Shown here one piece after another: positions 1 through 64,000 of a stretch of 64,000 bases of DNA (within the stretch, counting starts at the first letter, position 1; each line of letters starts with the position of its first letter). Under the pieces are notes generated by a model, which worked only from the letters and a program-made list of their open reading frames with translations, did not search any database and was not told the origin of the DNA. This DNA comes from Mustelus asterias. Its lineage: Eukaryota. Location of the stretch: the NCBI RefSeq assembly GCF_964213995.1, contig NC_135804.1:99572001-99636000 (forward strand). The letters run 5' to 3'. The position numbers and the translations under genes were made by a program.

Positions 1-195
1 ACCACAGTGGGCTGTAGAGGCTGGGACATTAAGTATGTTCAAGGCTGATATAGACAGATTTTTAATGTCAGGGAATCAAGGATTATGGGGATAAGGCGGG
101 AAAATGGAGTTGATGATTATATCAGATCGGTTATGATCGTATTGACTAGCAGAGTGGACTCAATGGGTGAATGGCTTACTTTTGCTCATACATTA
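1..195 (+). mobile_element. CR1-type LINE 3' end, degraded
   Basis: Resembles the end of ORF2 plus 3'UTR of the other CR1 copies here (gattatggggataaggcgggaaaatggagttga...gatc...aatggcttact). Confidence 0.7.
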
Positions 196-322
196 AATGG
201 TCTGTTAGAGTTCCCCAAAACACTGAAGGAACAGTGATGTAATTTCAAGTTAAAATGATGTACTACTTGGAGGTTGTTATGTATTTATTCCTATTGGCTC
301 ATTTGAGCTCTGCTATATGTAC

Positions 323-1329
323 ATGATGTGGAGATGCTGGCGTTGGACTGGGGTGAACACAGTAAGAAGTCTCACAACACCAGGTTAAAGTTTATAGAGT
401 ACCCTTCGTCATCCAGTACTTCCCCGGAGCGGAGAAGCTACGGCATCTCCTCCAGAGCCTTCAACATGTCATTGATGAAGATGAACATCTCGCCAAGGTC
501 ATTCCCACACCCCCACTTCTTGCCTTCAAACAACCACGCAACCTCAAACAGACCATTGTCCACAGCAAACTACCCAGCCTTCAGGAGAACAGTGACCACG
601 ACACCACACAACCCTGCCACAGCAACCTCTGCAAGACGTGCCGGATCATCGATACGGATGCCATCATCTCACGTGAGAACATCATCTACCAGGTACACGG
701 TACCTACTCTTGCAACTCGGCCAACATTGTCTACCTGATACGCTGCAGGAAAGGATGTCCCGAGGCATGGTACATTGGGGAAACCATGCAGACGCTATGA
801 CAACGGATGAATGAACACCGCTCGACAATCACCAGGCAAGACTGTTCTCTTCCTGTGGGGGAGCACTTCAGCAGTCACGGGCATTCAGCCTTGGATCTTC
901 AGGTAAGCGTTCTCCAAGGCGGCCTTCACGACAGCGCAGAGTCGCTGAACAGAAACTGATAGCCAAGTTCCGCACACGCGAGGACGGCCTAAACCGGGAT
1001 GTTGGATTTATGTCACATTATCAGTAACCCCCACAGCTTTCCCCCTGGACTTGCAGAATCTCACTAGCTGTTCTGTCTGGAGACAATACACATCTCTTTG
1101 ACCTGTGTTTGATGCTCCCTCTACCCACATTGTCTGTACCTTTAAGACCTGGCTGGCTGTAGGGATTCGCATTCTAATTAGTATTCTGTAACTTGATTTC
1201 TGTGTCTGTGCACTGTTTGAGAGCACATTTCCACTCCATCTGATGAAGGAGCAGTGCTCCGAAAGCTTATGGTATTTGCTACCAAATAAACCTGTTGGAC
1301 TTTAACCTGGTGTTGTGAGACTTCTTACT
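323..1329 (+). mobile_element. Penelope-like element, 5'-truncated (GIY-YIG endonuclease end plus 3' terminus), with a short inverted terminal copy at 323-390
   Basis: Encodes CNSANIVYLIRCRKGCPEAWYIGET (GIY-YIG-type); highly similar to 50650-51687. Segment 361-390 is the reverse complement of 1300-1329. Confidence 0.88.
1236..1272 (+). ncRNA. Minimal type I hammerhead ribozyme motif in PLE terminus
   Basis: CCAT-CTGATGA-A-GGAGC agt GCTCC-GAAA-GC-TT-ATGG: conserved core, 5-bp stem II, CCAT/ATGG stem I, palindromic AAGCTT at stem III. Confidence 0.8.
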
Positions 1330-1920
1330 ATATTAATGTACATACCTGAAATGATGTAATAGACCTCATGCAGGAAACAGAAAGAGAAGCAGCAGCCATG
1401 GAAGAGGTCTCACACTATTAATGAAGTTTCATTCATTTTAACCAAAGTCTGTCCAGCGTATCAAATCAACAATACACAACAAAAACTGGCGATGAGGACC
1501 ACAGACATGCACTTGCTAGCCACCTGGAAAAGTTGGAACGCAAAGAAAACTTTTACACGTCCTATGGACACTAACGGGCTAGGTGGACATGAGTAAATGA
1601 CACAAGAGCTAGCTGTAATAAATAAGAGGTTGAAGCTCAATCAGGTACCTTGTGTGTAAGAAAATCGAAGTAACTGCTGGGAACACGGTTGCGAAGTGTG
1701 CATACGGAAACCTGCTCAAGTGAAAAAAATGGTGGGAGGTCTCTGCAACATGGAGCCTTTTGATGAAAATGTGGAGTAATGGAGTTCTTAAACTGAGCAT
1801 TTTGACTATTTCATGCAGGAAACAAAATAGCTGAAGATATTATGGTGCCCACTTTCCTGAGTGTGATGGGGGAGGAAAATCCTTTCACTTCCTTCATAGT
1901 CTAGTGTAACCTGACAAACC

Positions 1921-2206
1921 CAACACTCTCTCAACAATTCTCTCTTCCACCTTCTTCCGTCGGGGAAAAAGATACAGAAGTCTGTGGTCACGTACCAACC
2001 GACTCAAGAACAGCTTCTTCCCTGCTGCTGTCAGACATTTGAATGGACCTACCTTGCATTAAGTTGATCTTTCTCGATGCTTTAGCTATGACTGTAACAC
2101 TACATTCTGCACCCTCTCGTTTCCTTCTCTATGAACGGTACGTTTTGTCTGTAACAATACTTTTCACTGTATGTTAATACATGTGACAATAATAAAGCAA
2201 ATCAAA
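1921..2206 (+). mobile_element. Rex1/Babar-type LINE 3' fragment
   Basis: LPSG...YRSLWSRTNRLKNSFFPAAVR-like end and AATAAA/(AAATC)n tail; homologous to 47796-48404 and 63631-64000. Confidence 0.7.
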
Positions 2207-2311
2207 TAAAACATACAAACAAATTGTGGACATTCTGCAAGCACATTTTTCACCGTAACCCCTGGTGATTGCAGAGTACCTTTGATTCCATAAAATAAAC
2301 TAAGATGAGAG

Positions 2312-2645
2312 AGAATCATAGAATCCTACAGTGCAGAAAGAGGCCATTCAGCCCATCGAGTCTGCACCAACCACAATCCCACCCAGGCCCTATCCCCATA
2401 TCCCTACATATTTACCCACTAACCCCTCTAACCTATACATCCCGGGACACTAAGGGGCAATTTAGAATGGCCAATCAACCTAACCTGCACAAGTTTGGAC
2501 TGTGGGAGGAAACCGGAGCACCCGGAGAAAACCCACGCCGACACAGGGAGAATGTGCAAACTCCACAGACAGTGACCCGAGCCGGGATTCAAATCCAGGT
2601 CCCTGGAGCTGTGAAGCAGCAGTGCTAACCACCGTGCTACCGTGC
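2312..2645 (-). mobile_element. tRNA-derived V-SINE (HE1-like)
   Basis: Minus strand shows tRNA-like head (gcacggtagcacggtggttagcactgctgcttcacagc), V-core (gtgtggagtttgcacattctcc...ggtgctccggtttcctcccacagtcc) and a CR1-type (GATTCTAT)n tail. Confidence 0.85.
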
Positions 2646-3329
2646 AAGTCAATCGCACAATTGGTAGCAATGCTTAAAATACTTGCAGAACATTGAGTTG
2701 AGATGTGCTGAATGACACTATTCAGACAGATTCGTTTTCATAGTGAAGCAACATAAAAACATGTGTTAACTGAGAGAAATTTTACTCTGCAGATGCCATT
2801 GAAATCACGGTTTCTATGGAACTGACTGCAAAGGAAGCCCAACAATTGAGTTTGTGTACTCAAAAGTACAAAATGTTCGCTGAATCAACACCCAAAGCCA
2901 TTGAGACTCATGCATGTTACTGGTGTGCAAAACCGGGGCACTCTGCTGCTGAATGCTGATGTAAAGACAGGCAATGTCAAAGCTGTGAAAAAAAAGGACA
3001 CAGAGCATGCCTGCAGGAAGAAAAAGCAAGCTATAAATAAAAATAAGCAGCAAGAACAAACAAGACAGCATTTAAACAAAATAAAATAGAGGAATGTCCA
3101 TGCTGTACACAGGGGTTGAAAAGAGTGAAAACATTCACAGTCAGAGGAGGAATTATCGCTAAATGTGCTAGCCATTGCTGGTACTAAACACATACTGGGT
3201 CACTCCACTGCTGGATGGACAGCCAGTAAGGATGGAGGTTGGCACTGGCAGAGTCTCACTGCTGTCAGAGACTATCAACCATGGTAGGGGGGGAGGCAAG
3301 ACAAAACAGTGTGTTCCACCAAGGATTTT

Positions 3330-3493
3330 GTAAGGCAAGAATGGATACATTTTTGAACAGTAAAGGAATTAAGGATTATGGTGAGCAGGCGGGTAAGTGG
3401 AGCTCAGTCCACGAAAAGATCAGCCATGATCTTATTGAATGGCGGAGCAGGCGCGAGGGGCCAGATGGCCTACTCCTGCTACTAATTCTTATG
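3330..3493 (+). mobile_element. CR1 3' end fragment
   Basis: Very similar to 24832-24995. Confidence 0.85.
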
Positions 3494-4632
3494 CAAGGAC
3501 AAAAAGTTTTGGCTCTGAACTATTTGGAACTAATAGGTTCCTGCTACAGTGCTTGCACAGACCTGTCTCTTATACTGTTGAGACCAGGGATGACATTTTC
3601 TGGAGAGATATGCAGATTAGTTATTGGCTGGAAGGACAGATCTGCCAAATCTGGAGCCTGATGAAAATTCAGGATCAGACTTACTAAGTCCTGACTTGAA
3701 CCTTACGACAACCCCTGCACTACCAGACACTGTTGAGAAAAGCAACATCTCACCTTCTGCTCCAGTGCAGAGATAACCTCTAGTTCCTACCTCAATGCTG
3801 GTTAAATCAACCTTGGATGACATCAATGCAAAAATGAAGACGCCAGGGTTTCCCATCAGTGTGAAGAAGATGCCAGAGGTCTGTCGTCAACTGTTCTGAG
3901 AGTGATGACCTCCAGACTGCTTGACTTATTAGAAGTGACTGTCTTGTTGATTATTGTTCATATTGAACTTGTTTTGAACTTCTTTGGGGATGTTCAATTT
4001 ATGGAATGAGGAAATGTATTTGTATTTATCCCCAAAGGCTCACTGAAGCTATGCTTTATTAATGAATGCACCGGAAATGATGTAACAGACCTAGTGTGGG
4101 AAGCAGGAAGAGAAGTAGCATGGAAGAGATCACACACCATTAATAAAGCTCTATTCATTTTAAGAAAAGTCTATCACACGTATCACATCTTCACTACACA
4201 ACACAGGAGAACTGGCAGGTAGTAGTTTTCCCATGCATCTGCTGCCCTGTTCTTCTAGTAGAAGTTGCAAGTTTGAGATGTGCTATCGAAGGAGCCTTGG
4301 TGAATTACTATAGTGCATCGTGTAGATGGTATACAAAGTTTCCTCCATGTGCCAGTGGTGGAAGAAATGAGTATTTAAGGTGGCAGATTCACACGGGCTG
4401 CAGTACCTTGGAAAATGTTGATTTTTTTTTTGCATTGTTGGAGCTGCACTTATCCAGATATGTGGAGGATATTCCATCATACATCTGACTTGTGCTTTGT
4501 AGATGGTGGACATGCTTTGGGGAGCCATGAAATAAATCATACACAGAATTTCCACCCTTTAACCTACTCTTGTAGCCATGTATTTATATGGCTAGTCCAG
4601 TTGGGCTTCTATGGTGAGAGAAGTAGATTTAT

Positions 4633-4761
4633 TGGCCGGAATTGTACCGGCACACCTGCCCCGATTCTGGGGGCGGGCGAGGCTCGGAGAACAGCGTTCT
4701 CCATTGGCCTGGGGTGGGATCATACAAACCTGGGGCAGACATGCCGGTAAAATTCTGCCCA
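4633..4761. mobile_element. Short (~130 bp) GC-rich MITE-like repeat; related copies near 10258-10381, 11890-12016, 27415-27590 and 49885-50005
   Basis: Imperfect terminal inverted repeats (ggccggaattgtaccgg...ccggtaaaattctgccc) and a shared internal motif across copies. Confidence 0.55.
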
Positions 4762-5799
4762 ATGTATCAGACCTGTGAGCTATCATCAGAGCTGGAAAAA
4801 GCAAGTGGTGGAGGGTGGAGGACAGGAGAGATTAAATGACAAAAGGGTTAATGGTGCAAGGCCTTCCAAGGGAGTGGCAATGGGCCATGTAAAGAAACAA
4901 AAGATCAGTGTAGAGGGGTTGTGGATGGCGGAGTTTTGAATAGCTGCTGTCCAAAAGCAAAGGAAAAACAGAGTGCAAAGAAAAACCCAGCAAAATGAAG
5001 GGAATCAATTTGCCGAGGGAGTTCACATTCTTATATTTCTGAATTCAGTATCAAGTCCAAAAGGTTGTAAAGTGTCCATTTGAAAGATGTGAAGCTGTTC
5101 CTCGAGCTGGTGTTGAGCTTCAATCAAAAACTTCAGGAGGCTGAGGTCAGAAAGATCAGCAGTGTAGGAGCAAGGTGCAAGTTAAATATAACCCAGAGTT
5201 TCCATTTAAAGACTGAAAGGAGTTGTTCTGCAAAACAATTAACCAGTCAGCATCTGTAGCTGAGATCACATCATGAATAGTAAATGCGGTAACCTAAATT
5301 GAAGAAAGTACAAGTAAATTGCTGTTTCACCAGGAATGAGTATTTAGGGACTTAGATAATGAGAATGAGGAGGTCAAGGGGCAGCTATTGCAAGTCCTGC
5401 GCTGGTATGGAAAGGTGCTATGAGATGGGAAGAGAAGGAGGTGTTGGGCATGATTGATGAGTAGACCAGGGTATCACAGGGGCAACTATCTCTTCAGAAT
5501 GTTAAACAAGAAGGAGAGAGGAAGAGGTGTTTGTTCTGACAAAACACTGGGGGTAATGGAGGATAATCTTGAATATGCATGTTGGTGGGCTAGAAGGTGA
5601 GTAAAAATGAAACCTATCATGATTCTGGGAGGGAAGAGGTGAGGGCAGAAGTGTTGGAAGTAGGATGACCATGGTGGGAACTATTGGTTGAGAAAAAAGA
5701 CATGGAAGTACTAATATGGAAGATAGAACATAGAACAGTACAGCACAGAACAGGCCCTTCGGCCCACGATGTTGTGCCGAGCTTTATCTGAAACCAAGA

Positions 5800-8702
5800 T
5801 CAAGCTATCCCACTCCCTATCATCCTGGTGTGCTCCATGTGCCTATCCAATAACCGCTTAAATGTTTCTAAAGTGTCTGACTCCACTATCACTGCAGGCA
5901 GTCCATTCCACACCCCAACCACTCTCTGCGTAAAGAACCTACCTCTGATATCCGTCCTGTATCTCCCACCACGAACCCTATAGTTATGCCCCCTTGTAAT
6001 AGCTCCATCCACCCGAGGAAATAGTCTTTGAACGTTCACTCTATCTATCCCCTTCATCATTTTATACACCTCTATTAAGTCTCCCCTCAGCCTCCTCCGC
6101 TCCAGAGAGAACAGCCCTAGCTCCCTCAACCTTTCCTCATATGACCTACCCTCCAAACCAGGCAGCATCCTGGTAAATCTCCTCTGCACTCCTTCCAGCG
6201 CTTCCACATCCTTCCTATAGTGAGGTGACCAGAACTGCACACAATATTCCAAATGTGGTCTCACCAAGGTCCTGTACAGTTGCAGCATAACCCCACGGCT
6301 CTTAAACTCCAACCCCCTGTTAATAAAAGCTAACACACTATAGGCCTTCTTCACAGCTCTATCCACTTGACTGGCAACCTTTAGAGATCTGTGGATGTGG
6401 ACCCCAAGATCTCTCTGTTCCTCCACAGTCTTCAGAACCCTACCTTTGACCCTGTAATCCACATTTAAATTTGTCCTACCAAAATGAATCACCTCACATT
6501 TATCAGGGTTAAACTCCATTTGCCATTTTTCAGCCCAGCTTTGCATCCTGTCTATGTCTCTTTGCAGCCTACAACAGCCCTCCACCTCATCCACTACTCC
6601 ACCAATCTTGGTGTCATCAGCAAATTTACTGATCCACCCTTCAGCCCCCTCCTCTAAGTCATTAATAAAAATCACAAAGAGCAGAGGACCAAGCACCGAT
6701 CCCTGCGGCACACCGCTAGCAACCTGCCTCCAATCCGAAAATTTTCCATCGACCACCACCCTCTGTCTTCGGTCAGACAGCCAGTTACCTATCCAATCGG
6801 CCAACTTTCCCTCTATCCCACACCTCCTCACTTTCATCATAAGCCGACCATGGGGGACCTTATCAAAGGCCTTACTAAAATCCATGTATATGACATCAAC
6901 TGCCCTACCTTCATCAACACACTTAGTTACCTCCTCAAAAAATTCTATCAAATTTGTGAGGCACGACTTGCCCTTCACGAATCCGTGCTGACTATCTCGG
7001 ATTAATCCGCATCTTTCTAAATGGTCGTAAATCCCATCCCTAAGGACCCTTTCCATCAATTTACCAACCACCGAAGTAAGACTAACCGGTCTATAATTAC
7101 CAGGGTCATTTCTATTCCCTTTCTTAAACAGAGGAACAACATTCGCCATTCTCCAGTCCTCTGGCACCATCCCCGTGGACAGCGAGGACCCAAAGATCAA
7201 CGCCAAAGGCTCTGCAATCTCATCCCTTGCCTCCCAAAGAATCCTAGGATACATTTCATCAGGCCCAGGGGACTTATCGACCTTCAGTTTATTCAAAACT
7301 GCCAAGACATCCTCCCTCCGAACATCTATTTCCTCCAGCCTATTAGCCTGTAACACCTTCTCTTCCTCAAAAACATGGCCCCTCTCCTTGGTGAACACTG
7401 AAGAAAAGTATTCATTCATCACCTCGCCTATCTCTACTGACTCCATACACAAGTTCCCACTACTGTCCTTGACCGGCCCTAACCTCACCCTGGTCATTCT
7501 TTTATTCCTCACATAAGAGTAAAAAGCCTTGGGGTTTTCCTTGATCCGACCCGCCAAGGACTTCTCATGTCCCCTCCTAGCTCTCCTAAGCCCCTTTTTC
7601 AGCTCATTCCTTGCTAACTTGTAACCCTCAATCAAGCCATCTGAACCTTGTTTCCTCATCCCTACATAAGCTTCCCTCTTCCTTTTCACAAGACATTCCA
7701 CCTCTTTTGTGAACCATGGTTCCCTCACTCGGCCATTTCCTCCCTGCCTGACAGGAACATACCTATCAAGGACATCCAGTATTTGTTCCTTGAAAAAATT
7801 CCACTTTTCATTAGTTCCTTTCTCTGACAGTTTCTGTTCCCAACTTATGCCCCCTAATTCTTGCCTAATCGCATCATAATTACCCCTCCCCCAATTGTAA
7901 ACCTTGCCCTGCCGTACGGCCCTATCCCTCTCCATTGCAATAACAAAAGACACCGAATTGTGGTCACTATCTCCAAATTGCTCTCCCACAACCAAATCTA
8001 ACACTTGGCCCGGTTCATTTCCCAGTACCAAATCCAATGTGGCCTCACCTCTAGTCGGCCCATCCACATATTGTGTCAGGAAACCCTCCCGCACACACTG
8101 CACAAAAACTGCCCCATCCAAACTATTTGACCTACAAAGGTTCCAATCAATATTTGGAAAGTTAAAGTCCCCCATGACAACTACCCTGTGACCCCACACA
8201 TATCCATAATCTGCTTAGCAATTTCTTCCTCCACATCTCTATTACTATTTGGGGGCCTATAGTAAACTCCTAGCAACGTAACCGCTCCTTTCCTATTTCT
8301 AACTTCAGCCCATATTACCTCAGTGTGCAGATCCCCCACGAAGTGCCTTTCCGCAGCCGTTAAACTATCCTTGATTAACAATGCCACTCCTCCACCTCTT
8401 TTACCAGCTTCCCTACACTTAGTGAAACATCTATACCCCGGAACGTCCAACAACCATTCCTGTCCTTGTTCTACCCACGTCTCCGTAATGGCCACAACAT
8501 CGTAGTCCCAAGTACCAATCCACGCCCCAAGTTCATCTACCTTGTTCCGGATGCTCCTTGCATTGAAGTAGACACACTTCAACCCACCTTCCTGTCTACC
8601 AGTACCCACCCTTGACCCTGATACCTTCCCCAATACCTCACCACCCTCACTGACTTCTGGACTACAACTCCCTTTCCCACTCCCCTGACAAATTAGTTTA
8701 AA
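5800..8702 (-). pseudogene. CR1 ORF2 (APE endonuclease + reverse transcriptase), one frameshift at 8192-8195
   Basis: YFNARSI, VAITETW, GGGVAL, GVYYRPP (8181-8813 frame); MGDFN, SDHN, KSPGPD, NYRPVSLTS, QHGF, DFSKAFD, GVPQGSVLGP, FADD (5800-8199 frame). Confidence 0.92.
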
Positions 8703-9619
8703 CCCCCCTGAAGAGCCGTAACAAATTTCCCTCCAAGGATATTGGTGCCCCTCTGGTTCAGGTGCACCCCATCCTGTTTGTACAGGTCCCACCTTCCCCA
8801 GAACGTGTTCCAATTATCCACGTATCTGAAACCCTCCCTCCTACACCATCCCTGCAACCACATATTTAACTGCACTCTCTCCCTGTTCCTCAACTCGCTA
8901 TCACGTGGTACCGGCAACGTACCAGAGATGACCACATGTTTTGTCTTGGCTCTCAGCTTCCAGCCCAGCTCCAGAAATTCCTGCTTTAAATCCCCGTCCC
9001 TTCTCTTACCTATGTCATTGGTACCAATGTGCACCACGACTTGTGACTGTTTCCCCTCCCCCTTCAGAATCTGGAAAACACGGTCTGAGACATCACGGAC
9101 CTTGGCATCCGGTAGGCAACATACCATCCGTGAGTCTCTTTTGCTGCCACAGAACCTCCTATCTATCCCTCTAACTAACGAGTCCCCAATAACTATCGCC
9201 CTCCCGCTCTCCCCCTTTCCCTCCCGAGCCACAGAGACGGACACAGTGCTGGAGATCCTCTCACTGCGGCTCCCCACTGGTATGTCATCCCCCTCAACCG
9301 TACCCAAAGCGGAATACTTGTTGCTAAGGGGAACGACCACCGGGGATCCCTGCACGGACTGCTTCCTCCCAGCCCCTCTCACCGTCACCCATCTGTTTTC
9401 AATCCTCGGAGTAACTGTATTCCTAAAGCTTGTGTCTATGGCCATCTCTGCGTCCCTGATGATCCTAAGTTCATCCAACTCCAGCTCCAGTTCCCTAACA
9501 CGGTTTTGGAGGAGCTGCAGATGGGTGCACTTCCCACAGGTGTAATCAGTAGGGACACTGTCGTCGTCCCTCACCTCAAACATAGTGCAAGAGGAACATT
9601 GCACTGCCTGCACACCCAT
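8693..9619 (-). CDS. CR1 ORF1p (N-terminal zinc finger, coiled coil, SGNH/GDSL-type esterase)
   Basis: CSSC..CGKC, RVRELELELDEL heptads, IVIGDSLVRG, VVVHIGTND, DGVHL. Confidence 0.93.
   Translation of the reverse strand: MGVQAVQCSSCTMFEVRDDDSVPTDYTCGKCTHLQLLQNRVRELELELDELRIIRDAEMAIDTSFRNTVTPRIENRWVTVRGAGRKQSVQGSPVVVPLSNKYSALGTVEGDDIPVGSRSERISSTVSVSVAREGKGESGRAIVIGDSLVRGIDRRFCGSKRDSRMVCCLPDAKVRDVSDRVFQILKGEGKQSQVVVHIGTNDIGKRRDGDLKQEFLELGWKLRAKTKHVVISGTLPVPRDSELRNRERVQLNMWLQGWCRREGFRYVDNWNTFWGRWDLYKQDGVHLNQRGTNILGGKFVTALQGGLN
8696..8702 (-). promoter_or_regulatory. Candidate -1 ribosomal frameshift slippery heptamer U_UUA_AAC
   Basis: ORF1 ends GGG GGT TTA AAC TAA; the -1 frame TTT AAA CTA ATT TGT CAG is the ORF2 frame. 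Confidence 0.6.
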
Positions 9620-10689
9620 CCCCTTGAGATACCTTGCCAGTACCAGGTAGAAAGTGCAAAAATGAATTCAACTCACCCCTGCTCGCCCTTTCAGCCTAAG
9701 CCCTGTGAGCCAAAGTCTTATAGCTCACACTCTGCTTCCCACACACTCCACTGCCCGCTCCCGACGCTGCCCGCTGTATACTGCAGCCTACCTTTTATAC
9801 TTCACGCGCTTAAAAAACCCTTCCCAGACTCCTTTGCTGCCCACTTCTAGCTTTCACTTTAAACTTGAAAAACTGCTGTTAAAGTAAAGGCCAAAAAAAT
9901 ACACACACTAGCTGACTAATTAAATAAATAAACAATTCAATTAATCCAATTAATCTCTTACCAGCACTGCTGCTTTCAAACACCCCTCTCAGCTTGCTCC
10001 AGTGGATCAATGATGTCACCAGAATGGATGTGACAGATGGAGAAACTGGGAGAATGGAATAGAGTTCTTATAGGAAGTAGGGTGTGCAGAAATGTAGTCA
10101 AAGTATCTGTTTAAGTCACTTGGTTTATAGTAAACAGTGGCTGATGGCCTTTCTCCAGAAATGTAGACAGAGAAGTCAAGAGTTAACAAGGGGGGCAAAA
10201 AAAGAGTTGAGATGGAAATACATCGGTTTATTCAGGCTGGAACAGGCTGAAACAATGGAGAATTTTTCCCTCCTGCCCGCCACGGGAATCGGAGCAGGTG
10301 AGAGCCAGACTATGGAAAGGTCCATTGACCTCAGGTGGGATTTTCCGGTTTCAGGGCGAGCGCGGCCGGAAAATCCTGCCCAATGGGTCTACCAGAGCAG
10401 TCCTGTTTGTGGACCTTGGAAAGGAGGGTCAAATGGACTTTTTGGGGTTGTAGTATTCTAAGATTGGAGGCTATGAAGGGAAAATCTCCAGAGGAGATGA
10501 CATCAGTCACAGTGCTGGCAACAGTGGTAATGAGGTAGGATGTGCGGAAGTCGGTGGTAGACTTACCATTTTGTTCGGTAGAGGTCAGTATGACAGACAA
10601 CACCATGCTTATCAGCAGGAAGAGTCCATAGCAAGCCATCATAGTATCGGTTTCCTAAAACATCACTTCCTCACATACCCAAACCAGTC

Positions 10690-11262
10690 TGTAAGAATAG
10701 CAGAAAAGTAAAGACAGCTAATGCTGCACCAGAAGCAGAGAAAATGCTAACCCTATTGTTCCCCACAAAGAATGTGGGTGGGAGCTCATGCTCAGATTGA
10801 AGAGTCCAAGTTCATGAAGATTTATAGAAGGCTAGAAGATTCACATAACTTGGGCCAATGAGAAGGAATTTCCAGAAAGAATCTAACCCTCATAATGGAA
10901 GTCACTCCTGGCATTAGAAGTTACCCATTTGGGAAAGGATAAAAGAAGCAGGCTATCAGGAATAGAGAACAGTTTTTGAACTGGTTCCTGGTGAATGAAG
11001 TGAACAAAGATAATTAAAGGAACAGTGTAAAGCACAAGCGTGGTGAGAGATATTGGTTGCTTTAAACATTAAATGGTGGAGCTTTTCTTTAATGTAAAAT
11101 TTAAGTTGCCTACAAAAGTAGTTTTTAATCAATTCTGCTTTTAGCTTGTTTGTTAGAATAAAAGTCTCATAACTTGAAATCCTGTCATGTGATTCTTTCA
11201 GTTGGCCACTGGGAATTTAAATTTATTTTCAAAAGTTAACAGTCTTTACGGGATTTGTAACA
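10690..11262 (+). mobile_element. Possible solo LTR
   Basis: TGTAAG...GTAACA termini and AATAAA near 11157; no clean target-site duplication (TSD). Confidence 0.35.
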
Positions 11263-12420
11263 TAATCAGTTACTAAATTCTCATGCATATTAGTTAGCTG
11301 AACTATGGCTCTTGAAAATTTGGTTCATCACAAATTGTAGTCACAATATAATTTCCTATTTTACTGTATGAATACTAAAGAAAACAAATATCACACTGGG
11401 GCAGAGCAAGGAAGATCCTCGATACAACTACATGCTTAAACAGTGCAGAGAAACCAAATATACTTTCTTCTTCTTGCATTATTTTTGAGTCATTTAGCAG
11501 ATTGAAGATGATGTTTTGGTGTGCTTAAGGAAATAGTTGTCTGAGAGCATCTATACTTTCTTCCTGAGCTTATGGCCAGGGCTTGGGTTTAGTCTTATAC
11601 CTTCAAGCCCCTTTCTCTCTGGCACCCCTGCTGCTTCAGGTCAATAACTCAGTCCTTCCAGCTCAAATGAGAAGGACTATTGACAGCAGCTGCTATTAGT
11701 CTGCAAAGGATTCTCTCCATAACTTACAAGCAAGGGTAATTCAGCTGCAAGTGCTAGTAATTAACCGCACTGGTCAATGAAGTTTCTTAGCCATGTGCCT
11801 GTTTCTTCGGTGAGATCACTGGCTAAAATCCAGACTTCACCATACCAAAAACCCGAATATAACCACCCTTTTCATTGCATAGGGAGTCAGTGGCGGGATT
11901 TTCCGGCTGCACTCACCCTAAGTCAGAAAATCCCATCCACGGTCAACGGACCTTTGTGTGATCCATGTCTCGCCCACTACGGTTCCTGTGGAGAGCGGGG
12001 TGGGAAAATTCCACCCACAAGCATGTGAATGCACCTAGAAACCACCAGTGGACTTGTATTTCACAGGTTGTTCAATGCCCAGATACCAGCAGTCAAAAAT
12101 ATTATCCGTGGTTAAAAGTCCTTCTCTTTATCAGGGAGGCACGGCCATTAAAAATAATGATTTCTGTTTAAACGTATGGTCAAAAAAACTAGATGAAACA
12201 ATGGGAGAAAATTTGATAATTATTTATCTACCTTAATGTCACATTCCTCTACATCGTATTCTGACAACTGTAATGCACTGCATGTTTTACCACTCTATAC
12301 TTTGAAGTCCCAAGGTGCCAGAGTTTGGATTACCATTCAGTAATTCACATGATGGACATTTTAAGTTAGTGGCACAGCACAGCCGAATCTACTCCAATAT
12401 TGTGGCTTCAGAATCTGTAA

Positions 12421-12468
12421 GATCACAGATTTGAACCTGGAAGATCACAGATTTGAACCTGGAAGATC
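12421..12468. repeat. 22-bp tandem duplication
   Basis: (gatcacagatttgaacctggaa)x2. Confidence 0.9.
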
Positions 12469-13129
12469 CATTCACCTTTTAATCCAGTACTCTGGATTGA
12501 AATGGATACTTGGGGCTAGATTTTCCTGTCTCAATGCAGGGCTGAAATATGTTGAGTGGAGCTTAAAAATAGGAGGTGTTGCCCGAATCTGGGATTCCCA
12601 CCCTCATTTCTGGTGCCAGCAGCTTTCATCGGTGTGGAAAATAGGGCAGATTGGGAATATGCATGTTGCTGCCCTGTTGTTGCCAGCAGCATTACAGAAG
12701 TGAGAATTTCTAAACTTCCACAATTTTGATGGAAGTGGGCGGGTTCTCGTAGATGAAGGGTAAATGACCATTAAACTGGCAAGCAGTCAAGGGAAAGAAT
12801 AACATTGAAAAAGTGGAAAAGTCTGGACAAAGTGCTATTCTGCATTGCAGAGTTTTTTTTAAGGCTAGTCCAGTTTGAAATCTGATTGTGTGACATGACC
12901 TCCATTTTATTCAATTTTCCTTGATGTTCGGACGTTTCAAAGCTTTGATAGAAGTTTGAGTTTCTAACTATCTCAAAGGCTCTAATGGATTCTGTTTAAA
13001 AGGGTTTCTTTACCTAGCTGTCAGGGGAATGTGAGCTTGTTTATTTTGATAGATTCATGAGCATTTCAAAGACTTCTAAGTTTTATTACAGAACTCGAGA
13101 GGTCTGTTTCAAGTGGCTGCTGGATGAAT

Positions 13130-13442
13130 GGGTTGGAATGTTGATGGGATTAAGAGTTTTGAAGAATGGTGAGGGAAGTTGAAGAGAGTGTGGGGGATGA
13201 GGGAAGTATGTGGGGTTAAGTGGGTTTGAAGGAAGCAGGAAGGGAGGTTGAAGGGTGTGGTAAGTGGGTTCAATGCAGACTGAAGCAACAGGAAAGTTTG
13301 AAGGGAGTAAAGTGTTTTGAATGGGTTAAGTGGGGTTTAAATGAGTTAAGTGGGGTTTGAACATGATTAAGTGGGTTTGAAGAGTGTTAAGGAGGTTGAG
13401 GAATGGGGTAATTTGGGGAAGGTGGAGGACTGTGGGTTAGGA
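13130..13442 (+). repeat. Degenerate G-rich minisatellite (TTAAGTGGG-type units)
   Basis: Repeated ttaagtggg(g)ttt units, probably inside a larger MITE-like element of about 12510-13700. Confidence 0.6.
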
Positions 13443-13784
13443 AAGCTTCGCACTGATCTGCAAAACTAGGCTGATAGCTCTGTGAACAGAGGTGGGCCTT
13501 TTAATCGGACCACCTTGGCATTGGCCTCCATCTCAGCCTCAGGCCAGCTGCCAAACTGCCCACCTTCGCTGCATAAAAATCCTGTCTGCTGAGACTCCCA
13601 GGTAGGAAGCAGGACGATGACATCTGGAAATTTCATCACTCCTGATTCTTGCCCCAACCATCTGGCCGTTGGTGTCTAAGTGGGTGAGGAATTTTGGCCT
13701 GTCCTGTTGATTAGTCAGAGCTTGAACACAAGCTCTAGACTTTCACTTTAGTCAGGCACTGAGGAAATACTGCTTTTTGGAGAC

Positions 13785-13985
13785 TGTCAGTGCAGAGTTT
13801 GCATGTACTCCGTGTTTGTGTGGGTTTCCTCTGGGTACTCCAGTTTCCTCCGACAGTGCAAAGATGTGCGGATTAGGTTGATTGGCCATGCTAAGTTACC
13901 TCTAAGTGTCAGGGGGACTAGCAGGGTAAATACGTGGGGCTACGGGGATAGGACCTGGGTGGGATTGTTGCCAGTGCAGACTTGA
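13785..13985 (+). mobile_element. V-SINE fragment
   Basis: V-core tgtgggtttcctctgggtactccagtttcctcc...aggttgattggccatgctaa. Confidence 0.75.
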
Positions 13986-16817
13986 GACTAAGTACGATAG
14001 ATCTTGACTTTATGTGATAGTGTAAAGTGGCTGATTATACGTAGACAGTCCATTTTAAACCCTAGCCGATTTTATTTCCATTGAAGTCAATGGAAATAAA
14101 AAGTAGAAGATATTAAATGGGCTGCTGACTTGCCCTCACTCTCCTATCATGTGGTCAAGATCTGCTTATATATGTTTAACCAATATAGAGGAGCAATTGC
14201 AAAACTAAAAAGATGTTGAACTATATAGCCAACACAGCAAAATGTAAGTCAGATGGTTAAGTGTTCATCTTGAATAATTCATCCAGTTTTGGTTGCAATG
14301 GAAGAACAGGTACATTCAAACCCTGGAGACACTACAACCATAAGGAATAATTGAATAGAAGGGGCTGGAAATTTTATTGGAGCTGCCTCTGCTTCACTTC
14401 CAAACACGAGGTTAAAAAGTCATTTAAAGCACTTTCCCATAGAAGTGGAACAAGAACAGCTGTTTTCGGTTGGATTTCAAAAGGAGGTGTCTAATTGGTA
14501 ACTTTATGGAAGTATATGGTATTGTTAAGGACTTGGAAAAAGTTCATCTCAAATGGGAGTAAGTCTGCTAACCAACTTCGATCTGGCTCTGCTTGGAGTG
14601 TGATAAGCTTGAAAACAATGCAAATGGCATTAGATTGCTGAAACCCAAAAAGATAACCCCCTCTAACCTAGCATTGAAGGAATCCGAGGCAGCAATTGCA
14701 GCTGCTGGAAGCTACAACTGCCCTTAGTTACTCTGTTGGAAGACCTCTGTGCAGATTATTCCGCATCTGTCACATCTTTTGGTGCTGGCTGCTTGCATCT
14801 ACATACAATCACTACGGTCCCTCAAATGCAGGTGGTGGAAACATCTTCCTGAACCGACATCTGTCCTAAAATGTGTTTCATTGTCCCCAGTGCTTGAACA
14901 TAATTTTGATGCTCAGCAAGTACCCTTCTTTTAAATAACAGGCTCTTACAATATGGCTCCTAAGACTGCTTATCAAAGGACACTGCATTTGCCATTGAAG
15001 GTGGCAGGACAAGTTGAGAGAACGGCTAATATGACATTCAGTACCCTAAGGTTTTGTTATGTCCAAAGCTTATTGTTCAGAGGGTGAAGTCATTAATAAT
15101 AGTTGGGGTTGCTTTCTTTGGAGAGGACATGTAGCTCGTGTCTTTCCTCATGAATACATGCAAGAAATAATAATTTGGAATACTTATTATTTTACACTCA
15201 TTCTCCACATCAAGCCCATTTGTTTCTTTTAAGGCTGTTCTCTGACTGCCTTCTTAATGTGGCATTGAAAGATTATTTTACTGTTATGCTTAGTTTCCCT
15301 AAATGGCAATATTTCCATAGGCGGTGGATCACTTCGATGAAACATATGGGAGCTTTATTTATGGAAATGGACATCCTGAAAATTAATTCCTGGAACTTGG
15401 GTATGCAGAATATCAATTTATAATCATGCCCAGGCATGTGAAATGAGCACCCAGGATTGCCTGGTAGATAGAAGTTCATGGAAAGGATAATGTGTTAAAT
15501 ATCTTTGATCCACTTCCCATTCTTCATTCATTATTTTTTTTCCTACATTTAGATTCCAAGGAGGCTTTGTTCAGGTTTTTCTAAAATTTTATTTCTGCTC
15601 CTTCTATCTGATTTGTTTGAAATGGGGAGGAGAGCAATGTAGGGATTGGAAGCGAGTCAGATTACTCAAGTAGTGCTCCTTTCACAATTGTCAGTACCCA
15701 TTGCAAATTTCCATGACTGTATGTTGAGGAAGAATGAATCTGAAGCTAGCCTGTACCTTAAAACAGGTGTATACCCAAGACAGAAAAGTTACAGACTCTC
15801 CCAGTTCTTCCTCATATGTGTTCCAGCTATCCCCATTTATATGTGTGCCAATATCCATCACCATTTAACAATATAATTGTCATGAAAATATTACAATGTA
15901 ATTGCCATTTAACAAATTGATTGGACCGTTGGAGTTTGACAATGTAATTAATAAGACATTGACAAATTCCCCCCTTTATTTTAAAATCTAAACTAAAAAA
16001 CATTTTTTCAAATTAAGCAAAAAGGAAACAAAATCAAATATTTTCCATCTTCTATGTTTTAAACTATATTATAACAAGCCATTAACAGATCCCACACTTC
16101 CCCTTTATGTAAACATTTTTTCTCTTGACCTTAGGTAAATAATTACAAAGCAAAAGAAAATATCTGATTTCCATATCATCATTATAACATAGTACATCTA
16201 ATAATTTATTTGAACAGTCATTTTCTTTGGTAACACAGTCCAATAATTGACGATTTGCATCGTATCTTGACCCATCGCATCTTAGAAATCTCTCTTCTCT
16301 CTCTAATGTTTATTTTATGTTAGCAAGATCTATTCTTAACCTTTTTTCAGTAACAACTTTCATTGAATGAACATTGTCCCAAAGAAACCAATTATCAACA
16401 TAGCTTTCTATAGGCCAACCTTTCTCAGATTGCTCCTTGTATAGTATATCCATCAGTATATACCCATTTCTGTTGCTTGGGGACTGATTCTTTGGGCATT
16501 GGGCAGTGCCAAGGAGGTGGGGCAATCGGTGGGGGGTCCTGCTGCCACTCTGCCAGAGAATTGCTGGAAGAGGAAGGGAAGGGGATGAACAGGGCTGCTG
16601 GGGATGGGCATCAGGGCATGCCCAGAGAAGCCAGTGATCGGGGGTGTGAGGAGGGATCAGAGAGGCAGCGATACGAGGTCACGTGGCTGGTCAGCCATCG
16701 GGAGGCTGGCAGTGAGAGGCTACTGCATATGCACCGATCACCGCTATGACAGATCAGCACATGCGCAGTGGCCCACCTCAGCACTGTGCTGTCAGAATTC
16801 TCCAGTGGGAATAGCGA

Positions 16818-16854
16818 CCCCCCCCCCCCCCCCCCCCCCCCACCCCCCCCCCCC
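16818..16854. repeat. Poly-C tract at the end of a GC-rich MITE-like insert (~16477-16855)
   Basis: About 36 C with one interrupting A. Confidence 0.9.
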
Positions 16855-19800
16855 AAAATAGTGTTTCAGCAGCTAAGATGCTTTTCACTACCCTTTTTAT
16901 TTTCTCCTCTCCCCAAGCCAATGGGCAAAATTTATCATTCCTTCCCACCATGAATATGATAAACCCTGCTGTGCTAGATATCCAACTGGCAGGCTGGTAT
17001 GTGAAGCATCACTAAAAATGACCAACCTCATATCTTCTTGATCAACCCAAGGTTGGAAAGTTAAATGTGCATGTCTCCGAATTTAATTTCTGTAATGTTT
17101 TATTTGCTCTCAGAACTTCTTCAGCTGTAGCTTATTTCATCATGGTACTCAGTTCCAATGCCTCATAACTAGCATCAGGTCTAGCCTGAGTGGTCAACTG
17201 TCCAATTAAATGGCTTAATTGGCCCGTTTCTTCTTTGGATGCAGGATCGAGGATTTGGCTTGATTTATAGGGATGCGCTTAAAATTTCTGGATATTATTG
17301 TAGATTCAAGGTCACTCCTGACTTATTCTGCTTAATGTCAAATCCTCTATATTTAAATACTCCTACAACCCGATTTCTAACCTTGGATTCCTTTTTTTTG
17401 ATCATCCACTGCTCAAATTCTACAGAACCTCCCCACCAAAAATCATTAACATGGATGATAAAGCTGCCTGCTACTTTCTTCCTGTGATATCAAAAGAACA
17501 TTGCAGATTCTGCCTTTAGCTAGGATCAGCCTGTTTTGAATAGGACTGACCTCACCCTGAAATACCATACCCTTCACACGTTGAGCAACCCATAAACACG
17601 CTTGTTCAATTCCCACAGCTTCCCTTCTAAATGCCCAGCGTTTTTTTGGCGGTTTCAAAAACACAGTTCCCTTTGAAATTTCTCACCCTGCAATAAAATG
17701 CAGCTTTCATATCAATCACTTCACACTGAGGAATATGCTTCTAAAGGGGCTAAGAAAGTCTTCAAACTCACTTTTCGTGCACCCTGACACCTTTATCAAG
17801 TCTTTATTCAAAACACTCAGCTATTAGTTTAGTTTAGCCTTATATATGCTTTCAGGAAGCACCTTTTCTGTACATATCCACATGTGTACATTAGTGCAGA
17901 CACCAAATTCTTTCCAACTCTTTTTGTCTGGCAACCTTTATCAATTTGCCTTCCAATTTGTCAGCAGCTACTAAAACCTCCTGATCACAAGCGCTCCTAT
18001 TCCAAGTGGTATTCTTAACTTGTCCTGCAGTCCTTGTTCTTGTCAAACTATGACCTTTACTTGCCCTCATCTCTCTTTCTGTTCTCCTGCTGCATGATCT
18101 CTTTCACATGCAATCATAAGTCTGTGATCTTTTCTTAGGGTCGTGACCACTTTCAGAACTCTCACTACATTTCCTGGCCTTCCACATCTTCACTTCATTT
18201 TACCATTACATGGGTCTTGCCTCTTGTCCTTTATCCTGCTTATCCAACCAGTGTTTGGATTAGTCAGTGGCTTATCCTGCTCTCCCCATTATGGTGGAAT
18301 GCCTCCACATATTTGCCCCTACTGGCAAAAATATTACTCTCATTCCTACTTTGGGTAGTTGTGCTTTTGTTACTTTGTTCCTATTCAGTTATCCCTCTAT
18401 CTGCTGTATCCTGCTCCTCATAACTGTCCAACATATGCTCGTGATTTACTGGAAAGAAAATGGCAAGGATGAGCTTTTAAGTTTTATACTTGTGGCTTTG
18501 AATTCATTTAGGGCTGAACTGAGCAAGTAAATCGTTGACCCGCTCTCCTTCTCCTGGCTTTACCTGAAATATAATGGTTGGCAGTATTCAGCTAAAAATC
18601 TTCAGCTCAGTGGAACTGAGTCTGTCTTTGGAAACCAAAGAGACCGAGATAAGAGAGATTGGTCCGGCTATATACTTCTCCATGCTACAACTTTTTTGGA
18701 CATCTGCTGGGCCCATTTCACATGAGAAAGCTCCAGGTTGATAGTGTCAAAACCCTGCAAAATTTATCCTTTATTTTATAAAGCTAACCTCCAAAGCCCA
18801 TCGCTGCAGAGACCCTGTTTGTATATAGGCACATGCACGTGCTGGGGTATTTATATAAAGGAGATAGATAGTTATAGCTATGATTTTCAAATTCTGACAT
18901 GTGGCAAAATTCCTAATTTCACAAATTCCCTTCCATAATTACATTGGTGTTCCTAATCCAAATACACCTCCCCCCCATTTCTTCATTACATTATTGACAA
19001 TGGTCTGTTCGTCCTTACCATGTATTACTGTAACTAGGCTAAATTTGGTTGTCATATCTGCAATATGTCGCAAAATAAAACCATGATCCTTGTCCCATAG
19101 TTGTGAGCCCATAGCCACTACATCATTAAATTCCCTGGCCAGTAGCAGACTCACAACAGGACATTGTAGTGTCCTTTGATAATTAACAAATGTCATATTG
19201 AGCCATGAGTTACCCAACAAGGTTGTTACATTTTTTTTTTTAATCAACCACTTCAGCATCCCACAGTGGAGCTTTCAGTTTTTGTGGTGCTGAATGTGCA
19301 AATTGTCTATTAAACTTCCAGATTTTTTTTTTGTCCACTGAGCATTTATCCCCAGAAGTTAGCAAGACTGCTTAAACTCTGATGCAAAATATCTGCCTTC
19401 CTTATCGGCAGGCAGTAATAGCCTGACCAAGTAAAATGTAGATCTACAGTTTTCCTGCATACAATCACTCTAATTCTCCATGTCTAGCTTCATCTGTGCT
19501 TTTAAAAAAAAAAAATCAAAGATCTGATTTCCAATAGAGATATCTCACTAGAGACCACATCAGTATTGGATGAAGACACTGATCCCAGCTACTTTGCAAG
19601 GGATAACTAGTTTTTTGGGAGCTGTTAGCATGTTATCATCCTCAAACCCGAAGCAAGTAGAGCTTCCACACCTCTTAACCTCGCCAATCTGCCTTGCACG
19701 CTCCTTACTCTCACTGTTCTGTCTCAATGAGGAATTTCAGGTAGAGGTTAACCCAATCCACCCCACACTCTGTAAAAGTGAAAATGCTATCTATCTAAAA

Positions 19801-20529
19801 CTGGGCAGTTGAATGGATCAGCCATCAAAGTATTCAAGCTTCCAGTGACCAACACCATTCCTTCATGGCAGTCACCATCATCACTTTTACTCTTGAAATT
19901 CTGTTTCATGCTTTATTTCAAAAGCATTTTTTCTTTTGCAGGCAATTCTTGTGTAATATTTCAAAACATCAATAACACCAATTAACTATTCCCCATGCAG
20001 GGTCAAACACCTACAGTCACTGTGCCAGACCTGATTTTTGATCTCAGCTCTCAAATTGGTTGAAAGCACAAATCATCTTCAGGCTGCCTCATCAATAACC
20101 CTATCTTTTTGTGCTGGAATCTGTGTTTAATATTTTGTCCATCTCTGAATTTGGTCCACCGTGGAACCCTCCACCCTTTGCTTTGCTGCAGAGTTGTCTG
20201 TATTTATAGCAAAGTAGTTGGAAATCACTATTTTCCAAAAAGGCTGCTGCTCTAAAAAACCATTTGGTTTTATGGAGAGACTTTGCCATGAAATCTGTTG
20301 ATGAGGAGTGTGTGCAAAATCAAGTCATTTGAAAGCCAATACAGACTGAGATTTCAAGGTTCAAGTTTTTCAAACATCAAAGTCCTCCATGAACTGATTA
20401 TCTGTTTTCTTACATCAATCAAAAGCTGAGTGAGTATACCTCATAGGCTTCCTTAAATTAGATTTATTTCAGAGATAGCAAAGTCACAAACTCTTCCAGT
20501 TCTTCCTTACCTCAGTGTTTCAGCTGTCC

Positions 20530-21005
20530 CCATTTATGCTCTTTTGATTAAACAAATAAGAAAAGTAGACAAATTAACAAAAGATCAAATCATAGGGGCA
20601 CTATCCCCATTTATATTGTTGAGCTAAACAAACTAATTAGAACCAAATTAAACATGTTCCCGTTCATACTATTTTGGGTTGAACCAATTAAACAAACTAA
20701 GAGATAACTAAAAAGAACAGCTCCTTAAAGGGATACTGCATAAAGCAAAAACAAATGGCAAAGGAAACTTAAAACATCAAATCAAAATGTGATTGAAGGG
20801 TTAGTAAAACACCCCAGTCCACCCAGCAAGCATGGAAGACTGCCAGCAGACACTCTCTCTCCAGGGACACTCAGTTGCAAATATAGCTATGGAAGTGGGG
20901 CAGACAGTCATGCTCAATGATCACCTCAATCTTCTATTGCCTGGATCTGTTTATCGCAAGTTTAGCCTGGCCCAGGTGCCGATTCACAAGGAGGTCCACC
21001 TCCTT
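20530..21005 (-). mobile_element. Tx1/L1-like LINE 3' fragment truncating the Copia 5' LTR
   Basis: Minus strand resembles a Tx1 C-terminus (DLLVNR..GQAKLAINRSR...DCLP..VSLE), degraded. Confidence 0.5.
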
Positions 21006-22527
21006 CCACATCCCTCTTCTCATCCGGTGTGTCCTCATTTACAGCTGTACCAATACTCATCACTTGTTTAACAATGTAAGTGCTTTAACAATGTAATTGC
21101 CATTAAACCTGTGCAATGTAATTGCCATTTAACAAAGTGATTGTCAGTGGACTCTAACAATGTAATTAAAAAGACATTGACACTCATACATTTGTATCTT
21201 CAGTTGGAGATGAACATACAAACAGAAAGTGCTGGAAATACCAGCAGGCATCGAAGCAGCTGTGGAGAGAGGAAAAAAAACCAGAGCTAATTTTTCAGAT
21301 CGACAACTTTTGTTTAGAACTGAAAGATGTTGCAGATTTAACAGGCATTAAGCAGGAACATGCATAGTTAGAGTTCAAGAAGGGAGAGGAAAGGACAAAA
21401 TAAAGTTTTGTGACAGGGTGGAAAGCAGCAGTGATTGAATTATTATCACTGACCTACCCTCCAAAAAAAATAAGAGCAGTGATTGTTATCTGAAAACATT
21501 GAATTTGATGTTGAGTCTGGAGGGTTGAAAAGCACTAATCAAAAGATGAGGTGCTGTCTCTTGAGCTTCTGATGCGCTTCTTTTTGACGGGGAAGGGTGC
21601 CAATGATGGCAACGTCAGCATGAGAGCGGAATGCAGAATGAGAATGGCAAGCAAGAGATGGACATGTTTCACTTTGGCAGGCAGTTAGGGAGCAGAGGCT
21701 GTCATATCCAAGGGAAGCTGGGACAACAGGCACAATAGTATGATTAAGATAGGTCAATGTTAGCTAATTGAATTGTTGATGTTCCTCTGAAATAGTCCAA
21801 TTACTTGTCATATTTTCACTGGCACTGCATAGAAAAATCCATGCCCAGAGTGATTAATGGCCAAAGTTTCCTGATTGGCGGTTTCATCATTGCTAATAGA
21901 AGTCCTGGTATATCTTTGGGAACTGTCTTTATGCTTTTCAGGTCTTTGAAGAGCCACATGCAGATCAGTGCTACCTGTTGCAAAGGTAACAGAAAGTACC
22001 ATGCAGCATAAGGTGACAGTATGGTCATTTACAGCTTGAAGTTTGACTCCATCATTCCATAATGCATGCAGTGATGCAGCAGGAAGACATGTTTGCAACC
22101 ATTCATTAGCTCTGTCCTTTAAATTTCAATGATATATAATTTTCCACTTCCACCACATGTTAAATCTGCATCTGTTGCTTTGCATAATGTTGGTAATATG
22201 TTGACCTTGAAAAGTTGGGTCAAAAAAAGTCACATTTCTGTGCAAGGGAGAGCAAACTTATCTTTAATCATTCAGATGCAAACTGCATCCATAATCAGAA
22301 AATCAATATTGATATTTCTGTTACAAATTCCAGCATAATTTTGACATTTGAGCTGAAAGTAATTACATTATAATATTAGCCTCATCATGTGATATCAAAT
22401 TTTAGAAACACCTTAATAAATCATTACGTTCTAATTATAAATTAGTTTAAATACTGTGGCCCTGAAGTTGCAGGTGCCCATTACATTGGCGTTGCAAAGT
22501 GTAGCACCTTGTTCACTGTTCCCCAGT

Positions 22528-22590
22528 CTGGACAGCCCATCCCAGATCCTGGACAGCCCATCCCAGATCCTGGGCATCCCAGATCCTGGG
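22528..22590. repeat. 21-bp tandem repeat, about 3 copies
   Basis: (ctggacagcccatcccagatc)x2 plus a partial copy. Confidence 0.85.
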
Positions 22591-22644
22591 CATGGGCTTC
22601 AGTTAAATATCTGGGTCAGCCTGGCCCAATTAGTCCAATACCAG

Positions 22645-24997
22645 TGTCTTGTGCTTAAACAAAGGAGACTACAAAGGGATGAGGGAGGAGTTGGCTAAGG
22701 TAGACTGGGAGCAAAAACTTTATGGTGGGACAATTGAGGAACAGTGGAGGACTTTCAAAGTGATCTTTCACAGTGCTCAGCAAAAGCATGTACCAGTGAT
22801 AAGGAAGGACTGTAGTAAAAGAGATATGATGTGGAGATGCCGGCGTTGGACTGGGGTAAACACAGTAAGAAGTTTAACAACGCCAGGTTAAAGTCCAACA
22901 GGTTTATTTGGTAGCAAATGTTTTGCTACCAAATAAACCTGTTGGACTTTAACCTGGTGTTGTTAAACTTCTTACTGTAAAAGAGATAATCAGCCATGGA
23001 TATCTAAGGAAATAAAGGAGGGTATCAAATTGAAAGAAAATGCATACAAAGTGGCAAAGATTAGTGGGAAACTAGAGGATTGGGAAATCGTTAAAGGTCA
23101 GCAGAAAGCCACAAAAAAAGCTATAAAGAAACGTAAGATGGATTATGAGAGTAAACTAGCTCAAAATATAAAAACAGATAGCAAAAGTTTCGACAAATAT
23201 ATAAAACGAAAAAGAGTGGCTAAAGTAAACATTGGTCCTTTGGAGGATGAGAAGGGGGATGTAATAACTGGAAATGAGAAAATGGCTGAGGCATTGAATA
23301 AGTATTTTGTGTTGGTCTTCACAGTGGAAGACACAAATAACAGGCCAAAAATTGATGACAGGAAGGCTATGGCAGGGAGAACCTAGAAACTATCATTATC
23401 ACGAAAGAGGTAGTGTTGGGCAAGTTAATGGGGCTAAAGGTAGACAAGTCTCCTGGCCCTGATGGAATGCATCCCAGGGTACTAAAAGAGATGGCAGGAG
23501 AAATAGCAAATGCGCCAGTGGTAATTTACCGAAATTCGCTTGACTCTGGGGTGGTTCCCGCAGAATGGAAAACAGCAAATGTGACACCACTGTTTTAAAA
23601 AGGAGGTAGACAAAAGGCGGGTAACTATAGGCCGGTTCGCTTAACTTCTGTAGTAGAGAAAATGCTTGAATCTATCATCAAGGAAGAAATATATAATGTT
23701 GAATATAAATTGTCCCATTGGTAAGACGCAGCATGGATTCATGAAGGGAAGGTCATGTTTGACTAATTTGGTGAAATTCTTTGAGAACATTACATGTGCA
23801 GTGGACAATGGGGAACCTGTGGATATGGTGTATCTGGATTTCCAGAAGGCATTTGACAAGGTGCCGCACCAAAGGCTGCTCCATAAGATAAAGGTGCACG
23901 GTGTTACGGGTAACGTATTAGCATGGATAGAGGATTGGTTAACTAATGGGTATTTTTCTGGTTGGCATCAGTGACTAGTGGTGTGCCTCAGGGATCAGTG
24001 TTGGGACCGCAATGTTTTACGATTTACATAGATGATTTGGAGTTGGGGACCAAATGTAGTGTGTCAAAATTCGCAGATGACACTAAGATGAGTGGCAGAG
24101 CAAAGTGTGCAGAGGATGCTGAAAGTCTGCAAAGGGATATAGATAGTCTAATTGAGTGGGAAAGGGTCTGGCAGATGGAGTATAATGTTGGTAAATGTGA
24201 GGTCATCCATTTTGGTAGGAATAACAGCAAAATGGACTATTATTTAAATGGTAAAAAATTGCAGCATGCTGCTGTGCAGAGGGACCTGGGTGTCCTTGTG
24301 CAGGAATCTCAAGGAGTTGGTTTGCAGGTGCAGGAGGTAATTAAGAAGGCAAATGGAATTTTGTCCTTTATTGCTAGAGGGATGGAGTTTAAAAACAGCG
24401 AGGTTATGTTGCAGCTGTATAAGGTGCAGGTGAGGCCACACCTGGAGTACTGTGTACAATTTTGGTCTCCTTACTTGAGAAAGGATATACTGGCACTGGA
24501 GGGGGTGCAGAGGAGATTCATTAGATTGATTCTGGAGTTGAGAGGGTTGGCTTATGAGGAGAGACTGAGTAGACTGGGGCTATACTCATTGGAATTCAGA
24601 AGAATGAGGGGAGAGCTTACTGAAACATATAAGATTATGAAGGGAATAGATAAGATAGAAGCAGGGAAGTTGTTTCCACTGGCAGGTGAAACTAGAACTA
24701 GGGGGCATAGCCTCAAAATAAGGGGAAGCAGATTTAGGACTGAGTTTAGGAGGAACTTCTTCACACAAAGGATTGTGAATCTGTGGAATTCCCTGCCCAG
24801 TGAAGCAGTTGAGGCTACCTCATTGAATGTTTTTAAGGCAAGGATGGATAAATGTTTGAACAGTAAAGGAATTAAGGGTTATGGTGAACGGGTGGGTAAG
24901 TGGAGCTGAGTCCACGAAAAGATCAGCCATGATCTTATTGAATGGCGGAGCGGGCTCGAGGGGCCCGATGCCTACTCCTGCTCCTAGTTCTTATGTT
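22645..24997 (+). mobile_element. 5'-truncated CR1 LINE, frameshifted ORF2
   Basis: KSPGPDG, QHGF, DFQKAFD, GVPQGSVLGP, FADD spread over several frames; CR1 3'UTR ending gttcttatgtt. Confidence 0.92.
22826..22977. mobile_element. Minimal fold-back Penelope derivative (56-bp hairpin plus 38-nt tail) inserted into CR1
   Basis: Arms 22863-22918 and 22922-22977 with a single mismatch and 3-nt loop; TSD gtaaaagagata at 22815-22826 and 22977-22988. Confidence 0.9.
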
Positions 24998-25555
24998 TTT
25001 ATTTTCTTAACTTGCACATTTGAGTCAGGGTAGGTATCATGCTGCCAGGATTCAAATGGACCAAGTAACTTTTAAAGTGATGGTTTCCACCATAAACTGC
25101 TCACTGCTTGAGAGGGGAATTAACACTAATCCGGACTGATGACCTTGTTCTAGTTAAGATTTGAGATTCATTCCACATGTTAAATGCTGTGAGTTCTCCC
25201 AAATTATCTCACGAGAGTAAAGGCAAGAATTCCTGTGAGAGCTTACAAACTCCTCTATATGGCCCCTTATAATAAAGGGACTGTGGGCTATGGAAGACAT
25301 TGGTCTTGCCTCAGACTGGAATTTGGTCTAAGTGTGGCAGAAATATAATATATCGTCTACTAACCCAGGGATGTCAGTGTCAAAAACTATGATCCTCCTA
25401 ATGAATCAAACAACATGTGGATGGCTGAGGATTTAACAACAGTCAATCTGTGTTTTCTCATTTGCTATGTTTTTAAAAATCCTTTTGTATTCCTTACGGA
25501 TAGTGTTTCATATACAGATGCATGAGTTAAATTTGTTTCTCTTTACTTGTCACAG

Positions 25556-25821
25556 GATTGGTCTTTGAAACAGAAATGCAAACAAAGAATAAACATTTAT
25601 CTGGATGACAAGATGTGCACCTTCCAGATCTGAAACTAATGGACAAGAACACAGCTGCAGGATGATTACTTGGCTTTGCATCTCTCCAATGGATTGACAG
25701 ATGTATTGACAGAGAAATAGTGTAACAAGATAAGAACCTCCCTCTACGTGACCTTTGGATTTATTGCAGTTATTGATTGTCACCAAGGGTTTTTGGAATT
25801 TATTTTGGTGAGACTCTGGTA
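25556..25821 (+). other. NLGN3: 5'UTR part of the first coding exon of NLGN3, with multiple upstream ATGs
   Basis: Strong acceptor tttgtttctctttacttgtcacag|G at 25555/25556; UTR status is inferred. Confidence 0.65.
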
Positions 25822-26314
25822 ATGTCATCGTGTACAATGTTTCTTTATACAAGATGGAGTTGTCCTATATCCTTTTTGCGACGCATAGCCACCATTTTCT
25901 TAAATGTAGACTGCAGTACTGCTCTCTGGATATTTAGTTTCGCTGTCAAGGTCATAGTGCTGGAGGGTCAGATCAACTACCCAACTGTGAATACACATTA
26001 TGGAAAACTACGGGGGATCCGAATTCCCTTGCCAAGTGACATACTTGGACCAGTGAATCAGTACCTGGGAGTTCCATATGCCAGTGCTCCCACTGGCGAG
26101 AAACGGTTCCAACCACCAGAACCCCCGCCCTCCTGGTCTGGAATACGTAATGTTACTCACTTCGCCCCTGTCTGCCCACAAAACATTCACGGTATGGTAC
26201 CGGAAATCATGTTACCGATCTGGTTCACGGCCAATTTGGATATAGTTGCAACATACATCCAGGATCAAAATGAAGACTGTTTGTATCTAAACATCTATGT
26301 CCCCACAGAGGATG
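25822..26314 (+). CDS. NLGN3: Neuroligin-3, first coding exon (signal peptide plus start of the cholinesterase-like domain)
   Basis: [34 protein letters not shown]...[23 protein letters not shown]...[31 protein letters not shown], with NLGN3-type residues; phase-1 donor GATG|GTGAGT. The start may alternatively be ATG 25837. Confidence 0.95.
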
Positions 26315-28435
26315 GTGAGTCAGTGGGGGACAAACCAATGCTTCTTTTGTCTGGTTCTTTGTTATTGTTTGTCTGTATGTTGCTCTTTAAGCATGAGGTG
26401 GTTCCCTATTTCCCATCTGCTGGCCCATCCCTTCCTGCATGCAGTTGTCATGTGGCTCATGTTGTGGCTTCTCCTTGCCTTGACCTTTTCATCTCTTACT
26501 GTCAATGGCACTGTTATGGTTCCTCTTTTGTTTCTTTGGCACAGTTTGACAACCAAAAGCTAATCATCACTGCAAATAATCTGAAGCCAGGTGCATTGAC
26601 CACAGGGTTAATTCTCAGTGTTTGGGGTTCACACTGCAATGTGTGAGGGGACAAGTGGGTTGAAAGGTTTGCAAAGGGTGATTGCAGAAATATTCTCTCA
26701 GGACATGTTTGGGTTGTGACTGAATGTCTGATGCAAGATCACTCTGAAATCCAGAGGATTAGACTGTTATTTGGTATTTATGGAAATTTTAATTCACTTC
26801 TTTGGGCTTATAATGTGAGGAGGGCATATTGTTCATTCACTAAGACCCCGAATCAATTTCCCAAGACTCAGTAAAGATTATCCATCAATCAATGTAGATT
26901 AACCAGGAGTCAGGATCAGCTATTTATAAATTGATGTGAATAACTCACAAACCAATGCAAATCATCCTAAAGCCAGTGTCAATTTGTCATACTCTACAAT
27001 ATAATCTAGCAATATCTGGTTTGATCTTGTTTATGTTTTGATCAAATGCTGTTAAAAATGTTGGATTTAAACACGTTTCCCTGAGGCCTCATGTCCTGGA
27101 GCTACTTTCGTAGGTCTCACTATGGTCTGGGACAAATCCCTGAAACGTGGTTGTGAGCATCAATGTGTAGGGAGGGATTTGGGCTAGTCACTTTTTATGC
27201 AGAGGCTTCACAATATACTAAGTTTAATTTATCTTGTTAACACCTTGACTCAGAAAATGAGTGACATTGGCACTGGGGGAAGAAAAGTGTACTAAGTTTT
27301 AAGTGCAATTCAGAACTGCTGTCATACACCTAAAGTCCATCTTAACTTTAGACTCAGAACACTTCCAATGCACCTGTGTGACATTTTTATTTCTCATACA
27401 GTTTGTGCTTAAGGCATGGAATTTTTTGGCTGTTCACATTGGCGGGATCTTCCAGTCCCGACGACAGTGCACCCAGCCGAGGGTTTCATGGCAGCACGGA
27501 GTGCATTCATCGGGAAACCCCATTGACAATGGTGGAACCAGAAGATCCAGCTGCTGGCCAATGGCTTCTGCTGCTGTGAAAAATATCACCCAGCGGTCTC
27601 TGAGTTAGTTTCTGATTTATTTATAAATTAATTTATAATTAATGTCTAAATTTGTGCTGTGGATGTTTTTCGACTGGGAGTCAAAATGTCCTCAGCAGGA
27701 TTCATTTCATATCCAAGGCAGTAATTGGGCTAGATTGATATTCAAGTTAATGAGGTGAGGTAATCAATCAGGTACCATTGGAAGCATTGTTTATTTCATA
27801 AACTACAAGCTGAGAACTTGGTCTCATATTGAAAACCAATGAAAAGTGGGCATAGTGCTTGCAACATGTACCCAAAAACAAAGTCATGAGATTTGCTGGA
27901 AAACAGCATCCTAATGTAGCTTGCTAGTCAGGGTCACTTTGAAATTGGCCAGATCAAGTAGATCCTGGGAGGGGAGGAGAACAGGAGAGGGGTGAATGCA
28001 GTCTGGTTGCGGCCCACCGTATTGTGTAGAGCCAGGAGAAACGCTCATGAAAGTAATTTTTAAGAAATTTAAAGTTCACCGGTCCTTGCTGATATGCTAA
28101 ATTTGGAATTGGGATCTGAAACAGACCCTAAGTTCCTGGTTAGTACGTTCCAGGGGCCTAATGCTGTTTTAGGTGGGTGCTTAATCAAGAGCCTTGCCAA
28201 ACTTTAAAGTCAGTGAAGATAAAATGTTGCTAAGTTGCATGGTGCAGTCAGTAAGGTGGGCACACTCTGTCTGACCCTAACTCCTCCAACACACCAATGT
28301 TGCTGGGTGAGGGGGATTAAACTTGGGCCGGAATCTTAGCTGAAGGCTTGGCCTTCACTGATAGAGCTTTTAAAATGAGGGTGCCGAAATCTTGGAGGGT
28401 TATAGGGCTGGAGGAGATTACAGAGATGAGGGGGC

Positions 28436-29478
28436 GGATGGTAACTAGTCGCATGCCGCAGGGATCGGTACTGGGGCCTCAACTATTTACCATTTATATA
28501 GACGATCTGGAGGAGGGGACTGAGTGTAGGGTAACAAAGTTTGCAGACGACACAAAGATAAGTGGAAAAGTGAATCGTGTGGAGGGAGTAGAAGGTCTGC
28601 AGAGAGATTTGGACAGGCTGAGTGAGTGGGCGAGGATCTGGCAGATGGAGTATAACGTTAACAAATGCGAGGTTATTCACTTTGGAAGAAATAATAACAA
28701 ATCGGATTATTATCTGAATGGAAAGAAATTACAACATGCTGCTGTGCAGAGGGACCTGAGGGTCCTTGTGCATGAGACGCAAAAACCCAGTCTGCAGGTG
28801 CAACAGGTGATCAAGAAGGCAAATGGGATGTTGGCCTATATCGCAAGGGGGATAGAATATAAAAGCAGAGATGTCTTGCTGCATCTGTACAGGGCATTGG
28901 TGAGGCCGCAGCTGGAATACTGTGTGCAGTATTGGTCCCCTTATTTGCGGAAGGATATATTGGCCTTGGAGGGAGTGCAGAGAAGGTTCACCAGGTTGAT
29001 ACCAGAGATGAGGGGTGTTGATTATGAGGAGAGACTGAGCAGATTGGGTTTGTATTCGTTGGAATTTAGAAGGCTGAGGGGGGATCTTATAGAGACCTAT
29101 AAGATAATGAAGGGGCTGGATAGGGTAGAGATGGAGAGATTCTTTCCACTTCGAAAGGAAACTAGAACTAGAGGGCACAGCCTCAAAATAAAGGGGGGTC
29201 AGTTTAGGACAGAGTTGAGGAGGAACTTCTTCTCTCAGAGGGTGGTGAATCTCTGGAATTCTCTGCCCACTCAAGTGGTGGAGGCTACCTCGTTGAATAT
29301 GTTTAAATCACGGATAGATGGATTCCTGATCGGTAAGGGAATTAGGGGTTATAGGGATCAGGCGGGTAAGTGGAACTGATCCACTTCAGATCAGCCATGA
29401 TCTTATTGAATGGCGGGGCAGGCTCGAGGGGCTAGATGGCCTACTCCTGCTCCTATTTCCTATGTTCTTATGTTCTTA
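28436..29478 (+). mobile_element. 5'-truncated CR1 LINE with open RT C-terminal half
   Basis: PQGSVLGP, FADD, LVRPQLEYC; tail (tatgttct)n. Confidence 0.92.
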
Positions 29479-29479
29479 G

Positions 29480-30310
29480 GAGCCAAGCCAAGAAGGAACT
29501 GGAAAACAAGGATGAGAATTTTAAAATTGAGACATTGGTCAATTGAGGGCCAGTGTAGCTAAGTGAACACGGTGTGGGGTGGTGGGAATGTGGATGAATG
29601 AGACTTGGTATGAGTTAGGAAATGGTCAGCAGAGTTTTGGATGATGTAAAATTTACAGAAGGTAGCCTACTTGTGACATTAATAAATAAACCAATGTGTG
29701 AGCCTGGCCAGGAGTACAAATTCAAGCCCGAACATAGCAAAAGTTTGGAGGAGGGTTTCAGCAGCAGAAGAGCTGAAGCAGGGAAAGAGTTGAGCAACTT
29801 ATAGAGGTAGAAGAAGGCAGTCTTAGTGATGATAAGTGAAAGCTTGTCTTCGAGGTGGTGGTGAGTGGGTGTAATTAGAAAACTCATCGAGTCATAGAAT
29901 CATAGATGTTTACAGCATGGAAACATGGAAATTGCTGTTATGTTTTCAGTTGACGCTGCCACGGGGCATCATATTGATGAAAAATTTTCAAATTGAAAGT
30001 GGTCGTGGATACATTCTGGGATGAGTATGGGGGGTGGGGTGCTGTAGGTACCAAGAATAAATGTGAGAAAGTTGGAAAAGAAACCATTTTCTGGCTAAAA
30101 TTAGATAGATGGGAATGGAACCAGGTAAGTGAATTCCTACCCAGCTGGGCAATCATTGAGAGGAGGATGGTGGGATCAACTGTGTCAGAGGTTGCAGACA
30201 GGGCAAGAGGTTCATGGAGGGATAGTTTGTCACCTTCACATAGGATGTAATTTGTAATATTAATAAGAATAACCTTGATACTGCAGCAGGGTGAAAACCT
30301 GATTAGAGAG
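29480..30310 (-). mobile_element. Old L2-like LINE remnant
   Basis: Degenerate L2-type sequence (ggtcagcagagttttggatga, gatcaactgtgtcagagg). Confidence 0.45.
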
Positions 30311-31064
30311 ATTCAGATGTGGAGTCAGTTTTCTCCAGCATAGAAGGAAGAAAATTTGCTAGGTTCCTGTTATTGATCACTACGTTGTGATCCCCACTGG
30401 AAAGTACTCATACAATTGATAGGAGCAGTAGCCACTGGATAGACTTGGCTGCTATTCAAGAGGAAGTTGCTGTGATGTGCCTTTTGTGAAAATAGCTGCC
30501 AACTCTAGGTTGATGCATAGAATGGTCCCATGGGTCAGGTTTTGGATGATGGCCAGGAACTGTACCTCAGCAAGTCATTGGAGACTTCAAGAGAAGCAAA
30601 AGAATACTCTAATCTGTACTCTGATCAGCTTGGGCTGATACCTGTGTAGTAGTTCATGGTGTAGAAAAGGATAAGTTAATTGGCAAGAATCCAAATTCAT
30701 ATTTTCAAAGAGTAACAACAATTTGCGTTCATAGGGTGCATTTAATGTAATATGATATCCAAAGGTGTCTCACAAGAGACATTCTAAAATAAAATATGAC
30801 ACTGAGCCTCATGAGGAGATTTTAGGGCAGGTGACCAAGTCATAAAAAAATGAACTGAATTAGAAAATGCAGAAACTTACATTACAGTGTATGAATGGAT
30901 ATGGATGAAATCTGTGGTAAAGAAAGTGACCTCACTGTATTTTATTTGGTGCACAGGATGTTAACATTTTGAAGTACTTGGACAGATTGTAGGGCAGAAT
31001 CTTGAGGTTGTATGGCTTGAATAATGTGTCTCACTTGGGTTAGGATTTTTTTACTTTTGGCAAG

Positions 31065-31371
31065 TGATGCGCGATTAATCCACTCGGGAGGCTAGGTCGT
31101 ACCCGGGAATAAAGGCTTTTATTCGCAGCAAGAATAGAGCATACTGCTTAACAATACAATCCCAGACTAAAGGGTCACTAGGAAGTGCAGTGACCTTTAT
31201 ACTCCTATAGGAAGGCGGAGCCAACCGGAGTGTACCACAGAACAATGCTAACAGGTGGAACACCCCAACCCTAACCCCAACAGTAACAAGAGTAACATAT
31301 GTACAAATACCCATAGTGATAACCATCTATGGTTCAGTACCCATAGTGGTAACCATCTATGGTTCACCACA
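31065..31371 (-). mobile_element. Solo LTR (307 bp)
   Basis: TG...CA ends and near-TSD gcaag/gcacg. Minus-strand TATAAA (~31196-31201) lies upstream of AATAAA (~31117-31122). Internal 30-bp tandem duplication at 31308-31366. Confidence 0.75.
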
Positions 31372-32227
31372 GCACGTTTGGAGCAGGTTTATGAGAATGT
31401 TCATCTCCTTCCCCACCCCTCTCTACACCAGGTGCCCGTAGAATAGGAGTGTGGGACTGAAGTGCAAATAAAACTCTAATAAAAGGTTTAGGATTCCTGG
31501 ACATCACTGTCCTCAGTAGGACGAGCAGCAGATAACACTGTTTAGGTGATGGTAATACTACTGGGATTCCACACAGACCAATACCATGCACCATCCGTGA
31601 CAGACAAACTGATGAAACTCAGCATATCACAACATGTAACCAGGACTGGAGGAAGAAGAACCTTACTGTTTTCATGTTACAATATCATGAAGGTATTTGT
31701 GAAGACTTTTTTGTTTGATATTACTGGTAAAATTGTAAATGCATCCTTTCAGATCAGAGTAAATCTTTACATGTGCCTCTGTTAAGGAACAGAAACCACA
31801 ATAGTTCTTCCCCAAGGACTGGGATAAGAAAAACCTGCGAACAATTGATCTAAAATAAAAACAAGAAATGTTGGAAATGCACAGCAGAGCCATGAGCATC
31901 TAAGAAAAGGGAAAGACAGGTTCACATTTCAAATAAGGCTCTTAATAGGAATTTCTGAGGGGACATGCAATGTTTATTCTTCAGTCGTAGAATCATTTGA
32001 AAAATGGGTCTTTTTTATGTGAGGCAGTTTCTGCCTGAATTCTAAAAGGTTATTGTATGGTCTGCCTCACCAAGAGGTGGAGGAGGGTACAGTGGAGCGG
32101 GGGTCATGATGCCCAGTTAAATATTCTGCACATTCTCAAATTGGAGTGGTACTGCATTGACAGCTCCAACAGCATCGACCAGCTGTGCCCTGGGAAGACT
32201 GAATATTTCTGCAAACAGGTCTCTCTC

Positions 32228-32262
32228 GTGTGTGTGTGTGGGTGTGTGGGTGTGTGTGTGTG
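32228..32262 (+). repeat. (GT)n tract upstream of exon A1; second tract at 32534-32547
   Basis: Seen directly. Confidence 0.9.
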
Positions 32263-32358
32263 TAGGTGGGGAGGGGGAGTGAGACGGTCGTGATTGCATG
32301 CTCCTACTGTGTCTGATGGAGCCTCATGTTATTTTGCAGTATTTTATTCATTTTACAG

Positions 32359-32418
32359 TAAAAAGAATATCGAAGGAATGCACAAGAAAACCCAACAAGA
32401 AAATATGTAGAAAAGGAG
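32359..32418 (+). CDS. NLGN3: NLGN3 alternative exon, splice site A insert A1 (60 nt)
   Basis: ttttacag|TA AAA AGA ATA TCG AAG GAA TGC ACA AGA AAA CCC AAC AAG AAA ATA TGT AGA AAA GGA G|gtaggt = (V)KRISKECTRKPNKKICRKG; phase 1/1, joins 26314 in frame. Confidence 0.95.
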
Positions 32419-33579
32419 GTAGGTAGAAACCTGGTATCACATGGGGAGCAGCGAGCATGTATTCTCAACGCAAGCAGCAACTTTCGTCATCAAACTGCAG
32501 TTAATCAAATGGAAACCGCAAGATACAGCCAATGTGTGTGTGTGTGTCTTTTGATTAGAGTTTGATGTATTTTACACTGTTTTCATGCACTTGATGTCAT
32601 ACATTTTGTTTATTATAGTAGTCCAACCAATAAGACCAATCCTATACCAGAGAATAGCTCATTGGACACAGAGAGGACCCCATACTGGGGAACAATCAAA
32701 ATCTCCAGAGAGAGAGAGATTCAAAGCGTTTCTAGATTGGTCAGTGTATTGATGTAGGTTTCCTTTCTGGATGGAGGTAAATACTCAATCTCTAAGTCTC
32801 TTGGTGCAAATACAATCAATAAACTGCCAAACATTCCGAATGAAATTGGACTTTGTTTCATCTATTTCTCACATGGAAAATAAAGGGTCTATTTTCATGG
32901 AGCTATATTCTGTGACACAAAGCTACCTGAGAAATATTGGATGAAATTTTAACTCACTCAAAACCCATTTATTTACAGAGTCAAATTCAGGCCCATTATC
33001 TCAGGCAATATGTTAATTAGGACTTAAAGTCTATTTAAGGACCTTGTCCTGAAATTGGTCAAAACTGGACTGACATTGCACCAACTCCCAGCAATGTCTC
33101 AGGTTCTACAATGGCTTAACCTGTGGTTCTTAAAGCGATCTGTGGAGGCTGCTGACGACAAGGTAAGTAAACCATTTTTCGATTTACCTTAATGAGGAGG
33201 AGAGCAGCTCTCCAGAAAAACTGCGGGCCACTAGTGGTCTTTGCTGCCCCCCTTCCATTTGCCCTACCCCACTCTTCCCACCAACCCTACCCTTCTCTGC
33301 ACAAGGATTTAACTCTCAGGATCACTGCCAGAGTCCGAGCTAGTTAGTCTTTATGCCCAACTGACCACTTGCAGAGTGAAAATCTGGCATCGCAAGGCCA
33401 CTCACTGAAGTATTAATTTTCAACAGTACTTAGGCCAATCATTTGGGTATGTGTTGCAGTAGTGTCACAGGTGATATCCAACATCTCAACCAGGAGGAGG
33501 AGAGAATGGTGTACACTCCATCAGGAAGGAGAGATTTGGAAATAATCTGCAAAACACTCAGTACCTGCACCAGGTACAG

Positions 33580-34750
33580 ACTCAGTATCACTCATCCTCA
33601 GGCATTGTATCCTTGTGCTTGAAAGCTGCTATCACCACCTCCTTGCTCAGAAAAGATCACCCTGACCTCTCTTCCAACAAACTGCTCCATATCAAATGCT
33701 GCTCGGTGCACACGTCTCTCTTTATTCCCATTTGAAATTCCTTTAGTCTGATTTATATCTCAATACCATGGTGGTCACACCTTTGCTGATTACAGCCATG
33801 ATGTGCTATTTCTTCCTGTCCTTCTTGATCCCTCTGCTGCATTCTATACAGTTCATCCTGCACTTCATTCTCTTCCTTTCTCCCAGTGTAGGAAATATAC
33901 CCCTGTGGGGGTTTCACTTAAACCCTCATTTAGTTATTCTAGCAGTGACACAAATTTCCATCCTACATTCACTCCTGTTCTTGGTCAATATGTTAAAATT
34001 TAGTAGTGTTATTTGCAGATGTGTAACCAGAATACATATTGATGACAATCTTTTAAACCTTTGCCCCATACCATTGACTCCTTGATCACATGAGCAACGC
34101 TTTGTTGTATAACTTATCCAACGTTATTGTGGATAACTCAGAATTGTCTCCAACATTATTAAGACTGAACCCATTCCTCATATTGTTGCCCCAATTCCCA
34201 TTCTCCTCAGTTATTCATGCAGGCTGATCCTGTCAGTGCATTGCCTCCATGGTTCATCCTACATTAACTCTAGATTAGGCAAAACCCTGCCACCTATATC
34301 CTGTCCTACCCAAAATACTGCTATGCAGTCTTATCTTTAAAAATCAACAGTGTTTCCCAGTTCCTTAATTCTGCATTTTCATCATCTTCCAGATCCCTTC
34401 ATAACCTCCCTCTATCTTACTTCTAAAACCAACTCCTACCATGCACCCTCTGCTCTTTAGTCTCTGCTCTTTTATTCACTGCATTCCCTGACCCGCCCCA
34501 CCCCAACATTGTACTTATCATCGCTGGTGGCAGATCCTTCAGGCATCAGTGCCTTCTCTGGCACTTCCTTACGAAACTGCTTTCTTAGTTATCTCTGTCC
34601 CCATTTACAAAGTGTAAAGATTCGACTGCACCTCTGGCCACCTACCTCAATTCTTCTCATCCGACTCCTCGGCATGTACTCTGACTTGATAAAAGTGCCT
34701 TGGACATTTACTATTTTAAAGGTGGTAGAGAAATGCAAATTTATATTGTA
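33580..34750 (+). mobile_element. Old L2-like LINE remnant
   Basis: Pyrimidine-rich degenerate RT-like sequence ending in an L2-type tail (gtgccttggacatttact...agaaatgcaaattt). Confidence 0.4.
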
Positions 34751-37700
34751 AAATATATACTGGGAAATATTGTAAATGCGTCAGAACAGAGATACAGGGT
34801 CTATCACACGCTGGGAAAGGCTTAATGCCCGCACCAGGAAAGAGATTAAAACATATCCAGAGGGAGATGGATTTTACATCTTTAATTTCAATTGCACAAC
34901 TGCTTGAACACACAATGTAGTTGAAAGATGTGTATCCTGTCATTTGTGGTTTTGTTGTGATATCTAAATTGTGAGAGAAGTGCTAAAAATGTTGTACAGA
35001 ACTTCTGAGTGGGTTAATGTTTATAAAATGAATTTCGCCTGAATATTTTGAACATCTGGTGCATCGTTCTAAAGTAATTTCAGGTGATTTAATGCCAGAA
35101 GAAAATCAGTTTGAAGGATGTGAAGTTTTCCGTAAACATCAGTGACAACTCATCTGACTCTCCTTTTGCAGCACGTTTTCAATTTATCCGACAGATTTGT
35201 CGTCCTGGTTGCAGTCTGCTGTTGTTGCTGAGTACTGAGCTGTTGAAGAAATGAGGGTGGGGCGTCTTGTCAGTATCCCAGTCTAAGTGCTGGGTTGCCA
35301 ATTTGTGACAGCAGTTTGCTCGCATAATGAAATTTTCACCTTGGTTGCGCTGCTAAGGTGAAGCGATTAACAGCAGGGAGGGCTTGCTGCAGGAAAAGAG
35401 AATGTATAACCTCCAGGATTGCTACAAAGAGCAGCCGCTACTGACTGGGCCATGATTAGGGTGGGCAGGTACTGTGGATAAACCTTAATGAGCATTGATC
35501 AGTATGTGGGAGTGGGACCTAAAAGAGTAGGACATAGCTATGTGTTAAATTAGTTCTGGTAGTGTTAAAGATTGGTATTCTTCCCTGAGGCTTGTACTGC
35601 CTTTACAGGAAAGCATATTTAGTGAAATTGTAGCATATGTTTTTAGAAACTCACTGGATATTTCCCTCATGTTCAGCACTGAAGATGATGAAGTCATCGG
35701 TCCCTGTGAAATGGAGTATAATATAAGCACAATCTCTGGCAATGTAGCAATGCACAAGGTCAAAAAAGAGAAAACCCTTTAATGGCAATTAGCTCATTAA
35801 ATTGAGCTCTTGTATTCTCCCAGCCTTTGGATCGTGGAAAAATAACTGTTAGAATATATGACTAAGGCTATAAAACTAACATTGGGCTTTTTAAAAGGAG
35901 AAAAGAAAAATCCTGCCACAAATTTCACTTGATTACAGATTTTTAACTTGTGTCAGCTTGACACAATTTACAATATACGTAACAGGTAAATCTTGTGCTC
36001 TCCCCCCCCATGGAAATGGTCGGGATCCTGCCCCCTTCTCACCTGTACCCCTATTAAGTTCATGGCAGGATTGTCTATAGATGGTCTCTCAACCCTGCCA
36101 CCAGCTGAGGCCATGACCACTTAAGGGCCTCATCCTGCTGCCTCTGATATTAAATCAGCAGTAGACGGGGGGGGGGCTCACCATGGCATGTTTGCTTGTG
36201 GGCTCCTGGAGCTGTGAGGTTGCTCATTGAAAGGCATTCAGTACCGGAATAGGGGATCTGGTATCAGGAAGGGTTTGGCTGCAGTGAGCCTCCCCCATCT
36301 TGTGTCCCCTTTCTCACCATTATTTAGCTGTACTTGGCTTCTTCCTCAATCCAAGCTTGTAGGTGAGTGCAGTACCAGCAGCAGCCAACTCCTCCTCAGT
36401 GGTACAGATGAGTTGCTGGTCTCTGATTGGTCAACAGCCCTCAGTGGGTGGGATTTCTATCCTCTGACATCCTTGATCCTGGCATTGACCTGCTGCTAAG
36501 CTGCTAAATGCTTAAATGGCACAAGACGCAGCAGGCCTTCCTGAAAAGTGACAACGTGCGGGTCTCATCGGCTCCCAAGCCGATGGCCAAGACCCCCATT
36601 GCCTCTGCAAGATTCTGCCCAATGTTGTATAACTTCTTTTGTAAGGCTGTGATAGGGAATCTGGAGCTCCTGGGCAATGTTCCAACGCAGTAGTCCGACT
36701 GCCATCACGTGGATTTACTGAAATCACTTTGATTTCATATAATTACCCGACTCACCTGGAGAGTAACTGCAGCTGGAATAGTCTCTCTGAGTTACATGCT
36801 CCTTCATACCTTAATGATGAATTGGCTAAGAGAGTGCTGTGTTCTAAAGTCACTTCTATGCTGTAAATCTACAGCCATTGGCATGTGCACAGTTCTCTCA
36901 CTGTTAGCTGTACTTAGAAATATAAACTGCTTGACTAACTTTGTTTGGATGGTAATGAGTCCCATATGTCTTATTAACTGCCATTGGCTTCCTTAGTTTC
37001 ACCTCTGCCTGATGTCTGACAGAATTATAGCAGGTGCAAATGTAAACAAGGAGAGAAGAATTAAGAGTACAGGAATTATGCTGCTGCTTCAAGACCATCG
37101 CACAGAATGTGAAAGAGACTTGCATGTTGCAGACGAAAATTCTTGCTCAGTTTGACCTTGTCCTCAGGGTTTGAAAGTAGAGCTGTGAAATGACAACCCT
37201 TCTGTCCTATTGTACTGACTCAATTACTGCCGAGATTGGCTGAACAGAAGCATTAATAATGGAGTGTTTAATATTAAAAATTTAAATTAAAAATGTTAAA
37301 TTTTGAGATTGTAATAATGTGATTTGCGACAGACCTCAGTGACAGAATATAATTTTGGAGACTTTGAAAAAATTACAGGCTAATGCTTCCTACGCAGCAT
37401 TGATTGTAATTGCTAATCAAGACATGTAGAAAAGGGAGGTTAGATCCATGGAAAAACAGTTTTTTCTGTTGTTTCCAAAAATACTTTCAAGGGAAAAGAA
37501 TTGTTTCTTAAAAGCAAAATTTAATTTTTCACTTGGGGGTGGCCATGTAAATGCCCAAGGAATGTTATGTTCCTATGTAGAGCTGGAATCATTGTAATGG
37601 AGAAACTACAAGATGTGGAAATATCAGTATGTCTCACAAAGGAAGTGAAACCTTGTTGAATTTTTATTACTTATTGCCCATCCTTAATTCCCTTGAGAGG

Positions 37701-38149
37701 GTGATTATGCCACCTTCTTGAACCATTGAAGTCCATGTTTGTAGGTGCACTCACAATGCTGTAAAAGAGGGAGTTCCAGGATTCTGGACCAGCAACAAGG
37801 AATGGCAATATATGTCAAAGTCAGGATGATTTGTTACTTGGCAGGTGGGAGTAGTTGCAGATAGGGAAGTTCCTATGCCATGATTATTGTATTATGGTGA
37901 AGCGAGGAGAAGATAGCCTCAAAATAAAAACTGTATGAAAATTCATCATGTAGTGAGCAAACTATTTCAGGATAAAGATCTAATGATACAGATTTTATGA
38001 TCTTGGCTTCATCAACAAGCATGATAAGACTTAGATTTAATAGAGAGACTGTGACTGATATTACATATGATGTAAGGAGACCCAAGCATGTGCATGAAAT
38101 TGAGAGTGAAGGACGCTATTGTGCGCTACATTTAAGCAACAAGAACCTT

Positions 38150-41130
38150 TTATTTGTATTCTTTCTGGATGCTGCTGGCTCGCCCAGCACTTGTTGCCCA
38201 TCCCTAATTGCCCTTGAGAAGACGGTGGTGAACCACTTCTTGAACCTTGCCAATTATCAGCCCAAGCCTGAATGTTGTCCAGGTTTGCTGCAATCGTTGT
38301 GGTTTGGGAACAACCACAGTGCTGTTAGAAAGTTCCAGAGCTTTGACCCAGCGACAGTGAAGTTATGACAGCAATATAGTTTCAAGCCAGGATGGTGTGT
38401 GGCTTGGAGAAAAACTTTCAGGTGGTGGCATTCCCATGCATCTGCATGTTGTCCAGGTTTGCCGCATTTGGACACAGATTCCTTCAATGTCTGAGGGTCT
38501 GCAAATGGAGCTGAAAATAATGCAGTCATCACTGAACATCCCGTTCTAACTTTATGATCAAGGGAAGATCATTGATGAAGCAGTTGCAGATGATTGGGCC
38601 TAACTCATAGAAACATAGAAACATAGAAACCCTACAGTGCAGAAGGAGGCCATTCGGCCCATCGAGTCTGCACCGACCACAATCCCACCCAGGCCCTACC
38701 CCCACATATTTTACCCGCTAATCCCTCTAACCTACGCATCCCAGGACTCTAAGGGACAATTTTTAACCTGGCCAATCAACCTAACCCACACATCTTTGGA
38801 CTGTGGGAGGAAACCGGAGCACCCGGAGGAAACCCACGCAGACACGAGGAGAATGTGCAAACTCCACACAGACAGTGACCCGAGCCGGGAATCGAACCCG
38901 GGACCCTGGAGCTGTGAAGCAGCAGTGCTAACCACTGTGCTACCGTGCCGCCCCATGGACTTCTTGCAGTGATGCCCTGAACTGAGATGATTGATGTCCA
39001 ACAACTCCAGCCATCTTCCTTTGTGCTAGGTATGACTCCAACCAGTAGAGAGTTTTCCCCTTGATTCTCATTGACTCTAGTTTTGCCAGATGCTGCCATA
39101 CTTGGTCAAATGCTCACTTCACTTCACCTCTTGGATTCAGCACTTTTATCCATGTTTGGACCAAGGCAGTAATGAGGTCAGGAGCTAAGTGGCCCTGGCA
39201 GAACCCAAACTGAGCTTCTTTGAGCAGGTTATTTCTAAGTAAGTGTTGCTTGACAACAGTGTTGTTGAAACCTTAAATCACTTTGCTGTTGAGTGAGAGT
39301 AGACTGATGGTGCAGTAATTGGTCAAGCTGGATTTGTTCTGCTTTTTGTGTACAGGACATACTTGAGCAATTTTTTTACATTTCTGATTAGATGCCAGTG
39401 TTGTCACCGTACTGGAACAGCTTGGCTGGGGGCGCAGCATGTTGTGCAGCACAAGTCTTCGGTAGTAGTGCTGGAATGTTGTCAGGACCCATAGCCTTTG
39501 CAGTGTCCAGTGCCTCTAGCCATTTCTTGATATCATGTAAATTGAATCAAATTGGCTGAAGACTGACATTTGTAATGCTGGGGCCCTCAGGAGAAGGCTG
39601 AGATACATCATTCACTGGGCACCTCTGGCTGAAGATTGTTGCAATTGTTTCAATTCATCTTTTTCACTGATATGCTGGGTTCCTTCATCAGTGAACATGG
39701 AGATACTTGTGGAGTTTCCTCCTCAAGTTAGTTGTTTAATTGTCCACCACCGTTCATGATTGCATGTGGCAGGACTGCAGAGCTTAGATATGATCTGTTG
39801 ATTGTGGGATTGCTTAGATCTGTCTATTGCATGCTGCTTCTGCTGTTTGGTATGCAGGTTGTCCTGTGTCATACCTTGGTCAGGTTGACAACTCATTTTT
39901 AGGTATGCCTAGCATGCCCCCTGCACTCTTCATTGAACCAGGGTTGATAGTAATGGTGGAGAGGGGGAATATGCCAGATCATGAGATTCCAGGTTATGGC
40001 TCTGCACAATTCTGCTGCTGCTGATGGTCCACAGTGCCTCATTGATGTCTAGTTTTGAGTTGCTAGATCTGTTTGAAATGTATCCAATTTAGCTCGGTGG
40101 TAGTGCAACCCAACCTGATTGAGGATATCCTCAGTGTGAGGACTTCATCTTCACAAGGACTTTACAGTGGTCACTCCTTCCAATGCTGTCATGGACAAAT
40201 GCATCTGTGGCAGGCAGGTTGGTAAGGATGAGGTCAAGTAGGTTTTTCTCTCTGTTGGCCCCCTAACCACCTGCTGCAGACCCAGTCTATCAACTATGTC
40301 CTTTAGAACTTGGCCAGCTCAGTCAGTAATGGTACTGCCAAGGCACTCTTGCAGATGGACATTGAAGTCCCCTGCCCAGTGTACATTCTGTGTCCTTACC
40401 ACCCTCAATGCTTGACAAGTGGCAAATAATATTCATGCCACACAAATGCCAGGCAATGACCATCACCAATAAGAGACACTCTAACCACCGCCCCTTAACA
40501 TTCAATGGTGTAACCATCACTGAATCCCCCACTGTCAACATCCTTGGGGGAGTACTGATTCATCAGCTGCAGCGGTACAGTAGATGGTAATCAGAGGAGG
40601 TTTGACCAATGTCATAAGATGTCATGGGGCCCAGAGTTGATGTTGAGGATTCCAAGAGCAACACCCTCCAAACTGTATGCCATTGTGCCGCCAACTCAGG
40701 TGAGTTTGACCTTTCAGTGGCAAGGACATAACCAAGAGATGTCGAAGGTGGTGTCTGATACATTGTTTGTGAGGTATTATTCTGTATGACTATGTGCCTT
40801 GACTAGTTTATGGGACAGCTCTTCCAATCTTGTCACAAGCCTCCAGATGTTATAAAGGAGGACTTTGCAGAATCGACAAGGCAGTGTGCAATTGTCATAT
40901 CCGGTGCCTAGGTCGATGTGGACTGGTCAGTCCAGTTTCATGCCTTTTAGACTTTGTGGTAGTTTGACACAACTGAGTGGCATGATGGGCCATTTCAGAA
41001 GACAGTTAAAAGTCAACCACATTGCAGTGGGTCTGGAGTCACATGTTCGCAAGAGCAGGTAAGGATAGCAGATTTCCTTCCTTAAAGGACATTAGTGAAC
41101 CAGGTGGATTTTTACAGGCTCAAGATGTAA
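38150..41130 (-). mobile_element. Degraded, rearranged CR1/L2-group LINE
   Basis: Repeat termini (ttgcccatccctaattgcccttgag) also at ~37675; short inverted RT piece DKWQIIFMPHKCQAMTI at 40410-40550. Confidence 0.55.
38606..38953 (-). mobile_element. Young full-length HE1-like V-SINE
   Basis: tRNA head with B-box GGTTCGATTCC, V-core and (GTTTCTAT)3 tail. Confidence 0.9.
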
Positions 41131-41185
41131 TTCCATTCATCTTCAATTTAAAGAATTTTTGAAGCCCTGATTAGTCATAAAAGTT

Positions 41186-41465
41186 TTAAAGATTATTTAT
41201 TAGTCACAAGTAAGCTTACATTTACACTGCAATGAAGTTACTGTGAAAATCCCCTCGTCGCCACACTCTGGTGCCTGTTCAGGTACACTGAGGGAGAATT
41301 TAGCATGGACAATTCACCTCATCTGTACATCTTTGGACTGTGGGAGGAAACCCATGCAGACACAGGGAGAATGTACAAACTCCACACAGACCCAAGCTGG
41401 GAATCGAACTCAGGTCCCTGGCGCTGTGAGGCAGCAGTGCTAACCACTGTGCCACCGTGCCGCCC
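41186..41465 (-). mobile_element. V-SINE with a different (non-CR1) 3' tail
   Basis: Same head and core as 38606-38953, but the tail is ...cttacttgtgactaataaataatc. Confidence 0.75.
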
Positions 41466-41875
41466 CCATGCAAGCACTAACATGTGTTTGGATGAGGGAG
41501 AGCTGCAACTTATTACAGAACAAGCACAGGGTAGAACACAACAAACACCAATATCTGAACAGCTAGTTCATGCAAGGAGATAACAGTGTAAGGAGATTAT
41601 TGTTTTGTTCTTCCACTTAATGCAGCAGTTGACTGCATAAAGTGATAGAACTGCCATTGCTTTAGTTGTTTAGTATTTGCAGAGAATTACAAACAATAAC
41701 TGATGCTTTATTTTTCTGCTGAAAGACAGGATTTGAAGTATCTAATGTGCTATTTACTCATCAGGAAGAAGGAGTATAAAAGTGGGAAGTATATTTAAAA
41801 TCTTTATGTGATGCAGTAGACCCGTTACCTTTAGTGGCAAATGTGCATCTTGTATATTCTGAGTCTGCCCTGTAA

Positions 41876-41990
41876 TCACTTGAAGAAGTGATATAGACTC
41901 AAAACATTACCCTGTTTCTCACTGCACAGATGCTGCCAGACCTGCTGAGGTTTTCCTGCATTTTCTGATTTTATTTCAGATTTCCAGCAT
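41876..41990 (+). mobile_element. 3' terminus of a second Penelope-like family with decayed hammerhead; older copies near 21215-21325 and 31850-31950 (minus)
   Basis: tgaagaag..gactcaaaacatt..cacagatgctgccagacctgctgag..atttcagatttccagcatc. Confidence 0.5.
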
Positions 41991-42351
41991 CTCTCGGCCC
42001 AAGTCTCCAACCGATCTATATCCTGCTGTATCCTCTGATGGTCCTCATCGCTATCCGCAAATCCACCAACCTTTGTGTCGTCCGCAAACTTACTAATCAA
42101 ACCAGAGACATTTTCCTCCAAATCATTTATAGATATTACAAACAGCAAAGGTCCCAGCACTGATCCCTGAGGAACGCCACTTGTCACAGCCCTCCATTCA
42201 GAAACACACCCTTCCACTGCTACCCTCTGTCTTCTTTGATCGAGCCAGTTTTGTATCCATCTTGCCAGCTCACCTCTGATCCCATGCGACTTCACCTTCT
42301 GCACCAGTCTGCCATGAGGGACCTTGTCAAAGGCCTCACTGAAGTCCATGT
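41988..42351 (-). mobile_element. Internal CR1 RT fragment duplicating 43849-44212
   Basis: Near-identical to the neighbouring copy; no 3' tail. Confidence 0.85.
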
Positions 42352-43047
42352 TTTTTATTGCTGTCCTGTAATGTAAACTTTCTGAGGCAAGACTAAGTGC
42401 CATTAATGCAAAAAGTTCTGATAACACAGGATTACTGGTGCTGTGAGTACCAAAATGGACATACAATGTCCACAGATTTGTGTAGGTAGAGAATGCTGTA
42501 TATCTGAGCTGTCTAAATTTGCCCCAGCACGCAGTTCCAAACTTTTCTGCTATATTTCCCAAAGAAAAATCCCATCTTTGTTTAGATCTCAAAACTTCCA
42601 TAACCCCAGGGGAAGCATTGATGAGATCCTGCTATTGCATTGACGGTTTGCCTGATTGAGGTTATCAACATTAGTGATACAGTGCATACAGTCCCTGATC
42701 CATTTACATCATAGAATCGTACAATAGTACAGCACAGAAGGAAGCCATTCACTCCATCAAGTCTGTGCTAACTCTTTTGGAGAATAATCCAATTAGAATC
42801 AATTACTGTTCTTTCCCCAGATCTTTGCATTTTTTTCTCCTTCTAGTAATTATCCCGTTCACTTTTCAAGGCAAGTATTGCATCTCTATCCATCATCCTA
42901 TCAGGCAGTGCATCCCAAATCCTAACCACTCATTGTGTAAAGAGCAAAAGCAAATTTGGTTATGCCGTATGTGAGTTATCAGCTGCTGTTCAGTATCAAT
43001 TTTCCAAAGTGATGCATGTGTCGTCTCTTCAGTACTGACTTTGTGTT

Positions 43048-45324
43048 AGAACAAAGAAAATTACAGCACAGGAACAGGCCCTTCGGCCCTCCAAGCCTGC
43101 ACCGAACATGCTGCCCAACTTAACTAAAACCCCTACCCTTCCGGGGAACATATTTCTCTATTTCCATCCTATTCATGTATTTGTCAAGACGCCCCTTAAA
43201 AGTCACTACCATATCCACTTCCACTACCTCCTCTGGCAACGAGTTCCAGGCACTCACCACCCTCTGTGTAAAACATCTGCCTCGTGCATCTCCTTTAAAC
43301 CTTGCCCTTTGCACCTTAAAGCTGTGCCCCCGAGTAATTGACTCTTCCACCCTGGGAAAAAGCTTCTGTCCATGCCTCTCATAATTTTATAAACTTCTAT
43401 CAGATCGCCCCTCAACCTCTGTCGTTCCAATGAGAACAAACCAAGTTTCTCCAACCTCTCCTCATAGCTAATGCCCTCCAAAACAGGCAACCTCCTGGTA
43501 AATCTTTTTTGTTCCCTCTCTAAAGCGTCCACATCCTTCTGGTAGTGTGATGACCAGAATTGAACACTATATTCCAAGTGCGGCCTAACTAAGGTTCTAT
43601 AAAGCTGCAACATGACTTGCCAACTTTTAAACTCAATGCCTCCGCCGATGAAGGCAAGCATGCCGTATGCCTCCTTGACTACCTTCTCCACCTGCATTGC
43701 CACTTTCTGTGACCTGTGTACCTGTACACCCAGATCCCTTTGCCTATCAATACTCTTAAGGGTTCTGCCATTTACTGTATATTTCCTATCTGTATTAGAC
43801 CTTCCAAAATGCATTACCTTACATGTGTCCGGATTAAACTCCATCTGCCATCTCTCTGCCCAAGTCTCCAACCGATCTATATTTTCCTGTATCCTCTGAT
43901 GGTCCTCATCGCTATTCGCAAATCCACCAACCTTTGTGTCGTCCGCAAACTTACTAATCAAACCAGAGACATTTTCCTCCAAATCATTTATATATATTAC
44001 AAACAGCAAAGGTCCCAGCACTGATCCCTGATGAAAGCCATTTGTCACAGTCCTCCATTCAGAAACGCACCCTTCCACTGCTACCCTTTGTCTTCTTTGA
44101 TCGAGCCAGTTTTGTATCCACCTTGCCAGCTCACCTCTGATCACATGCGACTTCACCTTCTGCATCAGTCTGCCATGAGGGACCTTGTCAAAGGCCTCAC
44201 TGAAGTCGATGTAGACAACATCCACTGCCCTACCCTCATCAATCATCTTCGTCACTTCCTCGAAAAACTCGATCAAGTTCGTGAGACATGACCTCCCCTT
44301 CACAAAACCATGTTGCCTCTCACTAATATGTCCACTTATTTCCAAGTGGGAATAAATCCTGTCTCGAAGAATCCTCTTCAATAATTTCTCTACCACTGAT
44401 GTAAGGCTCACCGGCCTGTAATTACCTGGATTATTCTTGCTACCCTTCTTAAACAAAGGAACAACATTGGCTATTCTCCAATCCTCTGGGACCTCCTCCG
44501 TAGCCAGTGAGGATACAAAGATTTCTCTCAAGGTCCCAGCAATTTCCTCCCTTGCCTCTCTCAGTATTCTGGGGAATATTCCATCAGACCCTGGGGATTG
44601 TCTATTTTAATGTTTCTCAAGAACTCCAATACCTTCTCCTTTTTGATCTCAACATGACTCAAACTATCTACACACCCTTTCCCAGACTCCTCATCCACCA
44701 AGTCCTTCTCTTTGGTGAATACTGATGCAAAGTACTCATTTAATATCTCGACCATTTCCTCTGGCTCCACACATAGATTCCCTCCCTTGTCCTAGAGTGA
44801 GCCAACCCTCTCCCTGGCTACCCTCTTGCTCTTTACATATGTATAAAAAGCCTTGGGATTTTCCTTAATCCTGCTGGCCAATGCTTTTTCGTGACCCCTT
44901 TTAGCCCTCCTTACTCCTTGCTTAAGTTTCTTTCTACTTTTCTTGTATTCCACACTTGCTTCATGTGTTCCCAGCCTCCTAGCTTTGACAAATGCTTCCT
45001 TTTTCTCTTTGACGAGGCTCACAACATCTCTCATTATCCAAGGTTACCAAAACTTGCCATACTTATCTTTCATCCTTACAGGAATGTGCCGGTCCTGAAT
45101 CCCTATCAACTTACACTTGAAAGCCTCACACATGCCAGATGTTGATTTGTCCTCAAACATCTGCCCCCAATCTACATTCTTCAGTTACAGCCTAATATTG
45201 TTGTAATTAGCCTACCCCAATTTAGCACCTTAACTTGAGGACTACACTTATCTTTATCCATCAGTACCTTAAAGCTTACTGAATTGTGGTCACTGTTCCC
45301 GAACTGCTCCCCTACTGAAACGTC
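43048..45324 (-). mobile_element. 5'-truncated CR1 LINE
   Basis: 425-aa RT ORF (43254-44531) plus frameshifted flanking pieces and a CR1 3'UTR. Confidence 0.92.
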
Positions 45325-45332
45325 ATGTTATA

Positions 45333-45873
45333 TGGGGGGTGGCGAACTTGAGCCCACACTCTCCATCTGCGATAGTGGCGTGGGAGTTCAAGAACCAGTC
45401 AAACCTGGAATTCGTAAATCTTGCCGGTGGGATAGCCATTTCTGATTTTTGCCTTCCCTCACTGGCGATATAATCAGGTTCACATTCACAAAGGGTGAGA
45501 ACCTCATTTTAATGTATTTTAATAAATTTAAATATCTTTAACAGGCCCACCCCCCACCATATATTGACCCCCTAGCTGTATTTTCGAACCTCACCGATGT
45601 GCTTACAACAGGTTCATTCAGACGTGAACCTGTCATGGGGATCCCCCGGGGGCTATACCCACCTTTCCGCCCCCGGGGGAGAGGAACATGGCCAGGCAGT
45701 GGCCTGCACTACCCCAGCATTTCTGCCTGGCACAGATTGGTACTGCCAACCTGACAGTGCCAGGTTATTTTTTTTTAAATGCCAGAAGATCTGGACAGAA
45801 AATCTCTGGAGAGAAACACACACGTTTTCAGCCAGATCCTGACATTTTCCAGATTTTGGTAAGATTTCACCCA
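45333..45873. mobile_element. Non-autonomous GC-rich element, same family as 62105-63228 in opposite orientation
   Basis: Both ends match the reverse complement of the other copy (cttgagccca; ggagagaaacac..gtttt). Confidence 0.55.
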
Positions 45874-47795
45874 ATACCTTTTGGTTGATATCTTTCTTAC
45901 TCAATCTTTTATCATTAGACAACTAAAAGGGGATGTTCACTGATTTGGACAATCTTGGTGTTTCAAACCTTCTCCCATTGTACTCCTCTTGAATAAACCT
46001 ATGAATCTTCATTTGCATTGCTACTTAAGTGGCTCACTGTGTCAGCCTCTGTGCTGCTGCTTAGTGAGGGTGATGAGTATTGGTAAAATGAGTAGTGTTT
46101 TGCTGCTGTGCCAGGAGACATGATGGCTCCTCTTCATCTGTAAAGAGAGCAGATGGAACTTAATTTTTCCATTAACACAGATATTCACTGGTGTACTGTA
46201 ATCTATTGTCAGTAAATGCACGCATATACAATTAAGTATTATCTGTGAAATACGATATGTGAAGAAGATGGGAATTAAGAACTCATTAACAAGCATAGGA
46301 TAAGAGGTCAAAGTATCAAAAAGGAAACTTGGAACTAAAGTCAGAAAGCTGTACATGTAAAAAATGATCATATGAAATTGACTTTCAGACAGAACAATGG
46401 AGGCAAAATCCCTGGCATCATGTAAGAAACAATTGGGTGTGATGTTAGAAGGAAGTGTTTTCTGGCTGAGATGTGCTAAATGGCTTTCATGTGCATCTAT
46501 CTTTTGGTATGGATTAAAAAACAGTTGTACATTCATAATTTGTTTTGGTTTTCTTTTGGGAAGAAATCTTTTCAAACTACACTCCTTGGGAATTTATAGG
46601 GTTCGCAAGAGCTCAAAATTTGTCTTGCGGGTTAGTTTATTTAGGTAGGATGTGATATCTTGATTTGAGACAAAAAAATAAAGTCAATAACGTATTTGTG
46701 GAACTTGCCAGTTTGTGACAAGTTCATACTTGTAATACATTTGCATATCACAAATATTTTAAAATGATATTCTACCTTCAAGATAAAGTCAGCAGCGTGC
46801 AAGAATCTCATGGCACCTGGTTCACGTTTCTTTAAAGGTGGAGTGCACCAATCGGTTTTGTGTAGTTGTGTTTAAGGTCAGGATTCCCTTGTTTAACTCT
46901 AATACAGGAGAATGGAGACTTGCATGGAGGCTTGGGAGCGGCAACAGTAAATCAGTGGTGAGTGCAGCATATATGGAGCGGGTTTGGGGCATGGACGAGT
47001 GGGAGAGGGATCCAAAGGAGGACAGAGAGTGGAGCTGGGTGCAAGGAGGGTGAAGTGGAAAGGGCTAATGTTCTGGGTGGGGACAATCACCAAGCTAAGA
47101 AATGAAGAGCCAGCTGAGCCAACAAGCTCAGCCACATCTGACAAATAGGCGAGCACAACACTGGACAATAAAATAAACATCCAATGAAGAGTGAAAAAAG
47201 TATATTGTTTCTTCCACAATAAAGGAAATATCCCTAGCAGACCTGTAACTATCATTGCATGGTAACCTCGAGGTGTGTCAGTGCATTTATTTCTCTTATT
47301 AATCTCACTTCAACAAATAATGATGACGCACAGTTGAGTAATGTGACACCAATGCAATGTGAAATGCTTTCAAGTGAAATTTAATTTTAACAATACCTAT
47401 GCTACCTTTGCATTCTCAAGTCTCATCTCAGTGGCAATGGAGTGGTCAGGCAAGTTTTGACCGTGATGCAGAGCCTCTAGGTTTAACAAGGAGGCTGTTT
47501 TATAGCGCACTTGTACCTGCTGCATTGTCAGTTGCTGACAGGATTCAATAGTGAAACAATTCCTTCACTGTGGAATTGCATGCATCTCCCGTGCACACCG
47601 CTAGCACTTAGAATTTTAATTGTAATCTTGTAGGGAATGTGAAAATGCACGAGAACAGAAACGGTGCACACTTCCGGTTCTGGTGTCGAAGATGGCATGC
47701 CACTGACAAAACTCTGTCCTTCGTGTAGCCAATTCCTTCACATATGACCCATGTTGCTTGACTGCTATTCCGCTATTTATTGACCTTGCTGATAT

Positions 47796-48404
47796 ACCAC
47801 CAACAACCTGCCCTAGTCCCTCCATGCGGGCACGATGGTTAAGAAAGCCCACCAGTGCCTCTACTTTCTCAGGAGACTAAGAAACTTTGGCATGTCTGCT
47901 ACAACTCTCACCAACTTCTACAGATGTACCATAGAAAGCATTCTTTCTGGTTGTATCACAGCTTGGTATGGCTCCTGCTCTGTCCAAGACTGCGATAAAC
48001 TACAAAGGGTCGTGAATGAAGCCCAGTCCATCACGCAAACCAGTCTCCCAAACATTGACACTGTCCGCATTTCCCACTGCCTTGGAAAAGCAGCCAGCAT
48101 AATCAAGGACCCCATAGACCCTGACATGCTCTCTTCCACCTTCTTACGTTAGGAAAAATATACAAAAATCTGAGGACATGTACCAACTGACTCAAAAACA
48201 GCTTCTTCCTTGCTCCATCAGACTTTTTTGAATGGACTTACCTCCATTAAGTTGATCTTTCTCTGCACCTCAGCTATGACTATAACACTACATTCTCCAC
48301 TCTCTCCTCCTGGTATGGTATGCTTTGTCTGTATAGAGCACAAGAAATAATACTTTTCACTGTATACTAGTATACATGTGACAATAATAAATCAAATCAA
48401 ATCA
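47796..48404 (+). mobile_element. Rex1/Babar-type LINE 3' fragment
   Basis: KKAHQCLYFLRRLR..FYRCTIESILSGCITAWYG; (AAATC)3 tail. Confidence 0.85.
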
Positions 48405-50289
48405 GCTTATTTTCAATGTACTCCTCGATACACACTATTGCCAAGATTAATTTGACTTAGTCTGTGGCATCTTACTAAGAGAGTGACTCGGATAGTTATT
48501 CCAGTCATTCCACGCATTTTAGAATCAACCAGCATTTATTATCCATGTCAGTGAACCTAACTTTCTGAATTTGCAGCTGAGACATGGTTGTCCATGTTCT
48601 ACACTTTAAAGCTGACTTGCAATCCCTTATTCTTACATTAGTTAAGCAAATGTGTGAAAAGTGAGAAATTAGCATTATTACCAGTTTATAGCATTTGACT
48701 GTGAGGCCTGTTTTCAAGTTGCAACTGCTCTGTTTATGCCTGTACATAGTTTCGTAGATGGACAAAAATTACTGGTGCCAACCATTCTGATTTTTCAGTG
48801 GACATTCATTTAGGCAATTGTGCCAGAAACAGGCAGCTCCCTAGCTGAAATAGGGATCAGTGACATAATTGAGAGTCCAGCATGATTTTTATATCTATTA
48901 GTATTGTTACAACATCCACAATCCACCCAAAAATCAGTGGATGTAAAGATTGAGAGGTGACCATTCCAGCGCTGCTTAGAGATATTGGTCTGCTCACATT
49001 TAAAATGATGCAACAGCTTAGGTTATATATTTCTGGTAATTTATTAGATTCTTTGCAAGTTGTTCAATTTTAAAGCAGTTGCAGAGGCTATGAATCTTTC
49101 AGAAACCTGAAGGGGATTAAGAAAGAGTACAGCAGCAAAGATTGAAGGTGAATATGGAGCTACACCTGCAGCAATGACAGATAGAAGAATCATAATCAAA
49201 GATATTCTTATGCTCTCCACAAAGTCTAAATGCCCAGAGTAACACACATGCGCTTCTCTGAGGAGCACTGCATAAGGAGCCTGTTCGACACTGGAAGGCT
49301 GTCAAATAGTTGCATCACCCCTTATAAAAAGACCTGCAAACCTGTTGCCGTAGCTGGCCCTGCATTTTCTGCTGCAGTCCATGTCAGTATAATCCTGAAA
49401 TTCTTTGCCTTCTGCTGCTTCGAGGCTGCCAAAATGGAATCAGTAACAGCAGTTAATCTGCAGTTCATGCTTGTGTTAAACAGGTGACTGATGCCATGTT
49501 TGGCACAGCAAAGGTTTATGCTATATTCCCCAAGGATACCTGAAAGCACGAGGAGACTGAGATTTGCACAGATTGCATGCAGTCTTCCCTCAAGTCATGG
49601 GCGTTAACTGCACCAACCCATGGGCTCTTTTTAACAATCCCGGTGTTGTGAATTGCAAGAGCTTTCACTTTATTAAGGTATAATTTTCATGCAATCACCA
49701 GCAACTGCCAGGATGGTTTTACATTGCAGCAGTTAACCTCTACTCTGCATTGCACACCATCCCCATCACTCACCACTACCTCCCCGAAACCCATCCCCCC
49801 ACCGCCCCCATTCTTTTTGACTGCACAGCAGGCAAATGCATAGATATTTGGAGACAAATATTAGACTTATATTAGACTTGATGGATGGGATTTTATGGCC
49901 AAACTTGTCTCAACCGTAAAATCCTGCCCCGAGGTCAACAGACTTTCTCATTGTCTGTCCCTCGCCTCCTCCGATTCCTGTGGCGGACGGGGCACTAAAA
50001 TTCTGGCGGATGTTTCCAGCTCACTTTTACCCAGTTTCCCATATTCTGCCCTTCATAAGCTTGAGGATATCAGAAAATCTGCTGTTCTTGTCACGTTCTG
50101 TTTCACTATCACATCTGTGCTTGCTGACCTCAGTTATTTCCTTGTTAAGCAACATCTCGATTTTAAAATTCTCATTCTTTCTTTTCAAACCTCACCATGG
50201 CTACATCCCTTTCTATCTCTGTCAACCTTTCTAGTAAGAGTTTTAACAACACCAGGTTAAAGTCCAACAGGTTTATTTGGTAGCAAATG

Positions 50290-50326
50290 CCATTAGCTTT
50301 CGGAGCGCTGCTCCTTCGTCAGATGG
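50290..50326 (-). ncRNA. Minimal hammerhead ribozyme motif
   Basis: Reverse complement CCATCTGACGAAGGAGCAGCGCTCCGAAAGCTAATGG. Confidence 0.8.
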
Positions 50327-51593
50327 AGTGGATATCTGCTCTCAAACAGGGCATACAGAGACACAAAATCAAGTTACAGAATACTGATTAGAATGCGAAT
50401 CGCTACAGCCAACCAGGTCTTAAAGATACAGACAATGTGAGTGGTGGGAGCATTAAGCACAGGTTAAAGAGATGTGTATTGTCTCCGGACAGGACAGCCA
50501 GTGAGATTCTGCAAGTCCAGGAGGCAAGCTGTGGGGGTTACTGATAGTGTGACATAAACCCAAGACCCCAGTTTAGGCCGTCCTCATGTGTGCGGAACTT
50601 GGCTATCAGTTTCTGCTCCGCGACTCTGCGCTTTCGTGTGTCGTGAAGGATATGGCGCTCGGCTCATCGATCGACAGTTCCGACGCGCCACAGCAAAAAA
50701 CCACACCGACCTCCTCAGAAGACAAACACGGGACATGGTGGACAGAGTACCCTTCGTCGTCCAGTACTTCCCTGGAGCAGAGAAGCTATGGCATCTCCTC
50801 CAGAGCCTTCAACATGTCATTGATGAAGACGAACATCTCACCAAGGCCATCCCCACACCCCCACTTCTTGCCTTCAAACAACCGCACAACCTCAAACAGA
50901 CCATTGTCCGCAGCAAACTTCCCAGCCTTCAGGAGAACAGTGATCACGACACCACACAACCCTGCCACAGCAACCTCTGCAAGACATGCCGGATCATCGA
51001 CACGGATGCCATCATCTCACGTGAGAACACCATCTACCAGGTACATGGTACCTACTCTTGCAACTCGGCCAACGTTGTCTACCTGATACACTGCAGGAAA
51101 GGATGTCCCGAGGCATGGTACATTGGGGAAACCATGCAGGCACTATGACAATGGATGAACGAACACCGCTCGACAATCACCATGCAAGACTGTTCTCTTC
51201 CTGTGGGGGAGCACTTCAGCGGTCACGGGCATTCAGCCTCTGATCTTCAGGTAAGCGTTCTCCAAGGCAGCCTTCACGACACATGACAGCGCAGAGTCGC
51301 TGAGCAGAAACTGATAGCCAAGTTCCGCACACATGAGGACGGCCTAAACCGGGATCTTGGGTTTATGTCACACTATCAGTAGCCCCCACAGCTTGCCTCC
51401 TGGACTTGCAGGATCTCACTGGCTGTCCTGTCTGGAGACAATACACATCTCTTTAACCTGTGCTTAATGCTCCCTCCACTCACGTTGTCTGTATCTTTAA
51501 GGCCTGGTTGGCTGTAGAGATTCGCATTCTAATCAGTATTCTGTAACTTGATATTGTGTCTCTGTATGCCCTGTTTGAGAGCAGATATCCACT

Positions 51594-51630
51594 CCATCTG
51601 ACGAAGGAGCAGCGCTCCGAAAGCTAATGG
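51594..51630 (+). ncRNA. Minimal hammerhead ribozyme motif
   Basis: CCAT-CTGACGA-A-GGAGC agc GCTCC-GAAA-GC-TA-ATGG. Confidence 0.82.
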
Positions 51631-53254
51631 CATTTGTTACCAAATATACCTGTTGGACTTTAACCTGGTGTTGTTAAAACTCTTACTGTATTTACCCCAG
51701 TCCAACGCCGGCATCTCCACATCATAACCTTTCTAGTCCCAGAACCCTCCAAGATACCTGCCTAGTTCTGGCCTCTAATACATCTCCAATTTTAATTGCT
51801 GCACCACAGGTGGACACAACTTCAACTACTAAGACCTTAAGCTCTGGAACTCCCTTTTTAAACTGCTCCGCCTTTCTACCTGTCTTTCCTGCTTTAAAAC
51901 ACTCCTTAGAACTTACCTCTTTTACCATCTGGCAATTTTGTCTGGTAATATTTGGTAATAGTTTATGTGACTCAATGTCAGGTTTTATCCTATAATTCTC
52001 TGGTGAAGATATACTTTGTTAAAAGCGTCCATGATTCCTCAGGAGTTTAACTTCAGTGCGGTTACATTCATGCGACCTTACTGAGCAGACGTTTGGAATT
52101 CTTTCCCACCTGGAATGATTTGATGGGTTCCTATGATTTAACCAAGAAGGCATGTCCTACAAGATATTGGTTTGTTGAGCACTGGGAATGGAATAACCCA
52201 CAGCACTGTAGAATGAGGGAGGTGAGACTGATGGCATAATGGATGGTGAAGAAACGGGAGAACTCCGAAACCAGCCTTTCGTTCGAGCTCTTCAGCAGCA
52301 GCTCATTGAGGAATTATCCAACATAAAAATTCCTGTTTATCTTGGCTCCATAAAAATACGTTGAACCTCTGCTGGTCGCTAGGTAGCCCGAACTTTGGGA
52401 TGTGCTCCGGATATGAACAATGCTGGGAAATCATTCTTGACATTCCTCGCTCAATCAACACCTCCAAAAATCAGATCAATTGATCAGCCATCGCCTTGTT
52501 TTTAACCGTCATGCTGATGCAGAATGACTGCTGGATTTGCCAACATTTCAATCATCGCACTCCAAACATAATTAATGGTGTGAAATGATTTGAGATGTTT
52601 TGACAAAGTGATAAGGTGGTGTATAAGTGTAATGATTTATTTCTTATGTTCAGATCAGTCATTACTTTTGATGCACCAAAATTAACCAGCCCTTAGTATG
52701 AACTCAATCTGCCCCAAACAGACTTTGACAGAAATAATCATTCTTTTCCAATGTAGTTCAAAAACAAGTTTTTAAAATGGAGACTGGTAGGGGTGAATGG
52801 CCTACTCCTGCTTCTAGTTTCTATGACTAATCTTTTTGGCCAGCTACAAAATAATGGAGCAGAGAGATCAGAGGGCAGATATTCTCTGAAGTCACAATTT
52901 GATATCCTTCGCCCCTACTTGAGAATAAAAAGATACTCAAACAATTATTGAAATTACCACATGACACCATAACAGCTCTCTTTGCCTCAATGTGACTTTG
53001 CCAGTAATAAATCAGCATCAAATGGGGTAATCTTTCCTTTGGGCAATAATGTATAATGAATAATAATAATGCAGTCGTCTATCGTGCAACTTTCACCATT
53101 TCCATTTCCACTGAATCTTCAGCTTGCGTAGAATCTGCGAGACAGCCAAGCTTTAAACTCTCCACACTTTGGAACAGCATAAAATACAAGAGATAACCTA
53201 TCAATTCGCAGTGTTTAGGCGGGCAGTGGTGTGGGATATAAGGCCAGACACCTA

Positions 53255-54109
53255 GGGCCCAATTTTACCATCATGTTGCGCCTGTTTTCAAGCACAAAAA
53301 CTTGGTAAAGTCGGGCAGGAGGTGAGTAAACCGATTCCCGTTTTACCAAAGCCCAAAAATGGCCATGATCAGGACCACGCCCGAAACGGGCGTGTCGGCC
53401 ATTTAGATGCATTTGCATGCATTTAAATTGACAATGGGCTGCATGCCCAACCTAACTGGCACTTCCCACTTTACCACCACGTTCGTCCATCCAGATTCGG
53501 TGCAAAACAGACATGCTCTACAAAAGTCTGATTTGGGCGCTCCAGCTACTGAGGAGGTAAGTGCTGGGTGTCCACGGTTCTCTGCTTGAGATCAGTGGGG
53601 GGGTGGGGAGGTGGGTCCGATGGTTCTCTGCTTCAGATCAGTGGGAGGGGAGGTGGCTCCGACCGTTCTCTGCTTCAGATCAGTGAGGGGGAGAGGGGAG
53701 TCCGCTGCCACTCTGCATGTGATCAGTGAGGGGAAGGAGGGGAGGGGGCCGCGATCGGTTTGGGTGGTGGGTGAGTGGGGGAATAAGGGAGTCAGTAATG
53801 TTGTGGGGCTGAGGCAGTGTCTGTGGGAGCCAGACGGAGGCATTATCCAGCCTGGGAGCGATGTGGCAGGGGAGCGTCATTCTATCATTTTCTTTGCGCA
53901 TGCGCAGTTGGTGATGCCCTTCGGAGTTGCAGGATTTTGCATGCGCTAAACCCTGTCCAGAGGCTTCTGCAGCGCGATTCGGAATCGTTGACATTTTTTC
54001 AGGCAGAGTGTATATGAGGGCTCCTGAGAACGGGTCTATGTCGGATCTTAAACACTCCCAGTTTCAAGTCCGCTCAGCACTTAAAATCAAAATGGTAAAA
54101 TAGGGCTCC
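53255..54109. mobile_element. Non-autonomous TIR DNA transposon (possibly PIF/Harbinger-like)
   Basis: TIRs gggcccaattttaccat / atggtaaaatagggctc; internal ~40-bp tandem repeat at 53578-53670; no ORF. Confidence 0.65.
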
Positions 54110-54865
54110 TAAAGTCATCAGTCTGAAACATAAACCATTTGATTGTTAGGCTTCTTTTAAATTTCACTGATGGGGCACCCACTTGTTTCCAGCAGTAATA
54201 CCCCAATTGGGGATGGTATTTCTGGTGGACCTGGCTCCTAATTAAAGCATGTTTGGGATGTATCCTTTAATTTGCTGAAGATTCTACTGGAAGATTTGGG
54301 CTGCAGCTTTCTTTGGCAAGAGCATCTCAATTGAATGAATCCATAATGCATGCCCTTGTTGAGTAGGTGAGAATGAGCAGGAAAATTCCCCTCTCTACAA
54401 TGGCCAGCACTCAACAGGATGGGAAGGTGCTCGATGAAAATGTCAACACACAGATCATCTCTTACATTATGGGGATCCATTGGCACAAGAACTGATGCAG
54501 ACAACAAAGGTGAACATTATATTTGGTGTTTGCACTTATAAAAATCTCACCCCCCCCAACAATCTAACCATTATCTTTCCCTACATTCCAAATCCTCCTC
54601 CGCCAGTCACAAAGTCACAATGGGACGCCGCACCATCTTTCCTTCTCACCTTAGTCATATACTCTTGTTACTACTGCTCTCATAACAGGCACTAAAAGAG
54701 TTCCACTTTATCCAAAATGGGAAGGTGTTTTACTCCACTGCTAACTGCTTTTACATTTCATACTCATGTCACTTATTCACACATGATCACCTCTGCATCC
54801 TACTCTCAACACGCTGCTGTTTCTCAGCATGTACGCTGATGAAGCTGTTTCATGTTTCTCTCTTT

Positions 54866-54992
54866 CATAGAAACTAGAAGCAGGAGTAGGCCATTCAGCC
54901 CTTCGAGCCCGCTCCGCCATTCATTTTGATCACGGCTGATCATCGCTTTCAATATCCTGATCCCCCTATTCCCCTCATATTCCTTGATCCCA
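54866..54992 (-). mobile_element. CR1 3' tail fragment
   Basis: catagaaactagaagcaggagtaggccattcagccc... Confidence 0.8.
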
Positions 54993-55009
54993 GCCAATGC
55001 TGTTATTTT

Positions 55010-55350
55010 AATAAATGGAAACACTGCAGCTAATCCGCATGTAGCAAGGTCCTACAAACAGCAATTAGATAAATAAGCATATAATCTACACTACTTATTT
55101 TGATTGCATTATAATGTTGGCCAGGACAGCTGGAGAATTTCCCCGCTCTTGTTCAAATAGTGCCACAGGATCTTTTCCATCTACAGAAAGAAGACCTTGG
55201 TGTAACATGTCACCTGAAAGGCAGCACATGCTGACAGCAGCACTCCTTCAAAAGTGCACTGATGTGTAGGTCTCTCGAATTATTTTGTTCAGTCTCTGGA
55301 GAGCTTTGAACTCATGGTCTGACTTGAGGCTACAGTGCTAGTATGCCAAG
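55010..55350 (-). mobile_element. Ancient DeuSINE (SacSINE1/AmnSINE1-like) remnant
   Basis: Minus strand gatcctgtggcactatttgaacaagagcggggaaattctccagctgtcctggccaacatt resembles the Deu domain. Confidence 0.6.
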
Positions 55351-56064
55351 GCTGGCACCGTGCCCATTAGCTTCAAGTAGTCAATCAATAGAAATCTGTA
55401 AATAACAAAGTTAACCATGAGCTGACTAAGGGGGTTGGGAAATAAATTGAATTTTTATAAAATTCTGTCCAACGCTTGACTCGAGCAGAGTTTTGGACTA
55501 ATATTCTGGGGACTGTGAGCTCATACCCAATCACTGTCATGGATGCTCATCTTCAGCTCATTCAATTCACTTCATTCAACATCAAGAAATGCTGAGTCCA
55601 TTGAATACAACAAAGATAGTACGAAAGATTTGTGAACCAAAGCTAACACACATAAGTTCTGCTGTTCCAGTGCAGCTATAGCATTGGGGCTATATCAATC
55701 CAACAGAATGGAAAATGTCCAGGTACGTTGTGTCCACAAAATGCAAGACAAATCCAACACAGCCAATTACAGCTCTAACAACTCTAACTCCCAATCCTCA
55801 ACAAAGTGTTGGAAGCCAGTGATTTGCTTATTGATGCTCAGTTGTGTTTCATCAGAACCACTCAGTTCCAGGCCTCATTAGAGCTTTGGTCCAAATTTGG
55901 TCAAAAATGTTGAATCCCAGAGATGGGTGAGAATAACAGATGTCGACAGCAAGGCAGCATTTGGCAAAGTGTGGTATCATGAAACCATAGTAAAAGTTGA
56001 AGTCAATCGGGACTACAAAGGAGATTCTCCAATGGCTAGAATCATACCTGTCACAAAGAACGAT

Positions 56065-56323
56065 GGGTGGCATTGTAGCACCGTGGTTAGCACTGCTGCC
56101 TCACAGCGCCAGGAACCTGGGTTCAATTACTTGGGTAACTGTGTGGAGTTTACACGTTCCCTCTGTGCCTGAATGGGTTTCCTCTAGGTGCTCCAGTTTC
56201 TTCCCACAGTCCAAAGATGTGCAAGTTAGGTGGATTGGCCATGCTAAATTGCCCCTTAATGTCCAATATGTGTGTAGGATAGGTGGATTAACCATGCTAA
56301 ATGCACAGGGTTACTGGGATTAG
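56065..56323 (+). mobile_element. V-SINE, 3'-truncated by the PLE palindrome
   Basis: tRNA-like head plus V-core. Confidence 0.8.
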
Positions 56324-56554
56324 ATGGTGTGGAGATGCCAGCGTTGTACTGTGGTGGGCACAGTCAGAAGTCTCAGAACATCAGGTTAAAATCCAACAGG
56401 TTTATTTGGAATCATGAGCTTTCGGAGCGCTGCTCCTTCCTCAGGGGAGTGGCCACACACGTTTGCTACCAAATAAACCTGTTGGACTTTAACCTGGTGT
56501 GGTTAGACTCCTTACTGTGTTTACCCCAGTCCAACGCCGGCATCTCCAAATCAT
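56324..56554. mobile_element. Palindromic pair of PLE 3' ends, tails on both sides, hammerhead-like motif on minus strand (~56412-56448)
   Basis: 56324-56409 is the imperfect reverse complement of 56468-56554; minus strand CTGAGGAAGGAGCAGCGCTCCGAAAGCTC. Confidence 0.8.
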
Positions 56555-57422
56555 TTCAGTCCCAGCAACAGTTGCAGGAGTTTCTAAGGGGCGTGTCCTT
56601 GGCCTAATTATCTTCAACTGCTTCATCAATGATTTTCTGTAAGGTTCTTCATGTGGTTATTTGCTAATCCTGTACCGTGTCAGTTCTATTTGCATTTTCA
56701 CAGATAATGAAGCAGTCTGCTCCTAGAAGCAGCATGTCTAGGGCACCATCCAGACTGAAAAGTGGCAATTAACATTTTCACACCACACAACTGTGATAAA
56801 ATGACCATCTCCAACAAGATAAGAAAATTCACCCTGATGGTTTGAAGTGTAATGAGCAATTGTTTTTTCTTGATTTCTTCATAATTAATTTGCTCCATAG
56901 TTTGTGAAGATCTGGTGATGCTGATATAATTCAGATTGGTTGCTGTAAGTCAGTTTAGTGAGTCAAATTTAGGCGCCATTAATTCCAAGGCATAAACTGG
57001 GCGGGAAGTTAAGGTGAAAAGTTAAAGAATTTGTGTGATGCCGTTTATTAATATTCTGGTCAGGATAATGATCAGAGTGTTTTCCAGAGGTGGTGTGGGA
57101 TCTTCTTGAACAATTACAGTTTTTCAGATGGTACTCGCTCAGTTATTCTAAACACAGAATTCAAAGACTTTGAATGAGAGTGAAAGGGCAGTAAAATAAT
57201 AAGGATGACGTGTGTCTTGGAGAGAACTTGGAGATGCTTGTATTCATATTATATTGCTGCTATTGCCTTTGCTGGTATGGATCATAAGTCAGAATGATGC
57301 TGTTTAAGTAAGTTAGTGAGTTGCTATTGCGTACCTTCTATATATTGCAGCCATAATGTGCAATAGCGGAAAGGATGGATATTGAGCCCACTAAACTTTT
57401 TGTCCTGGATGGTGTTCAGTTT

Positions 57423-57752
57423 CATAGAATCATAGAATCCCCTCAGTACAGAAGGAGGCCATTCGGCCTGTTGAATCTGTACCGACCACAATCCCACTCA
57501 GGCCCTACTCCCATAACCCCATGCATTTACCCTGCTAATCCCCCTGATACTAGGGTCAATGTAGCATGGCCAATCAACCTAACCCGCACATCTTTGGACT
57601 GTGGGAGGAAACCAGAGCACCCGGAGGAAACCCATGCAGACACTGGGAGAACATGCAAACTCCGCACAGACAATGACCCAAGGCCAGAATTGAACCTGGG
57701 ACTCTGGAGCTGTGAGGCAGCAGTGCTAATCACTATGCCACTGTGCTGCCCC
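57423..57752 (-). mobile_element. HE1-like V-SINE
   Basis: Head, core and (GATTCTAT)2 tail as in the other copies. Confidence 0.85.
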
Positions 57753-58179
57753 TTGAGTCTTGAGTCTCGTGGCAGCTTCACCCATTCAATTAAATGCCAT
57801 CACTGAGTTACTCACATGAACAACCTGGAGTTACCAATGATCAGAAACTGATCTGAACCAGCCACATAAATGCAGTGGCTACTGGAATAGCCAGAGGCTG
57901 TGCATTCTGTACAAATGGCTGATCTCCTGACTTCTCAAAGCCTCTCGATCACCCACATAGCACAAATCAGGAGTGTGATGGAATATTCCCACTTTTCTGG
58001 ATGGGAGTACCTTCCATTAAACTCAGCGATTTGAAACCATTCAGATCAAAGCAACACATAGGTTTTAACGTTCATTCATCAACCTAAATATCATGTGCTG
58101 CACAACCATGTGCTGTTATGCAATGTGTAGTATTTACAGGATGTATTGCAGCAAGTCCCCAAGGTTTCTTTAGATGTAT

Positions 58180-60780
58180 CACAGAATTGTTATGATGCAG
58201 AAGAAGGCCATTTGACCCATTCTATCTATACCGGCCCTCTAAATGAGCATGATGATTTAGTGCCATTCTCTTGCCTTTTCCCCATACCCCTGCACACTGT
58301 TTTTATTCAAATAACCATCTAATGCCCTCTTGAATGCCTCAATTGAACCTGCCTTCACCACACTTCCAGATAGTACATTCCAGACCTGAACCACTTGCTG
58401 TGTGAAAAAATTAATTTTTCACATCACATTTTCTTTTTTTCCCGATCACTTTTAATCTGTGCCGACCACCCCCGCTCCCCCCCACCCCATTCTTGATCGC
58501 TTTGCGAGTGGGAACAATTTCTCCCATTTTATTCTGTCCAGCATCAAATCTCGTTTTAGTCTTCTTTCCAAGGAGAACAGTCATAACCTCACCAATTTAT
58601 CCTCATAACTGAAATTTCTTATCCCTGAAACCCTTCTTGTAAACCTCTTCTGCACTCTGTACAATACATTCACATCCTTCCTACTGTGTGGCACCCAAAA
58701 CCGTACCAAATACTCCAAAAGAGATGTAACTAGTGTCTCGTATTAGTTCAGCATAACCTCACTGCTCTTGTCCTCTATGTCCCGATTAATAAAGCCCAGG
58801 ATACTATATGCTTTACTAACTATTCTCTCCACCTATCATAGAGTCATAAAGGTTTACAGCATGGAAACAGGCCCTTCGGCCCAACTTGTCCATGCTGCCC
58901 ATTTTTTTTAAGCTAAGCTAATCCCAATTGCCCGCATTTGGCCCACATCCCTCTATACCCATCGTACCCACGTAACTATCTAAATGCTTTTTAAAAGATA
59001 AATTTGTACCCGCCCTCTACTACTACTTTTGGTAGCTTGTTCCAGATGCTCACCACCCTCTGTGTGAAAAAATTGCCCCTCTGGACACTTTTGTATCTCT
59101 CCCCTCTCACCTTAAACCTATGCCTTCTAGTTTTAGACTCCCCTACCTTTGGGAAAAAATATTGACTATCTACCTTGTCTATGCCCCTCATTATTTTGTA
59201 GACCTCTATAAGGTCACCCCTCAGCCTCCTACGCTCCAGAGAAAAAAGTCCCAGTCTATTCAGCCTCTCCTTATAACTCAATCCATCAAGTCCCGGTAGC
59301 ATCCTAGTAAATCTTTTCTGCACTCTTTCTAGTTTAATAATATCCTTTCTATAATAGGGTGACCAGAATTGCACACAGTATTCCAAGTGTGGCCTTACCA
59401 ATGTCTTGTACAACTTCAACAAGACGTCCCAACTCCTGTATTCAATGTTCTGACTGATGAAACCAAGCATGCCGAATGCATTCTTCACCACTCTGTCCAC
59501 CTGTGACTCCACTTTCAAGAAGCTATGAACATGTACCCCTAGATCTCTTTGTTCTGTAACTCTCCCCAACGCCCTACCATTAACTGAGTAAGTCCTGCCC
59601 TGGTTCAATCTACCAAAATGCATCCCCTCGCATTTGTCTAAATTAAACTCCATCTGCCATTCGTCAGCCCACTGGCCCAATTGATCAAGATCCTATTGCA
59701 ATTGGAGATAACTTTCTTCACTGTCCACTATGCCACCAATCTTAGTATCATCTGCAAACTTACTAACCATGCCCCCTATATTCTCATCCAAATCATTAAT
59801 ATAAATGACAAAAACAGTGGGCCCAGCACTGATCCCTGAGGCACACCGCTGGTCACAGGCCTCCAGTTTAAAAAACAACTCTCTACAACCACCCTCTGGC
59901 TTCTGCCAAGAAGCCAATTTTGTATCCATTTAGATACCTCACCCTGGATCCCGTGAGATTTAATTTAATGCAACAACCTACCATGCGGTACCTTGTCAAA
60001 GGCCTTGCTAAATTCCATGTAGACAACATCAACTGCACTGCCCTCATCTACCTTCTTGGTTATCCCTTCAAGAAACTCAATTAAGTTTGTGAGACATGAT
60101 TTTCCACTCACAAAGCCATGCTGACTGTCCCTAATCAGTCTTTGCATCTCTAAATGCCTGTAGATCCTGTCTCTCAAAATACCTTCCAACAATTTACCCA
60201 CCACAGATGTGAGGCTCACTGGCCTGTAGCTCCCAGGCTTTTCCCTGCAGCCCTTTTTATACGAGGGCACAACATTTGCCACTCTCCAATCTTCAGGCAC
60301 CTCACCCGTGACTATCGATGATTCAAATATCTCGGCTAGGGGACCCGCAATTTCCCCCTAGCCTTCCACAATGTCCTGGGATATACTTCATCAGGTCCCG
60401 GGGATTTATCTACATTGATGCGCTTTAAGACTTCCAGCACCTCCTTCTCTGTAATATGTACACTCCTCAAGACATCACTATTTATTTCCCCAAGTTCCCT
60501 ATCCTGCTACTTTCAATGATCTATGCACATGTACACTCAGATCCCTCTGTTCCTGCAGCCCATTAAGAATTTTACCTCTTATTTTATATTGTCTCCATGT
60601 TCTTCTTACCAAAATACATCACCTCACACTTCTTCTCATTTTGCATCCTATCTGCCAGTTCTACCAACTTGTCCTTTTGAAGTTCCACACTCCTCTCAGT
60701 TTATAATACTTTCAAGTCCTCTGGCGCTTTCCCTGAGTCTAGAGAAAGCTGAAAGATTATGACCAGTGCCCCTGCAATTT
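58180..60780 (-). mobile_element. Older CR1 remnant hosting a younger CR1
   Basis: Degenerate CR1 3' sequence 58180-58835 continues at ~60500. Confidence 0.65.
58836..60500 (-). mobile_element. 5'-truncated CR1 LINE, frameshifted
   Basis: RT pieces 59965-60300, 59693-59929 and 58991-59680; cctatc repeated at both junctions. Confidence 0.9.
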
Positions 60781-62104
60781 TCTAATACTATAATCTCAAC
60801 CACTTAGAGGGACAAGGGTGGCAGCGAAAAGATTATGTGACAATCTGCATGTTCTCTCCAAGGCATGCAACATCTTGACATGGATGCGTATCAGTGTGCT
60901 TTTGTTATTGCTGGGTCAAAATGCTAGAATTTTCACCTATCAGCATTGTATAAGCACCTTTGACACACCTATTACCATATTTCGAAAGGAAATGTTAGGG
61001 AACATATGGATGGGCAATATGTACGTACCAGCCTTTCTAGGGATACCCACATACCAATCATGAAGAAAGCTCGAGTCTTATTTGAGATATTGGAACTAAC
61101 ATGTCTTATCTGTTGTTGGCAGCAACACAAATGTGTTTGTGAAAATTTCCTCTGATCTCTTTTTCTTTTAAGGTGAATCAAGATTTAAATCAATATTTTC
61201 ATCTGTCTGCCAGCACAACTTCCTTGATTATGTTTGATCATAGTCAGAAAAGCTGCCTTCTGTAATAATGAGCTGTAGAAAATCCTCTTGCTAAAATTAC
61301 TTCCCTTTATTCATCTTAAGAGAGTATATATCTGTTCACGCTACACCTCATATTAGCTTTGGAAATGGTGTTAACTTACTTAACACTATTTGAAATTTAA
61401 TAACTTCAATGTTATCATAAAATTGGGTTTTCTTCCCCCTCTGTCCCTGCAAACTCCTCCTTGGCTGATAAACGATGACTACTTTACTGCTTTATCACTG
61501 TAAATATTCAAGGAAATTGAAACAGTTCCAGAAGTGCCCATTTGCTAACCTTTTAAAGCTCAAGAGCTCACAAAAATAACAAAGTGCCACAAGATATTAG
61601 TCCTAATGCATTACAGTTTGGGTACTGGGGAAGAGAAAAAACGAGAAGGGTCCCTGCTGGAGGCTTACAGTTTTAAAGATGCAAAATAATTTATGTTGAG
61701 GAGAGCTGCTCACTGTGCAATACCATCTGTCTTTTTAATATTTAATTCCCATCACTAGTACCTTAAACTAACATATACTACCAGGTGTATCAATCTCTCG
61801 GTGTATTCTCAGCATGAAGTTCAAAACATTTTTTCATTGAATATATGTGTAATGACAAAATTGCAGTGATCATTTTTAATTAATGCTAATTATATTCTAA
61901 AATTGCAATTATCTAAGAAACTAACATTTAATTATAAGCAATAGTTTGATGCATAATATAATAACAACTGTTGTTATGCTAGTCTGCTCAGTGATATTTT
62001 CACCGTAACTATGTAGGAATTTTCCACTTCAGACACCTTCCATAGTGGGTGTTGGAGTGGACTTTTTGATCCTGCATCCGTCTCAACTTCAAACACACAG
62101 ACAC

Positions 62105-63228
62105 TGGGCTAAATCACACCAATAAAAGGCAGAATGTTGTTTTTTGGTGAGAAAACTGGCGTGTTTCTCTCCAGATCTTATAACATTCTGTCAAAAAATA
62201 TCAAGGGGGGATGTTTCATGTGGCCATGCAGAGGCGTGGAGCATTAATATGCTGGCAAAACCTGGCTACAGAGATCAGGGTGTGATCTTTGAAGGGCGCC
62301 CCCGATCATACCCTGAGTAAATCTCCTCCCCCTTCCCCCTCCAGCCCCAAATGGACTCGGCACTTCTCTACCAGCCCAGCTGTTCCTCCCCCCCCCCCCC
62401 CCCCCATCCCCCCCGCCCAGCTGATCATCAGCCCCGATCATCGGCCCTTCCCCCACCCCCATCCCCACCAGACCCCCCCAATCCCGTCCCTGATCATCGG
62501 CCTCTCTTCAACCCCGATCATCAGCCCCATGTCCTCCCGCCCCTCACTGTCTGACTGTCACCTACCTCTAACCACTGCACCCCTCTGCAACTCCCCCCCC
62601 TCTCTACCACGCCGCTCCAGCTGATCATCAGCCCCTGATCACCTACCCCAACCGGACCCCCCCAATCCCCTCCCCCCAGATCATCGGCCTCTATTCAACC
62701 CCGGTCATCAGCCCCATCTCCTCCCGCCCCTCACTGTCTGAGCCGGCACCCACCTCTAACCACTGCACACACCCCCCCCCACTCAATGGCCCTCACCGGC
62801 ACCCCTGCTCCTCCGTCTGCTCTTGACCACCACCACCACACCTAAATGAATTCCTTCCCCTCATGAGGCTTCCCCTGGTGCCCACCTCTTAGCACAGGTT
62901 GCCACTGCTGGGTTAGCATGGGCATGGTGCTAACCTGGCAGTGCCATCCCATGCCAGGGGGCATTGCCAGGCCTCTGTCTGGCCATGTCCCTCTCCCCTG
63001 GGGCCTATACTTATCTTTGTGTCCCCTGGGGAGTCTATGTGAAGCTGTTGAAAACTGCGCCAACATGACATGACGTCGGTGTGGTGTCGACATACGGTGG
63101 GGTTGGGTCAATATCTGGCGAGTGGGAGATCCAAAATTGTGAACTCACCGGCGAGAACTGTGGCTTCGGGAACTTGATCCTCCACCGGTATTCTCATGGA
63201 TGGGAAGCATGGGCTCAAGATCACTCCC
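62105..63228. mobile_element. Non-autonomous GC-rich element with internal C-rich ~200-bp tandem duplication
   Basis: 62418-62590 similar to 62618-62770; ends match 45333-45873. Confidence 0.6.
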
Positions 63229-63630
63229 TTTATTTCACATAGATTATCTCTATTTAAGTAACTGATTAAATAAGAAACACAATCACAAGTCGGTTGACTA
63301 GACCAATAATCACCCATGGTCAGGCACATATTTAGACATCCATTGAACCAGGGCATGTATATAGACTACAGGGGCAGTGTTTACAATTGCTAAGCTCATT
63401 TTGTGTCTGAACATTCTTCATGATCTTCACATGTATACCTCAATGATTGGTCTCTTCAGGTTTGCCTTTACCTGTTTTTTTGTTCATGATTGGCTCAAAG
63501 CTCAGTGGTGGTTTCCTCAGACTTTCTTGTTAAATGATACTGTGTTTGAGGCATTTTGTAACTCGAGACACAACTAGCCAGTTTCTGAAATTCCAGATGA
63601 AATCCATGGTTCTGTCATTCATTCAGCAGC

Positions 63631-64000
63631 TGTCATATCAGCTTGGTATGGTTCCTGCTCTGCCCAAGACCGCAAGAAACTACAAAAGGTCGTGAATGTA
63701 GCCCAGTCCATCACGCAAACCAACCTCCCATCCATTGACTCTGTCTACACTTCCCGCTGCCTCGGCAAAGCAGCCAGCATAATTAAGGACCCCACGTACC
63801 CCGGATATTCTCTCTTCAACCTTCTTCCGTCAGAAAAAAGATACAAAAGTCTGAGGTCACATACCAACCAACACAAGAACAGCTTCTTCCCTGCTGCCAT
63901 CAGACTTTTGAATGGACCTACCTTGCATTAAGTTGATCTTTCTCTACACCCGAGCTATAACTGTAACACTACATTCTGCACTCTCTCATTTCCTTCCCTA
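63631..64000 (+). mobile_element. Rex1/Babar-type LINE 3' fragment, runs off the window
   Basis: AQSITQTNLPSIDSVYTSRCLGKAASIIKDP..KNSFFPAAIRLLN. Confidence 0.85.

Follow-up and report, generated by a model that had tools for sequence, protein, structure and literature searches.

CR1 is described as the dominant retrotransposon in most vertebrates in the part of PMC13343379 covered here, and how ORF2 is translated in LINEs with two ORFs has been called an open question (PMC3894237, PMC3708506). Two other APE-type LINEs with two ORFs face the same expression problem: SART1 relies on UAAUG coupling with a downstream structure (PMC3894237, PMC3708506), and mammalian L1 ORF2 is thought, in the covered part of a standard recoding review, to initiate independently of its own AUG (PMC5009743). 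Both make a separate ORF2 protein, whereas the CR1 family studied here has no AUG at the ORF1/ORF2 junction, and UAAUG is found in some other CR1 lineages. The initial annotation regarded −1 frameshifting as typical of retroviruses and LTR elements, with the LINEs studied (L1, SART1) using reinitiation or translational coupling instead; the second half of this view needs correction, since a precedent is stated for Dictyostelium TRE5-A and TRE3-A, where a review's figure legend gives a −1 frameshift as required for ORF2 (PMC5911963). These are APE-type LINEs like CR1, but of another clade, with another ORF1 and in another host.

The tandem-slippage −1 sites of coronaviruses and retroviruses (U_UUA_AAC of IBV; G_GGA_AAC, A_AAA_AAC) have the same heptamer and phase as the CR1 junction, and there too the polymerase is encoded in the −1 frame, following a gene for a structural protein. 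The covered part of PMC5009743 names four heptamers at which mammalian ribosomes shift most readily, and the three inferred for CR1 are among them. The CR1 junction differs from the viral sites in that a stop follows the heptamer immediately and a G-tract lies at 10 nt, with no pseudoknot or stem conserved at 5-9 nt. Protein-stimulated frameshifting in arteriviruses (nsp1-beta with PCBP) and cardioviruses combines a long spacer, 11-14 nt in the same part of that review (PMC5009743), with a possibly linear motif; the likeness is one of resemblance only, as the CR1 motif is G-rich and not C-rich, its spacer is 10 nt and a CR1 trans factor is hypothetical.

The window, i.e., the whole 64-kb stretch of DNA that was analysed, carries a CR1-type element with the following parts.

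5720..10020, minus strand: near full-length CR1-type LINE, 5' boundary approximate, without a target-site duplication to fix it
9620..10020, minus strand: putative 5' UTR of 401 nt with zero ATG, boundary approximate
8693..9619, minus strand: ORF1 of 308 aa, ATG at 9619, C-terminus G-G-L-N-stop
8696..8702, minus strand: slippery heptamer U_UUA_AAC, in X_XXY_YYZ phase relative to ORF1
8693..8695, minus strand: ORF1 stop TAA, immediately following the heptamer
8676..8685, minus strand: conserved G-tract GGGG-NNN-(G/A)GG, candidate stimulator 10 nt past the heptamer
8571..8696, minus strand: linker from the shift site to the APE, without AUG in the −1 (ORF2) frame
8184..8570, minus strand: N-terminal part of ORF2, APE endonuclease (PF03372)
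5800..8214, minus strand: remainder of ORF2, C-terminal part of the APE plus reverse transcriptase (PF00078)
5722..5799, minus strand: short 3' UTR with a (GTTCTAT)2 repeat at its end and no poly(A)

ORF1 encodes a CX2C-X16-CX2C motif followed by a predicted leucine-zipper-like stretch and an SGNH/GDSL esterase (PF13472, E 5.5e-12; E 3.9e-37 against the ZfL2-1 ORF1 esterase structure 4C1B). An esterase-type ORF1 with an N-terminal zinc-finger-like motif is a canonical CR1 feature (PMC4120745, PMC13343379), and the element shares with canonical vertebrate CR1 (subgroup 7, ORF1 type IVB in PMC4120745; Canonical-CR1 in PMC13343379) this ORF1 as well as the APE-RT ORF2, the short 3' UTR and the microsatellite tail. 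APE and RT domains were both found in the window ORF2 and in that of the intact relative P0244. Its placement in the CR1 clade by RT is tentative: pairwise identity with locus L013 is 46% over 788 aa, and the element is visibly like CR1-labelled shark and ray consensuses. No clear target-site duplication was found around it, and the other CR1 pieces within the window are 5'-truncated and lack the ORF1/ORF2 junction. A single sub-threshold Rfam miRNA match inside ORF1 (n=1) was dismissed.

At the end of ORF1 the minus strand reads CAG GGG GGT TTA AAC TAA, with TTTAAAC at 8702-8696 and the stop at 8695-8693; the phased position of the heptamer directly before the stop, as first annotated, is borne out. 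So is the accompanying claim that the −1 frame runs open into the APE with no AUG ahead: it is open from 8813 (first codon TTG) to 8181, gives F-K-L-I-C-Q from 8702, comes to the start motif of the APE at −1 codon 45 and has its first in-frame ATG at 8207, within the APE. The TTG at 8813 was rejected as an ORF2 start, the upstream open stretch varying between 1 and 37 codons across copies. TTTAAAC followed by a stop occurs twice in 128 kb (both strands of the window), and a single copy would only be suggestive; the arrangement is more than chance because the heptamer is conserved across copies.

Genomic copies were collected by an ORF1 peptide pattern that leaves out the junction; most of them belong to a single data set and a small number of lineages. 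Among 39 metagenome loci, 15 extend to the end of ORF1, while 24 stop short and were not counted (L001 ends within the heptamer). TTTAAAC with a stop was present in 11/15 and TTTAAAC with a decayed stop in 2/15, so that 13/15 retain the heptamer; one of the others carries a decayed TTTTAAAAAA and one has lost the region. The window shares 27-34% amino-acid identity with these loci (alignments >100 residues) and is identical to them at between 1/11 and 6/13 fourfold sites, which is near saturation. In 11/11 copies all seven heptamer bases are invariant, rows chosen for having the heptamer and therefore to be read beside the rate of 13/15, and conservation extends to the synonymous positions, in a background where TTA makes up 42/488 Leu codons, AAC 82/176 Asn codons and T 367/1431 fourfold third bases. 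Since these bases are fixed while synonymous sites are near saturation, retention of the heptamer is not neutral inheritance. The stop that follows it is TAA, TAG or TGA in relatives, each giving Leu in the −1 frame. That frame is closed one or two codons upstream of the heptamer in 5/12 junctions, which means that F-K-L could not be maintained by an ORF2 starting upstream. Searches for related junctions returned nothing from viral contigs and no match from phages.

Protein ends widen the sample. ORF1 ends able to encode a slippery heptamer number 84/116, against a null of 4.5% (internal ORF1 tripeptides that could encode any slippery heptamer), and 29/56 or 10/19 after thinning at 60% or 45% identity. 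Only 1/75 ends have, ahead of L-N, a residue without a T-ending codon, compared with 70/300 at neighbouring positions, a difference no longer significant after thinning (p 0.07 at 60%, 0.30 at 45%). Before G-N the residue is Q in 9/9, which fits G_GGA_AAC (QGN clade, known from protein only); the L-N end of P0110 is nested within this clade, and an x-K-N group at the same position as the L-N and QGN ends fits A_AAA_AAC, again from protein only. In genome contigs, the search for the QGN group returned nothing, and a further search gave two loci, neither with a junction. The remaining 32/116 ends are incompatible with a slippery heptamer, the whole L2-like esterase clade among them.

Published consensuses point the same way. 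Among those of PMC13343379 (Suppl. Table 2), 17/23 TTTAAACTA matches were placed by eye at the ORF1/ORF2 junction; their elements come from alligator, crocodile, frog, bowfin, coelacanth, chimaera, sharks, rays and one teleost element, and the CR1-labelled shark and ray consensuses have the same junction as the window. When the rows were anchored on the D-G-x-H codons instead, the heptamer was found in 7/7 of those long enough. The comparison covered 400 characters per consensus, some with visibly missing bases, and the junction is visible only in 5'-truncated ones. In the files searched of the PMC4316615 supplement, matches were located in the 3' end of ORF2 and none at the junction, and the heptamer search of the PMC4120745 supplements gave no match. 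As a sequence feature, a junction with slippery heptamer, stop and G run is confirmed, and its conservation extends from shark CR1 copies to those of reptile and bird type. The initial annotation had staked its reading on conservation of the phased heptamer across vertebrate CR1s, and genomic copies and consensuses both agree with it.

Seen directly are a heptamer in phase with ORF1, a stop next to it and an open −1 frame lacking an AUG, all conserved across jawed vertebrates, together with a G-tract at a fixed distance of 10 nt. From this arrangement we infer that CR1 ORF2 is probably made by programmed −1 frameshifting at U_UUA_AAC (probability roughly 0.78), as had been proposed for the window; the retained heptamer and the AUG-less window family support that proposal. 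A ribosome with UUA and AAC in its P and A sites would re-pair on UUU and AAA, a slip that is known behaviour of U_UUA_AAC (PMC5009743, part covered), escape the stop and continue reading ...G-L-N-L-I-C-Q..., and the adjacent stop may add a pause. Most ribosomes would terminate, leaving a high ORF1:ORF2 ratio like that of retroviral Gag:Pol, and the product would be an esterase-endonuclease-reverse transcriptase fusion accompanied by free ORF1 protein in excess. Its length, first put at about 1,270 aa, comes to ~1,274 aa by arithmetic (ORF1 plus P0244), although the window copy itself cannot make the full fusion because of a one-base frame break near 8195, in the APE; P0215, P0244, P0246 and P0248 are intact relatives. 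No natural ORF1-ORF2 fusion protein with an RT family was seen among the 10 longer matches of a weak search that scored 7,999 candidates.

Termination-reinitiation is the strongest competitor, if an improbable one. Ribosomes that terminate at the ORF1 stop would start again at an AUG, or at a near-cognate codon, that overlaps or adjoins it. The conserved U/A- and G-rich bases would then serve to signal reinitiation, and ORF2 would be made as a protein of its own, ~965 aa long. SART1 (PMC3894237, PMC3708506) and, in the covered part of PMC5009743, mammalian L1 are precedents, and an in-frame AUG does lie within five codons of the heptamer in 6/12 genomic junctions (L003, L004, L007, L013, L027, L032), overlapping the stop as UAAUG in L027 and in the three shark consensuses ScyCan_CR1-1a, SquAca_CR1-17a and SquAca_CR1-6c. 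The window has UAAUU at this place, with a near-cognate AUU at 8693-8691, and not the UAAUG of SART1-type coupling; the change needed falls below 3% in run X1. This and the other public runs (X7, X10, X13) are assembled contigs, assessed among the variants listed, whose joints are low-depth and uninformative. The position of the AUG shifts between codon 4 and 5, and it is absent within 20 codons in the window, L002, L010, L012 and L020; by eye, the crocodilian and sawfish consensuses have none next to the stop. No Met lies between F-K-L and the APE in the intact relatives P0244, P0246 and P0248, the linker, of 38 to 89 codons, is in frame with the heptamer in 7/8 copies with a recognisable APE motif, and 6/7 of the single-base changes that would create an AUG in the linker are ruled out at a 3% share (run X1). 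The absence of an ORF2 AUG, as first annotated, thus holds for intact members of the window family and fails in several other lineages, which have one beside the stop. Reinitiation explains neither the codon-phased X_XXY_YYZ nor the swaps among L-N, Q-G-N and x-K-N ends.

It is considerably less probable that protein needs or common descent preserve the L-N-stop end and the glycine-rich residues at which the linker starts, with ORF2 made in another way such as internal initiation or a shorter transcript. L307 and N308 do belong to the ORF1 columns with little or no variation, and the DNA-level junctions come from few independent lineages; against this, TTA, AAC, the preceding T and the third positions of the G-tract are fixed, although fourfold sites around them are close to saturation. 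In the solved ZfL2-1 esterase the aligned part lacks an L-N end, and the esterase fold does not appear to need one. Splicing or another RNA-level event joining ORF1 to ORF2 is the least credible: its one support is that CUAAU and CAG|G in the window resemble a branch point and a 3' splice site, but the distance from branch to AG would be ~7 nt, and the AG before the G-tract is TG or CG in L002, L020, L027 and L032.

Counting against the preferred frameshift, no conserved stem or pseudoknot was found 3' of the heptamer, and U_UUA_AAC without a stimulator usually shifts weakly. GGGG begins at 8685 in the window, 10 nt past the heptamer, and starts at exactly this distance in 11/11 copies with all four G invariant; its third-position G and the GGG stay fixed whether the codons are for K, R, Q, L or S. 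The G runs annotated from 10 nt downstream are therefore conserved as regards the first tract, while the third run (8672-8670), 23 nt ahead of the fourth GGG, is copy-specific: position 8672 is A on the minus strand in 83% of run X1 contig depth and in all covering contigs of X7, X10 and X13. A canonical four-run G-quadruplex (four G3 runs, short loops) occurs in 0/11 copies, and the window scores 0.97 in our own implementation of a G4Hunter-type measure. With a copy-specific third run and no canonical copy, the four-run stimulator was rejected, and the quadruplex idea of the initial annotation is left weak; a two-tier or intermolecular quadruplex at the G-tract is still conceivable. No shared local fold was detected downstream of the heptamer (z-scores −1.66 to +1.44 in 11 folds), no stem 3' of it beats shuffles at 5%, and no shared distant duplex partner emerged. 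Nor was a stem-loop or pseudoknot found 5-9 nt downstream, in a scan of first stems and duplex partners in which pseudoknots were not explicitly modelled. Tentatively, and with the odds somewhat against it, the G-tract might stimulate shifting as a linear sequence and not as a stem or pseudoknot, either through a protein that binds it or through contact with the entry channel of the ribosome. Still more speculative is the wider picture of a Gag-Pol-like CR1 fusion whose frameshift would predate jawed vertebrates, with three heptamers exchanged and a linear G-tract read by a host- or element-encoded protein, with no RNA fold.

We found no report of CR1 frameshifting in the literature covered, to which the 1997 chicken and turtle CR1 papers, Kapitonov and Jurka 2003 and the Repbase notes are external. 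The word "frameshift" is absent from the main texts of PMC4120745 and PMC13343379, where the junction signal is undescribed, and the part of the standard recoding review covered names no CR1 case (PMC5009743). A conserved shift site makes the question of ORF2 translation testable in a 150-nt reporter, and the CR1 junction offers a candidate frameshift cassette with an unusual candidate stimulator. Annotation of CR1 ORF2 would change to a fusion protein with no start codon, and builders of CR1 retrotransposition assays should keep the junction intact. A fusion, if true, would attach a membrane-binding esterase to the polymerase; linear G-tract stimulation, if true, would add a new type to the known frameshift stimulators and give CR1 mobility a point of control.

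The canonical CR1 3' end is a short microsatellite without poly(A). The ends seen here are microsatellites too, (GTTCTAT)2 in the window and (GATTCTAT)n in L007 and L013.

The junction signal of CR1 is a real and conserved feature, and the copy in the window belongs to an element whose named homologues come from sharks and rays:

About 10020 to 5720, minus strand: near full-length CR1-type LINE
ATG at 9619, minus strand: ORF1, 308 aa, with a CX2C-X16-CX2C motif and an SGNH esterase (nearest solved structure, the ZfL2-1 ORF1 esterase)
8214-5800, minus strand: remainder of ORF2 (APE end, RT)

ORF1 ends GGT TTA AAC TAA, with TTTAAAC (8702-8696) in slippery phase and the stop immediately after it, as the initial annotation had proposed. 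Its description of an AUG-less -1 frame leading into the APE domain was also confirmed, this frame being open from 8813 to 8181, with its first ATG at 8207 and the APE domain entered at the 45th codon from the heptamer; in the window copy the frame is broken by one base near 8195. We consider it probable (about 0.78) that ribosomes would occasionally slip back by -1 on U_UUA_AAC and pass the ORF1 stop, giving a low-frequency ORF1-ORF2 fusion. Close relatives with intact ORF2 proteins are present, and three gene calls of 998 aa run from G-G-F-K-L-I-C-Q through to APE without Met; their first residue, and a shorter call of 936 aa, seem to reflect the gene caller's preference for a GTG. ORF1 plus this frame of the intact relatives sums by calculation to about 1,274 aa, close to the roughly 1,270 aa first estimated. 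Among 40 of the 59 variant rows from contigs of four public runs (8540-8860), none fell within 8682-8705, and in one run (X1) a tally of change types excluded, at 3%, six of the seven ways in which one base change could create an AUG in the linker. In three runs, contigs belonging to a more distant subfamily aligned only to the 37 bases at 8676-8712, a local conservation peak sitting on the junction.

At the protein level, 116 of 199 homologues end 20-40 residues past the catalytic D-G-x-H and constituted the set tested. X_XXY_YYZ could be encoded by 84 of these ends vs. 4.5% of internal tripeptides (29/56 and 10/19 after thinning to 60 and 45% identity). Before L-N, 12 different residues occur, and 11 of these have a T-ending codon; such a codon was lacking in 1 of 75 rows, vs. 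70 of 300 at positions nearby (p 7e-7 before thinning, 0.07 and 0.30 after it). Nine proteins end in Q-G-N, compatible with G_GGA_AAC, and Q never precedes L-N. In a tree of 87 esterase cores (tail excluded) an L-N end was nested in the Q-G-N clade, which an x-K-N clade adjoins, while an L2-like clade had no such end. The variant heptamers of the Q-G-N and x-K-N groups are predicted from protein, and sequence scans found no DNA of these elements. One clade (P0137, P0145, P0170, P0194) has W-x-K-N where others have L-N-stop, with ORF1 continuing 11-12 codons further; as judged from protein only, this may be an A_AAA_AAC site that lacks the adjoining stop. Two shark-type CR1 proteins (P0007, P0218) carry the species labels Pseudomonas aeruginosa and Carnobacterium maltaromaticum, probably through host contamination of bacterial assemblies.

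Thirty-nine metagenome loci, retrieved by a peptide pattern from mid-ORF1, have the sequence and the (GATTCTAT)n ends of bird-type CR1, from which we infer the host. The ORF1 end was reached in 15, where TTTAAAC was followed by TAG, TGA or TAA in 11 and kept beside a decayed stop in two; one had TTTTAAAAAA at this position and one had lost the region. Their ORF1s share 27-34% identity with that of the window (alignments over 100 residues), fourfold sites are near saturation, and TTA accounts for only 42 of 488 Leu codons. A -1 frame stop lies 1-2 codons upstream of the heptamer in 5/12 junctions, so that ORF1 has only some 15 bases in which to enter that frame. The linker leading to APE spans 38-89 codons and is in frame in seven of the eight copies with a recognisable APE motif. 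In the portion covered of the published consensuses (PMC13343379 Table 2; first 400 characters of each, species from row prefixes), 17 of 23 TTTAAACTA matches, a motif-selected count made by eye, sit at the ORF1/ORF2 junction, in alligator, crocodile, frog, bowfin, coelacanth, chimaera, catshark, dogfish, sawfish, stingray and one teleost element. Anchoring on the D-G-x-H codons instead gave 11 rows, of which two end before the junction, two are not ORF1, and all seven long enough carry the heptamer. The conservation and phase across vertebrates that the initial annotation proposed to check were found in 13/15 genomic loci and 7/7 anchored rows. In the part covered of PMC4316615 supplement 2, amniote CR1s carry TTTAAACT towards the 3′ end of ORF2 too, a caution for motif counts.

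The chief rival, reinitiation at or after the ORF1 stop, is unlikely: an AUG does lie within five codons of the heptamer in 6/12 genomic junctions, so that the lack of an ORF2 AUG initially claimed holds for the window family and its intact relatives and not for CR1 at large, but reinitiation leaves the phased heptamer and its exchange for other slippery types unexplained, and the window family has no junction AUG to use. In the sequences covered, one metagenome locus (L027:3992-4003) and three shark consensuses (ScyCan_CR1-1a, SquAca_CR1-17a, SquAca_CR1-6c) have the heptamer followed by UAAUG, the stop-start overlap of SART1, which speaks for reinitiation there; both mechanisms might coexist in these elements, and frameshifting and reinitiation could operate together in some lineages. 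Protein-level constraint keeping the ORF1 end is quite improbable and fits worse than frameshifting, as does splicing of ORF1 to ORF2, the least credible explanation.

Downstream, GGGG starts exactly 10 nt past the heptamer in 11/11 copies with enough sequence, with (G/A)GG three bases further on. Its first G occupies the third position of a Lys, Arg, Gln, Leu or Ser codon, and the codon that follows is invariably GGG, a triplet used for 141 of 394 Gly codons elsewhere; this pattern points to constraint at the RNA level. In the consensus rows covered (PMC13343379, by eye) the exact spacing recurs in 6/17, and most others, with bases visibly dropped, have a G4 run within 10 nt of the stop. The four-run G-quadruplex first suggested as a possible stimulator was rejected, the third G-run being private to the window copy and a canonical quadruplex occurring in 0/11 copies. 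A search for a fold, stem or distant pairing partner common to the junction copies found none; since, in the portion covered of PMC5009743, long-spacer stimulators are described as sometimes linear and linked to trans-acting factors, we tentatively favour a linear, possibly protein-bound stimulator. An adjacent stop can also stimulate -1 shifts (PMC5009743, same portion). One bird-type subgroup has a hairpin (CCAGGC...GCCTGG type) about 25 nt past the stop (L003:1262-1290; L010 and L012 at matching places), not significant against shuffles and not common to the remaining groups.

No report of CR1 frameshifting was found in the literature searched, including portions of PMC5009743, PMC5006619, PMC3708506, PMC4120745, PMC3905857, PMC11835228, PMC4255032, PMC13343379, PMC4316615 and PMC3894237; this scope does not extend to the 1997 papers on CR1 in chicken and turtle or to Kapitonov and Jurka 2003. 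In the passages covered, a +1 shift or reinitiation was suggested for Paramecium LINEs (PMC5405496) and a -1 frameshift stated as required for TRE5-A and TRE3-A (PMC5911963). The proposed mechanism is a known one, in a form apparently undescribed for CR1 in the literature searched, and is open to direct testing.

Elsewhere the window holds:

22967-24909, plus strand: 5′-truncated CR1-type ORF2 fragment, other subfamily
28321-29379, plus strand: the same
41876-45324, minus strand: the same
58281-60673, minus strand: the same
25777-26646, plus strand: carboxylesterase-family exon (PF00135)

The four fragments show 65-69% DNA identity to the window element and none reaches ORF1. The exon looks like a neuroligin's first coding exon, and the CR1 element may lie upstream of this neuroligin-like gene. 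Two similar repeats (366-800 and 50558-51148, both plus strand), without match in a Pfam search, share a W-Y-I-G-E-T motif, which we take to resemble the GIY-YIG end of Penelope-like elements.

What the first reader, a model, noticed from the sequence alone, without database searches (positions are those of the whole stretch)
50224..51737. Fold-back Penelope insertions share a precise endpoint 38 nt from the 3' end
Seen: three separate insertions (323-1329, 22826-22977, 50233-51725) each consist of two oppositely oriented 3' ends. One arm carries a 38-nt tail (gtgtttaccccagtccaacgccggcatctccacatcat); the other stops at ...CTTACT(G) (1329, 22976/7, 50233). The internal switch point varies widely (paired arms of ~30, 56 and 417 bp), and two copies have clear 9-12-bp TSDs. 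The fixed point lies inside a predicted RNA stem (GTTGGACT 51652-51659 with AGTCCAAC 51699-51706) that also encloses a TTTAAC/GTTAAA hairpin. Established: PLEs often show inverted pseudo-LTRs and a short 3' extension. Inference: both target-DNA ends are primed on element RNA, one at the true 3' end and one at a structure-defined internal site, giving a stereotyped two-ended integration.
Basis: partly seen in the sequence, partly recalled or inferred. Interest (0 to 1): 0.7.

Follow-up and report, generated by a model that had tools for sequence, protein, structure and literature searches.

The report
Two-ended shark Penelope retrotransposon insertions
Three broken copies of a shark Penelope-like jumping gene each end in two inward-facing 3' ends that stop at two fixed points 38 bases apart, a layout already described for this class and likely made by copying from both cut ends of the target; the one new lead is that the insertion sites may share a symmetric DNA motif around a 12-base duplication.

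Summary
Copies at 323-1329, 22826-22976 and 50233-51725 are fold-back insertions of a shark Penelope-like element (Neptune-type linker, hammerhead motif), from three subfamilies, each with one tailed arm and one arm ending at CTTACT, 38 nt inside. The core idea is already published: inverted ends with a 30-40 nt tail on one side (PMC3846280, PMC8557442), and two reverse-transcription start sites bracketing the tail with both target strands extended (PMC11167929). New lead: all three copies admit a 12-nt duplication, and CTG-N2-[12]-N2-CAG flanks it in 4 of 4 discovery half-sites (P about 0.001) and 2 of 4 hold-out half-sites (P 0.003-0.01), which would mean sequence-specific, symmetric nicking. 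That rests on four sites only.

The parts
323..391 (-). Copy 1, short reversed arm: 38-nt tail plus 31 nt of pLTR
396..1329 (+). Copy 1, long forward arm: linker/GIY-YIG ORF remnant, 3' UTR/pLTR, ends at CTTACT without tail
310..322 (+). Copy 1 left flank: CTG (310-312), 2 nt, left copy of the duplication, 4 nt shorter than the right copy
1330..1341 (+). Copy 1 right duplication, 12 nt (16 with microhomologies); the outer half-site does not match CAG
   Evidence: paralogous empty site 4040-4080
1236..1272 (+). Minimal hammerhead ribozyme motif in copy 1 (predicted; activity untested)
   Evidence: motif scan, fold; no Rfam match
22826..22920 (-). Copy 2, reversed tailed arm; 5' end 4-5 nt downstream of the predicted hammerhead cut
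22922..22976 (+). Copy 2, forward tail-less arm ending at CTTACT; 5' end about 6 nt downstream of the predicted cut
22810..22826 (+). Copy 2 left target half-site: CTG (22810-22812), 2 nt, 12-nt duplication 22815-22826
22977..22993 (+). Copy 2 right target half-site: 12-nt duplication 22977-22988, 2 nt, CAG (22991-22993)
50219..50235 (+). Copy 3 left target half-site: CTG (50219-50221), 2 nt, 12-nt duplication 50224-50235 whose last 3 nt are shared with the element end
50233..50649 (-). Copy 3, reversed tail-less arm, 417 bp, with a hammerhead motif at about 50290-50326
50650..51725 (+). Copy 3, forward tailed arm
50648..51376 (+). Broken C-terminal ORF remnant: CX4CX2C linker finger and GIY-YIG endonuclease, two in-frame stops; 79% identical to shark RT-bearing protein P0005
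51594..51630 (+). Minimal hammerhead motif; predicted cut after 51626, 61 nt before the tail-less end and 99 nt before the tail end
   Evidence: cut position inferred from hammerhead numbering (own knowledge)
51652..51711 (+).
51688..51725 (+). 38-nt tail between the two fixed end points
51726..51742 (+). Copy 3 right target half-site: 12-nt duplication 51726-51737, 2 nt, CAG (51740-51742)
56324..56554 (.).

Best explanation
These are three separate, 5'-truncated insertions of a shark Penelope-like retrotransposon, each with two inward-facing 3' ends and a short target duplication, likely formed when the element's endonuclease nicked both target strands about 12 nt apart and each free DNA end likely primed reverse transcription on element RNA at one of two fixed, probably internal, start sites 38 nt apart. 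Steps: (1, shown) ends fall at CTTACT or at the tail end, arms within a copy share subfamily variants, duplications flank the unit; (2, inferred from the duplication) staggered nicks leave 3' overhangs; (3, inferred, with in vitro precedent in the Anolis element) both overhangs are extended, often helped by 1-3 nt of pairing with the RNA; (4, inferred) the two cDNAs stop at variable points, sometimes near the predicted hammerhead cut, and are joined head to head by end joining; (5, tentative) the nicks are placed relative to a CAG motif on each strand.
For: Anatomy and subfamily matching. Copy 1 has a short tailed arm and a long tail-less arm, so neither can template the other. Read-through translations of other shark copies: 13 of 14 informative right ends fall at or within a few nt of one of the two sites (9 tail end, 4 CTTACT), 1 mid-tail, among 15 proteins returned; P0038 and P0048 are whole asymmetric fold-backs, and the flanks of P0038 are compatible with an 11-14 nt duplication anchored at both junctions (7 of 293 unanchored random pairs reach 14). 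Microhomology at tail-less junctions totals 7 nt over 3 junctions, P = 0.014-0.027. PMC11167929: both strands cleaved and extended, two start sites bracket the tail, dimer predicted.
Against: Only four loci at DNA level; no genome-wide histogram was possible. The protein sample is biased (ends upstream of CTTACT would score too low to be found), resolves only to a codon and was read by eye. P0047 and locus 4 carry two tails. No activity was tested. The Anolis result is for the Poseidon clade, and its start site was reported as non-homologous to the cut DNA, whereas short microhomology is seen here. Copy 2, a near-perfect hairpin, fits self-priming equally well.
Confidence: 0.7

Rival explanations
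1. One target-primed cDNA folds back or switches template onto itself, and the endonuclease then cuts the intermediate at the tail boundary (self-priming and EN-resolution views in PMC3846280 and PMC8557442).
For: Copy 2 is a near-perfect hairpin (57 nt, 98%); in copy 3 the short arm lies wholly within the long arm. Both papers favoured such steps.
Against: In copy 1 the tail-less long arm cannot template the tail, and the 69-nt tailed arm cannot template 934 nt. The later in vitro work maps both tail boundaries to RT start sites.
Confidence: 0.15
2. One reading: one primer uses the true RNA 3' end, the other a site set by the GTTGGACT/AGTCCAAC stem, and every insertion takes one of each.
For: 3 of 3 simple window copies and P0038, P0048 are asymmetric; the stem pairs in 34 of 35 cells and reaches probability 0.85-0.89 in 2 of 6 folds; its arms look conserved in translations of the older subfamily while the loop varies (by eye).
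Against: No two-sided change; stem probability 0.34 or less in 4 of 6 folds (one of them lacks most of the 5' arm), rival stem 0.6-0.97 in 3 of 6; P0047 has two tails; P0046 and P0047 continue with Trp past the tail; asymmetry 5 of 7, P = 0.23; both sites are internal in PMC11167929.
Confidence: 0.1
3. Each copy is a single-primed retrocopy of a read-through transcript from an older inverted locus, so the fold-back is inherited, not made at insertion.
For: Arms within a copy share subfamily variants, as inheritance would also give.
Against: The far end would be a random truncation, yet it is precise in 3 of 3; switch points and subfamilies all differ.
Confidence: 0.05

Closest known systems
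Poseidon element PAc of Anolis carolinensis (PMC11167929)
   Same: Hammerhead motif, then two end points 30-40 nt apart bracketing the tail; both target strands extended; tail end 82-92 nt past the ribozyme cut by my subtraction from the paper's numbers, 99 nt here.
   Different: Different clade (no linker finger in Poseidon per PMC8557442); PAc cuts at ATT in AT-rich DNA and starts without homology, here a candidate CAG motif and 2-3 nt microhomology; the paper does not, in the text read, tie one start site to each end of a fold-back copy.
Pen2a_Av and relatives, Adineta vaga (PMC3846280)
   Same: Inverted pLTRs, a 31-bp tail optionally on one of them, 8-10 bp duplications.
   Different: Those units often hold direct pLTRs and whole ORFs; explained there by self-priming on an antisense template; AT-rich targets.
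Neptune/Nematis PLEs (as defined in PMC8557442)
   Same: C-terminal GIY-YIG with an upstream CX2-5CxxC linker; inverted 5'-truncated copy; tail often at one end only.
   Different: Neptune is described as biased to microsatellites; none of the four loci here lies in one, and a symmetric motif is suggested instead.
LINE-1 twin priming (recalled, not read here)
   Same: Second target strand primes on the same kind of RNA, giving an inverted 5' segment within one duplication.
   Different: In L1 the second primer lands at variable internal sites and the two segments barely overlap; here both start at fixed sites at the 3' end and overlap as an inverted repeat.

Membership tests
EN+ Penelope-like elements | C-terminal GIY-YIG endonuclease downstream of an RT in one ORF | tested here: met
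   Window remnants got no Pfam match alone (0 of 3), but are 79-92% identical to shark proteins with RVT_1 (P0005, E 5e-9, above cut-off) and GIY-YIG (P0001, E 2.5e-4, just below cut-off); Atlas clusters RT/HTH_animal/GIY-YIG at 0.97. The RT core itself is absent from the window copies.
EN+ Penelope-like elements | Telomerase-like RT clade by phylogeny | not tested
   No tree built; DKG and YIDD motifs present in P0005.
EN+ Penelope-like elements | Minimal hammerhead motif in the pLTR | tested here: met
   Core, stem I and stem II at 3 places; Rfam gave no hammerhead match; cleavage untested.
EN+ Penelope-like elements | Inverted 5'-truncated copy and optional 30-40 nt tail | tested here: met
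   3 simple copies, tail 38 nt.
EN+ Penelope-like elements | Partial-tandem units with the tail leading into the next ORF | tested here: inconclusive
   No tandem junction in the window; 2 of 9 tailed read-throughs continue with Trp; no full-length N terminus obtained.
Neptune/Nematis clades | CX2-5CxxC linker upstream of GIY-YIG | tested here: met
   CX4CX2C in the window ORF, P0001 and P0005.
Neptune clade | Placement in the RT tree (Neptune versus Nematis) | not tested
   No reference set at hand; the label 'Neptune-type' rests on the linker only.
Neptune clade | Microsatellite insertion bias (a tendency, not a strict criterion) | tested here: not met
   0 of 4 loci overlap a tandem repeat; small sample.

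The most novel reading that the evidence does not exclude
This shark Penelope family is a sequence-directed integrator: its GIY-YIG endonuclease, probably as a dimer, reads a symmetric site CTG-N16-CAG, nicks each strand 2 nt 5' of CAG to leave fixed 12-nt 3' overhangs, and each overhang is handed to one of the two RT start sites, so that fold-back copies are direct fossils of a two-subunit, two-primer reaction, some of them templated by hammerhead-cleaved RNA.
Probability: 0.4. Interest if true: 0.62.

Novelty: new member of a known kind. Interest (0 to 1): 0.38.

Why it matters
If the target motif holds, it matters more: the papers read describe PLE targets as AT-rich DNA or microsatellites, and leave second-strand steps and the origin of inverted ends open. 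A family with a defined symmetric site and fixed stagger would make those steps testable, both by counting copies in shark assemblies and with a defined in vitro substrate. Arm ends clustering at the predicted ribozyme cut would also bear on the open question of what PLE hammerheads do.

Tried and rejected
Rfam over the window: 5 weak matches, none a hammerhead; the miRNA-like ones are copy 2's hairpin. Bacterial/archaeal genome scan: 1 match, 21 nt only, chance. Plasmids and phages: no match. A third protein search in another frame (P0033, residues 176-231): nothing. Cluster members of the long shark proteins could not be looked up, so the ORF N terminus and its link to the tail stay open. 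No eukaryotic DNA collection was available, and metagenome and viral contigs stayed unchecked, so the genome-wide histogram was not made. Locus 4 as a test of the CAG motif was rejected: CAG does sit at 12+2, but the flank holds several CAGs and the tail end shares 5-6 nt with the host LINE. Locus 4 as a clean counter-example was rejected too: arms differ at 7 of 31 positions, no duplication, target deleted. The rival stem was entered one column off (its +1 slide, 95% paired, is the true register; one search has it right), and the inner hairpin one base off (corrected). One-sided changes in the rival stem are not counted as support: two are consistent with CpG decay. P0046 flank match (16 nt) is within the null and was dropped; P0046 was left out of the asymmetry count as ambiguous. 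No structure or complex was predicted.

Full report
Setting. The window is shark DNA: the ORF remnant in copy 3 is 92% identical to Mustelus asterias proteins and 81-82% to Heptranchias and Scyliorhinus proteins, and an exon near 25854-26314 matches neuroligin-3 best. The rest is largely LINE and SINE remains.

Observation. The three insertions are as described. Each has a reversed arm followed by a forward arm, both being 3' ends of the same element. One arm carries the 38-nt tail and the other stops at CTTACT. Over the 31 nt that all arms share, the two arms of copies 1, 2 and 3 differ at 0, 1 and 0 positions, against 2-4 between copies, so each copy is one event and the three come from different subfamilies. 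The tail-less junction has 2, 2 and 3 nt of microhomology with the target; CTTACT is the single position compatible with all three. A fourth locus (56324-56554) has two tailed arms, but they differ at 7 of 31 positions, there is no duplication, and parts of the host SINE and LINE are missing; it is best read as two insertions joined by a deletion (inference).

Identity. The remnant holds a CX4CX2C linker and a GIY-YIG domain; relatives with longer ORFs have the RT. A minimal hammerhead motif lies 61 nt before the tail-less end and 99 nt before the tail end. Rfam did not detect it, and its cut site is inferred from standard numbering. This is an endonuclease-bearing Penelope-like element of Neptune/Nematis type by the linker; no tree was built.

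Evidence from outside the window. No eukaryotic DNA could be searched, so I used chance translations of the pLTR in protein sets. Two searches returned 15 distinct proteins. Of 14 with a readable right end, 9 stop at or within a few nt of the tail end, 4 at or within a few nt of CTTACT, and 1 mid-tail (read by eye, codon resolution). Ends upstream of CTTACT would have been missed, but mid-tail ends would have been found more easily than tail-less ones, so the gap between the two peaks is informative. P0038 and P0048 are whole asymmetric fold-backs, P0047 has two tails, P0044 has a tailed left arm, and P0023 has a tail-less arm starting within 1 nt of CTTACT. Counting copies 1-3, P0038, P0048, P0047 and locus 4, 5 of 7 are asymmetric (P = 0.23; 5 of 6 without locus 4, P = 0.11); P0046 was left out as ambiguous. 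Two of 9 tailed ends continue with Trp, which suggests that the template runs on past the tail.

RNA structure. RNAalifold picks a rival stem with a small inner helix that covers the fixed point, also without covariation. Which stem wins depends on copy and context, the region folds no better than shuffles, and the inner TTTAAC/GTTAAA hairpin is improbable and broken in 4 of 7 arms folded. A structure may well mark the site, as the Anolis work suggests, but this one is not shown.

Mechanism. A direct duplication with element 3' ends facing both flanks is what two staggered nicks give if each 3' overhang primes cDNA synthesis. Copy 1 discriminates: its tail cannot come from its tail-less long arm, and its 934-nt arm cannot come from a 69-nt one, so two RNA-templated starts are needed. 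Whether both use one RNA, two pLTRs of a tandem RNA or two RNAs cannot be told. Three of 8 arms (both of copy 2 and the right arm of locus 4) begin 4-6 nt past the predicted ribozyme cut, and the right arm of P0048 begins at about the cut; these are two or three independent events, so this is a lead only.

Target-site lead. The longest exact duplication is 12 nt in copies 2 and 3, and reading outward, all 4 half-sites have CAG at positions 3-5. Simulated chance is 8e-5 at fixed register, 0.0014 with the register freedom that the microhomologies allow, 0.01 with very generous freedom. Held out: copy 1, whose 12-nt duplication is fixed by a paralog, matches on the left and misses on the right; P0023, inserted into an older copy of the ORF, matches on the right and has 2 of 3 on the left, the target being taken from the window's ORF copies. 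That is 2 of 4 exact, P = 0.003-0.01. In read-throughs, Gln stands at the predicted codon in 2 of 5 in-register tailed ends (P = 0.017; Gln may be CAA). Against: by eye, the flanks of P0037, P0038, P0041, P0043, P0047 and P0048 do not fit, P0038's duplication may be 11-14 nt, locus 4 is not a clean test, and the motif was found after looking. The site itself is common (29 in the window, as expected by chance), so it would be a preference, not a rare target.

Literature. PMC11167929: parts 1-3 of 4 of the text read (all results and methods), supplements 1 and 2 as extracted text only, figures unseen, supplements 3 and 4 not read; the unseen figures bear on exact start sites and target logos. 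It reports two start sites bracketing the tail, both strands extended, an ATT preference and no need for ribozyme cleavage in vitro. PMC8557442: passages and section 15: inverted truncated copies, tail often at one end only, microsatellite bias. PMC3846280: passages and Discussion: inverted pLTRs, 31-bp tail on one, 8-10 bp duplications, self-priming model. PMC2377424 and PMC6155905: passages. L1 twin priming is recalled. Eight searches (listings only) showed no paper on a symmetric PLE target motif, on twin priming in PLEs or on this shark family; subscription journals and Repbase were not searchable, so absence from print is not established.

Verdict. A real and well-formed example of a known architecture whose central mechanism has been shown in vitro in another clade: new member of a known kind, interest 0.38. 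The symmetric 12-nt target is the part worth following (probability about 0.4, interest about 0.6 if true).

Noticed in passing
window:22810-22993; 50219-51742; 310-1346: 12-nt duplications flanked by CTG-N2 and N2-CAG: 5 of 6 half-sites in copies 1-3 are exact.
   Followed up: partly
window:56324-56554: Fourth Penelope locus with tails on both arms, from two subfamilies, replacing the 3' end of a SINE and a short stretch of a LINE.
   Followed up: yes
window:51594-51630; 1236-1272; 50290-50326: Minimal hammerhead motifs with an extra A before stem II and a palindromic stem III remnant; locus 4's left arm has a changed core (about 56410-56450).
   Followed up: partly
window:22920-22922; 56462: Three arms begin 4-6 nt downstream of the predicted hammerhead cut, as if cleaved RNA was the template.
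   Followed up: partly
window:25854-26314: Coding exon on the + strand of a neuroligin gene, closest to neuroligin-3; the insertions probably lie in its introns or upstream region.
   Followed up: partly
window:5800-9667 (- strand): Near-complete CR1-type LINE: ORF1 with a GDSL/SGNH domain and ORF2 (endonuclease plus RT) in two frames.
   Followed up: no
window:51726-56565: The tail ends in CATCAT, and 2 of 9 outside read-throughs continue as TGG, which would make an ATG at the tail end, possibly the next ORF's start; unverified.
   Followed up: partly
P0009, P0020, P0033: Shark gene models for NOXP20-like, a cytochrome P450 and septin 5a include pieces of this element; may be annotation artefacts or exonisation.
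   Followed up: no
window:38560-39400 and 55700-56640: Two copies of the same LINE family are each interrupted by a SINE within about 60 nt of the same RT region.
   Followed up: no
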